A stretch of DNA of 41,007 nucleotides from a virus, in UHGV virus genome UHGV-0067929. One strand, 5' to 3'. The notes under the pieces are model-generated. The model saw only the letters and a list, made by a program, of their open reading frames with translations, was not told where the DNA came from and did not search any database. The position numbers were made by a program, and so were the translations under genes. This document shows, piece after piece, positions 1 through 41,007 of this stretch; within the stretch, counting starts at the first letter, position 1, and each line of letters starts with the position of its first letter.

Positions 1-49
1 ATGTTTGCAGTTTCAAGGCATTTCCTTAAATCTGCTGGTGATGCCCGGT

Positions 50-700
50 TCATGCTGCACGCTCCCGCCCCTGGTTGTCTGTTGGTGACAGCGGAGCATT
101 GCTGAATGCATTTGTTAATCTGGCAATATCCAACGCGTATCCAGGGTGTAGTTGCACTGCCGGGTCTTCGCACTGATTACCCCAAACATCGAAGCCATGA
201 GACGACTGGCGGGCGAACAGTTCAATGCGAGAAACATCGCCTAACAATTGCACAAGTTTTTCACGAACGACATCTGGTTTTCTTGAATGCTCAAGCCGCG
301 GTGCGGTAAATGACTGAACGATCCCTGCATTAATGCGCGGAGGTAGTTTTCCCTTTACTGCAAACAGGCAATCTTCACTATTGGCGCGAGTCATGTGACC
401 CATACCCATAACCAGTTTATCTGGTTGTCGACTACCACATTTTATCCACGTGAATCCCTTCATGGTCATCAGACGGAATCCCCAGGCTTCAACAACTTTT
501 AGTGCTTCGAGTGGTTGTGTTGGCACCCACCACATGGCCAACAGACAGTTTTCATCGGCCAAATCCCACACAGGAAGGCGGCAGATATCCATCACACTCA
601 TAACCGGATATTTAAAACCGGCACCGCGATTACCATCTGCGGCTTTGTCCCGGTATACCCAGGGTGGATCTGCATAGATTAGTGTGTATTTCTTAGTCAT
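50..700 (-). CDS. DNA N6-adenine methyltransferase (MT-A70-like, phage Dam-type)
   Basis: 216-aa ORF; DPPW catalytic motif (YADPPW) near N-terminus; last gene of leftward early operon. Confidence 0.8.
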   Translation of the reverse strand: MTKKYTLIYADPPWVYRDKAADGNRGAGFKYPVMSVMDICRLPVWDLADENCLLAMWWVPTQPLEALKVVEAWGFRLMTMKGFTWIKCGSRQPDKLVMGMGHMTRANSEDCLFAVKGKLPPRINAGIVQSFTAPRLEHSRKPDVVREKLVQLLGDVSRIELFARQSSHGFDVWGNQCEDPAVQLHPGYALDIARLTNAFSNAPLSPTDNQGRERAA

Positions 701-992
701 AAACCACCCCGCAACATCCTATACCGCTATAGTCGCCACGGCGAAGGCCGTTACCTTTTGTGATACATTGGTCCCTGCGAACCGCGATCCTTGCACGCTC
801 AACATCACCAGAAGCAACATCCATACACTGAAGCCAAAGGTGGGCGGCAATGCGGAACTGCCCTTTTTTCTCTCTTTCAATCGCGCGTTTTTCGATCTCT
901 ATCGCCGCAGGAGTAACGGCAACAACCTTTGAAGGGCTGCGCATTGAAACCTTGTTCATGTGATATTTTTCAAGTCGGCTTAACTTTCTCAC
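693..992 (-). CDS. hypothetical protein
   Basis: 99-aa ORF co-oriented in the leftward operon, 8-nt overlap with methylase start; no recognisable motif. Confidence 0.35.
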   Translation of the reverse strand: MRKLSRLEKYHMNKVSMRSPSKVVAVTPAAIEIEKRAIEREKKGQFRIAAHLWLQCMDVASGDVERARIAVRRDQCITKGNGLRRGDYSGIGCCGVVYD

Positions 993-1101
993 TTAATCCA
1001 ACCCTCTCTGAAAATTAATGCCAGCAGATAAAGCCATGCAGAAACAGAGGCCAGGAATAAGTACCATCCTGACCATTTGCTCCAGTGCCTTAGCAGCACA
1101 C

Positions 1102-1350
1102 TCATGCCGCGTTGCTCACGGGACGATATACACGTTGCTGAACAGGAGGTTTTTTACCCTGGAACTCTGCCGGGCTTGCTGCCTGACGTTCATCAAGCCA
1201 ACGCTCAACTTCATCACGGTTCCATGCGCAGCGTTTATCGGTGATATACCAGCGTTTAGGAAATTCCCCTGCGCGCTCCATACGGTCGATAGTGCTCCAT
1301 GACAGTGGCACCACCGCCAGGAGTTCCTTCTTACCTAATGCACCTTTCAT
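1102..1350 (-). CDS. AlpA-family phage transcriptional regulator (excisionase-like HTH)
   Basis: 82 aa; LSWSTIDRMERAGEFPKRW...WNRDEVERWL pattern typical of AlpA/Vis-like small DNA-binding proteins. Confidence 0.7.
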   Translation of the reverse strand: MKGALGKKELLAVVPLSWSTIDRMERAGEFPKRWYITDKRCAWNRDEVERWLDERQAASPAEFQGKKPPVQQRVYRPVSNAA

Positions 1351-1399
1351 AAATACCTCTCTTGGTTGCAGTGCGGCGCGCGTGGCGCCGCGGTGGTGG

Positions 1400-2281
1400 T
1401 TACATAGATGTTTCGTTTAATTCTTCCCGACGAACGCTGTAAACGTCGGTGGCTTTTGCCAGCAGTTCGTCATCATCTGAAAGTTTTTGTGCAATGTATT
1501 TGTAAGCCTTATCCAGTTCGGAGACAGTGCTGTAATTCATCGCTGCGCTGGTAAAGGCCATCAGCATTTCTTCTGGATCACGGCTATCCGCTTTACGCGT
1601 TTGCTCATCAGGCTTTTTCGCTGGTTTAGCGTTGATCAGACTGTTCATTCCCGCAGCAGTGGTCGTTTGCGGAGTAATGTCTCGCTCAACGCGCGGTGCC
1701 GTTTCCTGTAATTCGTCAGGGGTGTAAACACCGAGAAGTACATCAGGAGCGTGCAGGCGAGCCCATCGTTTCGTGCAAAGATAGGCAAGCTGCTGGCGCG
1801 GATCCTGTTCCCACAATGGAGAGTTACGCACTCCGGCTTGCGCCATACTGATGGTAAGCTCACGGGGTTCTGCTTCTCCTTTAAGAACTGCTGACACAGT
1901 TACCGTCAGATTCGGTGATTTATCTGTTTTGCCGTTAACATTCGACCAGTCACCGCTCCAGCGATAATTCAGGCGTGTCGCTAGCAGGCTGGAAGAGGAT
2001 ACGACCGCGTTTACCAACTGTGCTTCGTAGCCTAACGTTCCGTTTACCACATGCGTTTTCTGCGCCACGGCGAAAGGATTCATTCCCCACTGTGCCGCCT
2101 GCATGGTCACCGCCAGACAATCGGCAGGTTTGCCTTCAAGATGTTTCGGTACAGTCGCTTTGCTTTGTGACATCAACTCCGCGAAACGCACCAGTTGATT
2201 CATGCCCTCCGGGCTGAAGATTGCCGCAGCAGTACCTACAGTTGCGCCTGGTTGTGATGTGATTGCGATATCATTGCTCAT
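1400..2281 (-). CDS. single-strand annealing recombinase (Bet/RecT-type)
   Basis: 293 aa; segment SPLWEQDPRQQLAYLCTKRWARL resembles the conserved Bet region (WQSHPKRMLRHKAMIQCARL as recalled); immediately downstream of and overlapping the exonuclease gene. Confidence 0.7.
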   Translation of the reverse strand: MSNDIAITSQPGATVGTAAAIFSPEGMNQLVRFAELMSQSKATVPKHLEGKPADCLAVTMQAAQWGMNPFAVAQKTHVVNGTLGYEAQLVNAVVSSSSLLATRLNYRWSGDWSNVNGKTDKSPNLTVTVSAVLKGEAEPRELTISMAQAGVRNSPLWEQDPRQQLAYLCTKRWARLHAPDVLLGVYTPDELQETAPRVERDITPQTTTAAGMNSLINAKPAKKPDEQTRKADSRDPEEMLMAFTSAAMNYSTVSELDKAYKYIAQKLSDDDELLAKATDVYSVRREELNETSM

Positions 2282-3099
2282 ACGTACATATCCTGTTTAC
2301 GTGCCCAGTCAGGGCGTTTAATAATTTCCACTCCGCCCCACTCATCGTTGATGCGGCATTCGTGATAGGTATTCAGATCCCGGCGGAACAGAGCGTGCCC
2401 GGCATCGACATCCGGCGCATCCAGCTCGAACACGCGTACCGGATACCGACCACAATCAATGCTTTCGCTCACGGCAAGAAAGAAAAAACCATGTGGCTGA
2501 CCAGTAACCCTCATTGCGCCTTCGCGGTACATTGCGTCCTGCACGTGGTAGCGGAACTCCTCGATGTGGCGTGCAAAACGGTCCATATCTGCAACCTTTT
2601 TCACGTCGACGATCACGTTGTGCTCGTTCAGCCATTTGTCTGGACGAATTCGGCACAACTCACCCGTATCTTCATCGTTCCAGTACATTGATGCTTCGCA
2701 GTAACCAGGTGCTTCCAACATCCAGCGTGCCGCCGGGTGAGCCATTGCGCTATCACGCATCAGCTCCAGTTTTCGCCACTGCTCTGCATCAAGTACCGAA
2801 ATCCCCATATCCGCTACATCACGAATAAATGCCTCTTCGTCAGCTTTACCTTGTTTTGTCCGACGATCGAATTTCGGTGAAACGATGAAGCGTTTGTCAA
2901 ACTCTCCAGGTTCCAGAAGCAGACAGTGCAGAGCAGTACCCATGTCCAGTGCAGACTTCTTCTCTTCGTCTTCCGGAGCAGCCTTCACCCATTTCAGAAG
3001 GGCAGGGTTCTTAGCCACCATATCTAGCTGCGACTTACTCACGCCGTCACCGGCGTGGTAGTCCTCGTTGCTGATATCGAAATAAATTCCCGGATTCAT
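2278..3099 (-). CDS. PD-(D/E)xK family exonuclease (recombination partner of the annealase)
   Basis: 273 aa; GTALHCLLLE, RIRPDKWL and VIVDVKK motifs consistent with RecB-like nuclease fold; ATGA overlap with annealase start. Confidence 0.7.
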   Translation of the reverse strand: MNPGIYFDISNEDYHAGDGVSKSQLDMVAKNPALLKWVKAAPEDEEKKSALDMGTALHCLLLEPGEFDKRFIVSPKFDRRTKQGKADEEAFIRDVADMGISVLDAEQWRKLELMRDSAMAHPAARWMLEAPGYCEASMYWNDEDTGELCRIRPDKWLNEHNVIVDVKKVADMDRFARHIEEFRYHVQDAMYREGAMRVTGQPHGFFFLAVSESIDCGRYPVRVFELDAPDVDAGHALFRRDLNTYHECRINDEWGGVEIIKRPDWARKQDMYV

Positions 3100-3395
3100 G
3101 CCGCGTCCCTCTGCCCATCAATCTGATCAGCCAGATCCCAGCGGGCGATAATTGCCATTGCCTCGCGCCGGTAGGCATCCATTAGTTCTTCGAACTCAGG
3201 GCTGTCTTTAGCGGCCTCCAGTACTTCCTTGCGAACGCCTTTAACTGTTACAACGTCGAAAGTTGATGCCAGTTGATGAAGCCGGATACTCTCAATCAGT
3301 TCAACTTGTCGGTCATATAGCTGTTCTGACAGGCGGTAGTCCTTGTCGAATGCCAGCATGATTTTTTGAAGATTTTTCTGCTGATTAACGTTCAT
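3096..3395 (-). CDS. hypothetical early protein
   Basis: Start moved to second ATG (3395), which is preceded by GGAGGG with 6-nt spacing; translationally coupled to exonuclease. Confidence 0.5.
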   Translation of the reverse strand: MNVNQQKNLQKIMLAFDKDYRLSEQLYDRQVELIESIRLHQLASTFDVVTVKGVRKEVLEAAKDSPEFEELMDAYRREAMAIIARWDLADQIDGQRDAA

Positions 3396-3397
3396 TA

Positions 3398-3550
3398 TCA
3401 GCCCTCCCATATCTCGTTATCGTTGGCCACATCGCGAGCTTCTTTGCTGACGAAAGCCCACTTAATGCCTTCCTGTAAGGTGCGGAACTTCCAGCTCATG
3501 AATCCGCATGCAGTAACGCAGTACCAACCGTTGATGATTTTCCACTGCAT
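3398..3550 (-). CDS. small hypothetical protein (50 aa), first gene of leftward operon
   Basis: ORF below the track cutoff, MQWKIINGWYCVTACGFMSWKF...; GAGG 9 nt upstream of ATG; stop overlaps the SD of the next gene. Confidence 0.3.
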   Translation of the reverse strand: MQWKIINGWYCVTACGFMSWKFRTLQEGIKWAFVSKEARDVANDNEIWEG

Positions 3551-3630
3551 AACTTGTTACCTCGGTCTGTTACCGTTGAGGTAATAATTATGCGTATCTG
3601 GTTTGATGTCAATAGATATGAGTTAAAAAA

Positions 3631-3647
3631 ATTACCCGTTAGGTAAT
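3631..3647. promoter_or_regulatory. operator-like palindrome ATTACCCGTTAGGTAAT (early-left promoter region)
   Basis: Perfect 6-bp inverted arms, 5-bp spacer; between leftward operon start and repressor gene. Confidence 0.55.
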
Positions 3648-3703
3648 CGAATAGGCAATAAAAAAGCCGCCATAAGGCGGCTTACTTACTGAAAAATATG
3701 ATT

Positions 3704-4288
3704 TTATTGTTTGTTTTTTTCGTTCTGGTTGATGACAAATTCAATGTAACTTTCGATCTTTGCCTTCTCTGTTTCAGGTAACAATGCGTAGCGCGAGCGG
3801 TCATAGTTGATAGTTGCAGGGTCATGCGGATGGATCAGTAGTTCATATCCGTGACGCCCGAATGCAGATGCAACATTCTCCAGGGTGGAAATGGAAACGC
3901 TGACCTCATTGTTTAACAGGCGGCTTATTGTCACCTGGGCGACGCCGGATGCGCGGTGAAGTTTTCCCTGAGTTGAAAGGTCGCGGCTTTCACTCATCCA
4001 GCGTTCCAGGTTGTGAGCTGCCAGCTGACCAATGTCGCTTGGGCCGACAGGCTGAAAACCTTCCTGAGAAAGCGAGCGATCGATATCAAGCCAGTTACGG
4101 GGTTTATTGGCGGCAGCTTCAATTTTTCGCGCAACCTGGTCGCCGATAACCTTCTTGCCAAGAGCCCAGCGGTTTACCAGATTTGCCTGAGTTCCAAGTT
4201 TTTCTGCCATCCGCGTCTGAACACCATTGAATTCACGGTCGATCAAGTCGTTGAGATTTTGCCTGCGGACGTCCTGGATACTTTTCAT
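3704..4288 (-). CDS. CI-like prophage repressor with two HTH regions, no peptidase S24 domain
   Basis: 194 aa; HTH-like segments MAEKLGTQANLVNRW and SGVAQVTISRLLNNEVSVSISTLENVASAF; divergent from Cro-like gene with palindromic operators between. Confidence 0.65.
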   Translation of the reverse strand: MKSIQDVRRQNLNDLIDREFNGVQTRMAEKLGTQANLVNRWALGKKVIGDQVARKIEAAANKPRNWLDIDRSLSQEGFQPVGPSDIGQLAAHNLERWMSESRDLSTQGKLHRASGVAQVTISRLLNNEVSVSISTLENVASAFGRHGYELLIHPHDPATINYDRSRYALLPETEKAKIESYIEFVINQNEKNKQ

Positions 4289-4342
4289 TTTCTGGAAAAT
4301 CGCCTCATATATGAATCAGTAGATGATTCAATTTAAAGCAAT

Positions 4343-4359
4343 ATTACCCAACAGGTAAA
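4343..4359. promoter_or_regulatory. operator-like palindrome ATTACCCAACAGGTAAA (repressor/cro intergenic)
   Basis: Same ATTACC-N5-GGTAA pattern. Confidence 0.55.
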
Positions 4360-4381
4360 TGCACCTCATAGGTAACTATCC

Positions 4382-4410
4382 TTGATTTTTGTTACCTTAT
4401 GGGTGAATAT
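4382..4410 (+). promoter_or_regulatory. sigma70-like promoter for Cro-like gene
   Basis: TTGATT - 17 nt - GAATAT, 33 nt upstream of ATG 4443. Confidence 0.5.
4391..4407. promoter_or_regulatory. operator-like site GTTACCTTATGGGTGAA within spacer of cro promoter
   Basis: Imperfect copy; sits between -35 TTGATT (4382-4387) and -10 GAATAT (4405-4410). Confidence 0.5.
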
Positions 4411-4430
4411 TTATTATCTGAAATAAATAT
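4407..4430. promoter_or_regulatory. inverted repeat ATATTTAT-N8-ATAAATAT at cro 5' region
   Basis: 8-bp perfect arms overlapping the -10 and transcript start region. Confidence 0.35.
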
Positions 4431-4442
4431 CAGGCAATAGCT

Positions 4443-4673
4443 ATGAGCGATAACGGACATTTCGATTTCAAAAAGCACTGGCTTGCACTTACTCCGGATG
4501 AGCGTGAAGCCTTCGCACAGGAAGCCGGAACGACGAGTCACTATATCCAGACTCACTTAACAGGTAAGCGCAAAATGCCAGGTAAGGTATTGATGAATGG
4601 GCTTTTTAAAGCCTGTAAAACAAGACAATGGCTGCGCTCAAAAGCGGAACTGGCATACTTCTTCTACTCATGA
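4443..4673 (+). CDS. Cro-like small DNA-binding regulator
   Basis: 76 aa; position divergent from repressor, own promoter with operator in spacer; followed by an intrinsic terminator. Confidence 0.55.
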   Translation: MSDNGHFDFKKHWLALTPDEREAFAQEAGTTSHYIQTHLTGKRKMPGKVLMNGLFKACKTRQWLRSKAELAYFFYS

Positions 4674-4695
4674 TATCTGGCAACAACCCTCTGTA

Positions 4696-4717
4696 GACCG
4701 CCATCCGGCGGTCTTTT
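4696..4717 (+). terminator. intrinsic terminator after Cro-like gene
   Basis: GACCGCC-ATCC-GGCGGTC then TTTT. Confidence 0.6.
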
Positions 4718-4727
4718 CATATCTATT

Positions 4728-4744
4728 CGTACCTCAAAGGTAAT
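4728..4744. promoter_or_regulatory. operator-like site CGTACCTCAAAGGTAAT
   Basis: Half-site GGTAAT intact, left arm degenerate; upstream of replication genes. Confidence 0.4.
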
Positions 4745-4823
4745 AAAAAACCAAATCTGGTTGATCTTTTTTTTGTGTCAGCACAAAATGACCGTAATCC
4801 CAATACTAATAACAGGGCTTACC

Positions 4824-5024
4824 ATGGAAATCATTACACGTATTGATGCCGCAAAGCGCGGACTTAAACGCTACTACACCGGAAAAACATGTAAGCACGG
4901 ACATGACAGTGAACGCTGGGTTTACAACGGACACTGTGTTGAGTGCACCATGGAATCAAACCGTCGTATCAGGGCAGAGATTAAGCAGATCATGATTAAT
5001 TCCTCCCCACAACATTCAAGCTGA
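4824..5024 (+). CDS. small Cys/His-rich (zinc-ribbon-like) protein
   Basis: CKHGH...HCVEC spacing; start chosen at ATG 4824, the track TTG start at 4761 lacks support. Confidence 0.35.
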   Translation: MEIITRIDAAKRGLKRYYTGKTCKHGHDSERWVYNGHCVECTMESNRRIRAEIKQIMINSSPQHSS

Positions 5025-5039
5025 TAGCGGAGATTAATC

Positions 5040-5855
5040 ATGAGCAGACATGCAACAGATTGGGCCTGGGAGACAGATCCAGGTAGCTCGTCATTAAAGC
5101 TCATACTGCTCTCGATGGCTGACAGAGCCGATGAATATAACCTCTGCTACCCCAGCATAGAACGCCTCGTTAAAGACACTTGCCTGAATAAAAAAACCGT
5201 GCAGGCCGGGCTTATATCGCTCATGAAAATGGGGCTTATTTCAGATACCGGAGAGAGAAAGGGAGCGACGAAAAGAGTGCGGGTTTTCTCTCTTAATATA
5301 ACCAAAAAAGGGAACATTAAAGGCAACCTAGAAGGACGTAATGAACCCGAAAACGGTAATGTTCCCGAAAACGGGAATATACCCAAAAACGGGATGTTGA
5401 ATGATCCCAAAAACGGGATGTTGAATGATCCCAAAAACGGGATCCAGAACCAGTCATATAACCAGTCATTTAACCAAGAGAGGGAGAGCAGGACAAAAAG
5501 CGGGGATTCTGTGCCTCATGACCCCGGAGCAAACAACGCCGTGATGAATAACTTTGTTCCTCCTGGTGGGCCAGGGCAATTAGGAAAATTTGTCATGCAT
5601 GAACAATGGCAGCCATCAGATGACTTTCTTCGGAAAAGCTCATTGCAGGGGATCTACCTGGACAGTCTGCCAACGGCACAGGAACTTGCAGAGTTCAGAA
5701 TTTACTGGATGGCTGAGGGTAAGGCATACCATCAGGCACAGTGGGAGCAGAAGCTGGCAAGGCGGCTGCAGATTAGCAGACAGAAGCAATCAACATTACC
5801 TGATAACAACGTTCCGCACTGGAACAGCCCTGAAGCATGGGAGGATTTCTTGTGA
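5040..5855 (+). CDS. replication initiation protein (lambda O analogue; N-terminal winged-helix, DnaT-like C-terminus)
   Basis: 271 aa; position before P-like gene; central linker encoded by tandem iterons; C-terminal WQPSDDFL...EFRIYWMAEG...QWEQKL pattern. Confidence 0.7.
   Translation: MSRHATDWAWETDPGSSSLKLILLSMADRADEYNLCYPSIERLVKDTCLNKKTVQAGLISLMKMGLISDTGERKGATKRVRVFSLNITKKGNIKGNLEGRNEPENGNVPENGNIPKNGMLNDPKNGMLNDPKNGIQNQSYNQSFNQERESRTKSGDSVPHDPGANNAVMNNFVPPGGPGQLGKFVMHEQWQPSDDFLRKSSLQGIYLDSLPTAQELAEFRIYWMAEGKAYHQAQWEQKLARRLQISRQKQSTLPDNNVPHWNSPEAWEDFL
5346..5444. repeat. iteron array inside replication initiator gene (candidate ori)
   Basis: Five direct repeats CCC(G/A)AAAACGG(T/G)A at 5346, 5364, 5382, 5406, 5430 (spacing 18,18,24,24), followed by CCAGTCAT-TAACC doublet. 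Confidence 0.6.
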
Positions 5856-6637
5856 ACAACGTTTTTACCGCGATACAAAACCGTGACGGAGAAGCCCTTT
5901 CTCGCATGTCAGGTTATGAGCATCAGTACGTCAACAATGACAATGTGGTGAACATGTCAGCAGAGAGGCTTGTTGATGCCCTTTTCAAACAGCTGAAACA
6001 ACTGTTTCCGGCGGCAGTGGTAACCAACCTGAAGACGCCAGAGCAGGAAGTCGCTGCAAAACAGCAGTGGATTGCTGCGTTTGCCGAAGGGGGGATCCGA
6101 ACCCGTGAACAGGTTTCTGCTGGTATGCGCCACGCCCGCGCCAGTGAATCTCCGTTCTGGCCGTCGCCAGGGCAATTCATCAAGTGGTGTAAAGACAGTA
6201 AGATGGTTCTTGGCGTCACCATTGACGATGTGATGGCGGAGTTTCACCGGTACAGCAAGGAAAAAAGTTTATATCCTGGTGGTCCCGAAAGATTCCCGTG
6301 GCGACATCCGGTTATGTACTGGGTCGTATGTGATACCCGCCGTGCAATGTATCAGCGCCAGCTTAGCGAGATTGAGGTTGAGAAACACGCGCGCAGGCTG
6401 CTCGATGATTGGGCGAAAAAGGTGGCTTCCGGACAGCAGATACCCGATCCGGTGATCAGCATACAGGCAAAGCCAGAGCCCATGAGTACACCTCCGGACA
6501 CAGGGAGAGACGTTTACCATCCACCAGGGCGAAGTTTCGGGTGCATGCCTAACGCCGCCACCCTTGGGGGAATAACACCGGCTCAGTGGCTGATGGAGGA
6601 ATACAGGCGAGGAAAGGCGGCAGGATTTATCAAGTAA
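5837..6637 (+). CDS. replication protein P-like helicase loader
   Basis: Strong resemblance to lambda P as recalled: QWIAAFAEGGIRTREQVSAGMRHARASESPFWPSPGQFIKWCKD versus RQWVLAFRENGITTMEQVNAGMRVARRQNRPFLPSPGQFVAWCRE. Confidence 0.8.
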   Translation: MGGFLVNNVFTAIQNRDGEALSRMSGYEHQYVNNDNVVNMSAERLVDALFKQLKQLFPAAVVTNLKTPEQEVAAKQQWIAAFAEGGIRTREQVSAGMRHARASESPFWPSPGQFIKWCKDSKMVLGVTIDDVMAEFHRYSKEKSLYPGGPERFPWRHPVMYWVVCDTRRAMYQRQLSEIEVEKHARRLLDDWAKKVASGQQIPDPVISIQAKPEPMSTPPDTGRDVYHPPGRSFGCMPNAATLGGITPAQWLMEEYRRGKAAGFIK

Positions 6638-6673
6638 TACCAGCGCGATAGCGCATTTTTTTACGCTTCGATA

Positions 6674-6690
6674 ATTACCTGTTGGGTAAT
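6674..6690. promoter_or_regulatory. operator-like palindrome ATTACCTGTTGGGTAAT
   Basis: Perfect arms; upstream of -35 of promoter for 6755 gene. Confidence 0.55.
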
Positions 6691-6708
6691 AAAATATTCT
6701 AAAATCTA

Positions 6709-6737
6709 TTGATTTCGTGTCTTATGTGGTTTTTAAT
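6709..6737 (+). promoter_or_regulatory. sigma70-like promoter for nin-like operon
   Basis: TTGATT - 17 nt - TTTAAT. Confidence 0.45.
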
Positions 6738-6752
6738 TACCTCAGAGGTAAA
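6736..6752. promoter_or_regulatory. operator-like palindrome ATTACCTCAGAGGTAAA
   Basis: Overlaps -10/+1 and ends 2 nt before ATG 6755. Confidence 0.55.
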
Positions 6753-6754
6753 TC

Positions 6755-7099
6755 ATGAGAAAACAGATACAGGCTCTTGGTCGACTCAAAACAGGTCAGA
6801 TGAACAAAACAGAATCTGCGTATTGCCAGCACCTTGAGCTGCGTAAACGTGCAGGAGAAATCGTCTGGTATCGATTTGAGGGTATCAAGCTGCGGTTAGC
6901 TGACAACACGTTCTATACGCCCGATTTTGCTGTGATGCTCGCCACCGGCGAGATGGAACTGCACGAAGTGAAAGGTTTCTGGACCGACGACGCCAGGGTG
7001 AAAACCAAAGTCGCCGCAGATCAGTATCCGTTCCGAATCATCGGGGTAACGGTTAAACCAAAGAAAGCAGGTGGTGGCTGGATCATCGAAGAGTTCTGA
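6755..7099 (+). CDS. PD-(D/E)xK nuclease-fold protein (VRR-NUC-like)
   Basis: 114 aa; YTPDF...ELHEVKG (PD...ExK) arrangement. Confidence 0.45.
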   Translation: MRKQIQALGRLKTGQMNKTESAYCQHLELRKRAGEIVWYRFEGIKLRLADNTFYTPDFAVMLATGEMELHEVKGFWTDDARVKTKVAADQYPFRIIGVTVKPKKAGGGWIIEEF

Positions 7100-7160
7100 A
7101 TCGACGATCTTTTTAGTTATCAATGTTATCAATAAGTTATGTGGATAAGCGAGGGTAAAG

Positions 7161-7592
7161 ATGGAAAGTAATATCAAAGGGTTAGTTGCCGCCGGGCATG
7201 AGATGGCTTCGGAACTGAAAGCAGAATGTGGTGCCGTTGATATGCGTAGTGTGGCAAAGCTGATCAGCGATTTGGCAACGCAACTGGAAGTGCAACTGGT
7301 GCGTGCTAATGCGCTGGCGGTGGAGAATGAGCTGGCTCGTAAGGCAGTTCAGGCATTCTGCGATGTTGTTGGCGACAACACCGAGGTTATCTGCGAGGAG
7401 GTTGGGAGAGATGGCGTTCTGGTTATCTTGGAGGCCATGAAAGCAACAGGAAATATGCCTGCCACCGATGCTTTCCTGGCTGAAGTACGAGCGCAGGGCG
7501 TGGAGATGTTTGCGGAGTGTGCATACACACTTGAACATCATGATCACGCAGTAGCCTTCGCCGCTGAGCTTCGCAAAGGAGGCAACCAGTGA
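7161..7592 (+). CDS. hypothetical protein
   Basis: 143-aa ORF with AAGATG start context, co-oriented in nin-like region. Confidence 0.5.
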   Translation: MESNIKGLVAAGHEMASELKAECGAVDMRSVAKLISDLATQLEVQLVRANALAVENELARKAVQAFCDVVGDNTEVICEEVGRDGVLVILEAMKATGNMPATDAFLAEVRAQGVEMFAECAYTLEHHDHAVAFAAELRKGGNQ

Positions 7593-7846
7593 GTAATTCC
7601 GCACGGCTACAGCTTGGTTTTTCACCGCTATCAAAAACCATCGTGTTGGCCAAAATGCGCGATTTAGGTGACGGAACAAAACGCCGTGTAGGCAATGATC
7701 GCGGTCGTGATGTAACCAACGAGGCCGCACAACTCGTTTGGCATCTTGTCATGGCAGAAGGCGGTGAAATCAATTGGGAGCTGGATGATGGTTCTCGCAT
7801 GGTGTTAAGGGCAGAAAAGCAGGGGGCAAACGATGAAAAACCGTAA
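7589..7846 (+). CDS. hypothetical protein
   Basis: 85-aa ORF, 4-nt overlap with upstream gene. Confidence 0.4.
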   Translation: MSNSARLQLGFSPLSKTIVLAKMRDLGDGTKRRVGNDRGRDVTNEAAQLVWHLVMAEGGEINWELDDGSRMVLRAEKQGANDEKP

Positions 7847-8025
7847 AGCTAAGATGCTTATCTCCCGTGTATACAGATTTTGCTATCCCAGCCAGTGGTT
7901 GAGAGTTAGCAATCGCCGTGTGGTGTTGTTTTCATTTTCTGGAATTGCCAGAGAGGGAATCAAAGATAAGCGCAGCGCGGCGCAAAACCGCTGGAAAAAC
8001 CACTTGCGCACTAAAGGAGATTGAT

Positions 8026-8391
8026 ATGGCACTGACGAAAAAACAACGTGCAGAACTGCGCATGAAGTTCGGCGGTCGCTGCGCTTATTGCGGCTGCGAA
8101 CTTGGCGAAAAGTGGCATGCAGACCATGTAAAACCGGTCATTCGTTTTAATGGAAATATGCTTCACAAGGAACGTGACGATATATCCAACATGGTTCCGG
8201 CATGCCACCCATGCAATCTGCACAAGCATTGCAGTAGCCTGGAAGATTATCGGCGAATTATCAGTGATGGTCGTCGTGAATTCCTTGCGTCCGGGAAAGG
8301 CAAGGCGCTGGTTCGTATGGGATTGGTTGAAATGAAATCTGACCCGGTTGTGTTCTGGTTTGAAAAATATCAAGAAGGGGCTACGGCATGA
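8026..8391 (+). CDS. HNH endonuclease
   Basis: Start at ATG 8026 after AAAGGAG; CAYCGC...HADHVKP...N...PACHPCN motif (zinc-binding HNH). Confidence 0.8.
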   Translation: MALTKKQRAELRMKFGGRCAYCGCELGEKWHADHVKPVIRFNGNMLHKERDDISNMVPACHPCNLHKHCSSLEDYRRIISDGRREFLASGKGKALVRMGLVEMKSDPVVFWFEKYQEGATA

Positions 8392-8837
8392 CCACTATTA
8401 CCAAAGAGCGACTGCTGACAATCAAGCAGTGGCGCGAAACATACGGACCTGGTAGCAACGTTGTACTGCCAGCAGAAGAAGCGGAAGAACTGGCACGAAT
8501 TGTGCTGGCATCGCTGGCAGCAGAGCCGGTGGCATATCAGTACCGCCTGTGGGATACGGAATATGATGAATGGGGAGAATGGGAAGATTGCGGGGAATGT
8601 GCTTTTGAAGGATTTGTTGAGGAAGAGAAATGTCAGGGGGCAGGTGTTCAGACCCGTAAGTTATACACCGTACCACAGGTATCAGCTGTACCGGATGGAC
8701 TGGTTAAAGCAGTGCGCTTCTATGAACAGGTTAAGCATGAAAATCCGCCAGTCGAAACCGGAGCATGGAAAGACGCTGTTGACTGGGTGCTCAAAGAGGC
8801 TTGCCAGGCTGTAAACATTGGCACTAAAGGAGAGTGA
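8388..8837 (+). CDS. hypothetical protein
   Basis: 149 aa; N-terminal segment (IVLASLAAEPVAYQY) paralogous to N-terminus of next gene. Confidence 0.5.
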   Translation: MTTITKERLLTIKQWRETYGPGSNVVLPAEEAEELARIVLASLAAEPVAYQYRLWDTEYDEWGEWEDCGECAFEGFVEEEKCQGAGVQTRKLYTVPQVSAVPDGLVKAVRFYEQVKHENPPVETGAWKDAVDWVLKEACQAVNIGTKGE

Positions 8838-8838
8838 T

Positions 8839-9390
8839 GTGACCACTTTCACCGACAAAGAACTGATTAAAGAAATCAAAGAACGTATCAGCAGCCTGGA
8901 CGTACGAGACGATATTGAGCGCCGGGCTTATGAAATTGCTCTGGCATCGCTAGAAGCCGAACCTGTAAGCCAAACTTACAACTTGCCAGAATTAATCGAA
9001 GGCATGGAGGTTTCCATTGATGTAAGCACTTGTGATGCTGATTTAGGTAATCGCTATTTCGGCACAGTAACCGAGGCGTTAGAACTTGATACTGCCAAGA
9101 ATGGTTACATCCTCCTGGTTCAGGACGCAGAGCCAAACTTCGATGTAAATGGCAACTCTCCGGTAACTCCGGATGGTTGGATAAGCTGTAGTGAGCGAAT
9201 GCCGGATAGCAAAACAGCCGTTCTTGTTGCCAGGGAGTTTGACAGGAAAGGTGACTGGCGAATGAAATGGGCGACTTACATACCGGGGCATCCTGACGCT
9301 AATGATGGGTGGATAATTCCTGGTGCGTCGTGGAAACCGTCACACTGGATGCCGCTACCAGAACCGCCGCAGGAGGTTAACCGTGGCTAA
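8839..9390 (+). CDS. DUF551-like phage protein
   Basis: GTG start 7 nt after AAGGAG; C-terminal W...HWMPLPEPP signature of DUF551 as recalled. Confidence 0.6.
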   Translation: MTTFTDKELIKEIKERISSLDVRDDIERRAYEIALASLEAEPVSQTYNLPELIEGMEVSIDVSTCDADLGNRYFGTVTEALELDTAKNGYILLVQDAEPNFDVNGNSPVTPDGWISCSERMPDSKTAVLVAREFDRKGDWRMKWATYIPGHPDANDGWIIPGASWKPSHWMPLPEPPQEVNRG

Positions 9391-9664
9391 CCTGCAACTT
9401 GCCGTCAAAGGTGAATACTTCGATGCCATGATTCGTGGAGAGAAAACGGAAGAGTATCGCTTGTGTAATGACTACTGGAATAAGCGCCTCGTTAACCGTA
9501 AGTATGACCGCCTGATTATCACAAAGGGATACCCGAAGCGCGACGATTCCAGCCGCAGAATTGACGTCCCGTATGACGGATATGAAATCAAGACAATCAC
9601 ACATCCCCACTTCGGCGATAAACCGGTAAAGGTGTTCGCGATAAAGGTAAATATTGATGGCTAA
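9383..9664 (+). CDS. ASCH-like (PUA-fold) domain protein
   Basis: GTG start after AGGAGG; AVKGEYFDAMIRGEKTEEYR resembles ASCH N-terminal strand pattern. Confidence 0.45.
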   Translation: MANLQLAVKGEYFDAMIRGEKTEEYRLCNDYWNKRLVNRKYDRLIITKGYPKRDDSSRRIDVPYDGYEIKTITHPHFGDKPVKVFAIKVNIDG

Positions 9665-9995
9665 ATCAGCAGCAGAGCGCAAAGCCGCTCAGAGAGCCAG
9701 ACAAGCTGCATCTGGTGTGCGTAAGCTGGAGATTGTGCTTGATGCTCAGGAAATTGAAATGCTGGAGCGTAACTGTGCCACGCGTCGCCCAGGGCGTGCG
9801 CCTTACGAATTTGGTGAGTATATAGCGTTACTGATCCGCCAGGATGATGCACGCGTGCGCGGGCGTATAAAATCGATCAGCAGAAAACGTTGCGGTAAGT
9901 GCGGCGAGAGAGTTCCAGTTAATTCATGCCCGTGTAATGGTGACTCGCAATGCTGGGTGACTAAAGGCTGGCATGAAACGAAATTAATAGTGTGA
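9654..9995 (+). CDS. hypothetical protein with C-terminal Cys cluster
   Basis: 113 aa; CGKCGERVPVNSCPCNGDSQC; stop overlaps the GTGACATGTCAC palindrome. Confidence 0.45.
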   Translation: MMAKSAAERKAAQRARQAASGVRKLEIVLDAQEIEMLERNCATRRPGRAPYEFGEYIALLIRQDDARVRGRIKSISRKRCGKCGERVPVNSCPCNGDSQCWVTKGWHETKLIV

Positions 9996-10003
9996 CATGT
10001 CAC
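9992..10003. repeat. 12-bp perfect palindrome GTGACATGTCAC (copy a)
   Basis: Module junction upstream of terminase. Confidence 0.6.
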
Positions 10004-10044
10004 GAGTAGATTATGCATGATGAATTTGATGTGTTTTGAATACT

Positions 10045-10070
10045 GCCGCCAACTATGGCGGCTTTATTTT
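10045..10070 (+). terminator. intrinsic terminator upstream of terminase operon
   Basis: GCCGCC-AACTAT-GGCGGC then TTTATTTT. Confidence 0.6.
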
Positions 10071-10080
10071 GCATGGTACT

Positions 10081-10097
10081 ATTACCACAACGGTAAC
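10081..10097. promoter_or_regulatory. operator-like palindrome ATTACCACAACGGTAAC upstream of terminase
   Basis: Same motif family. Confidence 0.5.
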
Positions 10098-10098
10098 T

Positions 10099-10115
10099 AT
10101 TACCACGGTGGTTAT
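10099..10115. promoter_or_regulatory. operator-like site ATTACCACGGTGGTTAT overlapping terminase small subunit start
   Basis: Left arm perfect, right arm degenerate. Confidence 0.4.
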
Positions 10116-10710
10116 GATGCCTGCTGAACCTAAAACCTATAAACGCAAATCAACGCAATTTAAGCCACTAACAGCAATGCAGGAGGCTTATTGCCAGTCA
10201 TACATCAAAACGCCTGAAAACCAGACTCAGGCAGCGATTAACGCAGGATTCTCTCCAAATACAGCGGCAGTTAAAGCCAGTGTCATGATGCGCGATGAAC
10301 GCATTCAAAAACGGATTGCCGAGCTGATGGAAGAGCGCAACAAGCGCCTGCGCGTCAGTGCTGATTATGTCCTGCTGCGCCTGGTGGAAATCGACCAGAT
10401 GGACGTGATTGATATCCTCAACGACGATGGGAGCCTTAAGCCAATCCGTGAGTGGCCGAAAATCTGGCGCACTACGCTTAGCGGCTTTGATCTGTCATCG
10501 ACCATCATGAACATGAACGAGGATTCGATAGAGACAATCCTCAAAAAAATTAAATGGCCTGACAAGGTGAAGAACCTCGAACTGATTGGTAAGCACGTCG
10601 ACGTCAACGCATTCAAAGAACGCCTGGATGTTAATGTGAATGTGACAATTGCTGATCGCATAGCGGCAGCCAGGAAGAGACTGAAAGAACGTCAGGATGG
10701 CAATCAGTGA
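10114..10710 (+). CDS. terminase small subunit
   Basis: Start at ATG 10114; AYCQSYIKTPENQTQAAINAGFSPNTAAVKASVMMR typical of Terminase_2-type small subunits; directly upstream of large subunit. Confidence 0.8.
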   Translation: MMPAEPKTYKRKSTQFKPLTAMQEAYCQSYIKTPENQTQAAINAGFSPNTAAVKASVMMRDERIQKRIAELMEERNKRLRVSADYVLLRLVEIDQMDVIDILNDDGSLKPIREWPKIWRTTLSGFDLSSTIMNMNEDSIETILKKIKWPDKVKNLELIGKHVDVNAFKERLDVNVNVTIADRIAAARKRLKERQDGNQ

Positions 10711-12182
10711 CAGATACAGCGTTATCTCCTGAAGAGCAGTTAATCGAGGATATTGCAGGGTTCACTCACGATCCGCTTGGCTATGCCCTCTATGCGTTCC
10801 CGTGGGGGGAAGAGGGGACTGAACTGGCACATGCTACCGGCCCACGTCAATGGCAGGCTGATGCGTTCCGAGAGATACGTGATCACCTGCAGAATCCAGA
10901 GACGCGCTATCAGCCGCTTATGCTGGCACGCGCTTCTGGTCACGGTATTGGTAAATCCGCATTCATCTCAATGCTGATCAACTGGGGCATGTCCACTTGC
11001 GAGGATTGTAAGGTCGTGGTGACCGCCAACACCGACAACCAGCTACGAACGAAGACCTGGCCGGAAATTATCAAGTGGTCGAACCTTGCTATCACGAAAG
11101 ACTGGTTTACCTGTACTGCTACCGCGATGTACAGCAATGACCCAGGGCACGACAAGCGGTGGCGGGCTGACGCAATACCCTGGTCTGAGCACAACACTGA
11201 GGCATTCGCCGGACTACACAACGAGCGCAAACGCATCATCGTGGTATTCGATGAAGCGTCGAACATTGCGGATCTGGTGTGGGAAGTTGCCGAGGGTGCG
11301 CTAACGGACGAAGACACTGAGATTATCTGGGTGGCGTTCGGAAACCCGACGCGTAATACCGGACGTTTCCGCGAATGTTTCCGCAAATATAAACACCGCT
11401 GGAAAACTGCGCAGATTGACAGCCGGACGGTGGAAGGCACTAACAAACAGCAGTTGCAGAAATGGGTTGATGACTACGGGGAAGACAGCGACTTCGTTAA
11501 AATCCGTGTGCGCGGCATATTCCCGGATGCATCTGAATTGCAGTTTATCCCTACCGGACTTACTGACGAGGCAATGAAACGGGTGGTCACCGCTGCGCAG
11601 GTTGCACATGCTCCGGTGATAATTGGCGTTGACCCGGCATACTCAGGCGTTGATGACGCGGTGATATACCTGCGGCAGGGGCTGCACAGTAAGGTGCTAT
11701 GGACTGGTAACAAGACCACCGACGATCTGATTATGGCGAAGCGTATCGCTGACTTTGAAGACCAGTACCAGGCTGACGCGGTGTTCATCGACTTCGGTTA
11801 CGGTACCGGTCTGAAGTCAATCGGTGACGGTTGGGGGCGTACATGGCAACTTGTTCCGTTCGGTGGCGCGTCTACTGACCCGCAGATGCTCAACAAGCGT
11901 GGGGAGATGTTCAATTCATGCAAGACATGGCTGAGGCTCGGCGGCATGCTGGATGACCAGGAAACTGCAGACGACCTGTCGGCGGCAGAGTACAAAGTTC
12001 GCGTGGACGGTAAAATCGTTATCGAACCGAAGGAAGATATCAAGGAGCGGCTTGGGCGTTCGCCGGGTAAAGGCGATGCGCTACTGCTGACGTTTGCTTT
12101 CCCTGTGTCGAAGCGTCTGCGAATTACCGGGCAGCAGAACCAGCAAGGCAAGGCCATCACAGATTACGATCCCTATGCTTAA
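10707..12182 (+). CDS. terminase large subunit
   Basis: 491 aa; ATPase motifs (ASGHGIGKS, IIVVFDEAS) followed by nuclease-domain Asp cluster (IGVDPAYSGVDD); GTG start overlapping small-subunit stop. Confidence 0.9.
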   Translation: MTDTALSPEEQLIEDIAGFTHDPLGYALYAFPWGEEGTELAHATGPRQWQADAFREIRDHLQNPETRYQPLMLARASGHGIGKSAFISMLINWGMSTCEDCKVVVTANTDNQLRTKTWPEIIKWSNLAITKDWFTCTATAMYSNDPGHDKRWRADAIPWSEHNTEAFAGLHNERKRIIVVFDEASNIADLVWEVAEGALTDEDTEIIWVAFGNPTRNTGRFRECFRKYKHRWKTAQIDSRTVEGTNKQQLQKWVDDYGEDSDFVKIRVRGIFPDASELQFIPTGLTDEAMKRVVTAAQVAHAPVIIGVDPAYSGVDDAVIYLRQGLHSKVLWTGNKTTDDLIMAKRIADFEDQYQADAVFIDFGYGTGLKSIGDGWGRTWQLVPFGGASTDPQMLNKRGEMFNSCKTWLRLGGMLDDQETADDLSAAEYKVRVDGKIVIEPKEDIKERLGRSPGKGDALLLTFAFPVSKRLRITGQQNQQGKAITDYDPYA

Positions 12183-12208
12183 TCCGCTGGTGGGGATAAT
12201 GTCGTTGA

Positions 12209-12257
12209 TATCCTCTGATGAGGATAAAACAAAGCCAGCTCATCGGCTGGCTGTTTG
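12209..12257. terminator. bidirectional terminator region between terminase and moron gene
   Basis: Hairpins TATCCTC/GAGGATA and GCCAGC/GCTGGC separated by AAAACAAA, T-tract on each strand. Confidence 0.5.
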
Positions 12258-12268
12258 TGACATGTCAC
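12257..12268. repeat. 12-bp perfect palindrome GTGACATGTCAC (copy b)
   Basis: Junction after terminase, next to terminator hairpin. Confidence 0.6.
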
Positions 12269-12272
12269 GGTG

Positions 12273-12692
12273 TTATTTAATGGCATTAAATCCAGCGTTG
12301 ATGGCTTCCGCAATATTGATGGCACTTGTTTTATCGAAGTGCCCATTCTGAATAAGCGCCGCATGCAGGCATTGTAACTTCATGTTGTATAAGTGTTCGC
12401 TCATGTAATCATTATCACTTTTTGCTTTAGCGTAAACAGCGCGAGAAATATCAAACACATCGCCTTTTTCCATTTCAGAACGTTGTGCTGTTATCCAGTC
12501 ATGGAACGTAACGCTAGTACCATGGTCTTCGCTAAGAGTTAACCCGGCCAGTCCCTCACTCTGAATTACTTCGTAATGCATTTCATTATTAGCAAAAACG
12601 CCATAAAAAATGCAGTCTTCAGCCTGAACGATACGAGAATATTTTAATGGCCATTCATTTAGATACTTAGCCAACATATCAATTGTCTTCAT
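12273..12692 (-). CDS. hypothetical protein (moron, opposite strand to late genes)
   Basis: 139-aa ORF with AAGGTGAG SD; lies with a tRNA between terminase and portal. Confidence 0.5.
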   Translation of the reverse strand: MKTIDMLAKYLNEWPLKYSRIVQAEDCIFYGVFANNEMHYEVIQSEGLAGLTLSEDHGTSVTFHDWITAQRSEMEKGDVFDISRAVYAKAKSDNDYMSEHLYNMKLQCLHAALIQNGHFDKTSAINIAEAINAGFNAIK

Positions 12693-12802
12693 GATCTCAC
12701 CTTAAAAAAATGCCCGGCGAACTTGGCGAACTGGAAGCAATGAGTTATGCCTTCCGTGGCTGTACTGGTTTACAGCATGAAGTCATCACAATGGCGTCCT
12801 GC

Positions 12803-12847
12803 TGTAAAAAGGGCGGTGATAGTTCTTCAAGGGAAACCATCACCGCC
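12803..12847 (-). terminator. terminator downstream of tRNA-Arg
   Basis: 9-bp stem GGCGGTGAT/ATCACCGCC followed on minus strand by CTTTTTAC. Confidence 0.5.
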
Positions 12848-12890
12848 AAGCACCTGGAACTTCTGGCATCACGGTCCTTAGGCGTGATTC

Positions 12891-12967
12891 TGGCGTGGCA
12901 TGCAGGATTCGAACCTGCGACCAACTGCTTAGAAGGCGGTTGCTCTGTCCAACTGAGCTAATGCCAC
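12891..12967 (-). tRNA. tRNA-Arg (anticodon UCU), phage-borne argU-like
   Basis: 77-nt cloverleaf read by hand: 7-bp acceptor stem GTGGCAT/ATGCCAC, D-arm TAGCTCAGTTGGACAGAGC, anticodon loop CTTCTAA, T-arm GCAGGTTCGAATCCTGC, CCA end; one C-A mismatch in anticodon stem. Confidence 0.8.
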
Positions 12968-13288
12968 AACGCTGAGAGCACTTAGCCTGTTAAGGCGCCA
13001 CACTTTGTCGCGGCTCCATAAATGCTCTCATCGTTGTACCCTCGTCTCTTCCGAGGCGTCACACCGAATCGCCGGGATGGTGAATCCCCGTGCGCGGAAT
13101 AAAACCGCTCGACTTGCACATTCCGGCTACCTGGTTCGTTTGCCCGAGCAAGGGAGGGTGCCCCTTAAACGTATCCAGACCGCTATCGTCGCATGTGCCA
13201 TACGCCGTACTGCTCAAAATAAAAGCTCACTCCACCTGTTCAATTTAACGACAAGCCAGTCAGGTTAGTAACCGGAATGAGCTCTTTA

Positions 13289-13305
13289 GTTACCCGAAAG
13301 GTAAT
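13289..13305. promoter_or_regulatory. operator-like palindrome GTTACCCGAAAGGTAAT upstream of portal operon
   Basis: Same motif family. Confidence 0.5.
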
Positions 13306-13394
13306 AATTCACGCGTTAAATGTCAACCTTCTACGATAAATAAATCATATGTGGTTAAATTGGTAATAATTTAATTGCGTACGGAGTCATTGAT

Positions 13395-13601
13395 ATGTGC
13401 ATGGGTAGCTCACCATCAGTGCCTGCAACACCAGAAGTTCAGGCAGCACCACAGGAGCAGGATGCCGCCGTTGTTGATGCCCGCGACGAAGAAACACGTC
13501 GCCGTCGCGCTGCTGCTGGTCGTAGTTCTACGCTGCTTACCGGTTCTCAGGGCGACACATCAACCGCTAATACCAGCGGTAAAACGCTGCTTGGTCAGTA
13601 A
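13395..13601 (+). CDS. small hypothetical protein upstream of portal
   Basis: 68-aa ORF, GGAG 9 nt upstream; low-complexity Ala/Arg/Thr-rich. Confidence 0.3.
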   Translation: MCMGSSPSVPATPEVQAAPQEQDAAVVDARDEETRRRRAAAGRSSTLLTGSQGDTSTANTSGKTLLGQ

Positions 13602-13615
13602 CCGGAGTCATTGAA

Positions 13616-15295
13616 ATGGCGGAAACAACTAAAGAGCGATTGAACAAACAGTTCGCACAACTTGAAAGCGAGCGTCAGTCGTTTGAGCCGCACTGGCGCG
13701 AGTTGAGTGATTACATCAACCCGCGTGGTTCCCGCTTTCTGACTTCTGAGGTCAACCGTAACGATCGACGCAATACACGCATTATTGATTCGACCGGGAC
13801 TATGGCGGCGCGCACTCTCGCCAGCGGCATGATGTCAGGCATCACAAGCCCCGCGCGTCCGTGGTTTCGCCTGGCTACGCCAGATCCTGAAATGATGGAT
13901 TATGGCCCTGTTAAGTTGTGGCTTGAGGCGGTGCAGAACCGCATGAACGATATGTTCAATAAGTCGAATCTCTATCAGTCGCTGCCGCAGTTATACGGAA
14001 GCCTCGGCACATACAGCACTGGTGCAATGGCGGTGCTGGAGGATGACGAGGACATCATTCGCACAATGCCATTCCCGATAGGCAGTTACTACCTGGCTAA
14101 CTCACCTCGTGGCAGTGTGGACACCTGTTTTCGCAAGTTCTCTATGACTGTTCGTCAGCTTGTTCAGGAGTTCGGGCTAAATAACGTCAGCGAATCCGTA
14201 AAAAGCATGTGGGAAAGCGGCACCTACGAGAAGTGGATTGAAGTGATGCATTCGGTTTACCCGAACATTGACCGCGATACATCGAAGCTGGATAGCAAGA
14301 ACAAGCCATTCAAATCGGTTTATTACGAGGTTGGTGGCGATAACGACAAGTTGTTGCGTGAGTCCGGATTCGATGAGTTTCCAATTATGGCTCCGCGCTG
14401 GGAAGTTAACGGCGAAGATGTTTATGGATCATCATGCCCGGGTATGCTGGCGCTTGGACCTGTTAAGGCATTGCAGCTTCTCCAGAAGCGCAAGTCGCAG
14501 TTGATTGATAAAGCCACCAATCCGCCGATGGTTGCTCCGACTTCCCTCAAGAATCAGCGCGCCTCCCTTCTTCCTGGCGACATCACGTATATCGATCAGA
14601 TTACTGGTCAGGATGGCTTCAGGCCTGCTTATCTGGTTAACCCCAGTACAGCAGATTTGGTGGCAGACATTCAGGACACTCGTCAAATCATTAACAGCGC
14701 CTACTTTGTCGATCTGTTCATGATGTTGCAGAACATCAATACCCGCTCTATGCCTGTTGAAGCGGTGATCGAAATGAAAGAAGAAAAACTTCTGATGTTG
14801 GGGCCGGTTCTGGAGCGTCTGAACGACGAATGTCTTAATCCTCTCATTGACCGCGCTTTCTCGATGATGGTGCGTAAAAACATGCTGCCGCCACCGCCTG
14901 ACGCGATGGAAGGCATGCCCCTGAAGGTCGAATACATTTCCGTCATGGCTCAGGCGCAGAAGTCTATCGGCCTGTCCAGTCTGGCGTCCACGGTTAACTT
15001 CATTGGTCAACTTGCGCAAGCGAAACCAGAAGCTCTCGACAAACTCAACGTTGATCAGGCGATCGATGCATTCGCTGATATGTCTGGAGTGTCTCCAACT
15101 GTCATTGTTCCGCAGGAACAGGTTGAGCAGGCTCGCCAGCAACGGGCACAGCAGCAACAGCAGCAACAAATGATGGCGATGGGGATGGCGGCGGCACAGG
15201 GTGCCAAGACGCTAAGCGAAGCTAAAACTTCGGATCCGAGTGTTTTGTCAGCTATGGCGAATGCAGTTAGTGGTCAGGGTGGGCAATCACAATGA
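13616..15295 (+). CDS. portal protein (T7 gp8-like head-to-tail connector)
   Basis: 559 aa; position after terminase; C-terminal QQQQQQMMAMGMAAAQG tail resembles the T7 gp8 C-terminus as recalled. Confidence 0.8.
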   Translation: MAETTKERLNKQFAQLESERQSFEPHWRELSDYINPRGSRFLTSEVNRNDRRNTRIIDSTGTMAARTLASGMMSGITSPARPWFRLATPDPEMMDYGPVKLWLEAVQNRMNDMFNKSNLYQSLPQLYGSLGTYSTGAMAVLEDDEDIIRTMPFPIGSYYLANSPRGSVDTCFRKFSMTVRQLVQEFGLNNVSESVKSMWESGTYEKWIEVMHSVYPNIDRDTSKLDSKNKPFKSVYYEVGGDNDKLLRESGFDEFPIMAPRWEVNGEDVYGSSCPGMLALGPVKALQLLQKRKSQLIDKATNPPMVAPTSLKNQRASLLPGDITYIDQITGQDGFRPAYLVNPSTADLVADIQDTRQIINSAYFVDLFMMLQNINTRSMPVEAVIEMKEEKLLMLGPVLERLNDECLNPLIDRAFSMMVRKNMLPPPPDAMEGMPLKVEYISVMAQAQKSIGLSSLASTVNFIGQLAQAKPEALDKLNVDQAIDAFADMSGVSPTVIVPQEQVEQARQQRAQQQQQQQMMAMGMAAAQGAKTLSEAKTSDPSVLSAMANAVSGQGGQSQ

Positions 15296-15588
15296 CAGAT
15301 TACGAAGACGATCAACTGAAAGAAGAAAACGCCCGTAAGCAACGTGACATGGCGCAGCGTGAAATTGATGACATTCGCTTTGTCATGAGCAGTGAACAGG
15401 GGCGTCGCGTTGTCTGGTCGGTGCTGGAGAAAGGCCGTGTGTTTTCCGCTATCTCACCGATGGACGCTATGGCAATGGCATTTAATGAGGGGCAACGCAA
15501 TCTGGCGCTGGAACTGTTTCAGCGCGTTATGGCGCATTGCCCTGAACAGTATTTGAAGATGGCCAAAGAGGCCAGTGAACAGGAGTGA
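15292..15588 (+). CDS. hypothetical head-assembly protein
   Basis: 98 aa, ATGA-coupled to portal gene. Confidence 0.5.
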   Translation: MTDYEDDQLKEENARKQRDMAQREIDDIRFVMSSEQGRRVVWSVLEKGRVFSAISPMDAMAMAFNEGQRNLALELFQRVMAHCPEQYLKMAKEASEQE

Positions 15589-15590
15589 TC

Positions 15591-16286
15591 ATGAATTTAT
15601 TTGAGCGTTTGCTGTATCGCCGTCTTTGCAATGAGCAACCAGTCGATGGTGGAGCAGCTCCGGCTGCGTCAGAACCGTCAGCGCCTGCAGGTGATAACCC
15701 TGCTCCAGTTGGTGATCCATCACAACAGGAAGGTGATAAGCCACAACCTGTTGCTGATGGCGATAAACCTGCTGATGACAAAAAGCCTGAAAACGATAAG
15801 CAGGATGAAAAAAAGGACGGCGATAAACCAGAGGGGGCGCCTGAGAAGTACGAGTTTCAGGCTGCCGAAGGCGTAGAGCTGGATACAGAAGCGTTGAAGG
15901 AATTCGAGCCGGTGGCGCGAGAACTTAACCTGACCAACGAACAAGCGCAAAAGCTGGTTGATGCTTATCCGAAGATTCTGGCAGGTGTTCAGCAGCGCCA
16001 GGCAGAAGCCTGGCAGAAAACAACCGAGCAGTGGGCTGCGGATGTAAAAGCTGACAAAGAAATCGGTGGCGACAAGTTGATTTCTAACCTTAGCGCCGCA
16101 CAGCGTGCGCTTGACCAGTTCGGGACACCCGAGCTCAAAGAATATCTGAACACCACCGGACTGGGTAATCACCCTGATCTGGTCAAAACGTTCGTGAAAA
16201 TCGGAAAGGCGATGTCTGAAGATGGCATGGTCACCGGTGGTAATGAAGGCCAGCGTAGTGCGGCCGAAGTGCTCTATGGCAAATAA
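15591..16286 (+). CDS. putative scaffolding protein
   Basis: Acidic, Pro/Ala/Lys-rich low-complexity N-half and helical C-half; located between portal and capsid; ATG 5 nt after AGGAG. Confidence 0.55.
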   Translation: MNLFERLLYRRLCNEQPVDGGAAPAASEPSAPAGDNPAPVGDPSQQEGDKPQPVADGDKPADDKKPENDKQDEKKDGDKPEGAPEKYEFQAAEGVELDTEALKEFEPVARELNLTNEQAQKLVDAYPKILAGVQQRQAEAWQKTTEQWAADVKADKEIGGDKLISNLSAAQRALDQFGTPELKEYLNTTGLGNHPDLVKTFVKIGKAMSEDGMVTGGNEGQRSAAEVLYGK

Positions 16287-16300
16287 GAGAGGAAATGACA

Positions 16301-17287
16301 ATGGCTGTTAAAGGCTTAACTGCGCTAACGCTGGCTGACTGGGGTAAGCGCGTCGATCCAAACGGGAAAGTCGATAAGATTATCGAGCTTCTCGGTCAAA
16401 CTAACCCGATCCTTCAGGATATGCCTTTTGTCGAAGGGAACCTTCCTACCGGACACCGAACCACCATTCGTTCTGGTTTACCTTCAGCTACCTGGCGTTT
16501 GCTGAACTATGGCGTACAGCCAAGCAAATCAACCACAGTGCAGGTAACCGATTCCGTTGGCATGCTGGAAACCTATGCTGAAGTCGATAAGTCACTGGCT
16601 GATCTGAACGGCAATACCGCTGAATTCCGCCTGTCTGAAGACCGCGCATTTATTGAAGCGATGAATCAGCAGATGGCGCAGACGCTGTTTTATGGTGATT
16701 CCAGCGTTAACCCTCAGCAGTTTATGGGACTGTCCTCCCGCTATTCCAGCCTGTCTGCGGGTAATGCTCAGAACATCATTGATGCTGGTGGCACGGGTAC
16801 AGATAACACCTCAATCTGGTTAGTGGTGTGGGGCGAAAACACCGTGCATGGCATCTTCCCGAAAGGGCAGAAGGCTGGCATCCAGATGGAAGATAAAGGC
16901 CAGGTGACACTGGAAGATGCTAATGGCGGCAAGTACGAAGGTTATCGCACCCATTACAAATGGGACAACGGACTTGCTCTGCGTGACTGGCGTTATGTTG
17001 TTCGCATTGCAAACATCGATGTCAGCAATCTTTCAGAACCTTCCTCTGCCGCAAATATTGCGAAGTTGATGGTTAAAGCACTGCATCGCATTCCAAACCG
17101 TGGCATGGGGCGCCCGGTGTTCTACATGAACCGCACTGTAGGCCAGGCTCTTGATTTGCAGTCTCTGGAGAAAACATCTCTGGCGATTAGCGTAAAAGAG
17201 ACTGAAGGCGAGTGGTGGACGTCATTCCGTGGTGTACCAATCCGTGAAACTGATGCGCTTCTGGAAACAGAAGCCCGCGTGGTGTAA
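16301..17287 (+). CDS. major capsid protein
   Basis: ~328 aa, position after scaffold, followed by a strong intrinsic terminator further downstream; start chosen at ATG 16301 (8 nt after AAGAGAGG). Confidence 0.7.
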   Translation: MAVKGLTALTLADWGKRVDPNGKVDKIIELLGQTNPILQDMPFVEGNLPTGHRTTIRSGLPSATWRLLNYGVQPSKSTTVQVTDSVGMLETYAEVDKSLADLNGNTAEFRLSEDRAFIEAMNQQMAQTLFYGDSSVNPQQFMGLSSRYSSLSAGNAQNIIDAGGTGTDNTSIWLVVWGENTVHGIFPKGQKAGIQMEDKGQVTLEDANGGKYEGYRTHYKWDNGLALRDWRYVVRIANIDVSNLSEPSSAANIAKLMVKALHRIPNRGMGRPVFYMNRTVGQALDLQSLEKTSLAISVKETEGEWWTSFRGVPIRETDALLETEARVV

Positions 17288-17338
17288 CGCCTGTTATTAA
17301 CCTGTGGGTCGTAACAGACCCACTAATGGAGAAAGAAG

Positions 17339-17776
17339 ATGATCACCGACAAACTGTTGATGTTCTCCGAAGCACAGGCGGTAACTGATACCGCGGCTTC
17401 TACTGACGTAATCGATCTCGGTCCAATTGACGGAAAACGTCGTGATATCGGCGTGGGTTACCCGCTTGAGTTTTGGGTGCTGGTTAACACAGCCGCCACG
17501 GCAAGCGGTGATGCAACTGTAAACATCCAGTTGCAGACGAGTGAGAATAACAGCTCATGGACCACTATTTATGATAGTGGCGCACTGGCAAAGACCGCCC
17601 TGACAGCAGGTAAACGAGTTGTTTCTGCAAAGGTGCCTGCCGGTGTTCAGCGATATCTGCGTGTTAACTACTCCGTCGCAACTGGCCCACTAACGGCTGG
17701 CGAATTCACTGCTGGTATCAGTCTTGATGTTGATGCCAATACGCCGTATCCGATCCGCTCAAAAGTAACTGGTTAA
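17339..17776 (+). CDS. hypothetical virion protein (possible capsid decoration)
   Basis: 145 aa, beta-rich composition, directly after capsid gene. Confidence 0.5.
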   Translation: MITDKLLMFSEAQAVTDTAASTDVIDLGPIDGKRRDIGVGYPLEFWVLVNTAATASGDATVNIQLQTSENNSSWTTIYDSGALAKTALTAGKRVVSAKVPAGVQRYLRVNYSVATGPLTAGEFTAGISLDVDANTPYPIRSKVTG

Positions 17777-17786
17777 GGTGATATCG

Positions 17787-18122
17787 ATGTCAGGTGAGAA
17801 ACCAAGATACCGCGTTCTGCGCCTCTCTCATATCCATAACACTCTGTGGCCGGAGGGGGCAGAAATCGAATACGAAGGTGAGCCTGGTAGCGCACTGGAA
17901 CCTGTTAACGATGCAGCCAGACAGGCAAAAGCAAAAGTTGCAGGAAAGGTGTCAATGGCAGCAATCAGCACCAAAATCATCAACGATGTGTCAGATGATG
18001 GTGAACTGGATAAGCTCCGTGAAGAGTACGAATTGCTCTTTAACGAGAAGCCACACCATAACGCCAAAGCCGAAACGCTCCGCGAGAAGATCGCAGATAA
18101 GCGTAAAGAACTGGGCGTGTAA
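17787..18122 (+). CDS. hypothetical virion protein
   Basis: ATG 6 nt after AAGGTG; followed by terminator hairpin at 18139-18160. Confidence 0.5.
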   Translation: MSGEKPRYRVLRLSHIHNTLWPEGAEIEYEGEPGSALEPVNDAARQAKAKVAGKVSMAAISTKIINDVSDDGELDKLREEYELLFNEKPHHNAKAETLREKIADKRKELGV

Positions 18123-18138
18123 GCCTCGCGGATCAGAC

Positions 18139-18160
18139 AAGGGGCTTCGGCCCCTTTATT
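18139..18160 (+). terminator. intrinsic terminator within head gene block
   Basis: AAGGGGC-TTCG-GCCCCTT then TATT. Confidence 0.6.
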
Positions 18161-18172
18161 GCAGGAGTGTAT

Positions 18173-18496
18173 ATGGAACTCGTAAACCTCAAAACCGGCA
18201 CTGACAGCTACCAGGATGAGAGCGGAGAAACCAGAACTCGCGATGAATACCCGTGGGGGCTGTGCATCACGCTGAATAACGACACATTGAATAAGCTGAA
18301 GGCGCAACCTAAGGGCGTCGGAACAGAAGTGATGATAACTGCAAAGGCTGTTATTCGAGGCCTGTCTGCCAGAGAAACTGACGATGGCGTTAATCGCAGC
18401 GCCGATCTGCAGATCACTGATATGGCGATCGCTCCTGTTTCCGGGGATGTAGAAAAATCAGCGGCTGAAACTCTGTACGGTAACGGAGGTGAGTGA
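18173..18496 (+). CDS. hypothetical virion protein
   Basis: ATG 5 nt after AGGAG. Confidence 0.5.
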   Translation: MELVNLKTGTDSYQDESGETRTRDEYPWGLCITLNNDTLNKLKAQPKGVGTEVMITAKAVIRGLSARETDDGVNRSADLQITDMAIAPVSGDVEKSAAETLYGNGGE

Positions 18497-19101
18497 TGGC
18501 CTCTGTAGTAGAGATCTGTAATCGTGCGCTGTCCAATATTGGCAACAGCCGCAGCATTAACAGCCTGACGGAAGCCAGCAAGGAAGCGGGGGAATGTTCG
18601 CTGCACTTTGAGGCCTGCCGTGATGCTGTGCTTTCTGATTTTGACTGGAACTTTGCTACCAAACGCGTGGCGCTTGCAGATACGAGCAATCCACCGCCTG
18701 ACTGGGAATATGCGTACCAGTACCCGTCAGATTGTCTGCGCATTACTGAAATTATGCTTCCTGGTGTACGCAATCCAACAGCATCAATGCGCGTTCAGTA
18801 CGAAGTTGGTGCAGACACCAACGGAACAGGAAAGTTGATCTACACAGATCAGCCTCAGGCATGGCTCAAGTATGTCTCTCGCGTTACAGATGTGAACATG
18901 TTTGATGCCATTTTTATGGAGGCGTTGGCTTGGCGTCTTGCGGCAGCTATTAACATGGCGCTGACTGGGAATGCAGACCTCGGTACGTTTGCCCTCAATA
19001 TGTACAATCGCGTGATTCTTAGTGCTGGCTCGCATAGCCAGAATGAATCACAGGAACCACAGCCACCGGTTGACGAGTTTACCATTGCGAGGTTGTCCTG
19101 A
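18496..19101 (+). CDS. tail adaptor (T7 gp11-like tail tubular protein A)
   Basis: 201 aa, similar size to gp11; N-terminal pattern around NRALSNIGNS...WNF resembles gp11; TGATG coupling. Confidence 0.5.
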   Translation: MASVVEICNRALSNIGNSRSINSLTEASKEAGECSLHFEACRDAVLSDFDWNFATKRVALADTSNPPPDWEYAYQYPSDCLRITEIMLPGVRNPTASMRVQYEVGADTNGTGKLIYTDQPQAWLKYVSRVTDVNMFDAIFMEALAWRLAAAINMALTGNADLGTFALNMYNRVILSAGSHSQNESQEPQPPVDEFTIARLS

Positions 19102-21572
19102 TGGCTATCAGTTGGATCCAGCCAAGCTTTGCTGGTGGTGAGATTGGACCGTCGTTGTACGGGCGTATCGACATGGCGAAGTACCAGGTGGCATTGCGCA
19201 AGTGCGATAACTTTATCGTGCGGCAGTATGGCGGCGTTGAGAATCGACCTGGTACGCGTTTTGTCGGTGCCGCCAAATACCCAAATCGGAAATGCCGCCT
19301 GATCCCGTTCCAGTTCTCGACGGTTCAGACTTATGCTCTGGAGTTCGGACACCAGTACATGCGCGTTATCAAAGATGGCGCGTTGGTGCTGAACAGCAGC
19401 AATGTTATTTATGAAATTGCCACGCCATATACTGAAGCCGATCTGTTCCGAATTAAATTCACGCAAAGCGCAGACGTGCTTACGCTGGTTCATCCGGCAT
19501 ACCCGCCAAAAGAGTTGCGTCGCTATGCGCATGACAACTGGCAACTGGTTGATGTGGTAACGAAGAACGGGCCATTTGAAGATATCAATATTGACGAGTC
19601 AGTGACGGTTTATGCCAGCGCCAGCACCGGGACAATTACGTTAACGGCAAGCGCCTCTATTTTTGGCGCGGAGCAGGTAGGCAAATTGTTCTATCTGGAA
19701 CAGCCTGCAGTGGATTCTGTGCCGGTATGGGAAACCAGTAAGAGTACGTCGATTGGCGATATTCGCCGTGCAGACAGTAACTACTATCGCGCCGTTACAG
19801 CAGGCAAAACAGGTACTTTGCGCCCTTCGCATACAGAAGGCACATCATGGGATGGCTGGGGCGGATCCGGTGATGATGATACTGGCATTGAGTGGGAGTA
19901 TCTGCACAGTGGTTTTGGCATTGCCCGTATCACTGCTGCAAATGGCACTACTGCAACTGCTGAGGTGATTTCCTATATTCCTTCGCAGGTCGTTGGCGAG
20001 GATAATGCCAGCTATAAATGGGCTAAATATGCCTGGAACAGTGTTAATGGTTATCCTGGCACTGTTGTTTATTATCAACAACGTCTTTACTTCGCCGCAT
20101 CGACTGCGTTCCCTCAGACTATCTGGGCCAGCCGTACTGGGGATTATAAGGATTTTGGCAAAAGCAATCCTACGCAGGATGACGACAGAATTATCTACAC
20201 CTATGCCGGGCGTCAGGTTAATGAGATCCGCCACCTGATTGATGTTGGTTCGCTGGTGGCGCTGACTTCCGGAGGTGAGTACGTCATCACCGGCGACCAG
20301 AACAAAGTGTTAACCCCATCATCATTTGCATTCAGCTCTCAGGGATCAAATGGCTCGAGCAATGTCCCACCAATTGCCGTGGCGAATATTGCTCTGTTCG
20401 TCCAGGAGAAAGGCAGTGTTGTCCGTGATCTGGCCTACTCATTCGATGTTGACGGCTATCAGGGGAACGACCTGACCATCCTTGCCAATCATCTTTTTCA
20501 GAAGCACAGCATTGTTGACTGGTGCTTCTCGATTGTCCCTTACTCCAGTGCCTTCTGCATTCGTGATGACGGTAAATTACTGGTGATGACCTATTTGCGT
20601 GATCAGCAGGTTTTTGCATGGGCACCACAATCCAGTACCGGAAAATATGAAAGCACATGCAGTATCAGCGAAGGTAATGAAGATGCGGTGTATTTCGTCG
20701 TTAACCGAACCGTTAACGGGCAAACAGTGAGATACATCGAGCGGCTGTCCAGCCGTTTATTTACCAGCGATGAAGATGCTTTCTTTGTTGATTCTGGCCT
20801 TAGCTATGATGGAAGAAATACGTCTGACAGAACGATGACCATCACTGGTGGTTCTGGTGAATGGGATTACCGTGCGGAATATACAATCAGTGTTTCTGGT
20901 GGTGCGTACTTCACCAGTAGTGATGTCGGCGCGCAACTACAGTTCCCTTATACCGGAACTGATCCTGATACTGGCGATGAAGTGTCAAAAGAATTACGTT
21001 GCGACATTATTTCTGTAACCAGCAATACCGCTGTAGTGGTTCGTCCTAACAGGAACGTCCCACCATCCCTCAGGAATGTGGCTACCACAAACTGGCAGAT
21101 GGCGCGCCGGACATTTGGAGGTCTGTCTCATCTTGAAGGCCAGACCGTAAACATTCTCTCTGATGCGAACGTGGAACCACAGAAAGTGGTTTCCGGAGGT
21201 GCCGTCACGCTGGAATCTCCGGGTGCTGTAGTGCACATCGGCCTGCCAATAACTGCTGAATTCGAAACACTGGATATCAACATTAACGGACAGGAAACGC
21301 TGCTGGACAAAAAACAGGTGATCCCGTCCGTTACTCTGGTTGTGAATGCCAGTCGCGGCATCTGGGCGACTACGCCCGGCGGTAAATGGTACGAATATCC
21401 ACAGCGTGAATTCGAGTTCTACGATGATCCTGTTGATGATGCTACCGGAAAAGTAGAAGTGAAACTGGACAGTAACTGGGGCAAAAACGGACGTGTAAAA
21501 ATCCGTCAGCTTGACCCGTTGCCGCTGTCTGTTCTTGCCGTTATTCCTCGCCTTACTGTTGGGGGATTCTGA
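19101..21572 (+). CDS. tail nozzle (T7 gp12-like tail tubular protein B)
   Basis: 823 aa, similar size to gp12 and immediately after adaptor; N-terminal GGEIGPSL...GGVENRPGTRFV pattern. Confidence 0.55.
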   Translation: MAISWIQPSFAGGEIGPSLYGRIDMAKYQVALRKCDNFIVRQYGGVENRPGTRFVGAAKYPNRKCRLIPFQFSTVQTYALEFGHQYMRVIKDGALVLNSSNVIYEIATPYTEADLFRIKFTQSADVLTLVHPAYPPKELRRYAHDNWQLVDVVTKNGPFEDINIDESVTVYASASTGTITLTASASIFGAEQVGKLFYLEQPAVDSVPVWETSKSTSIGDIRRADSNYYRAVTAGKTGTLRPSHTEGTSWDGWGGSGDDDTGIEWEYLHSGFGIARITAANGTTATAEVISYIPSQVVGEDNASYKWAKYAWNSVNGYPGTVVYYQQRLYFAASTAFPQTIWASRTGDYKDFGKSNPTQDDDRIIYTYAGRQVNEIRHLIDVGSLVALTSGGEYVITGDQNKVLTPSSFAFSSQGSNGSSNVPPIAVANIALFVQEKGSVVRDLAYSFDVDGYQGNDLTILANHLFQKHSIVDWCFSIVPYSSAFCIRDDGKLLVMTYLRDQQVFAWAPQSSTGKYESTCSISEGNEDAVYFVVNRTVNGQTVRYIERLSSRLFTSDEDAFFVDSGLSYDGRNTSDRTMTITGGSGEWDYRAEYTISVSGGAYFTSSDVGAQLQFPYTGTDPDTGDEVSKELRCDIISVTSNTAVVVRPNRNVPPSLRNVATTNWQMARRTFGGLSHLEGQTVNILSDANVEPQKVVSGGAVTLESPGAVVHIGLPITAEFETLDININGQETLLDKKQVIPSVTLVVNASRGIWATTPGGKWYEYPQREFEFYDDPVDDATGKVEVKLDSNWGKNGRVKIRQLDPLPLSVLAVIPRLTVGGF

Positions 21573-22036
21573 TGATCGATGTTCAAATTATTCCCGCAAC
21601 CGAAGAGCATCTTCAGATGATTTTGCCGGATGTTCGTCAGGCTGATATTGACGAACTGTATGCGGTATCACTGATGACTACCGAAGATGCGCTGCGTGTT
21701 GGTCTGCGTACTGCGACTATGGCCTGGTCAGGATTTGCGAACGGAGAACTGGTAACCATGTTTGGCGTATCTCCGGCGTCAATGATCGGTGGCAATGGTA
21801 CGCCCTGGCTGGTCGGAACCAGCCGTATCGAAAAATATCAGAAGACATTTCTTCGCCACTGCCGCCCTGTATTGCAGCAGATGCTGGCAGTTTATCCGCG
21901 CCTGGAAAACTATGTCGACGAGCGAAACCATGTTGCCAAAGCATGGCTGCACTGGCTTGGATTCAGGCTTGAAGAAGCCGCGCCTTATGGTGCTCTTGGT
22001 CTTAATTTCCACAGATTTCACATGGAGAGAAAATAA
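21572..22036 (+). CDS. hypothetical virion/internal protein
   Basis: 154 aa, TGATG-coupled, in gp13-equivalent position. Confidence 0.4.
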   Translation: MIDVQIIPATEEHLQMILPDVRQADIDELYAVSLMTTEDALRVGLRTATMAWSGFANGELVTMFGVSPASMIGGNGTPWLVGTSRIEKYQKTFLRHCRPVLQQMLAVYPRLENYVDERNHVAKAWLHWLGFRLEEAAPYGALGLNFHRFHMERK

Positions 22037-22581
22037 TGTGCGATCCGGTTATTGCTGGTGGCGCAATGCTCGCCATGAGTGGCATTCAGGCATACACCCA
22101 GTACCAACAGGGAAAGTATGCCTCGAAGGTTGCAGAAGCGAACGCAGATATAGCCACAGCTCAGGCAAATGATGCAATAAACAGAGGTAACGCTGAAGCT
22201 GAGCAACGGCGCAGAGAGACCCGACAGCGGCTTGGTACACAGGCGGCGACAATGGGGGCTACCGGCGCTGATTTATCTACAGGTAACGCGCTGGATATAT
22301 TTGGCGACACTGCCCAGTTTGGCGCTCTTGATTCGCTGACGACGGTGAATAACGCGCAACGCGAGGCTTACGGTTATCAGGTTCAGGCTGCCAACTATAA
22401 AGCAGAAGCCAGTTCAGCCCGTAAACAGGGGAATGTGGGAGCAGCAACAACATTGCTCACTGCGCCTCTGAAGGCATACGGTGCGTACCAGATGTTTGGT
22501 GGGACGTGGAGTCCGTTTACTCAAAGCACTCCTGCGCCAATCGGGGCAGCAGCAGGAACCAGATTACCCGGAGGATTATAA
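22036..22581 (+). CDS. internal virion protein (T7 gp14-like)
   Basis: 181 aa; starts MC...GGAMLAMSGIQA like gp14 (MCWAAAIPIAISGAQA as recalled); Ala/Gln-rich. Confidence 0.5.
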   Translation: MCDPVIAGGAMLAMSGIQAYTQYQQGKYASKVAEANADIATAQANDAINRGNAEAEQRRRETRQRLGTQAATMGATGADLSTGNALDIFGDTAQFGALDSLTTVNNAQREAYGYQVQAANYKAEASSARKQGNVGAATTLLTAPLKAYGAYQMFGGTWSPFTQSTPAPIGAAAGTRLPGGL

Positions 22582-25094
22582 TGCCAGTCGTACCAACAGT
22601 ATCCGGACGTCAGGTTGAGAGTCGTGGAGTTCAGTCAGCAGGCTTGCAGACGTTTTCTCAGCAAGGTATTGGTGATGCTTTTGTTCGGGCAGGGACAGAG
22701 GCAATTGATGTTTTGGGGCAGGCAAAACAGCGTGCCAATATCGCTCTGGCTCAGGAGGCATCTCTTAACCTCAGTCAGATAAGCAGCGATCTGCTGAATA
22801 ATCCTGAAACAGGATTGCTTAACCTGAAAGGGAAAAATGCTATTGGAAAAGGCCATGAGTATACGCAGCAGTTTGATGCTCAGGTCGAACAACTGGCTAT
22901 GTCGCTGCCGGATGAACAGGCTCGTAATGCTTTCATGCAGCAGGCGCAGCAGCAGCGCATTCAGTTCACTACGCAGGCCGGGCGACACGAGATAGGGCAA
23001 ATTAATGCCTACGAAGAAGGCCAGTTTCAGGCGACACTGCTGAACAATGGTAAAAATGCCGCAGCATTGTATGGCGACAACGCCGCATACGTATTGGCTA
23101 ACAAGCAAACTTTCCAGCAAATTGAGGAGTACGGTGTTGCACATGGCTGGAGCAACGAGCAAATCCAGGCCAAGAAAATCGAGTTTAAAGAGAAGGTTGC
23201 TGATGCTGCATTGTCCCAGTGGTCGGCAAACAATGCGACCGCATTCATCCAAAGTAATGGCGAGTTAAGTGATACTGCTGCTGGAGCTCGCCGTGCTGTA
23301 GCAGATAGTGACTCTTCCGAGCGTGCCCGTGGCATACGCAACAATAACCCAGGAAATCTCGAATACAGCAAAACTAATCCGTGGGTAGGCCAGACCGGTG
23401 ATGATGGTCGATTTGCTAAATTCGAAACACCTGAACACGGGATTCGTGCATTAGGGCGGAACCTGATGTCGTATCAGAGGCAGGGTATTGATACCGTCAG
23501 CGAGATAATTAATCGCTGGGCACCGCCTGCTGATAAAAATGACACTATGTCGTATATCAAAGCAGTGTGCGAACAACTTGGCGTTTCTGCTGATGAGCCT
23601 CTCGATGCATCTAATCCTGATACCCTGAAGGCGCTTTGTGCAGCCATTATCCATCATGAGAACGGTAGCCAGCCATACAGTGATCAGCAGTTAACTGCTG
23701 GTGTCAGTGCAGCACTTGGTTTATCAACAATTCCAACCAACACCAAACGCTATACCGGTAATGCAGCATTCGATGCGGCATCTCCTGAGGCGCAGGCAAG
23801 TTTTATGCGACAGGCGGATCAACTGCGTCGGCAGCAGCAGGCTGAATATAAAACGATGATTGACAGCCAGGTTCGCGATGCGACAGCTGCGTATATGCGT
23901 GGCGTTGAATTTCCTAACCCACCTGGTGAGGCTGATTTTATTGCAGCTTATGGAGTAAGAGAAGGAAACCTGCGATATACCGAGTTCAGAAATACGCAAA
24001 TCGCCGGACAGTATATAGGCTCTTTCCGCAACATGCCGACAAGCAGCATTACAGCATATGTTGAGCAATTACGCCCGGATACTGGTGAGACAGGGGAGGG
24101 TTATGCGGCACGAGCCGCTCTTTATGACAACGTTGTGTCGGCTGCAAGTCAGGTGATAAAGCAGCGACAGGCTGATCCTGTACAGTTCTCTCTTGCCGCC
24201 GGACAGGCAAAGCCTATCGACATGAGCAATAAGGATAACTTTGGACAGAGCGTTGCCTTGCGTGCTGCTCAGGTCAGTGACCTTGCTAAGTCATATGGCA
24301 CTCCACTGACGTTCTTTTCCAAAGACGAGGCCAATCAGATCGGTGTTTTCTTTCGTGATGCGCCCGTTTCCCAACAGGCAGCATATCTCGATACCATCAG
24401 GCAGAACACTGGTGGTGGGCAGGTGTATATGTCAGCACTACAGCAGATCAGTGCCAACGCTCCATCTGCTGCCGTTGCCGGGATACTGATGGATAAGCCA
24501 GGTGGTATTTTGGCAGAAAAAAACTGGTTTAATCCGGATGTTTCCGTGTCTCCAGAAACCGCTGCGCAGACAATTCTTGCTGGCGCGGCGGCTCGTAAAG
24601 GTACTGATGACGCGAAAGGTATTCCGATGCCTAAAGATGCTGATCTTCGCCTTGAGTTTTCTGACATGGTGAAGGATGCATTTGCTGGTGATGCTCATGG
24701 GGCATCAATGGCATACGAGATCGCAAAGGACTATTACGCTGGTGTGATGGCGAAAAAAGGCGTGGTATCAGGCGAAATTGACAATGATATCTGGAAACAG
24801 GCTGTTAACGTAGCTACAGGTGGCGTGCATGACTATAACGGAATGGGGAATGTTCTTTTGCCGTGGGGAATGTCTGCAGAGCAATTCGATAAGCAGGTTA
24901 ATCAGGCTTGGAATGAACAAGTTGTTGGCACAGGGATAAAAACACCGCCTGGTCAGTATGGTTTGCAAAGTTACGGCGATAGTCAGTACCTGGTGAAACT
25001 TGGTACTGGTTATCTGCTAAAAGATGATGGTTCTCCCGTTGTTCTTGATCTGACACAGAAGCGTCAGAGATTCTCCGGAGATATTCCGCAATGA
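22581..25094 (+). CDS. internal virion / DNA-ejection protein
   Basis: 837 aa from ATG 22581 (TAATG coupling after GGAGG); large Gln/Ala-rich protein in gp15-equivalent position. Confidence 0.5.
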   Translation: MPVVPTVSGRQVESRGVQSAGLQTFSQQGIGDAFVRAGTEAIDVLGQAKQRANIALAQEASLNLSQISSDLLNNPETGLLNLKGKNAIGKGHEYTQQFDAQVEQLAMSLPDEQARNAFMQQAQQQRIQFTTQAGRHEIGQINAYEEGQFQATLLNNGKNAAALYGDNAAYVLANKQTFQQIEEYGVAHGWSNEQIQAKKIEFKEKVADAALSQWSANNATAFIQSNGELSDTAAGARRAVADSDSSERARGIRNNNPGNLEYSKTNPWVGQTGDDGRFAKFETPEHGIRALGRNLMSYQRQGIDTVSEIINRWAPPADKNDTMSYIKAVCEQLGVSADEPLDASNPDTLKALCAAIIHHENGSQPYSDQQLTAGVSAALGLSTIPTNTKRYTGNAAFDAASPEAQASFMRQADQLRRQQQAEYKTMIDSQVRDATAAYMRGVEFPNPPGEADFIAAYGVREGNLRYTEFRNTQIAGQYIGSFRNMPTSSITAYVEQLRPDTGETGEGYAARAALYDNVVSAASQVIKQRQADPVQFSLAAGQAKPIDMSNKDNFGQSVALRAAQVSDLAKSYGTPLTFFSKDEANQIGVFFRDAPVSQQAAYLDTIRQNTGGGQVYMSALQQISANAPSAAVAGILMDKPGGILAEKNWFNPDVSVSPETAAQTILAGAAARKGTDDAKGIPMPKDADLRLEFSDMVKDAFAGDAHGASMAYEIAKDYYAGVMAKKGVVSGEIDNDIWKQAVNVATGGVHDYNGMGNVLLPWGMSAEQFDKQVNQAWNEQVVGTGIKTPPGQYGLQSYGDSQYLVKLGTGYLLKDDGSPVVLDLTQKRQRFSGDIPQ

Positions 25095-26893
25095 GTTACT
25101 TTGGCCTTAATCCAGTAAACCAGAATCAGCAGCTTGACGAAGCAGCATCAAATCCAGTTGGCTTTAACAGCGATGTTGGTTTTTTCGACAATGCTGTAGG
25201 AGCGGCATTGTCTGGTTTGTACTCCGGGCTGGTGGCAAAGCCAGATCAGTTGCTCTGGGCAGGGATGGATAAAATCGTATCCCCGATTGCTCAGTTTGTT
25301 AACGAAAACACCTCGCTCAATGACACTTCAGTTTCATACATTGCCGAGCAGAGAAAACTAGCAGAGCAGCAGGTTAAGCGGCTGACGCCTGATGCCGCGA
25401 CAACCGGAACCGCCGGGCAGGTTCTTTATGGGTTGTTCGATATGGGCGGGCAGGCTGTTATCGGTACAACGCTCGGTGGTCCGGTCGGAGGTGCTGCGGC
25501 GGTAACTTCGCTACAGGGTTTTTCTGAGTTTGAACGGCTGACAGCACAGGGTGTTGATTTCAGGACGGCGCAGGAAGCGGGATTAGTGCAGGGTATTACT
25601 GCTGGTGCCGGAACACTGATCCCTATGAGCCTCGGGTTACGTGCTGGTGGTGCGCTGGCGGAAGGTGTGGCGGCTCAGCTTGCGCGGACGGGTGAAAGTT
25701 CAGTGCGACGCGCCGCAGCAACAGCAGTACGTGCAACGCCAGATATTGCCTATGCCGCAGGTACAAATATTGCGTTCGGTATGGCACAGCGTGGGCTTAC
25801 TGCAAAAACGCTTCGTGATGGTGGCTATAGCGAAATGGCTAACCAGTATGATGTGTTGGATCGACAGGCAATTGCTATTGATGCTGTTCTTGGGGTGGCG
25901 TTTGGTGGTGTCGGCAGATTTATTAACTCTCGCGGTGAGGCTACAAGCACCCCCAATTTTTCACCAGTTGATGTCGATGCTGCACTGGCGGCGAATGCCG
26001 CTCATCATGCTGAAATTGATATTGCTCCCGGCGTGCCGATCAACGTGCTTTCGCGTAATTCTCACATTCAGGCTCTGCGAAAAGCCATGTCTGATGTTAG
26101 CCAGGGGAGACCTGTAGACGTAGCCAGCATTGTTGAGTCTGCATCTTTCAGTGAAATTCCTGGGCGCAAGAATCTGCTGTCTCAGGCAGTTAATGAGGCT
26201 CTGTCATCTGTAGATGATGGAGTAACGGCGCGCGCTATCGAAAATCGGTTGCTTGAAGAACAGGCTGCGCAGCTTTTGCCTCGTGGCGATAGACAGGTTT
26301 ACCAGTCTGAAATCGCTAATAGCCAACGAATTATTGAAAATCTCACTGAACAGCGCGCACAAATTCTTGCAGAAGAGCCAACCGGTAGCGGTAAAGCTTT
26401 GTCTCGTGCTCGATCAGATAAACAGGCCAGACTTCGGGATATTGACCAACGAATCCGGCAGGCACAAGAACGCCTGGAATTTTCCCGTAACGCGTTGGCA
26501 CCGCATGAGCCTGGCGGTCAGTTTTTTGAAGCTCGAGCAGAACTGGCTCGGAGACAGCAGGCAGAAAGTGAACTTAATGCTCAGGCTGTTTCATTCTATA
26601 AAACAGCAGAGGTCAGGACGCCAGACGAAGTAGCTCCTTTTGAGCCCGGTAAGATATTGCAACAGACAGAACAAAAAATGATGGCAGATCCGGCAGGAGA
26701 TATTGATCTGCGTATAGCTGAAGACTCGCTGCTTGAATATCCGGACATGATAATCACCGTGCTGGATGATGATGGTAATCCACAATCGCGCAGCGCGCGT
26801 GAAGTACTGGATGAAGCGAACAGGGAAAGTGAGCAGGCAATACAGGATTCCAGCCTGTTTGATGTCGCTGTGGCGTGTTTCTTGAGAGGTTAA
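25091..26893 (+). CDS. internal virion / DNA-ejection protein
   Basis: 600 aa, ATGA-coupled; Gly/Ala-rich N-half. Confidence 0.45.
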   Translation: MSYFGLNPVNQNQQLDEAASNPVGFNSDVGFFDNAVGAALSGLYSGLVAKPDQLLWAGMDKIVSPIAQFVNENTSLNDTSVSYIAEQRKLAEQQVKRLTPDAATTGTAGQVLYGLFDMGGQAVIGTTLGGPVGGAAAVTSLQGFSEFERLTAQGVDFRTAQEAGLVQGITAGAGTLIPMSLGLRAGGALAEGVAAQLARTGESSVRRAAATAVRATPDIAYAAGTNIAFGMAQRGLTAKTLRDGGYSEMANQYDVLDRQAIAIDAVLGVAFGGVGRFINSRGEATSTPNFSPVDVDAALAANAAHHAEIDIAPGVPINVLSRNSHIQALRKAMSDVSQGRPVDVASIVESASFSEIPGRKNLLSQAVNEALSSVDDGVTARAIENRLLEEQAAQLLPRGDRQVYQSEIANSQRIIENLTEQRAQILAEEPTGSGKALSRARSDKQARLRDIDQRIRQAQERLEFSRNALAPHEPGGQFFEARAELARRQQAESELNAQAVSFYKTAEVRTPDEVAPFEPGKILQQTEQKMMADPAGDIDLRIAEDSLLEYPDMIITVLDDDGNPQSRSAREVLDEANRESEQAIQDSSLFDVAVACFLRG

Positions 26894-26898
26894 ATTAA

Positions 26899-29373
26899 AT
26901 GAGACAGGAATGTATACAAGCGGTCCAGCAGGCGGCGCAGCGCACGTTAACGGCGCGAGAAATACAGAACATTGAAGACCGCATTTATCGAAATATGCGC
27001 TCCATTGCTCGTGATGACCCGATGTCGTGGAGACAACTTTCCGAATCAGAGCGGCTATATCGAGCAGCACAATTGGCATCTGAAGAATTACAGCGAGAAG
27101 CGGCATTAAAGAAACGTCGTGTGGCTCTCACTATAGCCGCGCGTCAGAGATTGGATAAATTTATCAATAGCTATCAAGGGGCTGATGGGAAACTTGGAGC
27201 TCTTAACCGTACTATAGCTTTTAATGCAGACGGTAAATCTAATTTCCTCTCTGTTGAATCCAGAACAAAAGCCACCCGTGATTATGCATTGAGTCAATTG
27301 CAGGAGGCATTCGAAGCAGTTGATCCTCGCTTTTTTGGTCTGTTTGAAGATGAAGCGGGCGTACGTGACCTGGTATATGAAATGCGGGGGCAAAATACTG
27401 GCAATGCTAAAGCAAGAAAAGGTGCTAAGGCGTGGAGAGAAGTTACAGAGCTGCTGCGCCGCCGGTTTAATGATGCTGGTGGGGACATTGGCTATCTCGA
27501 AAACTGGGGGATCCCTCAACATCATTCTATGGAAAAGGTTGGGGCGGTATCAAAGGATAAGTGGGTTGGCGATGTTATAGGTAAGCTGGATCGCAAATAT
27601 TATACCCGAGCCGATGGACAACTGATGAACGATGCCGAGTTGTCTGCATTTCTTGGAGAGGCTTATAACACGATCGCTACTGGTGGGCTGAATAAGCTTA
27701 CTGATACCGGAATGCGAATTTCCGGCGCACGTGCTAACCGTGGTAATGCATCACGACAGATACATTTCAAAGATGCAGATTCCTATCTCCAATATCAACA
27801 ACTTTATGGTGATCGCTCTCTATGGGAAATCATGGTCGGTCACTTGGAAGGTATCAGTAAAGATATTGCTCTGGTGGAAACATATGGTCCAAACCCCGAT
27901 CATGTTTTCCGCTCCCTTCTTGATCAGGTTAAGGCAGAAACGGCAACAGCTAACCCGAGTAAAACCGGTAGCGTCGAGCGTCTGGCGAACAAAACAGAGA
28001 ACTTGTACAACTTTATTTCCGGAAAAACACAGCCTGTAGCGAATCCGCACATCGCGCGATGGTCTGACAATATCCGCAACTGGCTGGTTGCCAGCAGACT
28101 CGGATCCGCGTTGCTGTCATCGTTCTCTGATCTTGGAACCATGTATCTGTCTGCGAAGGTTACCAACCTTCCAATGAACCAGTTATTTCGCAACCAGCTT
28201 GAAGCTATGGACCCAACGAACCGTACTGAGCTTGCGCGGGCGCGCCGCGCTGGCCTGGCGATGGAATCTCTACTTGGCAGCGTTAACCGCTGGGCGATGG
28301 ATAATATGGGGCCGTCTGTGTCTCGTTGGGCGGCAACGGCGGTAATGCGTGCCAGTGGGCTTACAGCATGGTCAGATGCGCACAAGCGCGCCTATGGCGT
28401 AACCATGATGGGAAGCCTGGGAGAAGTAGTGTCACGGACACCAGACCTTCGTAGCCTCGATGACTCTGATTTTCGTATCCTGAAAAGTAAAGGGATTACT
28501 GACACAGACTGGAGCGTATGGAAGCTGGCGCAACAGGAGGACTGGGGGAACGGTAATAATACGATGCTGACACCGGAAAGCATTATGCGTATCCCTGATT
28601 CAGCAGTTAAACATCTTGGTGAGCCTGAACGCGTGAAATTTGAGGCAATGCGTAAACTGCTCGGTGCCGTAACTGAAGAAGTTGATATGGCTGTTATTAC
28701 ACCGGGCGCACGTGAGCAGATGTTCGTAGGGTCTGGTCTTCAGCGTGGAACATGGAAAGGTGAATTAACGAGAAGTGTTTTCCTGTTTAAATCGTTCCCT
28801 ATCTCGGTTGTTATGCGTCACTGGTCACGCGCTATGGGTATGCCGTCTGCTGGTGGGCGTGCAGCATATATAGCAACGTTTTTAGCAAGCACAACCATGC
28901 TTGGTGCTCTTTCCATGCAGATTACTGATCTTATTAATGGGAGAAATCCAAAGGAAATGACCGGTGACCACATGGTTAAATTCTGGATAAATGCATTTTT
29001 AAAAGGTGGCGGGGCTGGGTTGTACGGTGATTTTCTTTTCTCTGACCACACTAGGTACGGGAGCGGCGCGCTGGCGTCGATGCTTGGCCCGGTAGCTGGT
29101 CTGGTTGATGACGTAGTGAAGATAGCTCAGGGCATACCGCTAAATGCTGTGGAAGGGAAGAGTGAGCAGACTGGTGGTGATCTGGTTAAGCTGGGGAAGG
29201 GGCTGATGCCAGGTGCGAATCTCTGGTACTTGAAGGCGGCTCTCGATCATATGATCTTTAACCAGATGCAGGAGTATTTTTCACCAGGCTATTTGCGTAA
29301 AATGGAGCAACGTTCGAAGAAAGAGTTTAACCAGACATACTGGTGGCGACCTCAGGATGTCACTCCGCAATAA
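26899..29373 (+). CDS. internal virion / DNA-ejection protein
   Basis: 824 aa, last gene of the ejection-protein block. Confidence 0.45.
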   Translation: MRQECIQAVQQAAQRTLTAREIQNIEDRIYRNMRSIARDDPMSWRQLSESERLYRAAQLASEELQREAALKKRRVALTIAARQRLDKFINSYQGADGKLGALNRTIAFNADGKSNFLSVESRTKATRDYALSQLQEAFEAVDPRFFGLFEDEAGVRDLVYEMRGQNTGNAKARKGAKAWREVTELLRRRFNDAGGDIGYLENWGIPQHHSMEKVGAVSKDKWVGDVIGKLDRKYYTRADGQLMNDAELSAFLGEAYNTIATGGLNKLTDTGMRISGARANRGNASRQIHFKDADSYLQYQQLYGDRSLWEIMVGHLEGISKDIALVETYGPNPDHVFRSLLDQVKAETATANPSKTGSVERLANKTENLYNFISGKTQPVANPHIARWSDNIRNWLVASRLGSALLSSFSDLGTMYLSAKVTNLPMNQLFRNQLEAMDPTNRTELARARRAGLAMESLLGSVNRWAMDNMGPSVSRWAATAVMRASGLTAWSDAHKRAYGVTMMGSLGEVVSRTPDLRSLDDSDFRILKSKGITDTDWSVWKLAQQEDWGNGNNTMLTPESIMRIPDSAVKHLGEPERVKFEAMRKLLGAVTEEVDMAVITPGAREQMFVGSGLQRGTWKGELTRSVFLFKSFPISVVMRHWSRAMGMPSAGGRAAYIATFLASTTMLGALSMQITDLINGRNPKEMTGDHMVKFWINAFLKGGGAGLYGDFLFSDHTRYGSGALASMLGPVAGLVDDVVKIAQGIPLNAVEGKSEQTGGDLVKLGKGLMPGANLWYLKAALDHMIFNQMQEYFSPGYLRKMEQRSKKEFNQTYWWRPQDVTPQ

Positions 29374-29382
29374 GGAACAACA

Positions 29383-29796
29383 ATGAAGGAATTATTGCTG
29401 TTATCGGTATTTTTGATATCCGCTTGCTCGACATCCTATGATGTTTATGACGGTGTTGATAAGGCATATTGCGACAAAGTTAAAATGGATTTTTCTCTTG
29501 CCAAGACGGCGAAGGATAGTTGTATTGATCACTACGTCAAGACTTATACCAAGCCAGCATCATCGGCATCTGATATTGCTGAAGGTGCTGTGTTTGAGTG
29601 TAACAAGGTGATATCCATCGCAGCGAGTTCTTCATACGATGCTGCTGTATGTGCAATGGCTGAAAGAAACGGCATGTCAGTGCAAAAAGTTAATAGCATG
29701 ATAAACAGTAATGACGAAGCCAAAATAAGAACTGATATCAGCTCGGTGAAAAAAGATGCCATGAACAGAGTTGTAAAATATCAGTCATCTTTATAA
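29383..29796 (+). CDS. lipoprotein (moron; candidate superinfection-exclusion factor)
   Basis: Signal peptide with lipobox LISAC; low GC compared with flanks; five further Cys in mature part. Confidence 0.6.
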   Translation: MKELLLLSVFLISACSTSYDVYDGVDKAYCDKVKMDFSLAKTAKDSCIDHYVKTYTKPASSASDIAEGAVFECNKVISIAASSSYDAAVCAMAERNGMSVQKVNSMINSNDEAKIRTDISSVKKDAMNRVVKYQSSL

Positions 29797-29799
29797 GTC

Positions 29800-29811
29800 G
29801 TGACATGTCAC
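29800..29811. repeat. 12-bp perfect palindrome GTGACATGTCAC (copy c)
   Basis: Junction between lipoprotein gene and Bro island, next to terminator hairpin. Confidence 0.6.
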
Positions 29812-29812
29812 A

Positions 29813-29835
29813 GGCCGCAAAAGCGGCCTTGTTTT
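29813..29835 (+). terminator. intrinsic terminator after lipoprotein gene
   Basis: GGCCGC-AAAA-GCGGCC then TTGTTTT. Confidence 0.6.
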
Positions 29836-29853
29836 AACGAATGCCACCGCCCG

Positions 29854-30540
29854 TCAGAAGAACCCTGCTTTGTCGTTGATGTACTCCGCGTGCGTCTGGA
29901 TATCACGCAGGCATTTGTTCACACCGACGATGTAGCAGAACATGGTGGTCAACTCCGCCGCCGCGCCCGATACGTCGTGCCCGTCGTCCTGTAACTGGTT
30001 CAGCAGATTCATCAGCAGTGAGTTCTCCGTCAGGCCGAGAACACCAGACGGCGAGTGAATCAGGCTGCGGTAGCCGGGCTTCAGTGGGGCGCTGTAGGTT
30101 TTGTTCTCTATCTTCATTGCCTGCATCACTGCTGATGCTGTGGCGTTGGCTACTTGGTCGGCAACCATCTTTATGCGTTCTTCCTGCGGGAGCGAGTTTT
30201 TAATGTAACTTCCGGTGCGGCGGATCTGAGGAAGAACCTCACCTGTAACCCATTTACGAAAGCGGTATGGGATAGTGCCTGGTGTCACCGCATCGCGGCA
30301 GCGGAGGATCAGTGTGTAGAGGCCTGACTCGTTGATAATATTGGTTTCGCCTTGACGGCCTAAGTTAAATTTAGCCCTTTCATCATCATCAAGAGATTTT
30401 ATTGACATAGTGGGGTTTGTCAGTTGAAGAGCTTTAATAACGTCTTTGGCAACAAACCAAGGATTTCCATCAATAACAATGGCTCGAATGGTTGCTTCTG
30501 ATTCAAAATGAAAAACAGATGGGGTTACGTTAGCAGTCAT
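29854..30540 (-). CDS. Bro-N domain antirepressor-like protein, paralogue 1
   Basis: Start set to ATG 30540 by alignment with paralogues (MTANVTPSVFHFE...IRAIVIDGNPWFVAKDV Bro-N signature); constant C-terminal module shared with 31767-32459 and 33543-34238. Confidence 0.75.
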   Translation of the reverse strand: MTANVTPSVFHFESEATIRAIVIDGNPWFVAKDVIKALQLTNPTMSIKSLDDDERAKFNLGRQGETNIINESGLYTLILRCRDAVTPGTIPYRFRKWVTGEVLPQIRRTGSYIKNSLPQEERIKMVADQVANATASAVMQAMKIENKTYSAPLKPGYRSLIHSPSGVLGLTENSLLMNLLNQLQDDGHDVSGAAAELTTMFCYIVGVNKCLRDIQTHAEYINDKAGFF

Positions 30541-30770
30541 AGTGATCACCTTTGTAGTTAGGTTAATCACCACTACCGACGCCAATCGGTTGGTGGTGAA
30601 CTGTGCAGGGTTGGCGTAACCGGCTACAAAGGACCCGGCGCACCTTTCGGTGCCCCCACACAGCCCACCATAGAATAGGTGCGCTTTACACATAAAAAAA
30701 CCGCTTATGCGGCATATGTGCCTCTGTAGTAATCCGGGACGCCAATCCCGGCACTGGATTTTGCCAGTGC
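30541..30770 (-). ncRNA. structured leader RNA of Bro paralogue 1 (candidate c4-like regulatory RNA)
   Basis: Reverse-complement copy of the same leader; elements at 30721-30729 (mimic), 30624-30632 (anti-SD), 30549-30557 (SD). Confidence 0.45.
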
Positions 30771-30805
30771 CCGATTACTATGGCACAAGAGGAGTGCGAT
30801 GTAAA

Positions 30806-30822
30806 TTTACCGCAAGGGTAAT
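30806..30822. promoter_or_regulatory. operator-like palindrome TTTACCGCAAGGGTAAT at Bro paralogue 1 leader promoter
   Basis: Abuts -35 TTTACA (minus strand). Confidence 0.5.
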
Positions 30823-30968
30823 AATAGACACAGGTGGATATTAAAATCAACCATATTTGGTTAAGGTGTATAAAAGAGCCACCAGCGAGAAATTGTACCG
30901 CGATGTAAAATAACGAGCATCTGCTGGCTTACAACCAGCGATGTTTCAAATTTGTCACTACTATCAAC

Positions 30969-31367
30969 GTGCCATTCCACGGCGCAGAACTTTATGTTGT
31001 CAATCACAACGGAGAACCGTACACCCCAATGAAACCTATCGTTGAGGGAATGGGTATGGATTGGGCTGCTCAATTTGTTAAATTAAAACAGAGATTTGTC
31101 AAAGGTATTTCGGAAATCGAAATACCTTCTGCTGGCGGTAAACAGTTAATGATATGCCTTGCCTTTCGTAAGTTTGCGGCTTGGCTTTCAAGCATTCAGC
31201 CAAACAAAGTCCGTCCTGAAATCCGCGACAAGGTAATCCAGTATCAGGAAGAGTGTGACGATGTGCTCTACGAGTACTGGACTAAAGGCCATGTGGTTAA
31301 CCCACGCAAAGCTAAAAAGGCGTTGCCGGGTAAAATAACCACTGAACAGCAGGAGGTTTACACTTAA
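30969..31367 (+). CDS. phage antirepressor-like domain protein (Ant N-terminal-type), possibly 5'-truncated
   Basis: FHGAELYVVNHNGEPYTPMKPIVEGMGMDW...RKFAAWL...QEECDDVLYEYW; only a GTG start with no SD, no in-frame ATG upstream. Confidence 0.4.
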   Translation: MPFHGAELYVVNHNGEPYTPMKPIVEGMGMDWAAQFVKLKQRFVKGISEIEIPSAGGKQLMICLAFRKFAAWLSSIQPNKVRPEIRDKVIQYQEECDDVLYEYWTKGHVVNPRKAKKALPGKITTEQQEVYT

Positions 31368-31391
31368 CACTTGATTACATTAACACAAAAT

Positions 31392-31408
31392 ATTACCTTA
31401 AAGGTAAT
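31392..31408. promoter_or_regulatory. operator-like palindrome ATTACCTTAAAGGTAAT
   Basis: Perfect arms. Confidence 0.55.
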
Positions 31409-31484
31409 ATCTTGCTTTCAGGTGATCAAGCGTTAAACGCAATCAACCAAATACGGTTGATTTTAATGTTTCTTCGCGCTTATC

Positions 31485-31501
31485 ATTACCTTTACGGTAA
31501 A
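31485..31501. promoter_or_regulatory. operator-like palindrome ATTACCTTTACGGTAAA at Bro paralogue 2 leader promoter
   Basis: Abuts -35 TTTACA at 31502-31507. Confidence 0.55.
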
Positions 31502-31530
31502 TTTACATCGCACTCCTCTTGTGCCATAGT
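31502..31530 (+). promoter_or_regulatory. sigma70-like promoter of Bro paralogue 2 leader
   Basis: TTTACA - 17 nt - (TGc)CATAGT extended -10. Confidence 0.45.
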
Positions 31531-31536
31531 AATCGG

Positions 31537-31766
31537 GCACTGGCAAAATCCAGTGCCGGGATTGGCGTCCCGGATTACTACAGAGGCACATATGCCGCAT
31601 AAGCGGTTTTTTTATGTGTAAAGCGCACCTATTCTATGGTGGGCTGTGTGGGGGCACCGAAAGGTGCGCCGGGTCCTTTGTAGCCGGTAAGACCAACTCT
31701 GCACAGTTCACCACCATCTGATTGGTCTCAGCGGTGGTGATTAACCTAACTACAAAGGTGATCGCC
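31537..31766 (+). ncRNA. structured leader RNA of Bro paralogue 2 (candidate c4-like regulatory RNA)
   Basis: From predicted TSS: two GC hairpins (31536-31573), SD mimic CTACAGAGG (31578-31586), hairpin+U7 (31594-31613), GAAA-capped hairpin (31654-31667), anti-SD CCTTTGTAG in a loop (31675-31683), 8-bp hairpin (31708-31740), SD CTACAAAGG (31750-31758). Confidence 0.45.
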
Positions 31767-32459
31767 ATGAATACCAAACCTTCCATCTTTTCCTTTGAGT
31801 CATCCTGCCAGATCCGTATGTTCATGATTGACGGAGAACCTTGGTTTGTCACCAAAGATGTGTGCAATGCTTTGAATATTGATGTTACACAAGCGAGAAA
31901 ACTTGATAAAAAAGGCTGGAACAAAAAGGGGCTGTATTCAATACAGACCCCTGGTGGAATACAAGAACTATCCATAGTTTCAGAATCAGGTCTCTACATC
32001 CTTATTCTGCGTTGCAAAGAGGCAATGACTGAGGGAACGAGAGCATTCAGATTTCTTGAATGGGTTACAGGTGAGGTTCTTCCTCAGATCCGCCGCACCG
32101 GAAGTTACATTAAAAACTCGCTCCCGCAGGAAGAACGCATAAAGATGGTTGCCGACCAAGTAGCCAACGCCACAGCATCAGCAGTGATGCAGGCAATGAA
32201 GATAGAGAACAAAACCTACAGCGCCCCACTGAAGCCCGGCTACCGCAGCCTGATTCACTCGCCGTCTGGTGTTCTCGGCCTGACGGAGAACTCACTGCTG
32301 ATGAATCTGCTGAACCAGTTACAGGACGACGGGCACGACGTATCGGGCGCGGCGGCGGAGCTGACCACCATGTTCTGTTACATCGTCGGTGTGAGCAAGT
32401 GCCTGCGTGATATCCAGACCCACGCGGAGTACATCAACGACAAGGCAGGGTTCTTCTGA
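31767..32459 (+). CDS. Bro-N domain antirepressor-like protein, paralogue 2
   Basis: MNTKPSIFSFESSCQIRMFMIDGEPWFVTKDV Bro-N signature; SD CTACAAAGG 9 nt upstream; C-terminal ~145 aa near-identical to paralogues. Confidence 0.75.
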   Translation: MNTKPSIFSFESSCQIRMFMIDGEPWFVTKDVCNALNIDVTQARKLDKKGWNKKGLYSIQTPGGIQELSIVSESGLYILILRCKEAMTEGTRAFRFLEWVTGEVLPQIRRTGSYIKNSLPQEERIKMVADQVANATASAVMQAMKIENKTYSAPLKPGYRSLIHSPSGVLGLTENSLLMNLLNQLQDDGHDVSGAAAELTTMFCYIVGVSKCLRDIQTHAEYINDKAGFF

Positions 32460-32495
32460 CGGCGGCGGCACAGGGATGTGCCTTTAAATAATCCT
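32063..32495 (+). repeat. ~0.43-kb repeat R2 (3' half of Bro paralogue 2), inverted relative to R1/R3
   Basis: Reverse complement of 33543-33960 region with few mismatches. Confidence 0.8.
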
Positions 32496-32529
32496 GTACG
32501 ATTGCAGACCGGGGGGTGAATAGAGTACT

Positions 32530-32546
32530 ATTACCTTACGGGTGAT
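32530..32546. promoter_or_regulatory. operator-like site ATTACCTTACGGGTGAT
   Basis: Upstream of leader peptide/membrane protein unit. Confidence 0.45.
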
Positions 32547-32582
32547 CCATAGCGATTAGGCACCGATACAGGAGGAGCCCAC

Positions 32583-32615
32583 ATGAGAAAATTTGACGAG
32601 TACGAAGGCGTTTAA
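32583..32615 (+). CDS. candidate 10-codon leader peptide (MRKFDEYEGV)
   Basis: ATG 5 nt after GGAGGAG, stop 18 nt before an 8-bp GC hairpin with U-tract. Confidence 0.3.
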   Translation: MRKFDEYEGV

Positions 32616-32633
32616 CATTCGGATAGTTTAATG

Positions 32634-32657
32634 ACGGGGCCATCAGGCCCCGTTTTC
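32634..32657 (+). terminator. attenuator-like hairpin between leader peptide and membrane protein gene
   Basis: ACGGGGCC-ATCA-GGCCCCGT then TTTTC. Confidence 0.5.
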
Positions 32658-32674
32658 ATGTCTGGAGACAGTTT

Positions 32675-33214
32675 GTGTTAAGTGAAGAAATGCAATTTGC
32701 CATGGCTGTGGCTCAAATCGTAAGTGCAGTCGCGGTTTCGCTTGGCTTGTTCATAGCTATCGCTACTATTATTTATAATGTAAATACAGCGAGAAAAGTA
32801 CACACTTCAGTATTCCTTGGTGAAAGCAGGTTTGATGTAGATTATAAGAAAGGCCTATCTACTATGCGCCGCATTCACGAGTCGAACAAATCATTCCGCT
32901 CTTATATGTATCCAAGCAATGGGCAGGCTGATCTTACGGATGAAGAAAAGATAGAGAAGAGAGAAATAATTTACTGTCTAGGTTTCTACGAACGCATGGC
33001 TGTGAGCGTGAAGCGGAAAACTTATGATGAGACCATGATTAAGGAAGTATTTTACAGCTCCGTTGTAAATAACTATCAGATTGCGCTACCTCTTATACAA
33101 GCTATTAGAGAAAAAGAAAACATAAACACATATTTTAAAGAATATGAATGGTTGGCCACACGATGGAAGGATTGTCCATTGAAGGATAAATCCCCGTGGT
33201 ACAAGTTTTGGTAA
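32675..33214 (+). CDS. membrane-anchored protein of unknown function (AT-rich moron)
   Basis: N-terminal hydrophobic helix (AMAVAQIVSAVAVSLGLFIAIATIIY) then ~140-aa soluble domain; markedly AT-rich coding region; followed by terminator. Confidence 0.6.
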   Translation: MLSEEMQFAMAVAQIVSAVAVSLGLFIAIATIIYNVNTARKVHTSVFLGESRFDVDYKKGLSTMRRIHESNKSFRSYMYPSNGQADLTDEEKIEKREIIYCLGFYERMAVSVKRKTYDETMIKEVFYSSVVNNYQIALPLIQAIREKENINTYFKEYEWLATRWKDCPLKDKSPWYKFW

Positions 33215-33236
33215 GCCCGCAGCGCGGGCTTTTTTG
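33215..33236 (+). terminator. intrinsic terminator after membrane protein gene
   Basis: GCCCGC..GCGGGC then TTTTTTG. Confidence 0.6.
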
Positions 33237-33307
33237 TGGATGAAACAAAAGTCAGTGCTACACTCATTGACGCCACATTGAGATGGCTTATAGATGGAAA
33301 TCTCACA

Positions 33308-33469
33308 ATGAAAAAAGCATTTGCTGCACTGTTCGTTTTGTTGTCTCTGGTGGCTTCAACTCAGGCCTCTGCTGGTCGTTGTCAGCACGACAGCGACACT
33401 GCTGCTGACGGCTCCCGCTGCGGCGGGCGTTCTGCGGATTCCCGCCCGGGTGGCGGTGGCATTCGTTAA
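33308..33469 (+). CDS. small secreted Cys-containing peptide (53-aa precursor)
   Basis: Canonical signal peptide MKKAFAALFVLLSLVASTQASA with AxA site; promoter-like TTGACG-N16-TATAGA upstream. Confidence 0.45.
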   Translation: MKKAFAALFVLLSLVASTQASAGRCQHDSDTAADGSRCGGRSADSRPGGGGIR

Positions 33470-33491
33470 AAACAAGGCCGCGAAAGCGGCC
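33468..33491 (-). terminator. terminator downstream of Bro paralogue 3
   Basis: GGCCGC-GAAA-GCGGCC followed on minus strand by TTGTTTTT. Confidence 0.5.
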
Positions 33492-34021
33492 TGTGACATG
33501 TCACGATAGTTCCGTTTTGCACATCCCTGTGCCGCCGTTCTGTCAGAAGAACCCTGCCTTGTCGTTGATGTACTCCGCGTGGGTCTGGATATCACGCAGG
33601 CACTTGCTCACACCGACGATGTAACAGAACATGGTGGTCAGCTCCGCCGCCGCGCCCGATACGTCGTGCCCGTCGTCCTGTAACTGGTTCAGCAGATTCA
33701 TCAGCAGTGAGTTCTCCGTCAGGCCGAGAACACCAGACGGCGAGTGAATCAGGCTGCGGTAGCCGGGCTTCAGTGGGGCGCTGTAGGTTTTGTTCTCTAT
33801 CTTCATTGCCTGCATCACTGCTGATGCTGTGGCGTTGGCTACTTGGTCGGCAACCATCTTTATGCGTTCTTCCTGCGGGAGCGAGTTTTTAATGTAACTT
33901 CCGGTGCGGCGGATCTGAGGAAGAACCTCACCTGTAACCCATTTACGAAAGCGGTAGGGGATAGTTCCTGGTGTCACAGCATCGCGGCAGCGGAGGATCA
34001 GTGTGTAGAGGCCTGACTCGG
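33492..34021 (-). repeat. ~0.5-kb repeat R3 (3' half and 3' UTR of Bro paralogue 3)
   Basis: Direct repeat of R1, 3.7 kb apart. Confidence 0.8.
33493..33504. repeat. 12-bp perfect palindrome GTGACATGTCAC (copy d)
   Basis: Other flank of the Bro island core, next to terminator hairpin. Confidence 0.6.
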
Positions 34022-34238
34022 AGATGATGATCGATTCTTGCTCACCGCCAGGGGTGTCGGTTGAAGCGACGCCCTTCTCATCATCATCAAGTTTTCGAAC
34101 AGCATCTCGATGGTTTGCTATGCCTATAGCCCGACAAACATCTGAAGCGATAAACCATGGCTCACCATTAATGACGATTACTCGTATATCGCCTTGGGAT
34201 TCGAAAGAAAAAATGGACGTGCTTTTTGTAGCTGTCAT
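33543..34238 (-). CDS. Bro-N domain antirepressor-like protein, paralogue 3
   Basis: MTATKSTSIFSFESQGDIRVIVINGEPWFIASDV; SD CTAAAAGG; constant C-terminal module. Confidence 0.75.
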   Translation of the reverse strand: MTATKSTSIFSFESQGDIRVIVINGEPWFIASDVCRAIGIANHRDAVRKLDDDEKGVASTDTPGGEQESIIISESGLYTLILRCRDAVTPGTIPYRFRKWVTGEVLPQIRRTGSYIKNSLPQEERIKMVADQVANATASAVMQAMKIENKTYSAPLKPGYRSLIHSPSGVLGLTENSLLMNLLNQLQDDGHDVSGAAAELTTMFCYIVGVSKCLRDIQTHAEYINDKAGFF

Positions 34239-34468
34239 AGTGGTTACCTTTTAGTCTGGTTAATCACCACTACCGACGCCAATCGGTTGGTGGTGAACTG
34301 TGCAGGGTTGGCGTAACCGGCTAAAAGGACCCGGCGCACCTTTCGGTGCCCCCACACAGCCCACCATAATACGAATGTGGCCGTGCTATACGCATAAAAA
34401 AACCGCTTGCGCGGTGAATGCGCCTTTTAGTAATCCGGGACGCCAATCCCGGCACTGGATTTTGCCAG
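34239..34468 (-). ncRNA. structured leader RNA of Bro paralogue 3 (candidate c4-like regulatory RNA, variant specificity)
   Basis: Same architecture; elements at 34423-34430 (mimic CTAAAAGG), 34321-34328 (anti-SD CCTTTTAG), 34247-34254 (SD CTAAAAGG), all changed in concert. Confidence 0.45.
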
Positions 34469-34506
34469 TGCCTGATTACTATGGCACAAGAGGAGTGCGA
34501 TGTAAA

Positions 34507-34523
34507 TTTACCGCAAAGGTAAA
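34507..34523. promoter_or_regulatory. operator-like palindrome TTTACCGCAAAGGTAAA at Bro paralogue 3 leader promoter
   Basis: Same position relative to leader as 30806 and 31485 copies. Confidence 0.5.
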
Positions 34524-34553
34524 TATAAGCACTCCGCTTGGTAATTGCAAACC

Positions 34554-34826
34554 TTATCTGGTTTGCTTTCGTAATTGTTCGGCACAATAGTCGAGATGTG
34601 TTTGCAGATCCTGCATAGACATCTGTGAGCTGGTGACGTAGTTAATCAGTGCAGTCAGTTCGGCAAGTGGGCCATCGACATTAAATCCATCCTTATCGAG
34701 ATCCCGGAGTAATTTCATCAAGTGCGATCCCTCCACCAGTGACCTGACGCCTCCCGGCGTGTGAATCCTTTCGGTAAATCCGTCTTCCAGTGGATAGTGA
34801 TACTGCTGCATCTTAATCTTCTCCAT
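34554..34826 (-). CDS. stand-alone homologue of the Bro paralogue C-terminal module
   Basis: 90 aa; RIHTPGGVRSLVEGSHLMKLLRDLDKDGFNVDGPLAELTAL...DLQTHLDY aligns with LIHSPSGVLGLTENSLLMNLLNQLQDDGHDVSGAAAELTTM...DIQTHAEY. Confidence 0.5.
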   Translation of the reverse strand: MEKIKMQQYHYPLEDGFTERIHTPGGVRSLVEGSHLMKLLRDLDKDGFNVDGPLAELTALINYVTSSQMSMQDLQTHLDYCAEQLRKQTR

Positions 34827-34887
34827 GCAATAACTGTATATTTATACAGTAGCAAATAATTTGTTTGCTATCCAGCACGTTTTGCAA

Positions 34888-34904
34888 ATTACCTGAAAGG
34901 TAAT
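34888..34904. promoter_or_regulatory. operator-like palindrome ATTACCTGAAAGGTAAT between C-module gene and tailspike
   Basis: Perfect arms in divergent promoter region. Confidence 0.55.
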
Positions 34905-35007
34905 ATCTATTCATATTCACAGTCTTTCTATCCATATGTGGTTTTTCAGGTAATAGAATAACCAGATATGCGGCGCAACGGGTGCTGCGACTATCTGGAG
35001 ATTTAAC

Positions 35008-37023
35008 ATGACGGTCTCAACCGAAGTTGACCACAACGAATACACAGGTAACGGCGTTACGACATCATTTCCGTACACCTTCCGTATTTTCAAAAAATCC
35101 GACCTGGTTGTTCAGGTGTCTGACCTGAACGGGAACGTAACAGAATTGGTTCTGGATACCGGTTATACGGTAACTGGGGCGGGCACTTATAGTGGCGGTT
35201 CTGTTGTTCTTCCGTCGCCGCTTGCTGCTGGATGGCGAATTACGATAGATCGTGTGCTTGATGTAGTGCAGGAGACAGACCTTCGCAATCAGGGAAAGTT
35301 TTTCCCCGAAGTGCATGAAGATGCCTTTGACTACCTGACGATGCTGATCCAGCAATGTTTTGGGTGGTTCAGACGTGCATTGATGAAACCATCTTTGCTT
35401 GCAAAATATTACGATGCAAAGCAAAACAGAATTTCTAACCTTGCAGATCCATCACTTGAGCAGGACGCTGTAAATAATCGCTCAATGCGTAATTATGTCG
35501 ATGCTGCAATCGCCGGAGTTGTTGGTGGTTTTGGTTGGTTTATTCAGTATGGTTCAGGCGCGGTATATAGAACGTTTCAGGATAAGATGCGGGATACTGT
35601 CAGTGTTCTTGACTTTGGCGCTAAAGGTGATGGAGTCACAAATGATACAGATGCTTTCATTGCCGCGGCATCTGCTTCGCCACAAGGTGTTTATGTTCCT
35701 GATGGCACGTATTTATTGCCGGAAGATATTAATGGAAGATTTTATGGCCCAGGAAAAATAATTAAAGAGACAGGAGCGGAACGAATTCCGTTTACCAATG
35801 TAGCTCAGTCTCATAGCAACCTTATTTTAGGTTATGATGCCGCAAAAAATTACACTGACTCTGGTAAAGGTAATCAATTGGTTTTGCTTGGACCAAGTTC
35901 TGGTCGCAACATAACTAGCGGCACTAACACAATCGTGGTTGGTGTGGGTGGTTTGTCAGGAGATACTCTAGAAGATGATCTTACAGATAAGTCGCCATTT
36001 TCTGGAACAGAGATTATCAGTATAGGTATTAATGCTTTGAAGAAAGCCACCACTGGAAATAACATGATTGGTATTGGCAGGGATGCGCTAAACGAGTGTA
36101 AGGATGGTAGGTTCAATGTTGCAGTTGGTATGTCAGCTTTGCAGCAACTCCATTCTGGAGAAGCTAATGTTGCAATAGGACGCTCTGCAGGAATGCGTAC
36201 TGGCATCTACACAGACCCTCAAGGTGTACGTCTTGGGTATAATAAATGTAATGGAAATACCCTTATTGGTAATGCAGCTGGTAGGGAGTTAAAGCAAGGT
36301 GATCATAACACAGCTATAGGTAATGGAGCATTGCGAGGAGTATCATCAACAGAGAACCCATACACTGGGACTCTCACAGGTAATTTTAATACAGCAATTG
36401 GTGTTGATGCTCTCAATTCCCTATCCTCAGGTGACCTGAATGTTATGATAGGAGCAAGAGCAGGAAGAAAATTACCAACTGGAAATGGTAATATTTTTAT
36501 AGGTCCAGATGCTGGTGCCGGAATATCAGAAGATACCTCCAATAAATTCATTGTAAATAATCACAAAGGATTGCCTTTTTTAGAAGGTGTTATGGGAGGC
36601 GCACAAGCGGAAGATAACTATTTGCGTATAGATGGTAGTGTTGCCCCCCAGATAGATAATCAAAGAACTTGTGGTCAATCTAGTCGTAGATGGCAAACTG
36701 TCTTTGCAACTAATGGTGTAATACAAACATCTGACGGTAGATGTAAAGATGTGTATGAGATATCTACGGCAGAGTATAGTGCAGGGCTAGAATTAGCCAT
36801 TAGCATGATAAAGTTTAAATGGACAGATGCAGAATCTGATAAGTATCACTTCGGATGTATGGCTCAAGAAGTAATGCTGATTATGGAGAAATATAATCTT
36901 AACCCTACAGACTATTCTCTGGTTACTTATGATAAAGAATCGGATATGTATGGTGTAAATTACGCTGACTTATCTTGTTTCTGTATTGCCGCTATGTCTA
37001 AACATTTATTACGAAGTGCGTAA
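35008..37023 (+). CDS. tailspike protein (conserved N-terminal particle-binding domain, beta-helix, C-terminal peptidase S74 intramolecular chaperone)
   Basis: DFGAKGDGVTNDTDAF pectate-lyase-like motif; C-terminal SDGRCKDV...FKW...HFGCMAQEV...VNYADL chaperone-domain pattern. Confidence 0.85.
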   Translation: MTVSTEVDHNEYTGNGVTTSFPYTFRIFKKSDLVVQVSDLNGNVTELVLDTGYTVTGAGTYSGGSVVLPSPLAAGWRITIDRVLDVVQETDLRNQGKFFPEVHEDAFDYLTMLIQQCFGWFRRALMKPSLLAKYYDAKQNRISNLADPSLEQDAVNNRSMRNYVDAAIAGVVGGFGWFIQYGSGAVYRTFQDKMRDTVSVLDFGAKGDGVTNDTDAFIAAASASPQGVYVPDGTYLLPEDINGRFYGPGKIIKETGAERIPFTNVAQSHSNLILGYDAAKNYTDSGKGNQLVLLGPSSGRNITSGTNTIVVGVGGLSGDTLEDDLTDKSPFSGTEIISIGINALKKATTGNNMIGIGRDALNECKDGRFNVAVGMSALQQLHSGEANVAIGRSAGMRTGIYTDPQGVRLGYNKCNGNTLIGNAAGRELKQGDHNTAIGNGALRGVSSTENPYTGTLTGNFNTAIGVDALNSLSSGDLNVMIGARAGRKLPTGNGNIFIGPDAGAGISEDTSNKFIVNNHKGLPFLEGVMGGAQAEDNYLRIDGSVAPQIDNQRTCGQSSRRWQTVFATNGVIQTSDGRCKDVYEISTAEYSAGLELAISMIKFKWTDAESDKYHFGCMAQEVMLIMEKYNLNPTDYSLVTYDKESDMYGVNYADLSCFCIAAMSKHLLRSA

Positions 37024-37048
37024 GTACATATTTTATTGTTATTCCTAA

Positions 37049-37069
37049 ACCACCTCCTTGTGAGGTGGT
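37049..37069 (+). terminator. hairpin after tailspike (weak terminator)
   Basis: ACCACCTC-CTTGT-GAGGTGGT, poor U-tract. Confidence 0.35.
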
Positions 37070-37305
37070 ATGTTATAGCTATCTTTTACTGATTAAATCA
37101 GTGAATTAATAACTTAAATATTGTAATTATGCCTAAATTACTCGTTAATAATTTCTCTACCGTGTTTTAATCAGTGACACTTTTTCGGCAGTAATGAGTT
37201 TAACATTAGTATTACAATGAATTACCTGTTTAACCACATGTGGTTTATTGTGTATGATGAACCCCTTAAATTAGGGGGGCATATGCACATTAAACGGTGG
37301 TTTTT

Positions 37306-37710
37306 ATGTCAGTTCAGATAACCAGTGAGTCTTTAAATCAGTGGCTTAGCATGAGTTCTCTGGTGGCGGTTATAGCAGGAGCACCTCCTGAGGTTGCTTT
37401 GGGGTCTTTGGCTGGAGCGGTTATTTTTGTTACCTCTGCAGTAGAGTATCCCATTCGTCGTCGCGTACTCTTGTCGATGCTTAGCTTTCTCTGCGGACTT
37501 CTTTTCTACAAACCAGCAGCATCAATTCTTATCGGCATAGCCAGCCTGATCCCTACAATTACGCAGGACTCGTTTGAGAAAGGGATTGTTTTCTCTGCTG
37601 GTGCATTCGTGTCAGCAATCGTCGCAGTTCGAATTGGAATCTGGCTCTATCACCGTTCCGATAATCCACGCGAGTTAATTCCGGGGAGAAAAGGCGATGG
37701 TAACGCATGA
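37306..37710 (+). CDS. membrane protein, putative holin or holin regulator
   Basis: Several hydrophobic helices; first gene of lysis cassette; start at ATG 37306 after GGTGG. Confidence 0.5.
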   Translation: MSVQITSESLNQWLSMSSLVAVIAGAPPEVALGSLAGAVIFVTSAVEYPIRRRVLLSMLSFLCGLLFYKPAASILIGIASLIPTITQDSFEKGIVFSAGAFVSAIVAVRIGIWLYHRSDNPRELIPGRKGDGNA

Positions 37711-38005
37711 GTTTTTTTTGCTTATTACCAATGCAGTTATTTGTACTGGCATAGCAATTCGCGTTGTCACATTCCGACGTAACGGATCTCAACATCGAAG
37801 ATGGGGTGGTTGGCTTGCTTATTTCCTGATTGTTGCATCGGCCAGTATTCCGGTTCGTGTCGCCTATGCAATCTGGTTCCGCACGCCAATGGCTGTGGAT
37901 TTATCTGAGGTCATTATCAACGCTGTCATGCTTGCTGCGGTTATTAAAACGCACGGTAACGTTGTTCAAATTTTCAAAGTATCGAGGTCTAAACATGGAG
38001 ATTAA
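37697..38005 (+). CDS. putative holin
   Basis: 102 aa with three hydrophobic segments and charged C-terminus, immediately upstream of and overlapping endolysin. Confidence 0.45.
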
Positions 38006-38624
38006 ACAATTCCAGCGAGCTGCTGGTATCAGCGATGTGCTGGCCGCACGCTGGTTCTCGCATATAACTTCTGCGATGAAAGAGTTTGGTATCAGAAAAC
38101 CCGAAGATCAGGCAATGTTTATTGCTCAGGTCGGGCATGAGTCTGGAGGCTTCACCCGGTTGCAGGAAAATTTCAACTACAGCGTCAGCGGACTGGCGAG
38201 CTTTGTCAGGACTGGACGCCTCACCCAGGGACAGGCTAATGCACTGGGGCGCCGTGCTGGTGAACCACCATTGCCACTTGAGCGCCAGCGCGCGATCGCA
38301 AATCTGGTTTACAGCAAACGCATGGGTAACAATGCTCCCGGCGATGGCTGGAATTACCGTGGGCGCGGGCTTATCCAGATTACCGGTTTGAATAACTATC
38401 GTGACTGCGGAAACGGTCTGAAAGTTGACCTGCTGGAGAATCCTGAACTGCTGGCGCAGGACGAATACGCGGCTCGTAGCGCGGCGTGGTTCTTTGCCAG
38501 CAAAGGATGCATGAAGTATACCGGTGATATTGCACGTGTAACTCTGATTATCAATGGTGGCCGGAACGGCATCGACGACCGGCGCGCGCGGTACGTCACT
38601 GCCAGTAAGGTGCTGGCTATATGA
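37995..38624 (+). CDS. endolysin, glycoside hydrolase family 19 type
   Basis: [12 protein letters not shown]...[12 protein letters not shown] motifs characteristic of GH19 chitinase-like lysozymes. Confidence 0.85.
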
Positions 38625-39103
38625 TCTGGGCATTCGTAAAAGCATATTGGAAACAACTGATTATCGTGGTGATGCTTGCTGCTCTGTTCATCGTCGGAGT
38701 GGTTGCCTGGAATATACACGGCAGTCGCCAGTACGATGCCGGGTATGCGCAGGCGGAAGAAGACCGCAAAGACGAAGAAGACAAAGTTCGTCAGTACTAC
38801 GAACAGGAGAAAGTGACCAATGAACGTGAAGCGCAGCAGAGAATCGACCAGGCGCGCAATGATGCTCTTGATGCTGCCGCTCGCGCTGGCAGGTTGCAGC
38901 AACAACTCTTTGCCATCCGTGAGCAGCTCAGGCAGTATAACGCCATTGTCGGCGCTGGGACGTCAGCCGCAGACACCGGAGTTTTGCTTGCCGACGTGCT
39001 CAGCAAATCTCTCGAGAGAAACAGACAACTGGCAGAGTATGCTGACCGGGCAGCCGAAGCCGGAAGAGTCTGCGAAAAACAGTATGACACCCTGACAAGA
39101 TAG
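38621..39103 (+). CDS. Rz: i-spanin (Rz-like)
   Basis: N-terminal TM helix then long charged coiled-coil region; ATGA-coupled to endolysin; embeds a +1-frame lipoprotein ORF. Confidence 0.7.
38859..39095 (+). CDS. Rz1: o-spanin (Rz1-like lipoprotein) embedded in Rz
   Basis: [13 protein letters not shown] lipobox, Pro-rich mature peptide, entirely within Rz in another frame. Confidence 0.6.
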   Translation: MMLLMLPLALAGCSNNSLPSVSSSGSITPLSALGRQPQTPEFCLPTCSANLSRETDNWQSMLTGQPKPEESAKNSMTP

Positions 39104-39286
39104 CATGGCATTTTTCATGGTACTGATTTCCGGTGACGGTATATAAAACGGTACGGTGAAAATCATGTTGCAGGAAGTTGTTATCAGTCAATTGGTTATG
39201 GTATCCGTAAATAATTGAGTGGGAATAAACCCGAACACTAAATGCTGAGGTTTTCTATTCGTACGAGGCTTCAGCATATTTTGGTA

Positions 39287-39321
39287 ACAAAACCCTCTGT
39301 TCATCCACTGGAGGGTTTTTT
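39287..39321. terminator. bidirectional terminator at prophage/host junction region
   Basis: A-tract, AACCCTC...GAGGGTT hairpin, TTTTTT. Confidence 0.6.
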
Positions 39322-39378
39322 ATGCAATTAAAAAGCCCATAATCCTCACGAATTACAGGCCTGGTAGTGGAAAGACGA

Positions 39379-39921
39379 TTAATTAAACCAACTGTCTGAT
39401 TTATTTTCTTCTGCTTTACCCACGCTTTTCATCAAATCACGACCACCTTCAGTCATATTCCTGTTAGCGTCAGCTTCAGATTGTACAACATCGGTTTGCG
39501 CTGCTTTGTGTTTCAGTTCCTGATCGATAAATTCGTTCTCACGCTTAACGCGCGCTTCTTCTTTTGCCAGCGCCAGTTTTTGCTTCTGAATCTCTAAGTT
39601 GCGTAGCTCATCTTCATAACTTTGATCGCGCTTTTTATCCGCAGTGAATTCGGCGTCCCGTTTATCCTGGCGAGCTTTTTTATCCGCTGCTGCTGCTGCC
39701 GCTCTTTTATTCGCTGCGGCCTGAGCGTTTGCGCGCCGTTGCTTCTCTTGCTGGATTTCCCTGTTGCGCTCCGCAACCCATTCGTCATGCTGCCTTTGTT
39801 CTTCATTTTTGCCTTGCTGTTCAGCTTCTGCGACCGCAGAGAGTTGATCCTGTAATGAAGAGGCGAAAGCCGGGCTACTAACAGCAGCTAATATGGCGGC
39901 GCAAAGAAAAACTTTCTTCAT
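39379..39921 (-). CDS. secreted Ala/Lys/Glu-rich coiled-coil protein (host-like)
   Basis: Signal peptide MKKVFLCAAILAAVSSPAFA; lies outside the lysis cassette beyond a bidirectional terminator. Confidence 0.55.
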   Translation of the reverse strand: MKKVFLCAAILAAVSSPAFASSLQDQLSAVAEAEQQGKNEEQRQHDEWVAERNREIQQEKQRRANAQAAANKRAAAAAADKKARQDKRDAEFTADKKRDQSYEDELRNLEIQKQKLALAKEEARVKRENEFIDQELKHKAAQTDVVQSEADANRNMTEGGRDLMKSVGKAEENKSDSWFN

Positions 39922-39936
39922 GAGTCCTCCTGATAG

Positions 39937-40455
39937 TTAGCTCTTTTCAGGACATTTTGTATTTGGCTGAATACGCGTTTCGTTATAAGTGGTGGTAATA
40001 ACAACGGCTAAACCCGTTGTGAACTGGCATTCTTTACCCACCTGGGTGGAGGTGTACACTTTGGTGCCTTCCTTATAAGTTAAAGAGACACCTTCCACTA
40101 AGGTTTTATCATTCACCATAGTACCCGCTGCCGCGCCTACAGCTCCGCCACCAACTGCACCAGCCGTTGTTCCGGAGTTACTACCAGATCCAACGTTATG
40201 GCCGATAACGCCGCCTGCGACAGCGCCAATAAGTGCGCCAAAGGCTTGCGCATTCCGTTTATTTTGTGAGTTATCTACGGCAACTTTTGCGGGAAGAATG
40301 GAGATAATATTAACGGTTTTAGTTTCTTGCTTTGTATTCAGTTGATCGGTTTGATAGACATCGGCGGCATGGTCGTCAGCATTTGACTGGCATCCTGCCA
40401 GGGTGAATGACGCTAAAATTGCCACAGGCAGAAAACATTTTTTAAATTTCATCAC
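39937..40455 (-). CDS. glycine-zipper lipoprotein (YcfJ/Umo-like, host-like)
   Basis: Lipobox LAGC; GALIGAVAGGVIGHNVGSG glycine-zipper core resembling E. coli YcfJ as recalled. Confidence 0.65.
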   Translation of the reverse strand: MMKFKKCFLPVAILASFTLAGCQSNADDHAADVYQTDQLNTKQETKTVNIISILPAKVAVDNSQNKRNAQAFGALIGAVAGGVIGHNVGSGSNSGTTAGAVGGGAVGAAAGTMVNDKTLVEGVSLTYKEGTKVYTSTQVGKECQFTTGLAVVITTTYNETRIQPNTKCPEKS

Positions 40456-41007
40456 TATTCCTTGTTGTACACATTACGAAAAATAAGACATTTAAGATCA
40501 TCAAAAGAAGAAAGTAAATGTATTGCGGATAAAGGAATAGATTTAATTTATTAAAATTCACCAGGATAATAAATTAATAAAAAATATAATTGAAATATAT
40601 ATATTAATTTAATGTTTATTCCGTCCTTAGGCAAGATGATCGTCAGTCAGGGCAAAGAGGCGAGATTTAAGGTGAAAGAATGCTTGCCGCTTTGATAACA
40701 ACAAAGAGCAACAGCATCTGACAACATTGAGCCGTCTTGTTCAGGAAGGATGACGAAGGTAACCGCTAACGTTGTACCGATGATTCGATAGAGAGTGTGG
40801 ATTGTTGAGCTTCTTTTTTGCTCTGATGATGCTGCCAGGCACTGACGGACGAGTAGATAAAGCGGCCAAAGAAGAAGATAAAGCTAATGAGTAGTACGAT
40901 ACGGGTCATACGACTGTTAAATCGGTGTCGTTTTCGCATACTGGTTGCCTGACTCACAAAAGGTTCCTTGAAGTATGTCCCACTCAGGAGACGGTACTTA
41001 CATTAAG

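Follow-up and report, generated by a model that had tools for sequence, protein, structure and literature searches.

The viral genome UHGV-0067929, whose 41,007 nucleotides constitute the window considered throughout this work, contains three related modules in which a structured leader precedes a Bro-N antirepressor-type gene. Module B is made of the leader and the Bro-N gene at 31767, and modules A and C are the two paralogous leaders and genes of the same window. The module B gene matches Pfam Bro-N (PF02498, E = 1.8e-13, 51.4 bits for a cutoff of 25.6) and the PHROG anti-repressor Ant (E = 2e-50), and an antirepressor function is predicted for its product; the paralogous Bro-N genes score 72.3 and 76.7 bits in the Pfam search. 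A P22_AR_N fragment is found between modules A and B, and PADLOC returned no defence-system match among the genes lying between the modules.

The positions of the individual elements are collected in Table 1. The promoter, the three 9-mers, the U7 terminator and the ATG that a first-pass annotation had described for module B were all recovered in place by a sequence check, and the -35 and -10 positions are conserved across 33 aligned leaders. Transcription would start near 31537, as judged from where the isrK model begins and by homology with the Gifsy-1 locus (PMC4825925).

Table 1. Elements of the three antirepressor modules of the window
Feature	Position	Strand	Basis or remark
Module B, palindrome TTACCTTTACGGTAA	31486..31500	+	abuts the -35; candidate CI-like repressor operator, centre at about -44 from the putative start
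Module B, sigma-70-type promoter TTTACA-17-CATAGT, TG extension	31502..31530	+	read from sequence, promoter scan
Module B, -35 TTTACA	31502..31507	+	exact sequence check
Module B, -10 CATAGT	31525..31530	+	exact sequence check
Module B, IsrK-family sRNA, a1/b1 half of the switch	31537..31613	+	Rfam RF01394, fold, terminator scan
Module B, isrK hairpin 1	31537..31556	+	
Module B, isrK hairpin 2	31557..31572	+	followed by a single-stranded linker
Module B, a1 site TTGGCGT	31562..31568	+	loop of isrK hairpin 2
Module B, b1 site CTACAGAGG	31578..31586	+	linker between hairpin 2 and terminator; 'SD mimic' of the first-pass annotation
Module B, intrinsic terminator	31594..31613	+	
Module B, short ORF, 35 codons	31614..31721	+	read from sequence; begins directly after the terminator, overlaps C4
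Module B, C4-family antisense RNA	31632..31718	+	Rfam RF01695, fold, compensatory changes
Module B, b' anti-SD CCTTTGTAG	31675..31683	+	within the 11-nt loop 31673-31683
Module B, a' site AGACCAA	31690..31696	+	single-stranded C4 junction
Module B, a2 site TTGGTCT	31722..31728	+	loop of a small hairpin, 4 nt past the C4 end
Module B, a2 hairpin stem	31718-31721 with 31728-31731	+	
Module B, b2 site CTACAAAGG	31750..31758	+	overlaps the Shine-Dalgarno (AAGG), 8 nt 5' of the ATG
Module B, Bro-N antirepressor-type gene, 230 aa	31767..32459	+	regulated cargo; Pfam, PHROG
Module A, upstream half	30694..30821	-	palindrome 30807-30821, promoter 30805-30777, isrK 30770-30694, b1 30721-30729
Module A, downstream half	29854..30675	-	C4 30675-30589 (b' 30624-30632), b2/SD 30549-30557, Bro-N gene 30543-29854
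Module C, upstream half	34396..34522	-	palindrome 34508-34522, promoter 34506-34478, isrK 34471-34396, b1 CTAAAAGG 34423-34430
Module C, downstream half	33543..34371	-	C4 34371-34286, b' CCTTTTAG 34321-34328
Module C, cargo		-	b2/SD CTAAAAGG 34247-34254, Bro-N gene 34238-33543

Family membership and folding of the leader

The order of these elements had suggested a resemblance to the c4 RNA of phage P1, and this resemblance is borne out by the Rfam models. The C4 family (RF01695) is found at 31632-31718 (+) with 74.0 bits and in copies A and C with 79.5 and 77.7 bits, for a cutoff of 45. The three matches are full-length, covering model positions 1-87, and the c4-family scan proposed as a check for the leader and its two paralogs is positive in all three cases. 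The isrK family (RF01394) scores 76.8 bits at 31537-31613 (cutoff 50) and 76-78 bits over the three copies, and the same pair of isrK and C4 elements precedes each of the two paralogous Bro-N genes. The c4-a1b1 family (RF03163) scores 45.1 bits at 31524-31576 (E = 7.9e-10), 1.6 bits below its curated cutoff of 46.7, the corresponding scores being 51 bits in P1 and 48.1 bits in Gifsy-1. With C4 and isrK above their cutoffs, and an order and spacing that match the annotated P1 immI region, the leader clearly belongs by its sequence to the known c4/IsrK switches; this kind of element is already described, and the leader is not a new kind of mechanism. Matches to miRNA families at 31351-31449 fall far below their cutoffs and reflect only a hairpin-forming palindrome.

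The isrK part consists of two 5' hairpins and a Rho-independent terminator (a hairpin followed by T7), the latter being detected by a terminator scan at 31594-31613. The two GC hairpins, the upstream 9-mer and the U7 hairpin, listed as separate elements in the first-pass annotation, are indeed present, but they form together a single, separately terminated isrK-type sRNA. The upstream mimic of the SD had been correctly recognized; its context is this independently terminated RNA.

The 87-nt C4 element has a minimum-energy fold of -42.4 kcal/mol (z = -4.2). This fold is Y-shaped: a closing stem of 17 bp leads into two hairpins, one capped by GAAA and the other ending in an 11-nt loop, the junction is left single-stranded, and both b' and a' are exposed. 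When the element is folded alone, the loop 9-mer is found, as proposed, within the 11-nt loop closed by GCCGG/CCGG. An additional 8-bp hairpin had also been described (CACCACC at 31709-31715 with GGTGGTG at 31733-31739). This pairing can form, but not as an extra element: since it uses the 3' strand of the C4 closing stem, it constitutes an alternative to the C4 fold.

The b' sequence CCTTTGTAG is the exact reverse complement of the SD 9-mer CTACAAAGG, with which it makes 9 pairs, and it pairs with the upstream 9-mer CTACAGAGG over 9 positions including one G-U. A second pairing site had been overlooked: the C4 junction AGACCAA makes 7 pairs with the TTGGTCT carried by the hairpin just past C4. 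This second site gives the a'/b' two-site layout annotated in P1, in which two exposed C4 sites face a downstream a2 and b2, with b2 at the ribosome-binding site as in the c4 RNAs of P1/P7, and in which a second copy of the targets (a1, b1) is located upstream. The arrangement of an antisense loop between two targets had been rightly perceived and only its naming has to be changed, the loop site being b' in P1 terms and its partners b1 and b2.

At the level of the exposed segments, duplex energies separate cognate from non-cognate partners, with -12.0 or -8.6 versus -4.8 kcal/mol for the b loop, and -10.3 or -9.2 versus -4.5 to -6.6 kcal/mol for the a site. These energies were used in place of RNAcofold differences between whole C4 and whole targets, which were uninformative (-0.4 to -3.5 kcal/mol, without specificity); RNAcofold is unsuited here because it has no representation for intact hairpins that touch through loop-loop or junction-loop contacts. 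In the predicted fold, a local hairpin with GGUGGUGAUUA can also hide the SD and AUG, and a cis structure probably contributes to control as well.

Covariation among related leaders

Taken by itself, the triple 9-mer exceeds chance only modestly: it occurs once on the + strand and twice on the - strand, whereas block shuffles gave 0.25 on average and at most 2. The switch is therefore judged real on the covariance-model matches and on the covariation observed in relatives, not on this pattern. The first anchor used to scan the collection, GGTGCGCCGG-N7-15-CCGGT, was too loose, most of its viral matches, and all of the genome-contig matches listed, being chance occurrences in GC-rich DNA; it was replaced by an anchor on isrK hairpin 2 and a longer C4 anchor. 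The survey comprises 140 unique related leaders falling into 34 loop-sequence classes, and an alignment of 33 leaders was used for structure.

Throughout the 140 leaders, the complement of the loop recurs at -94 to -97 and at +49 to +56, the latter position being just 5' of an ATG. At least seven contiguous pairs are formed on both sides in 29 of the 34 loop classes, and the observed score was reached in none of 10000 permutations of the loop-target assignment. On the b2 side, at least seven contiguous pairs are found in all of the 33 aligned leaders, always just 5' of an ATG. The a' site likewise covaries with a1 and a2 in five classes (CGT, TCT, AAC, CAT and TTCGCAT). The b1 and b2 sites often differ from one another by a transition, after which pairing depends on a G-U, as RNA-RNA pairing on this strand would predict. 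The structure also varies in a concerted manner, with compensatory changes at 23 structural pairs. Across the 33 leaders, such changes are observed in the C4 closing stem and hairpin 1, many in isrK hairpin 1, and others in the stem of the a2 hairpin (columns 303/315 and 304/313). Within the window, copy C carries an identical 1-nt deletion in b1, b' and b2, and this coordinated change at three elements backs the pairing between loop, SD and mimic.

An origin of the complementarity by chance, or as a by-product of local repeats without regulatory role, would be in line with the bare triple 9-mer being only a few-fold above the block-shuffle expectation. This explanation is already contradicted by the comparative data, namely covariance-model matches far above cutoff, the coordinated change at three sites in the 34 loop classes and five a-site classes, and the conserved position relative to the start codon; its probability is negligible. 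The initial idea of pairing is right, and is strongly supported by the comparison of these leaders.

Without exception, 143 such leaders precede antirepressor-type cargo (Bro-N 60, Rha 41, ORF6N 25, AntA 2). The survey shows a modular cassette, with at least 34 b-codes and at least 5 a-codes placed before Bro-N, Rha, ORF6N or AntA cargo, and these cassettes constitute a natural library of orthogonal RNA-RNA specificities. The a/b codes are likely a determinant of heteroimmunity among prophages. The leader is present in 465 of 5426 complete E. coli genomes, and the closest of the phage and E. coli records examined do not annotate its RNA genes.

Predicted control of the antirepressor genes

With a probability of roughly 85%, the leader is an immI-type antisense-RNA immunity cassette of the P1 c4/Salmonella IsrK family, which by homology would gate the translation of the Bro-N antirepressor. 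In the scheme that follows, the start site, the efficiency of termination, the processing and the sign of regulation are those expected from homologous loci. The sigma-70 promoter would start a transcript at about 31537, and the intrinsic terminator would probably halt most transcripts, yielding a 77-nt IsrK-type sRNA in which a hairpin loop presents a1 and a single-stranded linker presents b1. Transcripts that read through would contain the C4 element. As with P1 c4 and Salmonella STnc1160, C4 would then be excised to give a stable RNA about 80 nt long. The folded C4, exposing b' (CCUUUGUAG, in the 11-nt loop) and a' (AGACCAA, in the junction), would pair with b2 and a2 on the bro mRNA, in cis or in trans, and block ribosome entry, so that neither the lysogen nor a superinfecting phage sharing its a/b code would produce the antirepressor. 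The IsrK RNA, carrying copies of the C4 target sites, would most likely compete as a decoy or remodel the leader, and would in this way turn translation on, as IsrK does for anrP in Gifsy-1. For the window, such a cassette would explain the silencing of three antirepressor genes in the lysogen.

C4 pairing could instead affect mainly transcription rather than Bro translation, by premature termination or Rho-dependent polarity, as proposed for the P4 CI RNA and P1 icd-ant. In P1, the block of icd translation is considered to stop ant transcription in a Rho-dependent manner, and icd is annotated as 'apparently required for expression of ant'. The Gifsy-1 authors moreover liken their locus to P4 seqA/CI/seqC, and a transcriptional fusion was also increased 8-fold by IsrK in trans (PMC4825925). 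The translational effect in Gifsy-1 was nevertheless far above this value (139-fold, PMC4825925). In module B, b2 coincides in part with the antirepressor gene's own SD, 8 nt ahead of the ATG, and no intervening icd-like ORF lies between b2 and the ATG at 31767; an icd-type ORF coupled to ant is specific to P1 and does not define the family, b2 lying here at the SD of the 230-aa Bro-N gene. Furthermore, the terminator scan revealed no terminator-like site between C4 and the ATG. An action exerted mainly on transcription is considered quite improbable.

A second alternative concerns the C4 region itself, which in a purely cis-acting leader switch, as published for Gifsy-1, would be an mRNA leader fold and not a trans antisense RNA. 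IsrK would remodel an inactive leader in trans, the post-terminator ORF would be translated, and ribosomes would reach bro by coupling. This model is backed in Gifsy-1 by genetic and structural data (PMC4825925). In the same study, constitutive co-expression of STnc1160 did not counteract IsrK, which speaks against the antisense-cassette reading. In the window, an ATG follows the terminator T-run in the three copies. The consensus fold contains a conserved alternative pairing of the C4 3' strand CACCACC with the downstream GGUGGUG (columns 288-294/319-325), and the C4 5' strand possibly pairs with the start-codon region. However, the short ORF has no conserved frame or length: it encodes 35 aa in copy B, where it is the positional equivalent of Gifsy-1 'orf45', forms an in-frame fusion with Bro in copy A, and is limited to 24 aa in copy C, with a stop inside the loop. 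Its interpretation as a conserved peptide was rejected on this variation among the three copies. The ATG at the post-terminator spot is also absent in several relatives, the loop and junction covary with the SD sites of the cargo gene and not with the RBS of the short ORF, and the stems vary by the compensatory substitutions typical of structured RNA. In addition, P1 c4 is annotated as a trans-acting 77-nt RNA, and the same model gives it 68.8 bits. A purely cis-acting switch is considered rather unlikely, bearing in mind that the cis-switch and C4-antisense models are not mutually exclusive.

The three modules combine their a/b codes differently: CGT with CTACAAAGG in A, TCT with CTACAAAGG in B, and CGT with CTAAAAGG in C. 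The IsrK RNAs of A and B are identical and that of C differs. From the duplex energies, A and B would cross-react at b but not at a, and C would be separate at b. The a1 and a' sites are fully matched in copies A and C. The a1 site of copy B, TTGGCGT, fits the a' of module A and makes only 4 contiguous pairs with its own a' AGACCAA. Since TTGGTCT is found at a1 in all of the 10 distinct relatives with an AGACCAA junction, the isrK half of copy B is a hybrid. The decoy step of module B may be weakened, or may be served by cross-talk with module A.

The palindromic motif TTACCTTTACGGTAA occurs 16 times in the window for 0.85 expected, none of 100 shuffles containing as many. Copies at 4344 and 4392 lie in a divergent cI/cro-like intergenic region, and the motif occupies the same position in 81 of 145 related promoter regions. 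A prophage CI-like repressor is inferred to bind this palindrome (TTACC-N5-GGTAA), the candidate being a 194-aa HTH protein encoded at 3704-4288 on the - strand. Such a candidate prophage-repressor operator adjoins the isrK promoter in each of the three modules. No LexA box was found at the isrK promoters; LexA-like matches at 31644, 30648 and 34344, with one mismatch each, are inside the C4 stem and were discarded. A LexA-boxed mini-antirepressor gene, a 90-aa ORF at 34554-34826, adjoins module C.

A wider reading would merge P1 c4 and Salmonella IsrK into a three-RNA toggle, the IsrK-type sRNA being a dedicated anti-antisense decoy of C4. The three toggles, with their combinatorial a/b codes and with the hybrid A-type decoy of B, would constitute a multi-channel antirepressor network with cross-talk. 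The operator at about -44 would connect each toggle to the CI-like repressor, and read-through from the LexA-controlled mini-antirepressor gene would connect module C to SOS as well. Taken as a whole, this joint reading is put forward tentatively, as possible rather than probable.

Comparison with known immunity systems

The immI region of P22 (ant, arc, mnt and sar RNA) is an antirepressor region in the late/tail part of a podophage genome, with control exerted partly by a small antisense RNA. The antirepressor region of the window is likewise within the late/tail part of a podophage genome. Unlike the RNAs described above, P22 sar is transcribed from the opposite strand as a true cis-antisense RNA, and the Arc and Mnt proteins exert most of the control; nothing comparable was found in the window. 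The P4 CI RNA with seqA/seqC can be likened to the window by description, as a processed antisense RNA flanked by target copies in one transcript, and P4 is cited by the Gifsy-1 authors as a structural analogue of IsrK (PMC4825925). This RNA acts by terminating transcription prematurely, and it controls replication genes rather than the RBS of an antirepressor (PMC4825925).

The Hamiltonella phage APSE-8 (LR794148), known from annotation alone, carries an annotated isrK sRNA, then a C4 sRNA with putative a'/b' sites, then a BRO-N protein, and its a and b sites covary as in the window. It differs by its single module and by its a class, TTCGCAT/ATGCGAA.

In P1/P7 immI, the c4 antisense RNA, with its a1/b1 and a2/b2 sites, controls icd-ant1/2. 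It is a stable product of about 77 nt, cut from a precursor, that acts in trans against antirepressor expression and sets the specificity of immunity. P1 and the window share the Rfam C4 family (68.8 and 74 bits, respectively), the Y-shaped fold, whose second hairpin loop contains b' and whose junction contains a', and the order a1-b1-terminator-like hairpin-c4-a2-b2-ATG. Counted from the c4 end, a2, b2 and the ATG are at +4, +33 and +51 in P1 and at +4, +32 and +49 in the window. The C1 operator (Op51) is found at the c4 promoter of P1, and a candidate repressor operator abuts each isrK promoter of the window. The P1 leader gives a c4-a1b1 match of 51 bits and an isrK score of 35 bits, below threshold, whereas the upstream half in the window is a full isrK-family sRNA above the family cutoff. 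The b2 site is at the RBS of icd, a small cell-division inhibitor gene before ant, in P1, and at the Bro-N SD in the window; the cargo proteins and the a/b sequences differ as well.

The isrK-orf45(STnc1160)-anrP-isrJ locus of Gifsy-1 resembles the window by its succession of isrK (79.3 bits), C4 (69 bits) and an antirepressor gene, by an antirepressor SD region complementary to the C4 loop (TCGGTGAT versus ATCACCGG-AGG), and by its a sites TTGGCGT/ACGCCAA. Gifsy-1 is lambdoid, with one module adjoining antQ, whereas the window belongs to an epsilon15/phiV10-type podophage with three modules. AnrP was rejected by comparison as a homologue of the Bro proteins of the window, and a window-wide Rfam scan at gathering thresholds gave no match to isrJ. 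In Gifsy-1, a terminated sRNA and a read-through mRNA were shown experimentally, IsrK in trans raised anrP translation more than 100-fold (139-fold), and downstream of IsrK a processed RNA, STnc1160, was observed (Hershko-Shalev et al. 2016, PMC4825925). The binding of isrK to Hfq and its trans activation of antirepressor translation are known only for Gifsy-1 (PMC4825925). The published activation model relies on a cis structural switch and short-ORF coupling, not on titration of a C4-like RNA, and the orf45 region is not termed a c4 RNA (PMC4825925). At the sequence level, the present comparison indicates that Gifsy-1 'orf45' is a C4 RNA and that IsrK is the a1/b1 half of a c4 system, which suggests a simpler, testable reading of the Salmonella data.

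The leader of the Bro-N gene and its RNA families

An Rfam covariance scan of the whole window, performed at gathering thresholds, assigns the leader of the Bro-N gene to two known RNA families. Downstream of an isrK element (RF01394, 76.8 bits for a cutoff of 50) lies a C4 antisense RNA (RF01695, 74 bits for a cutoff of 45). A first-pass annotation had proposed a c4-like RNA switch ahead of this antirepressor gene; C4 is above cutoff at this locus, named module B, and isrK and C4 pairs are also found at the two paralogous leaders, modules A and C, a Bro-N gene being located downstream of each of the three pairs. The c4-a1b1 family (RF03163, 'a1, b1 targets of C4 antisense RNA', in the clan of C4) matches at 31524-31576 with 45.1 bits (E = 7.9e-10), 1.6 bits below its cutoff. 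The same scan detects a tRNA gene at 12894-12967 on the minus strand (68 bits).

The promoter, the three 9-mers, the U7 hairpin and the ATG described by the first-pass annotation are all found in place in the sequence. Its loop, 'SD mimic' and SD site correspond to b', b1 and b2 in the P1 nomenclature and, as it had stated, the 9-mer of b' is identical to the reverse complement of b2 and has one G-U in its pairing with b1. This complementary trio is confirmed; a second one, formed by a', a1 and a2, had been missed. Consensus scans of the window add a TG extension to the promoter of module B and detect two further copies of this promoter and terminator combination, both on the minus strand. Folded alone, the 87-nt C4 element adopts the Y shape of its family (-42.4 kcal/mol, z = -4.2), in which b' lies within an 11-nt loop closed by GCCGG/CCGG and the b' hairpin is followed by an 8-nt single-stranded junction.

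Features of the three modules and palindrome copies in the window
Feature	Position	Strand	Basis
Module B promoter, TTTACA, 17-nt spacer, CATAGT	31502 (TTTACA), 31525 (CATAGT)	+	read from sequence
Module B isrK / C4	31537-31613 / 31632-31718	+	Rfam scan
a1 TTGGCGT, loop of isrK hairpin 2	31562-31568	+	related to a2
b1 ('SD mimic') CTACAGAGG	31578-31586	+	sequence
Terminator, GC hairpin and T7	31594-31613	+	sequence, consensus terminator scan
b' CCTTTGTAG	31675-31683	+	sequence; C4 loop
a' AGACCAA, C4 junction	31690-31696	+	complementary to a2
a2 TTGGTCT, loop of small hairpin 4 nt past C4 end	31722-31728	+	complement of a'
b2, SD site CTACAAAGG	31750-31758	+	sequence
Bro-N gene ATG	31767	+	sequence
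Module A isrK / C4	30770-30694 / 30675-30589	-	Rfam scan
Module C isrK / C4	34471-34396 / 34371-34286	-	Rfam scan
Code of module A: CGT, CTACAAAGG			
Code of module B: TCT, CTACAAAGG			
Code of module C: CGT, CTAAAAGG			
Palindrome TTACC-N5-GGTAA (15 nt each)	3570, 3632, 4344, 4392, 4729, 6675, 6737, 10082, 10100, 13290, 30807, 31393, 31486, 32531, 34508, 34889		

Covariation of the pairing sites

The pairing was examined in two anchored scans of viral contigs in which the loop, the mimic and the SD were left free; the first collection scans were too loose and were replaced. The anchored scans yielded 140 unique leaders with 34 distinct loop sequences. In 29 of these 34 classes, the loop can form an uninterrupted run of 7 or more pairs at both -94 to -97 and +49 to +56, the upstream match falling in the isrK linker and the downstream match preceding an ATG by a few bases; the classes lacking a match on both sides are mostly GC-rich chance matches remaining from the first scan. 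The mean run is 7.9 pairs upstream and 9.1 downstream for cognate combinations, and 5.3 and 5.5 for non-cognate ones; none of 10000 permutations of the loop-target assignment gives a sum as high as the one observed.

Both sites were then scored in a set of 33 leaders that takes in the Salmonella prophage Gifsy-1 and the Hamiltonella phage APSE-8. At least 7 contiguous pairs are found for b2 in 33/33 and for b1 in 30/33. The match between a' and a2 is perfect in all 33, the one apparent miss (L343) being a regular-expression artefact, and a' matches a1 in 31, both exceptions being hybrids. Five classes covary at the a site: CGT, TCT, AAC, CAT and the TTCG variant of APSE-8. The b1 and b2 sites are often one transition apart, which is tolerated in both through G-U pairing and fits an RNA-RNA interaction on this strand. 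The RNAalifold consensus of these 33 sequences contains the two isrK hairpins and the terminator, the C4 closing stem with the first C4 hairpin, and the a2 hairpin, with compensatory double changes in 23 pairs. As a bare pattern, the triple 9-mer occurs once on the plus strand and twice on the minus strand (block shuffles: mean 0.25, maximum 2), only a few-fold over chance; the case rests on the Rfam and comparative data. The latter exclude fortuitous complementarity, an explanation of negligible probability. The cargo encoded right after the leaders, 143 distinct proteins, includes Bro-N (60), Rha (41), ORF6N (25) and AntA (2), families that are all of the antirepressor type.

On the model of P1 and Gifsy-1, C4 would be released from the read-through transcript and would pair via a' and b' with a2 and b2, thereby blocking the bro ribosome-binding site, and IsrK, bearing a1 and b1, would counteract it. 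Family membership, the fold, the pairing sites and their covariation are established by the present data. A probability of about 0.85 is given to this reading, in which C4 processing, the sign of the regulation and the decoy step are taken by analogy from these two systems. A mainly transcriptional effect is improbable, and would be possible as an addition.

A switch acting in cis, coupled to translation of an upstream ORF, is somewhat less improbable and is compatible with the C4 model. Conserved alternative pairings leave room for it. The '8-bp hairpin' of the first-pass annotation is conserved (CACCACC 31709-31715 with GGTGGTG 31733-31739, alignment columns 288-294 with 319-325). It takes the 3' strand of the C4 closing stem and therefore, as long as the transcript is unprocessed, competes with the C4 fold. 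GGUGGUGAUUA is predicted to be able to pair across the SD and the AUG once C4 has folded or been removed, so that cis structure probably adds to the control. Against the cis switch, the covariation is with the SD of the cargo, and coupling is disfavored by the short ORF itself. In copy B, a frame of 35 codons starts at an ATG adjoining the terminator (31614) and runs across C4; this frame continues without a stop into Bro in copy A, ends after 24 codons in copy C at a TAG made by the loop deletion, and several relatives have no ATG after the terminator. The peptide is not conserved and the RNA structure is, in agreement with the statement, as relayed in PMC12197685, that the Gifsy-1 region 'orf45' is conserved in nucleotide sequence and variable in amino-acid sequence.

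Three modules, their codes and their surroundings

Leaders A, B and C are about 89% identical to one another. Copy C carries one identical single-base deletion in b1 (CTA-AAAGG), b' (CCTTT-TAG) and b2 (CTA-AAAGG). Copies A and B have a common b code and differ at the a site (ACGCCAA/TTGGCGT in A, AGACCAA/TTGGTCT in B). For the exposed segments, b duplexes reach -12.0 or -8.6 kcal/mol when cognate and -4.8 when non-cognate; the corresponding a duplexes reach -10.3 or -9.2 and -4.5 to -6.6 kcal/mol. Cofold energies were uninformative. The isrK half of B is identical to that of A, and its C4 junction and a2 (31690-31728) are of the TCT type; the a1 of B consequently mismatches its own a'. The 10 distinct relatives that share the AGACCAA junction all carry TTGGTCT in isrK. 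A second hybrid, L369, combines a TCT a1 with an AAC a'. These two cases suggest recombination or gene conversion between isrK and C4 halves, and copy B is a local hybrid for which gene conversion between the divergent arms 30530-30826 and 31481-31777, which are 94% identical, is the simplest explanation. The C-terminal halves of the three Bro proteins (about 130 aa) are identical except for one residue, and their Bro-N domains are divergent; the 3' halves of the genes (29854-30330, 31983-32462 and 33542-34076) are 90-98% identical in DNA. This pattern fits a concerted evolution of the common C-terminal module with diversifying N-terminal domains. Several related contigs (within L003-L431, for instance L341, L429 and L392) contain at least two modules with differing a/b codes (two in tandem in L341, two divergent in L429). 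On these contigs, the cassette is modular and often multi-copy per phage.

Sixteen copies of a palindrome, TTACC-N5-GGTAA, are present in the window for 0.85 expected, a count reached in none of 100 shuffles. The intergenic region that separates a divergent HTH_3 repressor-like gene (3704-4288, minus strand) from a cro-like ORF contains copies of it, and one copy adjoins the -35 of each isrK promoter (30807, 31486 and 34508), centered about -44 from the inferred start. Of 145 promoter regions from relatives of this phage type, 81 have it at this position. The prophage repressor may use this palindrome as an operator, in parallel with the P1 C1 operator Op51 at the c4 promoter. A LexA box was sought at the isrK promoters and none was found there. 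A perfect LexA box, CTGTATATTTATACAG, is located at 34834-34849, 7 nt upstream of a 90-aa ORF (34554-34826, minus strand, phrog_450) whose product shares 42% identity (E = 9e-17) with the C-terminal domain common to the three Bro proteins. This ORF may encode an SOS-controlled mini-antirepressor; since its transcription runs in the direction of module C and its promoter, read-through into isrK-C, C4-C and bro-C is conceivable.

Between the divergent modules A and B, a 132-aa ORF (30969-31367, plus strand) contains the P22_AR_N antirepressor N-terminal domain only; its RefSeq equivalent is annotated as an incomplete pseudogene, and the ORF probably represents what is left of a fourth antirepressor gene. 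Downstream of it, a TTACC palindrome lies inside a larger hairpin-forming region (31351-31449). Two cargo-like genes flank the modules. One, between modules B and C, encodes a DUF4760 protein (phrog_2284, 32675-33214, plus strand); in related E. coli prophages its place is taken by a YafO-family toxin gene, and the position looks like a variable 'moron' slot. The other, a lipoprotein-like 137-aa ORF (phrog_8691, 29383-29796, plus strand), is located beyond module A. PADLOC gave no match for either of these two proteins.

Comparison with P1, Gifsy-1 and APSE-8

The window belongs to an E. coli podophage of the epsilon15/phiV10 type (Uetakevirus-like) and shares 97-98% identity with PAS61, phiv142-3, ZX5 and TL-2011b; its three modules are close to the tail-fibre gene, as in phiV10. 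At the modules, the nearest records list nothing but proteins or 'terminator'. Among 5426 complete E. coli genomes, 465 contain the leader. The observation is real and its interpretation supported, and the element belongs to a described family whose layout is annotated elsewhere.

The two-site arrangement of a' and b' is the one annotated in P1 immI, the c4 region controlling icd-ant: a1 TTGACAG, b1 GTTAGTGC, c4 (junction CUGUCAA, loop CACUAAC), a2 TTGACAG, b2 GTTAGTGA and the icd ATG. From the end of c4, a2, b2 and the ATG are found at +4, +33 and +51 in P1 and at +4, +32 and +49 in the window. P1 immI scores 68.8 bits for C4, 51 for c4-a1b1 and 35, below threshold, for isrK. In Gifsy-1, isrK (79.3 bits), c4-a1b1 (48.1) and C4 (69) precede anrP in this order, and at the anrP SD ATCACCGG-AGG forms the complement of the C4 loop TCGGTGAT; no homology was found between AnrP and the Bro proteins of the window. 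According to Hershko-Shalev et al. (PMC4825925), IsrK ends at its own terminator, past which part of the transcripts extend, the mRNA resulting from this read-through is translationally silent, anrP translation increases more than 100-fold with IsrK in trans, and a processed RNA, STnc1160, is produced downstream of IsrK. The intervening region was termed 'orf45' and the locus likened to P4 seqA/CI/seqC, c4 not being named (PMC4825925). The GenBank record of APSE-8 shows isrK, C4 with a' and b' regions and a Bro-N gene in the same order as in the window. Given the Gifsy-1 experiments and the APSE-8 annotation, the layout of the window was already known, experimentally through relatives and in annotation. 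The present analysis adds the survey of covariation at two sites and across many codes, the proposal that 'orf45' corresponds to C4 and that IsrK represents the a1/b1 half, the array of three codes and its putative hybrid decoy, and the candidate operator link.

Follow-up and report, generated by a model that had tools for sequence, protein, structure and literature searches.

Within the 41,007-nt stretch of viral DNA analysed here (UHGV virus genome UHGV-0067929; hereafter the window), a small open reading frame (ORF) lies on the plus strand between a DUF4760 gene and a convergent antirepressor gene. The ATG-initiated ORF of 53 codons occupies positions 33308 to 33469 and encodes MKKAFAALFVLLSLVASTQASAGRCQHDSDTAADGSRCGGRSADSRPGGGGIR (53 aa), and the same frame reaches back to a GTG at 33236, from which it would yield 77 aa. 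Annotations for this gene already exist: in RefSeq and in phage TL-2011b (gp43) it is named "transmembrane anchored protein," and gp43 (YP_007001994.1) and WP_114107238.1 are the same gene, with 96 to 98% identity over all 53 residues. It also matches phrog_14503 ("membrane associated protein") over its full length (E = 1e-38, residues 1 to 53 against profile positions 1 to 53), a family placed in the category "moron, auxiliary metabolic gene and host takeover." The phrog_14503 and RefSeq entries, which offer no more than a name, share this position, with an accessory gene on one side and a convergent antirepressor gene on the other. In our literature search, the motif went unmentioned, as did the protein name in a phage context. 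The features of the locus are collected in Table 1.

Table 1. Sequence features of the peptide gene and its flanks (positions in the window)
Feature	Position	Strand	Details
Intrinsic terminator of the upstream DUF4760 gene	33213–33236	+	Stem-loop 33213–33231 followed by a T-run; 8-bp stem with 6 GC pairs; tail TTTTGTGG
Candidate promoter	33237–33264	+	−35-like TGGATG 33237–33242, 16-nt spacer, TG 33256–33257, −10 TACACT 33259–33264
Promoter-like element of the earlier note	33267–33294	+	TTGACG 33267–33272, 16 nt, TATAGA 33289–33294
Conserved hairpin	33272–33287	+	GCCAC-N6-GUGGC in most relatives; here GCCAC AUUGAG AUGGC
Shine-Dalgarno-like GGAA	33296–33299	+	8 nt before the ATG; weak
Signal peptide, coding part	33308–33373	+	Residues 1–22, MKKAFAALFVLLSLVASTQASA; predicted cleavage ASA/G
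Mature peptide and stop	33374–33469	+	31 aa, GRCQHDSDTAADGSRCGGRSADSRPGGGGIR; stop codon 33467–33469
GC-rich hairpin	33475–33492	.	GGCCGC-GAAA-GCGGCC; common to the peptide gene and the convergent antirepressor gene
Perfect 12-bp palindrome	33493–33504	.	GTGACATGTCAC; 3′ edge of the conserved cassette

We compared the coding sequence with its counterparts in 192 related enterobacterial phage and prophage loci, which contain 108 distinct coding sequences. The earlier note had named frameshifts or stops in relatives as grounds for rejecting the gene; we looked for them and found no broken copy, the frame being intact in 192 of 192 loci. The sense frame is open in all 108 variants, while the other five frames contain stops in most copies. 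In this set, pN/pS was 0.087 in the mature core and 0.256 in the signal peptide at pS values of 0.45 to 0.58. Synonymous change is close to saturation (pS 0.58 in the mature core) while the peptide hardly varies, C25 to G49 being almost invariant. The 80 loci closest to the window carry 35 variants of the coding sequence that specify just 2 protein variants. Further afield, residues that are invariant in distant homologues switch between codon families (TCN and AGY for Ser, CGN and AGR for Arg). The 53-codon ORF is a genuine small gene under strong purifying selection. We regard the 77-aa form as an over-extension, as had been proposed, because conservation begins at the MKK of the ATG start in every lineage and the GTG sits just past the T-run of the upstream terminator.

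The conserved sequence extends beyond the ORF and has sharp edges. At the 5′ side, it is bounded by the terminator of the DUF4760 gene, and this terminator hairpin, with variants in loop and stem, is found before the cassette in almost all 80 E. coli-type loci, where the genes upstream differ; eight loci have a different T-rich sequence in its place. At the 3′ side, the GC-rich hairpin (−17.9 kcal/mol; z −4.9 on the plus strand and −3.9 on the minus strand) is a canonical terminator on the minus strand only, where its tail is TTGTTTTTA. The plus strand lacks a U-tract in this lineage; in relatives from other genera, a T-run flanks the hairpin on each side. The adjoining palindrome is also kept in Klebsiella (L006) and Buttiauxella (L011), and in most loci the flanks diverge at it or immediately after it. 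A reading of the palindrome as a CRP site was a poor fit by eye.

The surroundings of the cassette vary. Its upstream and downstream flanks differ among the 80 loci, and phage phiV10 and several relatives match the terminator alone, without the gene, which is present in 12 of 50,697 phage records. Cassette DNA (33150 to 33560) was matched in 537 of 5426 complete E. coli genomes (∼10%), and on a 3360-bp mobilisable plasmid the peptide gene is the only annotated gene outside mobilisation. Among 86 neighbour proteins from 22 non-enteric loci, no neighbour family was conserved: three Pfam families recur, with 2 proteins each, and the two resolvase families among them represent one protein type. 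These neighbours are scattered mobile-element genes and a few cell-wall-lipid genes. We note that bacA, murJ, and PAP2-like genes are occasional neighbours and that the phage slot is the exclusion-gene slot of P22, weak hints in the direction of an envelope target. With absence from related phages, varying neighbours, and its own terminator(s), the gene has several marks of a moron. We consider it likely that 33213 to 33504 constitutes a self-contained, moron-type accessory cassette within an E. coli prophage of the epsilon15/TL-2011b type, in its antirepressor (immI-like) region, a reading that includes both autonomy of the gene and export of its product. The gene would then have expression of its own within the prophage, independent of the antirepressor genes on either side.

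The earlier note had called the gene independently promoted, from a TTGACG-N16-TATAGA element. The hexamers and their spacing are indeed present, but a promoter role for them was not borne out. A consensus scan rejects the pair, as the sixth base of TATAGA is not the required T; TTGACG is missing from lineages other than that of E. coli (Klebsiella, Enterobacter, Pectobacterium, Rahnella, and others); TATAGA aligns with a conserved box, CTACACA, that is not a −10 element; and the 16-nt spacer holds the conserved hairpin minus its first base. Moreover, a start ∼7 nt past TATAGA would leave a leader of ∼6 nt that excludes the conserved Shine-Dalgarno-like element, which recurs as GGA, GGU, or AGG 5 to 9 nt upstream of the ATG in all lineages. 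The element could still be a real promoter within the E. coli lineage, with a start near 33301 and a nearly leaderless mRNA, given that it matches 9 of 12 consensus positions with a good −35 and acceptable spacing and that most of the 80 E. coli-type loci retain TTGACG. Against the background of the comparisons above, and with TTAACG and TTGATG variants inside the lineage itself, we regard this as unlikely.

A second candidate promoter, centred on TACACT, lies directly upstream. Its −35-like hexamer reads TGGACG in most relatives and is poor (3 of 6 consensus positions here, 4 of 6 in most relatives), and the consensus scan likewise did not call it. In an alignment of 24 lineage representatives, however, the T and A of its TAnnnT are invariant and the last T is conserved in at least 90%, at a distance of 5 to 8 nt upstream of the hairpin. 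We infer that TACACT is the best-supported candidate promoter and that it fits better than the TTGACG-N16-TATAGA pair. From the conserved extended −10, TGcTACACT, with C at −13 and TG at −15/−14, transcription would most likely start at ∼33270 to 33272, and the 5′ end of the mRNA would form a short stem-loop similar to those that stabilise E. coli transcripts. Covariation argues for such a structure: 89% of cells in the alignment are paired, 5 of 5 pairs have changed on both sides, and 14 cells are compensatory, a pairing level reached by none of 500 shuffles, with slid controls at 24 to 59%. In the window, the hairpin is weakened by a G-to-A change at 33283, and whereas the majority allele forms it in its minimum-energy fold (z −2.2), the window's allele does not. 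The hairpin is probably a 5′-terminal mRNA stem-loop. The idea of independent promotion probably still holds, with a terminator directly before the cassette and TAnnnT in a ∼70-nt leader, although not for the hexamers originally proposed. A reading of the CUACACA..GGA box as a CsrA site was a poor fit by eye.

The description of the product as a Sec-targeted precursor with a Cys-containing, Gly/Arg/Asp-rich mature part is upheld by its sequence features and their conservation. In a rule-based check for a positive n-region, an h-region of 10 to 15 hydrophobic residues, and small residues at −3 and −1, the precursor reads MKK, then AFAALFVLLSLVA, then STQASA/G, and thus carries a predicted Sec-type signal peptide with an AxA/G signal-peptidase-I site. 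Across 57 distinct short precursors, A, S, or V occupies position −3 in 51, A, S, or G occupies position −1 in 50, and G follows at +1 in 48; K/R residues number 1.6 on average among the first six, and the mean maximum 10-residue hydropathy is 2.76. The sequence of the signal peptide drifts between lineages, with the n/h/c architecture and the AxA/G site retained and the mature part fixed. The lipobox expected for signal peptidase II ([LVI][ASTVI][GAS]C, its Cys opening the mature chain) is absent: the Cys falls 3 residues past the AxA site (ASA-GR-C, or AFA-GN-C in relatives), with R or N at −1, which a lipobox does not allow, and lipoboxes were found just in some distant long forms, far upstream of the module. 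The mature part contains Cys25 (33380 to 33382) and Cys38 (33419 to 33421), with 12 residues between them. The precursor would be exported via Sec and cut after Ala22, and both cysteines would be joined in the periplasm to close a 14-residue loop. The product would be a soluble periplasmic peptide of ∼3.06 kDa, with a predicted monoisotopic mass of 3056.34 Da for the form with one disulfide and 3058.36 Da for the reduced form.

The sequence argues for a cleaved signal peptide, in contrast to the membrane anchor that the database name "transmembrane anchored protein" denotes when taken literally. An uncleaved signal anchor, possibly in the 77-aa GTG form that phrog_3117 models, would produce a bitopic inner-membrane protein with a 31-aa periplasmic tail, and some distant relatives do seem to be membrane-tethered, through a hydrophobic stretch after the module or a lipobox before it. 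However, AxA/G is conserved though the remaining hydrophobic segment drifts, as is typical of cleaved signals. The 24-aa extension is unconserved, the sequence before MKK being unrelated or absent in the other lineages examined, and its GTG has the position relative to the terminator described above. The long forms, moreover, have an N-terminal signal peptide plus a separate predicted transmembrane stretch after the module. We therefore hold an anchored product to be quite improbable and infer that the gene specifies an accessory peptide of the prophage that resides in the periplasm.

The 25-residue core, C-x12-CGGR-x4-RPGG, is found far outside the enterobacterial phages. It occurs in 866 clusters at 90% identity and 609 at 50% identity, from alpha- and gammaproteobacteria and cyanobacteria. 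The core was also matched among 48 GTDB species, including Rhizobiales, cyanobacteria, Paraburkholderia, and Polyangiaceae, and in 311 IMG/VR contigs. Residue conservation among distant homologues is partly ascertained, as the search patterns required an A[AS]DGSRCG(G) or GR..RPGG stretch. It occurs alone or on the extracytoplasmic side of larger envelope proteins. Some long forms read as a signal peptide followed by the module, a predicted transmembrane stretch, and a C-terminal tail, and others as a lipobox or signal peptide with a C-terminal module; the longer relatives are thus read as putting the module on the extracytoplasmic side of the inner membrane. Fusion to a nuclease also occurs, with the module placed after a staphylococcal-nuclease domain in one protein (P0277). 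Judged by these matches, the core belongs to a very wide family without functional annotation. Searches of Pfam, NCBIfam, and PADLOC returned nothing meaningful for the peptide, 26 isolated modules, or long-form relatives, and PADLOC-DB 2.0 gave no match for the peptide, the DUF4760 protein, or neighbouring proteins. A PDB profile search yielded no match at E ≤ 10. The AlphaFold model, of only moderate confidence (pLDDT 74), shows hardly any regular secondary structure; a Foldseek comparison with PDB gave no match and is uninformative, as the model is mostly coil after the signal helix. One apparent repeat protein with 11 stretches (P0157) proved to be a eukaryotic chitin-binding CBM14 protein and was discarded as a false positive.

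The least certain step concerns what the peptide does. It may act alone, binding a conserved envelope component or enzyme and giving the lysogen an envelope-level benefit such as superinfection exclusion, which we consider possible but well short of probable. Location, topology, and analogy are what point to this role, as the searches for related folds and sequences turned up none of known function. The earlier note's suggestion of an effector is a guess. A more specific version, in our view doubtful, is that the core is an unrecognised ancient extracytoplasmic mini-domain captured by temperate phages and small plasmids of Enterobacterales to serve by itself as a periplasmic effector. Its target would be some conserved part of the envelope, for instance an enzyme that cleaves peptidoglycan or a lipid-linked precursor of the cell wall, and its binding would protect the lysogen: Spackle-like exclusion from a host-derived 3-kDa module.

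Alternatively, the product could be a secreted signal or weapon, either an arbitrium-like phage communication peptide encoded in the immunity region or the precursor of a Sec-dependent bacteriocin or modified peptide. It is small, with a signal peptide and a conserved C-terminal part; the gene lies between antirepressor modules that control the lysis-lysogeny decision; and its carriers are phages, plasmids, and other mobile elements. But no receptor, immunity, transporter, or modification gene is conserved alongside it in the 22 non-enteric loci or the inspected phage and plasmid loci, the fusions to larger envelope proteins and a nuclease suit a folded binding module better than a diffusible signal, and 25 residues are near-invariant across phyla, unlike in signals and toxins that diversify for specificity. 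We judge this very unlikely. The possibility that no protein is made, the open frame arising incidentally from a structured, GC-rich RNA or DNA element at the 3′ terminus of the convergent antirepressor gene, can draw on the 70% G+C of the mature part (49% in the window), on the strong hairpin and palindrome downstream, and on an antisense frame (−2) open in 72 of 108 variants; it is negligible next to the pN/pS, codon-family switches, and universally open sense frame reported above, to folding of the region no better than shuffles (z −1.8 and −1.3), to an Rfam search of the cassette with chance-level matches alone, and to the presence of the same peptide in chromosomes without an antirepressor gene nearby. 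The artefact that the earlier note had held open as its own alternative is thus effectively refuted by the comparative data.

Taken together, these analyses concern an already annotated hypothetical gene, for which the comparative support is now far stronger and the model of promoter and leader has been corrected. Of all prophage cargo, small exported proteins are understood least, and this one is common, extremely conserved, autonomous, and chemically synthesisable. Its function, if defined, would supply an annotation for hundreds of protein clusters in proteobacteria and cyanobacteria and could reveal a new route by which mobile elements alter the cell envelope.

Among known systems, arbitrium peptides of the AimP type likewise derive from short signal-peptide precursors encoded in temperate phages near lysis-lysogeny genes. 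However, AimP has an adjacent receptor gene and a 6-residue variable tail, whereas the gene described here has no receptor gene beside it, its product keeps 25 conserved residues with a putative disulfide, and its homologues are chromosomal or fused to larger proteins. Excalibur (PF05901) and DxDxDG loops also feature a short loop outside the cytoplasm that is bracketed by Cys, contains Asp residues, and bears a DG-x-x-C signature, and the protein in which our module follows a staphylococcal-nuclease domain resembles the nuclease (SNase)-plus-module architecture of Excalibur. The Cys spacing is ∼30 in Excalibur and 12 here, and outside Enterobacterales one Asp besides that of DG is conserved. 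Membership of Excalibur, judged by its Pfam profile and a DxDxDGxxCE loop, was rejected, with no Pfam match at E ≤ 10 for 26 diverse modules or the full proteins.

Accessory slots of temperate and lytic phages encode small envelope proteins, including P22 SieA, T4 Spackle, T5 Llp, phi80 Cor, and lambda Bor. The peptide shares no sequence or profile similarity with them; the T4 Spackle profile (PF25676) gave only a marginal match (E = 0.065) to residues 1 to 21, the signal peptide, of a distant relative, and none to the window's peptide. Llp, Cor, and Bor are lipoproteins, and the peptide is not. Like these proteins, it would be a small Sec-targeted product of an autonomous cassette at an accessory slot. 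The sieA gene of P22, which adjoins the immI region, occupies a site comparable to that of the present cassette, a location that would suit a role in exclusion or surface modification. In contrast to those phage-specific proteins, the module found here is widespread in bacterial chromosomes of several phyla.

The earlier note had described an ORF with a Sec-type signal peptide and a two-Cys mature part of ~31 aa, and this gene is present in the ATG-initiated frame listed in the table. Its 53-aa product is MKKAFAALFVLLSLVASTQASAGRCQHDSDTAADGSRCGGRSADSRPGGGGIR, whose N-terminus is built like a Sec signal peptide, with all three regions and an A-x-A↓G motif that would place cleavage after residue 22; in the predicted 31-aa mature part, 12 residues lie between Cys25 and Cys38. 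We compared the ORF across 192 enterobacterial phage or prophage loci drawn from GTDB genomes and IMG/VR. Frameshifts or stops in related prophages had been named as evidence against a gene, but every copy was intact (192/192; 108 distinct coding sequences), which favours a gene. Among these loci, the 25-residue core of the mature part (C-x12-CGGR-x4-RPGG, C25..G49) had a mean pairwise pS of 0.58 and pN of 0.051 (ratio 0.087), and the first 20 codons had values of 0.45 and 0.116 (ratio 0.256). The core was almost invariant and the signal peptide drifted across E. coli, Shigella, Klebsiella, Citrobacter, Cronobacter, Franconibacter, Salmonella, Pectobacterium, and Dickeya. The 80 loci nearest the window carried 35 CDS versions encoding only two proteins, with F (78 loci) or S (2 loci) at residue 21, and distant homologues used both codon families for invariant Ser and Arg residues.

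Taken together, these comparisons indicate that the peptide ORF is a real gene under strong purifying selection. The earlier note had also raised the alternative of an artefact of a GC-rich structured 3′ region. The mature part does have 70% G+C, and one further frame, antisense -2, was often open (72/108 variants), as expected where the sense frame is GC-rich; the other frames were stop-interrupted in most CDS variants. However, the mature part folded no better than shuffled sequence and matched no Rfam family, and the artefact is therefore refuted by these results together with the intact copies, the low core pN/pS, and the codon-family switches. The window carries a rarer cassette allele, with G->A at 33283 and Ser at residue 21 (33368-33370; QASA versus QAFA), the latter shared with just 2 of the 80 nearest IMG/VR loci.

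The same frame stays open upstream to a GTG at 33236, giving a 77-aa form that corresponds to the phage protein family profile phrog_3117, whereas phrog_14503 matched over the full length of the 53-aa peptide (E 1e-38). In all lineages, the conserved stretch began with the ATG-initiated MKK, and the sequence 5′ of it was unrelated from lineage to lineage. In a Klebsiella locus from GTDB (L006), an in-frame stop lies just two codons upstream of the ATG, and the GTG directly abuts the T-run of the upstream terminator. By this comparison, the ATG is the correct start and the 77-aa form is an over-extension, as the earlier note had it.

Both promoter hexamers that had been proposed, TTGACG and TATAGA, exist with a 16-nt spacing. 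Our scan rejected the latter as a -10 because its position 6 is not T, and the -35 is confined to the E. coli lineage, some loci of which have TTAACG or TTGATG instead. Except for its first base, a 5-bp hairpin lies inside the spacer, and its sequence changes by lineage with pairing kept (GCCAC/GUGGC, GCCGUC/GAUGGC, CCGC/GCGG, CUGC/GCAG, GCUAUCA/UGAUAGC). In total, 89% of cells were paired, with both-side changes at all five pairs; none of 500 shuffles was as good, and slid registers were 24-59% paired. A conserved CTACACA box follows the hairpin and is itself followed by a GGA-type ribosome-binding element; in the E. coli lineage the box has diverged to CTTATAGA, of which TATAGA is a part. 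The proposed hexamers are thus probably not the real promoter; the earlier observation was largely right and its interpretation partly so, holding for the gene and its signal peptide. Upstream of the hairpin, at a distance of 5-8 nt, is a TAnnnT hexamer whose T and A are invariant among 24 lineage representatives and whose last T is kept in at least 90%; in the window it is TACACT, with TGGATG 16 nt farther upstream. Transcription would start near 33270-33272, so that the mRNA would begin with the stem-loop. In E. coli, 5′-terminal stem-loops protect mRNAs from 5′-end-dependent decay, as in ompA-type leaders. The window's substitution at 33283 removes one hairpin pair, and the hairpin is absent from the minimum-energy fold. 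Some lineages have other leaders, such as the L184-type, located behind another ORF.

The window is an epsilon15/phiV10/TL-2011b-like E. coli prophage, with the peptide gene between the ejection-protein genes and the tailspike gene. DNA from 33150 to 33560 matched phage TL-2011b at 95% and was matched in 537 of 5426 complete E. coli genomes. In 80 E. coli-type loci, a conserved block extends from the upstream terminator to the palindrome GTGACATGTCAC, the point where homology to the flanks stops and beyond which most of them diverge; the palindrome could mark a recombination junction or bind a protein. The hairpin before it is the proper terminator of the convergent antirepressor gene. In related prophages, other genes replace the DUF4760 gene (e.g., a YafO-family toxin in TL-2011b), and the slot upstream of the peptide gene therefore collects interchangeable accessory genes. 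The DUF4760 gene has its own terminator and was not recognised by PADLOC. An isrK and C4-antisense-RNA module directly precedes each of the region's three antirepressor genes, a triple P1-type c4/ant immunity arrangement that is unusual within one podovirus-like prophage. Around the DUF4760-plus-peptide segment of ~1.04 kb, two convergent antirepressor genes form with their 3′ halves an inverted repeat of 535 nt (90% complementary), which a perfect 19-nt repeat lengthens; homologous recombination between the repeats could invert the segment. Near the right end, a DUF5384 gene is paired with a glycine-zipper/TraT-like lipoprotein gene, further candidate envelope-acting cargo.

Positions of the peptide cassette and surrounding prophage features
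Feature	Position	Strand	Remark
tRNA gene	12894-12967	-	within prophage
Bro-N antirepressor gene	29854-30693	-	isrK and C4 module directly upstream
isrK sRNA and C4 antisense RNA module	30589-30770	-	above Rfam gathering scores
isrK sRNA and C4 antisense RNA module	31537-31718	+	above Rfam gathering scores
Bro-N antirepressor gene	31722-32459	+	isrK and C4 module directly upstream
535-nt inverted repeat	31926-32460 / 33542-34076
19-nt repeat	32463-32481 / 33519-33537
DUF4760 gene	32675-33214		upstream of peptide gene
TACACT	33259-33264		TG at 33256-33257 in front (extended -10)
TTGACG	33267-33272		proposed -35
Leader hairpin	33272-33287
TATAGA	33289-33294		proposed -10
Peptide ORF	33308-33469	+	ATG start
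Downstream hairpin	33475-33492		U-rich tail on - strand; + strand without U-tract in the window's lineage
Perfect 12-bp palindrome	33493-33504		after terminator hairpin; conserved in E. coli, Klebsiella, and Buttiauxella loci
Bro-N antirepressor gene	33543-34238	-	convergent with peptide gene
isrK sRNA and C4 antisense RNA module	34286-34471	-	above Rfam gathering scores
Tailspike gene	35008-37023
DUF5384 and TraT-like lipoprotein gene pair	39379-40455	-

The genomic contexts of its homologues indicate that the peptide gene is genetically autonomous and works alone. In Klebsiella, an epsilon15-like prophage carries it in the same slot; in Pectobacterium, it sits beside tail genes of a different prophage; and on an alphaproteobacterial chromosome, it stands alone between bacA and ffh. 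It is also plasmid-borne: a 3360-bp mobilisable Klebsiella plasmid (L235, NZ_CP138754.1) carries a 70% identical copy at 2104-2265, with MobC and MbeD as its sole other annotated genes and a different leader with a -10-like TATAGT and a GGGG ribosome-binding site. The 86 neighbour proteins of 22 non-enteric loci included only three recurrent Pfam families, of two proteins each; mobile-element genes (resolvase, integrase, terminase, primase-polymerase, IS21 helper) were frequent there, and bacA, murJ, and a PAP2-like family were occasional.

When one genome per GTDB species was scanned with a sequence pattern, the core turned up in 48 species, including Rhizobium, Agrobacterium, Mesorhizobium, Methylobacterium, Devosia, Microvirga, Nostoc, Anabaena, Dolichospermum, Paraburkholderia, and one Polyangiaceae MAG. 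The core family matched 866 clusters at 90% identity in a profile search and 609 clusters at 50% identity in an exhaustive HMMER search (E <= 1e-3), although one of the latter, a eukaryotic repeat protein of the chitin-binding type, was a false positive. Members are typically precursors of 46-55 aa with a signal peptide, A-x-A↓G-N-C, [x5][D/Q]x-A-x-DGSRCGGR[AS][AS]xxRPGG, and one to a few further residues. Architectures of long relatives, assigned by sequence inspection, suggest that the module is extracytoplasmic in multi-domain proteins. Marine metagenome forms (P0160, P0167, P0173, P0186, P0191, P0197, P0200) have a signal peptide, the Cys-loop module, RNPDTDW, a hydrophobic, predicted transmembrane stretch, and a conserved, uncharacterised C-terminal domain of ~150 aa with the motif EMGGNNxDAAARY; they had no match in Pfam. 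In Mesorhizobium and cyanobacteria, the module is at the extreme C-terminus of a lipoprotein or secreted protein; some relatives have tandem modules, and one protein (P0277) fuses the module to a staphylococcal-nuclease domain. A long lipoprotein form in Mesorhizobium sp. M2E.F.Ca.ET.219.01.1.1 (L028, ~4001-4132) has in-frame stops just 5′ of the module and is the sole apparent remnant or pseudogene across the whole set. The peptide family matched nothing in Pfam, NCBIfam, PADLOC, or PDB, and an AlphaFold model from a 42-sequence alignment (pLDDT 74) had nothing beyond the signal helix and an irregular loop, with no Foldseek match. These searches suggest that the core is a wide mini-domain, missing from the searched Pfam, NCBIfam, and PADLOC libraries and carried as cargo by phages and plasmids.

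The precursor would be exported by Sec and cleaved after Ala22, DsbA would join Cys25 and Cys38 as a disulfide, and the product would be a soluble periplasmic peptide of 3.06 kDa expressed from the prophage. Nothing pointed to signalling, to bacteriocin activity, or to lipoprotein status. That the peptide might protect or modify the lysogen envelope, by binding to a conserved enzyme or envelope component, is a speculative and rather doubtful idea; it draws on the near-invariance of the module across diderm phyla, its fusions to envelope proteins, and the accessory slot beside the immunity region, where P22 carries sieA.

The gene was already known in databases by name only: the same 162-nt CDS is annotated in TL-2011b and RefSeq genomes as a "(putative) transmembrane anchored protein" (gp43, YP_007001994.1; WP_114107238.1), and the papers searched made no mention of the protein. 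What is new is solid proof by comparison that the ORF codes for protein, the correct choice of start codon, the corrected promoter/leader model, and recognition of the core as a wide mini-domain; interest would rise if the peptide were a new kind of envelope-acting exclusion factor. It belonged to none of the characterised families tested (Spackle, Excalibur, known defence proteins, lipoprotein exclusion factors), and the cassette works like other phage cassettes carrying accessory genes for small envelope proteins.

Follow-up and report, generated by a model that had tools for sequence, protein, structure and literature searches.

The GenBank record of phage P1 annotates the elements a1, b1, c4, a2 and b2 in this order, with b2 located before icd, and P7 departs from P1 at each of the six sites by 2-nt changes that compensate one another. 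According to PMC5320573, a difference of 4 nt in the C4 RNA and its targets suffices to stop the cross-reaction between both phages. The C4 RNA, its a and b sites, this specificity rule, the pairing of IsrK with C4, the presence of c4 and isrK before BRO-N genes and the existence of multi-copy C4 RNAs are all already published or curated.

Experimental data on a related leader come from the isrK-orf45/STnc1160-anrP region of Gifsy-1 in Salmonella. IsrK supplied in trans activates translation there 139-fold, and both the trans-activation of ant translation by IsrK and its binding to Hfq are known only for Gifsy-1 (PMC4825925). When positions are numbered from the IsrK start, mutations G28A and G31A fall within a1 (UUGGCGU), and C162U and C159U within a' (ACGCCAA). 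In cis, G28A led to a higher basal translation, an outcome that does not follow from a simple decoy model (PMC4825925). Mutations in a' increase translation of anrP from 4 to 484-926 units, and compensatory mutations in a1 partly restore repression (PMC4825925). In the published interpretation, alternative mRNA conformers and a uORF of 45 codons account for these results, with no part for a C4-type repressor (PMC4825925); we infer that the data fit equally well a C4-type repressor that needs its a' junction and with which IsrK competes.

In APSE phages, c4 and isrK are found upstream of a BRO-N gene, and a' and b' are reported to match the region upstream of BRO (PMC7313666). IsrK-C4 is a structural homolog of P4 seqA/CI (PMC3632133), and Acinetobacter baumannii carries multi-copy C4-like sRNAs with many homologs per genome that differ mainly in their recognition loops (PMC5320573). 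No description of several differently addressed cassettes before paralogous antirepressors in one prophage, nor of the size of the allele pool, was found in the open-access literature.

Layout of three leader cassettes in one prophage

The window, meaning the whole stretch of 41,007 nt analyzed here (UHGV virus genome UHGV-0067929), resembles as a whole phiV10, TL-2011b and other epsilon15-like (Uetakevirus) E. coli phages. Judged from its sequence, it is a phiV10/epsilon15-like prophage with three P1-immI-type IsrK-C4-ant cassettes, par1, par2 and par3, one before each of three antirepressor genes (Table 1). The starting point was 34239-34530, the minus-strand 5' leader of the 231-aa Bro-N protein gene of par3 (33543-34238). 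The reading that we favor, with a probability of roughly three in four, is that the three IsrK-C4-ant cassettes carry two-element addresses, that their b and a differences are natural specificity alleles, and that the preference of each C4 for its own mRNA is partial where an element is shared.

Table 1. Position of the predicted elements of the three cassettes in the window. SD, Shine-Dalgarno sequence.
Unit	Feature	Coordinates	Strand	Sequence	Basis or remark
par1	Operator	30807-30821	-
par1	Promoter	30777-30805	-
par1	IsrK-like RNA	30694-30770	-		Rfam isrK
par1	Terminator	30694-30713	-
par1	a1	30739-30745	-
par1	b1	30721-30729	-	CTACAGAGG
par1	C4 RNA	30589-30675	-		Rfam C4, 79.5 bits
par1	b'	30624-30632	-	CCTTTGTAG
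par1	a'	30611-30617	-	ACGCCAA
par1	a2	30579-30585	-	TTGGCGT	target
par1	b2/SD	30549-30557	-	CTACAAAGG	target
par1	Bro-N antirepressor-like gene, 228 aa	29854-30540	-		Pfam, PHROGs
par2	Operator	31486-31500	+
par2	Promoter	31502-31530	+
par2	IsrK-like RNA	31537-31613	+		Rfam isrK
par2	Terminator	31594-31613	+
par2	a1	31562-31568	+	TTGGCGT	mismatched to own a'
par2	b1	31578-31586	+	CTACAGAGG
par2	C4 RNA	31632-31718	+		Rfam C4, 74.0 bits
par2	b'	31675-31683	+	CCTTTGTAG
par2	a'	31690-31696	+	AGACCAA
par2	a2	31722-31728	+	TTGGTCT	target
par2	b2/SD	31750-31758	+	CTACAAAGG	target
par2	Bro-N antirepressor-like gene, 230 aa	31767-32459	+		Pfam, PHROGs
par3	Operator-like palindrome	34508-34522		TTACC-N5-GGTAA	abuts -35; motif count in window
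par3	Sigma-70 promoter, TG-extended -10	34478-34506	-	TTTACA-17-CATAGT	prediction
par3	IsrK-like / c4-a1b1 leader RNA	34396-34471	-		Rfam isrK 77.9 bits (GA 50); c4-a1b1 43.6 bits (GA 46.7)
par3	Rho-independent terminator of IsrK-like RNA	34396-34415	-		prediction
par3	a1	34440-34446	-	TTGGCGT	second IsrK hairpin loop; complement of a' ACGCCAA
par3	b1	34423-34430	-	CTAAAAGG	SD mimic, single-stranded in fold
par3	C4 antisense RNA	34286-34371	-		Rfam C4 77.7 bits (GA 45); fold z = -4.3
par3	b'	34321-34328	-	CCTTTTAG	within 10-nt loop of C4 hairpin 2
par3	a'	34308-34314	-	ACGCCAA	single-stranded junction of C4
par3	a2	34276-34282	-	TTGGCGT	hairpin loop immediately 3' of C4
par3	b2	34247-34254	-	CTAAAAGG	overlaps SD of ant gene; 8 nt before ATG at 34238
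par3	Bro-N antirepressor-like gene, 231 aa	33543-34238	-		Pfam Bro-N 2.3e-21; PHROG anti-repressor Ant 1.1e-62

The three leaders score well above GA 45 for the Rfam family C4 (RF01695; 79.5, 74.0 and 77.7 bits for par1, par2 and par3) and above GA 50 for isrK (RF01394; 76.8, 76.8 and 77.9 bits). Matches to c4-a1b1 (RF03163), which cover the 5' half of each isrK match, were obtained in a permissive search with 45.1, 45.1 and 43.6 bits, just below GA 46.7 (E about 1e-9). All three C4 RNAs have the architecture expected of the family in their minimum free energy fold, with a GAAA hairpin and the b' hairpin, whose loop has 10-11 nt, inside an outer stem of 17 bp, and then a single-stranded a' junction of 8 nt (fold z = -3.8 to -4.6 for the three units). 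The IsrK-like RNAs are predicted to expose a1 in a hairpin loop and to leave b1 single-stranded directly 5' of the terminator hairpin. Every unit has a predicted promoter-like site, and its predicted terminator hairpin comes with a U7 tract. Perfect complementarity links a' to a2 (7 nt) and b' to b2 (8-9 nt) in the three units; upstream of C4, both a1 and b1 match it in par1 and par3, and only b1 in par2. The b2 element holds the AAGG of the Shine-Dalgarno sequence and ends 8 nt before the start codon.

Element order, C4 fold, location of b2 at the ribosome binding site and position of a1 and b1 in a leader ending in a terminator-like hairpin are the same as in P1/P7 immI, as are a repressor operator beside tandem promoters and a shift of specificity in which each of the three copies of an element changes in a compensating manner. 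The original prediction had invoked P1/P7 c4 heteroimmunity by analogy. The likeness is borne out by the shared layout, the Rfam C4 and isrK matches at all three leaders and the compensated P1/P7 changes, and the Rfam matches together with the P1-identical layout make it a matter of homology rather than mere analogy. Several details differ. In P1, b2 precedes icd, whereas in the window it is the Shine-Dalgarno sequence of the Bro-N ant gene itself, and no icd-like ORF coupled to ant lies between b2/SD and the Bro-N start in any of the three units; such an ORF is a P1-specific detail, not a defining trait of the C4 RNA family. Likewise, Ant is a Bro-N protein in the window, unlike Ant1/2 of P1, and the single cassette of a plasmid prophage contrasts with three cassettes in an integrated podovirus-type prophage. 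Moreover, the alleles of the window differ in one element at a time, whereas those of P1 and P7 differ in both.

The spacing of isrK and C4 before an antirepressor-like gene and a b2 that abuts the Shine-Dalgarno sequence are also shared with Gifsy-1, whose a1/a' pair (TTGGCGT/ACGCCAA) is identical to that of par1 and par3; Gifsy-1 differs in having a b triad of the TCACCG type and a single cassette beside a Q antiterminator gene. The APSE phages carry the same isrK, C4 and Bro-N cassette, although with one per phage and neither an allelic series nor co-resident paralogs described. In A. baumannii, the copies lie dispersed along the chromosome with no assigned targets, whereas those in the window have a matched decoy and target before a paralogous antirepressor within one prophage.

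The predicted promoter (TTTACA-17-CATAGT) is identical in the three units, and the transcription start predicted from it agrees with the first position of the isrK model. The palindrome TTACC-N5-GGTAA, with 16 copies in the window versus 0.85 expected, abuts each of the three leader promoters and is also present in the cI/cro intergenic region, which separates the repressor-like gene (3704-4288) from its divergent neighbor. The palindrome is probably the operator of the prophage repressor, an arrangement that recalls the C1 operator at the c4 promoters of P1. Because promoter and operator are the same, the three units are probably transcribed together. Control by LexA was considered and discarded, as there is no LexA box at any of these promoters; the sole perfect one near the region (34834-34849) lies upstream of a neighboring 90-aa ORF. 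The three Ant proteins are 100% identical in their C-terminal half and divergent in their Bro-N domains, which suggests different partners.

In the model that we propose, the operator-flanked promoter would drive the synthesis of an IsrK-like RNA of ~77 nt that ends at an intrinsic terminator and presents mimics of both targets, with a1 placed in a loop and b1 left single-stranded. Read-through would yield a C4 antisense RNA of ~79 nt carrying b' in its second hairpin loop and a' in a single-stranded junction, and the real targets would follow downstream, a2 being exposed by a hairpin loop and b2 overlapping the Shine-Dalgarno sequence of the Bro-N antirepressor gene. By homology to P1 c4, pairing of a' with a2 and of b' with b2 would block ribosome binding to the ant mRNA, and the IsrK-like RNA, as the Gifsy-1 IsrK experiments suggest, would pair with the same two C4 elements and counteract the block. 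Processing by RNase P to about 77 nt and repression of ant in trans are traits of the C4 family. The sequence shows the conserved AU|GG 5' junction and ACCA after the outer stem, and RNase P processing, action in trans and translational rather than termination control would be expected in this prophage.

Leader sRNAs that are processed and pair with complementary sites both upstream and downstream of themselves are also known from P4 (seqA-CI-seqC) and N15 (CA), which act by transcription termination, whereas the downstream site in the window is a Shine-Dalgarno sequence. By extension, C4 could mainly promote premature termination at the IsrK terminator through a1 and b1 instead of blocking translation. 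The structural homology of IsrK/C4 with P4 seqA/CI (PMC3632133; PMC4825925) and the position of b1 directly 5' of the terminator hairpin in the three units agree with this possibility, to which we nevertheless assign a low probability, given that b2 overlaps the Shine-Dalgarno sequence in all three units and in most homologs, as in P1, where translational repression is annotated, and that the 139-fold effect of IsrK on translation in Gifsy-1 compares with an 8-fold effect on transcription (PMC4825925). Termination and a translation block are, in any case, not mutually exclusive mechanisms.

Covariation of the recognition elements across homologous units

The original prediction held that in par3 a Shine-Dalgarno mimic, an anti-Shine-Dalgarno loop and the Shine-Dalgarno sequence itself differ from those of its paralogs in a mutually compensating manner. 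Alignment of the leaders in transcript orientation places these three sites exactly at 34423-34430, 34321-34328 and 34247-34254, as had been claimed. Relative to par1 and par2, the b1, b' and b2 elements of par3 each carry a matching 1-nt deletion (CTACAGAGG versus CTAAAAGG, CCTTTGTAG versus CCTTTTAG and CTACAAAGG versus CTAAAAGG, respectively). The rest of the leader had been described as nearly identical, and this is true of 113 aligned columns spanning the whole C4 and the a2 hairpin, where par1 and par3 differ solely by the b' deletion, but overstated overall, since these leaders share 89.3% identity from operator to ATG; b1, the spacer and the hairpin of the terminator together account for 24 of the 31 differences. 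The par1 and par2 leaders are 94.7% identical.

Homologous units were collected through two pattern scans of viral contigs and one of bacterial genomes, to which P1, P7, Gifsy-1, phiV10, TL-2011b, HEMP4, Phi05_2388 and one E. coli prophage were added. The pattern scan of bacterial contigs returned mostly chance matches, with a real C4 in 39 of 120 loci. The C4 profile located 287 units in all, and the 273 with full flanks were used. True C4 units with the same triads were found in genomes of Pseudomonas, Aeromonas, Kluyvera and Thiopseudomonas.

A search for further triad variants in related prophages had been suggested, and variants turned out to be abundant, as the 273 units contain some 95 different b' loops and some 43 different a' junctions. 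Exact complements of 7 nt or more were present in the expected position at a2 in 260/273 units, at a1 in 252/273 (198 of 209 units in a separate a1 test), at b2 in 241/273 and at b1, where G-U pairs are frequent, in 187/273, compared to 3-6% of non-cognate pairs for each of the four sites. Class I loops were paired with CTACA[AG][AG]GG and CTACAAAGG in 30/30 cases, and class II loops with CTAAAAGG at both sites in 15/15 cases and in several a backgrounds, without a single mixed triad in these 45 units. Duplex energies were compared for 55 distinct b' loops, each with one representative, and 5000 permutations. Cognate duplexes had mean energies of -13.1 (b2) and -12.3 (b1) kcal/mol versus -7.6 and -8.2 kcal/mol for non-cognate ones, an advantage of about 4-5.5 kcal/mol, and none of the 5000 permutations reached the cognate means. 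Given the permutations and the perfect class I/II association, chance and hitch-hiking were rejected as sources of the triad. Independent variation of the three positions across many homologous leaders would have argued against a functional pairing; instead, they co-vary in the 273 units, and the evidence therefore favors that the pairing is functional.

Covariation could also arise if the pairings acted only in cis, through mRNA conformers of the leader and a uORF starting at the C4 AUG, as in the orf45 model of Gifsy-1; it would then merely keep intramolecular helices, and the specificity of each unit would be irrelevant. The published conformer and uORF data for Gifsy-1 do support a cis component (PMC4825925), the start codon of orf45 (A107) corresponds to the AUG at the 5' end of C4, and an ORF begins at this AUG in all three units of the window. 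However, that ORF has 15 codons in par1 and par2, with the stop inside the b' loop, versus 35 in par3, and its end point is inconsistent across 112 leader types, for which reason the uORF was rejected as a conserved feature. Furthermore, IsrK acts in trans in Gifsy-1 (PMC4825925) and, in the literature that PMC5320573 cites, P1 c4 is an immunity factor that does likewise, while structural constraint alone leaves unexplained why recognition loops vary within an otherwise identical backbone, with b' showing the highest column entropy (1.48 bits) and being the only difference between par1 and par3 C4. A purely cis-acting role is thus improbable, and we retain the reading of the b and a differences as specificity alleles.

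Address combinations and predicted discrimination

The second recognition element is formed by a1, a' and a2. Since a' and a2 of par2 (AGACCAA and TTGGTCT) differ by 2 nt from those of par1 and par3 (ACGCCAA and TTGGCGT), the addresses of the units can be written as aI/bI for par1, aII/bI for par2 and aI/bII for par3. As address alleles, the b triad of par3 would be the 1-nt-shorter variant and the a'/a2 pair of par2 the 2-nt-different one. Both elements differ solely between par2 and par3, as between P1 and P7, and par1 shares b, the element that covers the Shine-Dalgarno sequence, with par2, and a with par3. With such differing addresses each C4 RNA would be expected to prefer its own mRNA, although only partially in the pairs par1/par2 and par1/par3.

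Site-restricted b duplexes of the window have predicted energies of -12.0 (class I) and -8.6 (class II) kcal/mol when cognate versus -4.8 kcal/mol for cross pairs, and a duplexes of -10.3 and -9.2 versus -3.4 to -4.9 kcal/mol. Class I differs from class II by a single bulge, for which the predicted discrimination is 3.8-4.8 kcal/mol with off-site pairing allowed. When the whole 5' UTR was used as target, the cross-minus-cognate difference was 2.0-9.5 kcal/mol, which falls in the lower half of the values for 64 ordered pairs of co-resident units on other contigs, whose median is 8.3 kcal/mol. This predicted discrimination is modest, as par1 has one element in common with each of the other two units. 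The original prediction was right about the matched b alleles, but there are three a/b combinations and not two classes, and the orthogonality of the C4 RNAs is no more than plausible.

A stronger proposal is that the C4 RNAs are truly orthogonal and that selection within the prophage keeps each antirepressor paralog independently gated. The cognate duplex beats the cross duplex for every differing element, par2 and par3 differ in both elements like P1 and P7, and the divergent Bro-N domains on an identical C-terminal half point to different partners. In 23 loci with more than one unit, and up to four in tandem, none of the 32 co-resident pairs shares both elements and only one, par1/par2 of this window, shares b'; co-resident units are thus effectively different. 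However, a' is common to 8 of these pairs, and sharing of b' in 1/32 and of a' in 8/32 matches the random expectation of 0.041 and 0.20 per pair, so a selection that avoids shared specificity among co-resident units is unsupported. Units drawn at random from the pool would differ at least as much, so that selection for orthogonality within a prophage is not demonstrated. Within the window, b' and b2 are identical in par1 and par2, so that the par1 C4 can fully cover the Shine-Dalgarno sequence of par2, the a element is common to par1 and par3, discrimination falls below the median given above, and the same promoter and operator serve three units that are probably transcribed together. We therefore regard strict orthogonality as doubtful, and keep to the reading of two-element addresses with partial preference where an element is shared.

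The original prediction had also singled out par1 as mosaic. Its class I b triad does coexist with par3-like flanking loops, which correspond to a1, a' and a2, but the inconsistent unit is par2. Its a1 (TTGGCGT) has just a 4-nt complement to its own a' (AGACCAA), the lowest among the 209 units surveyed, whereas par2-type units elsewhere have TTGGTCT as a1. Over 201 columns that span a1 and b', par2 is 100% identical to par1. When par2 is compared with the corresponding unit of E. coli UTME-9, the sole differences are two bases in a1, an additional T in b' and a single base in the operator spacer. The simplest reading of these alignments is that the mismatch lies in a conversion tract derived from the inverted par1 copy. 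Either the a1 contact would be dispensable, or the par2 unit would be partly broken.

Combined in one picture, a and b would form a combinatorial RNA address code that gates separately three antirepressor paralogs with divergent Bro-N domains; the cross-wired decoy of par2, with its par1/par3-type a1, would titrate the C4 RNA of the other units and not its own; and diversifying selection for heteroimmunity between co-infecting prophages would maintain the allele pool (~95 b' and ~43 a'). We offer this joint reading tentatively and consider it unlikely to hold in full.

Relatives and implications

Isolated relatives have one unit each, of class II in phiV10, TL-2011b and Phi05_2388 and with CTAAGTGG in HEMP4, and that of phiV10 occupies the position of par3, so that par1, par2 and the DUF4760 gene look like additions. 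The UTME-9 prophage has two units, an intact par2-type and a par1-type, and thus the co-residence of units differing only in a is not unique to the window. Among 5,426 complete E. coli genomes, none carried the divergent par1/par2 arrangement with a coverage of at least 80%. In the favored model, a highly polymorphic pool would supply the alleles, and exchange of cassettes together with gene conversion would reshuffle them.

The new detail provided by this locus is the presence of three cassettes with combinatorial addresses in one prophage, a modest twist on the P1/P7 paradigm with no new mechanism. C4 is a classic case of RNA-based specificity in phage immunity for which one pair, P1/P7, has been the main source of knowledge, and the three-site compensation is found here to recur in dozens of alleles from enterobacterial, Aeromonas and Pseudomonas prophages. 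A single prophage can stack several cassettes. The minimal natural variants change one element only, by a 1-nt bulge in b or by 2 nt in a. Being nearly isogenic, such alleles lend themselves to measuring the mismatch tolerance of an antisense RNA with two contacts, and to testing whether competition between decoy and C4 is the better reading of the Gifsy-1 IsrK results.

Antirepressor genes and a possible cargo slot between them

The three IsrK-C4-ant cassettes (par1, par2 and par3) each encode a Bro-N protein, and the C-terminal ~130 residues of these proteins are 100% identical but for one substitution, while identity among their N-terminal Bro-N domains is only about 50-60%. As both the C-termini and the leaders are nearly identical, the comparison suggests that the backbone has been homogenised and that variation persists in the Bro-N domain and in the RNA address (the combination of a and b elements of each cassette). 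Between the divergent promoters of par1 and par2 lies a 132-aa ORF without a C4 leader, which matches only an antirepressor N-terminal domain and is likely all that is left of a fourth antirepressor gene, unlike the other three; its counterpart in E. coli UTME-9 carries a pseudogene annotation. The site between par2 and par3 looks like a cargo ("moron") slot, because relatives carry a YafO-family toxin gene there in place of the DUF4760 gene. The prophage also contains a tRNA gene.

Features of the window, with strand where assigned
Feature	Position	Strand	Remarks
Bro-N protein gene	29854-30540	-	
Bro-N protein gene	31767-32459	+	
Bro-N protein gene	33543-34238	-	
132-aa ORF	30969-31367	+	consists solely of a P22_AR_N domain (antirepressor N-terminus); covers positions 13-136 of the 317 in the PHROG profile
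DUF4760 / phrog_2284 gene	32675-33214	+	between par2 and par3 cassettes
Strong terminator of DUF4760 gene	33213-33231		
90-aa ORF	34554-34826	-	phrog_450
Perfect LexA box	34834-34849		CTGTATATTTATACAG; just upstream of 90-aa ORF
Short ORF, par1	30671-30624	-	from C4 AUG
Short ORF, par2	31636-31683	+	from C4 AUG
Short ORF, par3	34367-34260	-	from C4 AUG
tRNA-Arg gene	12891-12967	-	anticodon TCT; inside prophage
TTACC-N5-GGTAA sites 1-8	3570-3584, 3632-3646, 4344-4358, 4392-4406, 4729-4743, 6675-6689, 6737-6751, 10082-10096		
TTACC-N5-GGTAA sites 9-16	10100-10114, 13290-13304, 30807-30821, 31393-31407, 31486-31500, 32531-32545, 34508-34522, 34889-34903		

Candidate SOS and repressor control

The 90-aa ORF that follows the LexA box occupies the position of phiV10 p24 and epsilon15 p19, and its product is 42% identical to the C-terminal domain that the three Ant paralogues have in common. 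In the repressor-like protein encoded at 3704-4288 an HTH was found and an S24 peptidase domain was not, and for this reason the 90-aa protein may be the SOS-controlled antirepressor. The par3 leader lies directly downstream on the same strand, and the transcript of the 90-aa ORF may read through into this cassette.

The window has 16 copies of the palindrome TTACC-N5-GGTAA (≤1 mismatch), where 0.85 would be expected. Some lie in the interval that separates the HTH repressor-like gene from its divergent neighbour, and each of the three ant-leader promoters has a copy adjoining its -35. The palindrome probably serves the prophage repressor as a dispersed operator, much as C1 operators are scattered in P1.

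C4 reading frames, tandem cassettes and Gifsy-1

Each C4 has an AUG at its 5' end from which a short ORF runs, as "orf45" does in the Salmonella prophage Gifsy-1. In par1 and par2 this frame has 15 codons and its UAG stop belongs to the b' hairpin loop; in par3 a 1-nt deletion in b' removes the stop, giving 35 codons. Across 112 leader types no consistent end point of the frame was found, and in about half of them it stays open beyond the downstream start codon.

Three or four tandem C4 cassettes, each with a different b' loop, occur in other viral contigs (L055, 2352-4908; L160, 9710-11022), spaced by about 650-860 bp; the intervening genes must be very short.

The published "orf45"/STnc1160 region of Gifsy-1 (L347, 34131-34329, minus strand) is a full-score Rfam C4 RNA, and the published compensatory mutants of IsrK and orf45 (PMC4825925) map to a1, the IsrK-side mimic, and to a', the single-stranded C4 junction, respectively. 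This correspondence suggests another possible reading of the IsrK mechanism, in which a decoy competes against a repressor of the C4 type.

Follow-up and report, generated by a model that had tools for sequence, protein, structure and literature searches.

A short open reading frame on the minus strand of the window (the whole stretch of DNA analysed, 41,007 nucleotides) raises the question of what its product does and how it is related to the Bro-type proteins encoded around it. In a sequence-only reading, a 90-aa gene at this place had been described as a free-standing copy of the constant C-terminal module of the Bro paralogues; the mechanically called ORF lies at 34554..34826 (-) and has exactly the sequence quoted there. 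When the 90-aa product was searched with phmmer against all PDB sequences, a single match was obtained, to chain E of entry 5D50, an 86-aa 'Anti-repressor protein' (E = 4.4e-47). ORF residues 7-89 aligned with residues 3-85 of that chain, 73 of the 83 positions (88%) being identical. According to its title, 5D50 shows Rep and Ant of the temperate Salmonella phage SPC32H in complex, with Ant as chains E-H; the publications on this protein and structure are Kim & Ryu 2013 (J Virol 87:11775) and Kim et al. 2016 (PNAS 113:E2480). For the window Ant, an AlphaFold model (pLDDT 79.7; predicted helices at residues 12-15, 19-27, 30-40 and 46-84) gave significant Foldseek matches in the PDB only to chains G and H of 5D50 (E = 2.6e-7 and 3.6e-6; TM 0.70-0.86), and the next-best PDB match had E = 4. 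Searches of the 90-aa protein in Pfam, NCBIfam and PADLOC yielded nothing meaningful, since the matches to DUF724 and UpsF fell far under the cut-offs, and Bro-N (PF02498) did not match it. The sequence-only reading could not assign the module to a named domain family; neither Pfam nor NCBIfam has a model for it, but the protein is both named and structure-solved, as Ant in 5D50. PHROG 450, the family of the free-standing Ant, is labelled 'unknown function'.

By sequence, fold, size, synteny, LexA box and cognate Rep, the window gene is a member of the SPC32H Ant family. The locus as a whole is best explained, with a probability that we put at about 0.88, as ant, the gene of a small SOS-controlled antirepressor of epsilon15-like (Uetakevirus) temperate phages. 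DNA searches placed the window in the epsilon15/phiV10 group, genus Uetakevirus; its ant region is 95-98.5% identical to that of phiV10, ZX5 and their relatives and was found in 543 of 5426 complete E. coli genomes (~10%). The annotated ant of SPC32H (SPC32H_020) has the same location in its genome, flanked by the last virion gene and a divergent tailspike gene, and the gene order in the window matches that of SPC32H_019/020/021, the tailspike gene at 35008..37023 (+) diverging from ant. When the ant-tailspike spacers of the window, SPC32H and phiV10 were aligned, the conserved start codon was the second ATG, which gives a product of 85 aa. In SPC32H and phiV10 the counterpart of the first ATG (34826) lies in another frame; in the window a 1-nt insertion brings it into frame and creates a spurious N-terminal extension of five codons. 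The start was reassigned to the second ATG because of this and because the annotations of phiV10, ZX5 and RefSeq give 258 nt, or 85 aa. A Shine-Dalgarno GGAG upstream of this start is invariant across the three spacers. The coordinates of ant and of the features discussed below are collected in Table 1.

Table 1. Position of ant, its predicted control elements and the related features in the window.
Feature	Position	Strand	Remarks
ant, predicted LexA-controlled antirepressor	34554..34811, stop codon included	-	85 aa; assigned by SPC32H Ant homology, fold and dN/dS
Shine-Dalgarno GGAG	34821..34824	-	9 nt before ATG 34811; overlaps the spurious first ATG
Predicted LexA (SOS) box TACTGTATAAATATACAGTT	34832..34851	-	18/20 to E. 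coli consensus TACTGTATATATATACAGTA; 7 nt 5' of the first ATG
TTACCTGAAAGGTAA palindrome, putative Rep operator	34889-34903	.	Between ant and the divergent tailspike gene
rep, prophage repressor, SPC32H Rep homologue, presumed Ant target	3704..4288	-	Matches 5D50_A at E = 4e-42, full length
Control region of Bro paralogue 3	34286..34550	-	Begins 4 nt past the ant stop codon; promoter/terminator scan, Rfam
Paralogue 3 promoter TTGCAA-17-TATATT	34550-34522	-	Promoter scan
TTACC-N5-GGTAA site of paralogue 3	34508-34522	-	Motif scan
isrK RNA with terminator	34396-34471	-	Rfam 77.9 bits (GA 50)
C4 antisense RNA	34286-34371	-	Rfam 77.7 bits (GA 45)
37-aa leader ORF	34244..34357	-	Ends 5 nt before the Bro3 ATG; ZX5 'ash family protein'
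Ant-like module of Bro paralogue 3, residues 146-231	33543..33803	-	Gene 33543..34238; 42% identity to Ant
Ant-like module of Bro paralogue 2	32199..32459	+	Gene about 31767..32459
Ant-like module of Bro paralogue 1	29854..30114	-	Gene about 29854..30543

Immediately 5' of ant lies a LexA box that the sequence-only reading had overlooked, with its core CTGTATAAATATACAG at 34849-34834 on the minus strand. The 41-kb window has no other AT-rich CTGT-N8-ACAG site. Its position is kept in SPC32H, phiV10, ZX5 and locus L004, and boxes with one mismatch precede the more distant free-standing ant homologues at loci L005 and L006. A scan with a simple sigma-70 consensus found no ant promoter; assigned by eye, the -35 and -10 hexamers read TAGCAA-18-TATAAA, and the probable -10 hexamer TATAAA falls inside the LexA box. 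By homology, LexA is predicted to bind this box and to control ant. In 2013, Kim and Ryu reportedly traced SPC32N, a clear-plaque variant of SPC32H, to a point mutation in the LexA site that renders Ant constitutive. The gene had also been said to stand behind an operator-bearing promoter. A TTACC-N5-GGTAA palindrome is indeed present in the spacer, as that description requires, but it is separate from the LexA box, lying upstream of it by ~40 nt and separated from the likely ant -35 hexamer by ~23 nt. Read on the other strand, the palindrome falls between a TTGCAA and a weak -10, so that its target may be the tailspike promoter and not ant.

In the window, TTACC-N5-GGTAA was counted 16 times, where 0.85 occurrences would be expected. 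The sites cluster between and beside rep and cro (3570, 3632, 4344, 4392 and 4729) and are also found in front of each Bro cassette. SPC32H has the same motif with the same clustering, including a site in the ant-tsp spacer. Because of this clustering round rep and cro and its recurrence in SPC32H, the motif is probably the Rep operator, a reading based on position. The C-terminal domain of the Rep homologue encoded in the window matches 5D4Z_A (E = 4e-20), the crystallised form of that domain in SPC32H Rep. Between the two phages Rep has diverged much further than Ant (42% against 88% identity), a difference that tells against a simple transfer of the Rep-Ant interface.

Prophage induction is proposed to follow the course worked out for SPC32H. 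In the lysogen, host LexA would occupy the box overlapping the ant promoter and keep ant off. Upon DNA damage, LexA would be cleaved and Ant made, and the Ant tetramer would bind the C-terminal domains of Rep. The DNA-binding Rep tetramer would then be split into dimers, the TTACC-N5-GGTAA operators would be released, and the prophage would be induced. Binding to Rep and disruption of its tetramer are carried over here by homology; since the two Ant proteins are so similar, occupy the same slot behind the same LexA box and are accompanied by homologous Rep proteins, this mechanism is very probably at work in the window phage as well. According to papers that cite the primary work, the antirepressor is made after LexA self-cleavage and inhibits the repressor through protein-protein contact (PMC7380047), the C-terminal tetramerisation domain of Rep is the contact for Ant (PMC9986798), and Ant holds the repressor in a conformation that does not function (bioRxiv 2025.11.27.690993). 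Citing papers also describe SPC32H Ant as a homotetramer.

Three Bro paralogues are encoded in the window; besides the two aligned next, there is paralogue 1 at 29854..30543/30693 (-). BLASTP aligned the 90-aa ORF with paralogue 3 (33543..34238, -) and paralogue 2 (31722..32459, +) equally well, with 33 of 78 residues identical (42%), 58% positives and no gaps, at E = 1e-16 for each single pairwise comparison; in the PDB-wide search, paralogue 3 matched 5D50_E at E = 1.9e-13. The similarity between the small protein and the Bro C-termini, on which the sequence-only reading was built, is thus real and far beyond chance. Each paralogue consists of Bro-N (Pfam E = 2e-13 and 2.3e-21 for paralogues 2 and 3) followed by a tail that has no Pfam match and that matches PHROG 450 (E = 6e-36). 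Apart from one substitution, the three proteins agree over their last ~130 residues, of which the final ~80 align with Ant. At the DNA level, the leaders of the three cassettes are near-identical and the Bro-N parts are 28-70% identical. Over the last ~400 nt (module plus linker), paralogues 2 and 3 are 100% identical; paralogue 1 shares 100% with them from ~400 to 150 nt before the stop and 94-96% in the final ~150 nt. Repeated in both direct and inverted orientation, these cassettes make the region a patchwork, and a lone N-domain ORF, P22_AR_N, is also found in it (30969..31367).

Such a patchwork, in which the P22_AR_N ORF at 30969..31367 indicates that split pieces do occur, could mean that the 90-aa ORF is the decaying 3' remnant of a fourth Bro-type gene. 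The comparison of ant with SPC32H ant gave dS 1.64 and dN 0.082, and a dN/dS of 0.05 against an orthologue with saturated synonymous sites indicates strong purifying selection on the Ant protein, not a leftover fragment. SPC32H has ant without any Bro gene, and its Ant protein has been crystallised. Besides, ant has its own Shine-Dalgarno sequence and LexA box, and free-standing ant genes keep a length of 85-89 aa across genera. Ant shares no more than 42% identity with the neighbouring modules, whereas those modules are ~100% identical to each other. The remnant explanation therefore has a negligible probability, and a pseudogene fragment was rejected on the dN/dS value and on the presence of ant in SPC32H, which has no Bro gene.

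The tail of paralogue 3 has predicted helices at residues 160-163, 167-175, 178-188, 194-210 and 214-230, which are in register with the Ant helices at an alignment offset of 148, and the residues invariant across the family of free Ant proteins are also kept in the fused modules. AlphaFold modelled full-length paralogue 3 with a confident Bro-N and a low-confidence C-terminal module (pLDDT 46-78). This model was left out of the fold search, and the case for a common fold is made from sequence and helix register. The fused modules form a sequence subgroup of their own (YI-G...DIQTHA-YI) as against free Ant (NYVTSSQ...DLQTHLDYC). With 37-42% identity, the Bro module is, to all appearances, an old, diverged paralogue of the Ant domain, so that the Bro paralogues would be composite antirepressors made of an exchangeable N-domain and an Ant-like module. 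By homology, the fused module presumably targets Rep as well. The Bro proteins are relatives of Ant by domain only and stand outside the strict Ant gene family, because they are fused to Bro-N, have no LexA box (none was found before the Bro paralogues in the window scan for AT-rich CTGT-N8-ACAG) and carry an isrK and C4 leader instead.

The whole paralogue 3 protein is 99% identical to ORF4 of ZX5, an 'anti-repressor' whose overexpression lowered the prophage titre ~1000-fold, from 10^9 to 10^6, and repressor transcription by 75% (PMC9782041). The ZX5 study took this Bro-type protein as 'the' anti-repressor and identified neither the small ant nor the homology of the tail (PMC9782041). Another explanation of the fusion is that the module serves solely as an oligomerisation (tetramerisation) scaffold while the N-domains act on other targets, such as co-resident prophage repressors or DNA; the likeness to Ant would then say nothing about Rep binding. 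In favour of this, Ant is described as a homotetramer, so that part of its conserved surface serves self-association, and the N-domains are the parts that vary, with 28-70% DNA identity in Bro-N as against 100% from ~400 to 150 nt before the stop and 94-100% in the last 150 nt. The separate subgroup of the fused modules and the low AlphaFold confidence for the monomeric module point the same way. However, the residues invariant in the free forms are invariant in the fused forms too, and the module was found only in phages and prophages that also have a free ant and, where checked, the context of an SPC32H-type Rep. It is absent from Gifsy-1 and P1-type phages, whose Bro-N or c4 cassettes have other C-termini, and ZX5 ORF4 shifts the lysis-lysogeny balance of its own phage (PMC9782041). 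A pure scaffold is thus a minority possibility of some weight, and we prefer to read the fused module as Ant-like in function.

The distribution of the module was examined by an exhaustive profile (HMM) search of 1.84 billion representative proteins, which found it in 60 clusters. The fused forms required this search, as a word-indexed homologue search with Ant returned close stand-alone relatives only. Most of the 60 clusters consist of proteins of 81-96 aa that stand alone. Where a longer protein has a full-length match, the module always lies at the extreme C-terminus, behind Bro-N, AntA, Phage_pRha or ORF6N. Modules 93% identical to each other are joined to Bro-N in the window and to AntA at locus L004. 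These observations bear out the suggestion that the module is an autonomous unit: its free form has been crystallised, most clusters are stand-alone, and it has four kinds of N-domain partner. The 93% identity across different N-domains, together with the separate subgroup of fused modules, points to an old split between free and fused forms that was followed by N-domain swapping. At loci L004-L006, the fused gene (with AntA, pRha and ORF6N N-domains) adjoins a free-standing ant and a tailspike gene in each case, and every fused copy examined has an isrK and C4 leader before the gene and a free-standing ant adjacent to it. Among 50,697 phage records, the module was present in 32; the ones checked or annotated belong to Uetakevirus, and the others are Klebsiella or Enterobacter phage records. 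It was not found in the Gifsy-1 and P1 records of this set. This restricted occurrence speaks for the module, and not the N-domain, as the part that is matched to the SPC32H-type Rep.

As had been stated, paralogue 3 follows directly downstream of ant and shares its strand. The spacer of 315 nt holds the promoter of paralogue 3 together with its isrK and C4 RNA leader. Rfam searches of the window found three C4 RNAs (74-79.5 bits, GA 45) and three isrK RNAs (76.8-77.9 bits, GA 50), one pair on the same strand 5' of each paralogue, and the model of the c4 a1/b1 target (RF03163; gathering score 46.7) fell slightly short of its threshold with 43.6-45.1 bits. The isrK and C4 leader also precedes the AntA, pRha, ORF6N and Bro-N fusions at loci L001, L002, L004, L005 and L006. 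We propose that the Bro paralogues are expressed from putative Rep-operator promoters through a leader of the P1-c4/Gifsy-1-isrK type, not through LexA. The placement of the 37-aa leader ORF suits translational coupling to Bro3, which is predicted here.

No terminator was found by the scan between the ant stop (34554) and the isrK terminator (34396-34415). This terminator-free stretch and the common strand would allow ant and paralogue 3 to form one operon, in which Ant acts chiefly as a partner or regulator of Bro through mixed oligomers and not directly on Rep. The two proteins share a homologous module that, judging from the published descriptions of Ant, oligomerises, and in all contexts examined the free copy and the fused copy are neighbours. 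Against this, SPC32H Ant works alone, in a phage without a Bro gene, and co-crystallises with Rep, paralogue 3 has its own promoter and RNA leader, and ant and the fused gene at locus L006 are convergent, not co-directional. We regard an operon of this kind as quite improbable and retain Ant as the direct antagonist of Rep.

The ant gene itself is already known, and its assignment is an annotation fix, not a discovery. Ant has a solved co-crystal structure and a worked-out mechanism, yet it is still a 'hypothetical protein' in RefSeq, phiV10 and ZX5, as it is of 'unknown function' in PHROG. A literature search of incomplete coverage on SPC32H together with Bro-N found no description of the fusion. 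Three features seem not to have been described before: the shuffling of the Ant-like module as C-terminal partner among N-domains of four families, the way in which a free copy under LexA is regularly paired with a fused copy under RNA control, and the threefold amplification of Bro::Ant-like cassettes in the window. With these, the C-termini of Bro-N, AntA, Rha and ORF6N proteins become readable as Ant-like, presumably Rep-binding, modules. Since the free copy has a LexA box and the fused copy an isrK and C4 leader, epsilon15-like prophages would typically place one effector domain under two control systems. This provides a testable model of SOS-dependent as against SOS-independent (or anti-immunity) induction in these phages. 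In the absence of a terminator between the ant stop and isrK, LexA cleavage would also drive isrK transcription and give an IsrK-like RNA. That the two triggers are coupled, by such read-through or by mixed Ant/Bro tetramers, is a doubtful proposition, to which we attach little probability. If it were true, a brief SOS pulse, acting through Ant, would be turned into a self-sustaining commitment by Bro::Ant-like proteins under the control of Rep operators, and a second specificity would come from the interchangeable N-domains, such as the cross-induction of other prophages or anti-immunity against them.

Among known systems, SPC32H is the closest. The window Ant shares with SPC32H Ant the 88% identity, the size (85 vs 86 aa), the fold, and the position and orientation beside the tailspike gene; the Shine-Dalgarno sequence, LexA box, homologous Rep and TTACC-N5-GGTAA sites are likewise common to both phages. 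For this orthologue, the contact between antirepressor and repressor has already been answered by the Rep-Ant co-crystal 5D50. The differences are the host (Salmonella for SPC32H, E. coli for the window phage), the 42% identity of Rep, the 1-nt insertion, which SPC32H lacks, and the Bro cassettes: SPC32H has none, whereas three Bro::Ant-like cassettes come after ant in the window. Tum of coliphage 186 and GfoA/GfhA of the Gifsy prophages (Lemire et al. 2011) are small LexA-repressed proteins that bind and inactivate non-cleavable prophage repressors. Ant is alike in logic, and a sequence relationship to these antirepressors was not detected in the Pfam, NCBIfam and PDB searches. SPC32H Ant is said to have been called 'structurally distinct' from the antirepressors of Sipho- and Myoviridae by Kim and Ryu in 2013.

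A further comparison, with P1/P7 and Gifsy-1, concerns the Bro paralogues and not the 90-aa gene. The immI operon of P1 and P7 has the architecture c4 antisense RNA-icd-ant. Like the Bro paralogues, P1/P7 immI and Gifsy-1 present a promoter, isrK or a1b1 with a terminator, C4, a leader ORF and a Bro-N gene. In isrK-orf45-anrP of Gifsy-1, it is the short IsrK RNA that allows the leader ORF to be translated and, by coupling, the antirepressor as well (Hershko-Shalev et al. 2016, PMC4825925), and the 37-aa leader ORF is the positional counterpart of Gifsy-1 orf45 (PMC4825925) and of P1 icd. Unlike Gifsy-1 and P1, where the Ant-like C-terminal module was not found, the window prophage has promoters carrying TTACC-N5-GGTAA and three copies of the isrK/C4 cassette in one prophage. 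Domain-shuffled phage regulators of the Bro-N, KilA-N, AntA, Rha and ORF6N types, with swappable N- and C-modules, were reportedly described by Iyer, Koonin and Aravind in 2002 (Genome Biol), and the Ant-like module behaves as one more C-terminal partner in this scheme. To our knowledge, it is not among the named C-terminal partners (KilA-C/ANT, ORF6C, Bro-C and others). It has no Pfam model and differs from most such partners in having, in its free-standing form, a solved structure and a known ligand.

All three cassettes of the Bro paralogues, in which Bro-N is fused to a C-terminal Ant-like module, showed a mosaic structure. The RNA leader was near-identical among the cassettes, and the final ~400 nt (linker and Ant-like module) shared 94-100% identity, while the Bro-N coding portion was merely 28-70% identical. 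Such a pattern of identity suggests that the cassettes were shaped by gene conversion or N-domain swapping and not by simple duplication. Paralogues 2 and 3, which are convergent, form a 535-nt inverted repeat.

Features of the Bro region, the palindrome sites and the tRNA gene
Feature	Position	Strand	Support
Bro cassette 1	29854-30840		
Bro cassette 2	31470-32459		
Bro cassette 3	33543-34560		
isrK (RF01394) + C4 antisense RNA (RF01695) pair	30589-30770	-	> gathering score
isrK (RF01394) + C4 antisense RNA (RF01695) pair	31537-31718	+	> gathering score
isrK (RF01394) + C4 antisense RNA (RF01695) pair	34286-34471	-	> gathering score
132-aa ORF, P22_AR_N antirepressor N-terminal domain alone	30969-31367	+	Pfam E=8e-42
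Cargo, two proteins, between paralogues 2 and 3	32675-33469	+	
TTACC-N5-GGTAA sites, 15 nt each	3570, 3632, 4344, 4392, 4729, 6675, 6737, 10082		
TTACC-N5-GGTAA sites, 15 nt each	10100, 13290, 30807, 31393, 31486, 32531, 34508, 34889		
tRNA gene	12894-12967	-	68 bits

Each paralogue is headed by its own isrK and C4 pair, and in phiV10, in ZX5 and in three metagenomic or genomic relatives the same leaders were found 5' of the genes for the fused antirepressors. The 5' ends of the mechanical ORFs at 29854-30693(-) (279 aa) and 31722-32459(+) (245 aa) extend back across this C4/isrK leader, as does a 319-aa gene call (10001-10960) in L005, a relative carrying a fused gene beside a free ant. For the two window genes, Bro translation most likely begins at an internal ATG (30543 and 31767, respectively), and many 279-aa database entries appear to be over-extended in the same way.

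The P22_AR_N ORF, which is flanked by cassettes 1 and 2 and has no C-terminal module, may be an N-domain stranded by an earlier swap. At its end lies a 36-nt inverted repeat (31364-31436) with a TTACC-N5-GGTAA site at its centre. Of the two cargo proteins, one is a DUF4760 protein of 179 aa that belongs to PHROG 2284 (unknown function), and the other, of 77 aa, matches a moron family labelled 'membrane associated protein'. A perfect inverted repeat of 19 nt (32463-32481 / 33519-33537) flanks the cargo, for which PADLOC gave no match.

The window holds 16 copies of the TTACC-N5-GGTAA palindrome, where 0.85 would be expected; SPC32H has 18. Its sites cluster around rep/cro and stand at the head of several transcription units, including all Bro cassettes. 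This palindrome is probably the operator of Rep, the prophage repressor; if so, many promoters genome-wide would be under Rep repression.

Within 34396-34554(-), the stop codon of ant, the free-standing antirepressor gene, is followed by the promoter/isrK element of paralogue 3 with no terminator between them. Since the first terminator 3' of ant is that of isrK, ant transcripts made under SOS conditions are predicted to carry an isrK copy.

The Bro gene of phiV10 (4260-4939) has its Ant-like module divided between PhiV10p23 (194 aa) and PhiV10p22 (29 aa), and tblastn gave two pieces with 86% coverage. Judging from this split, the fused copy is probably frameshifted in phiV10; the free ant (p24) is intact. 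The tRNA gene of the window, which lies early in the structural region, corresponds in position to the tRNA-Arg of SPC32H.
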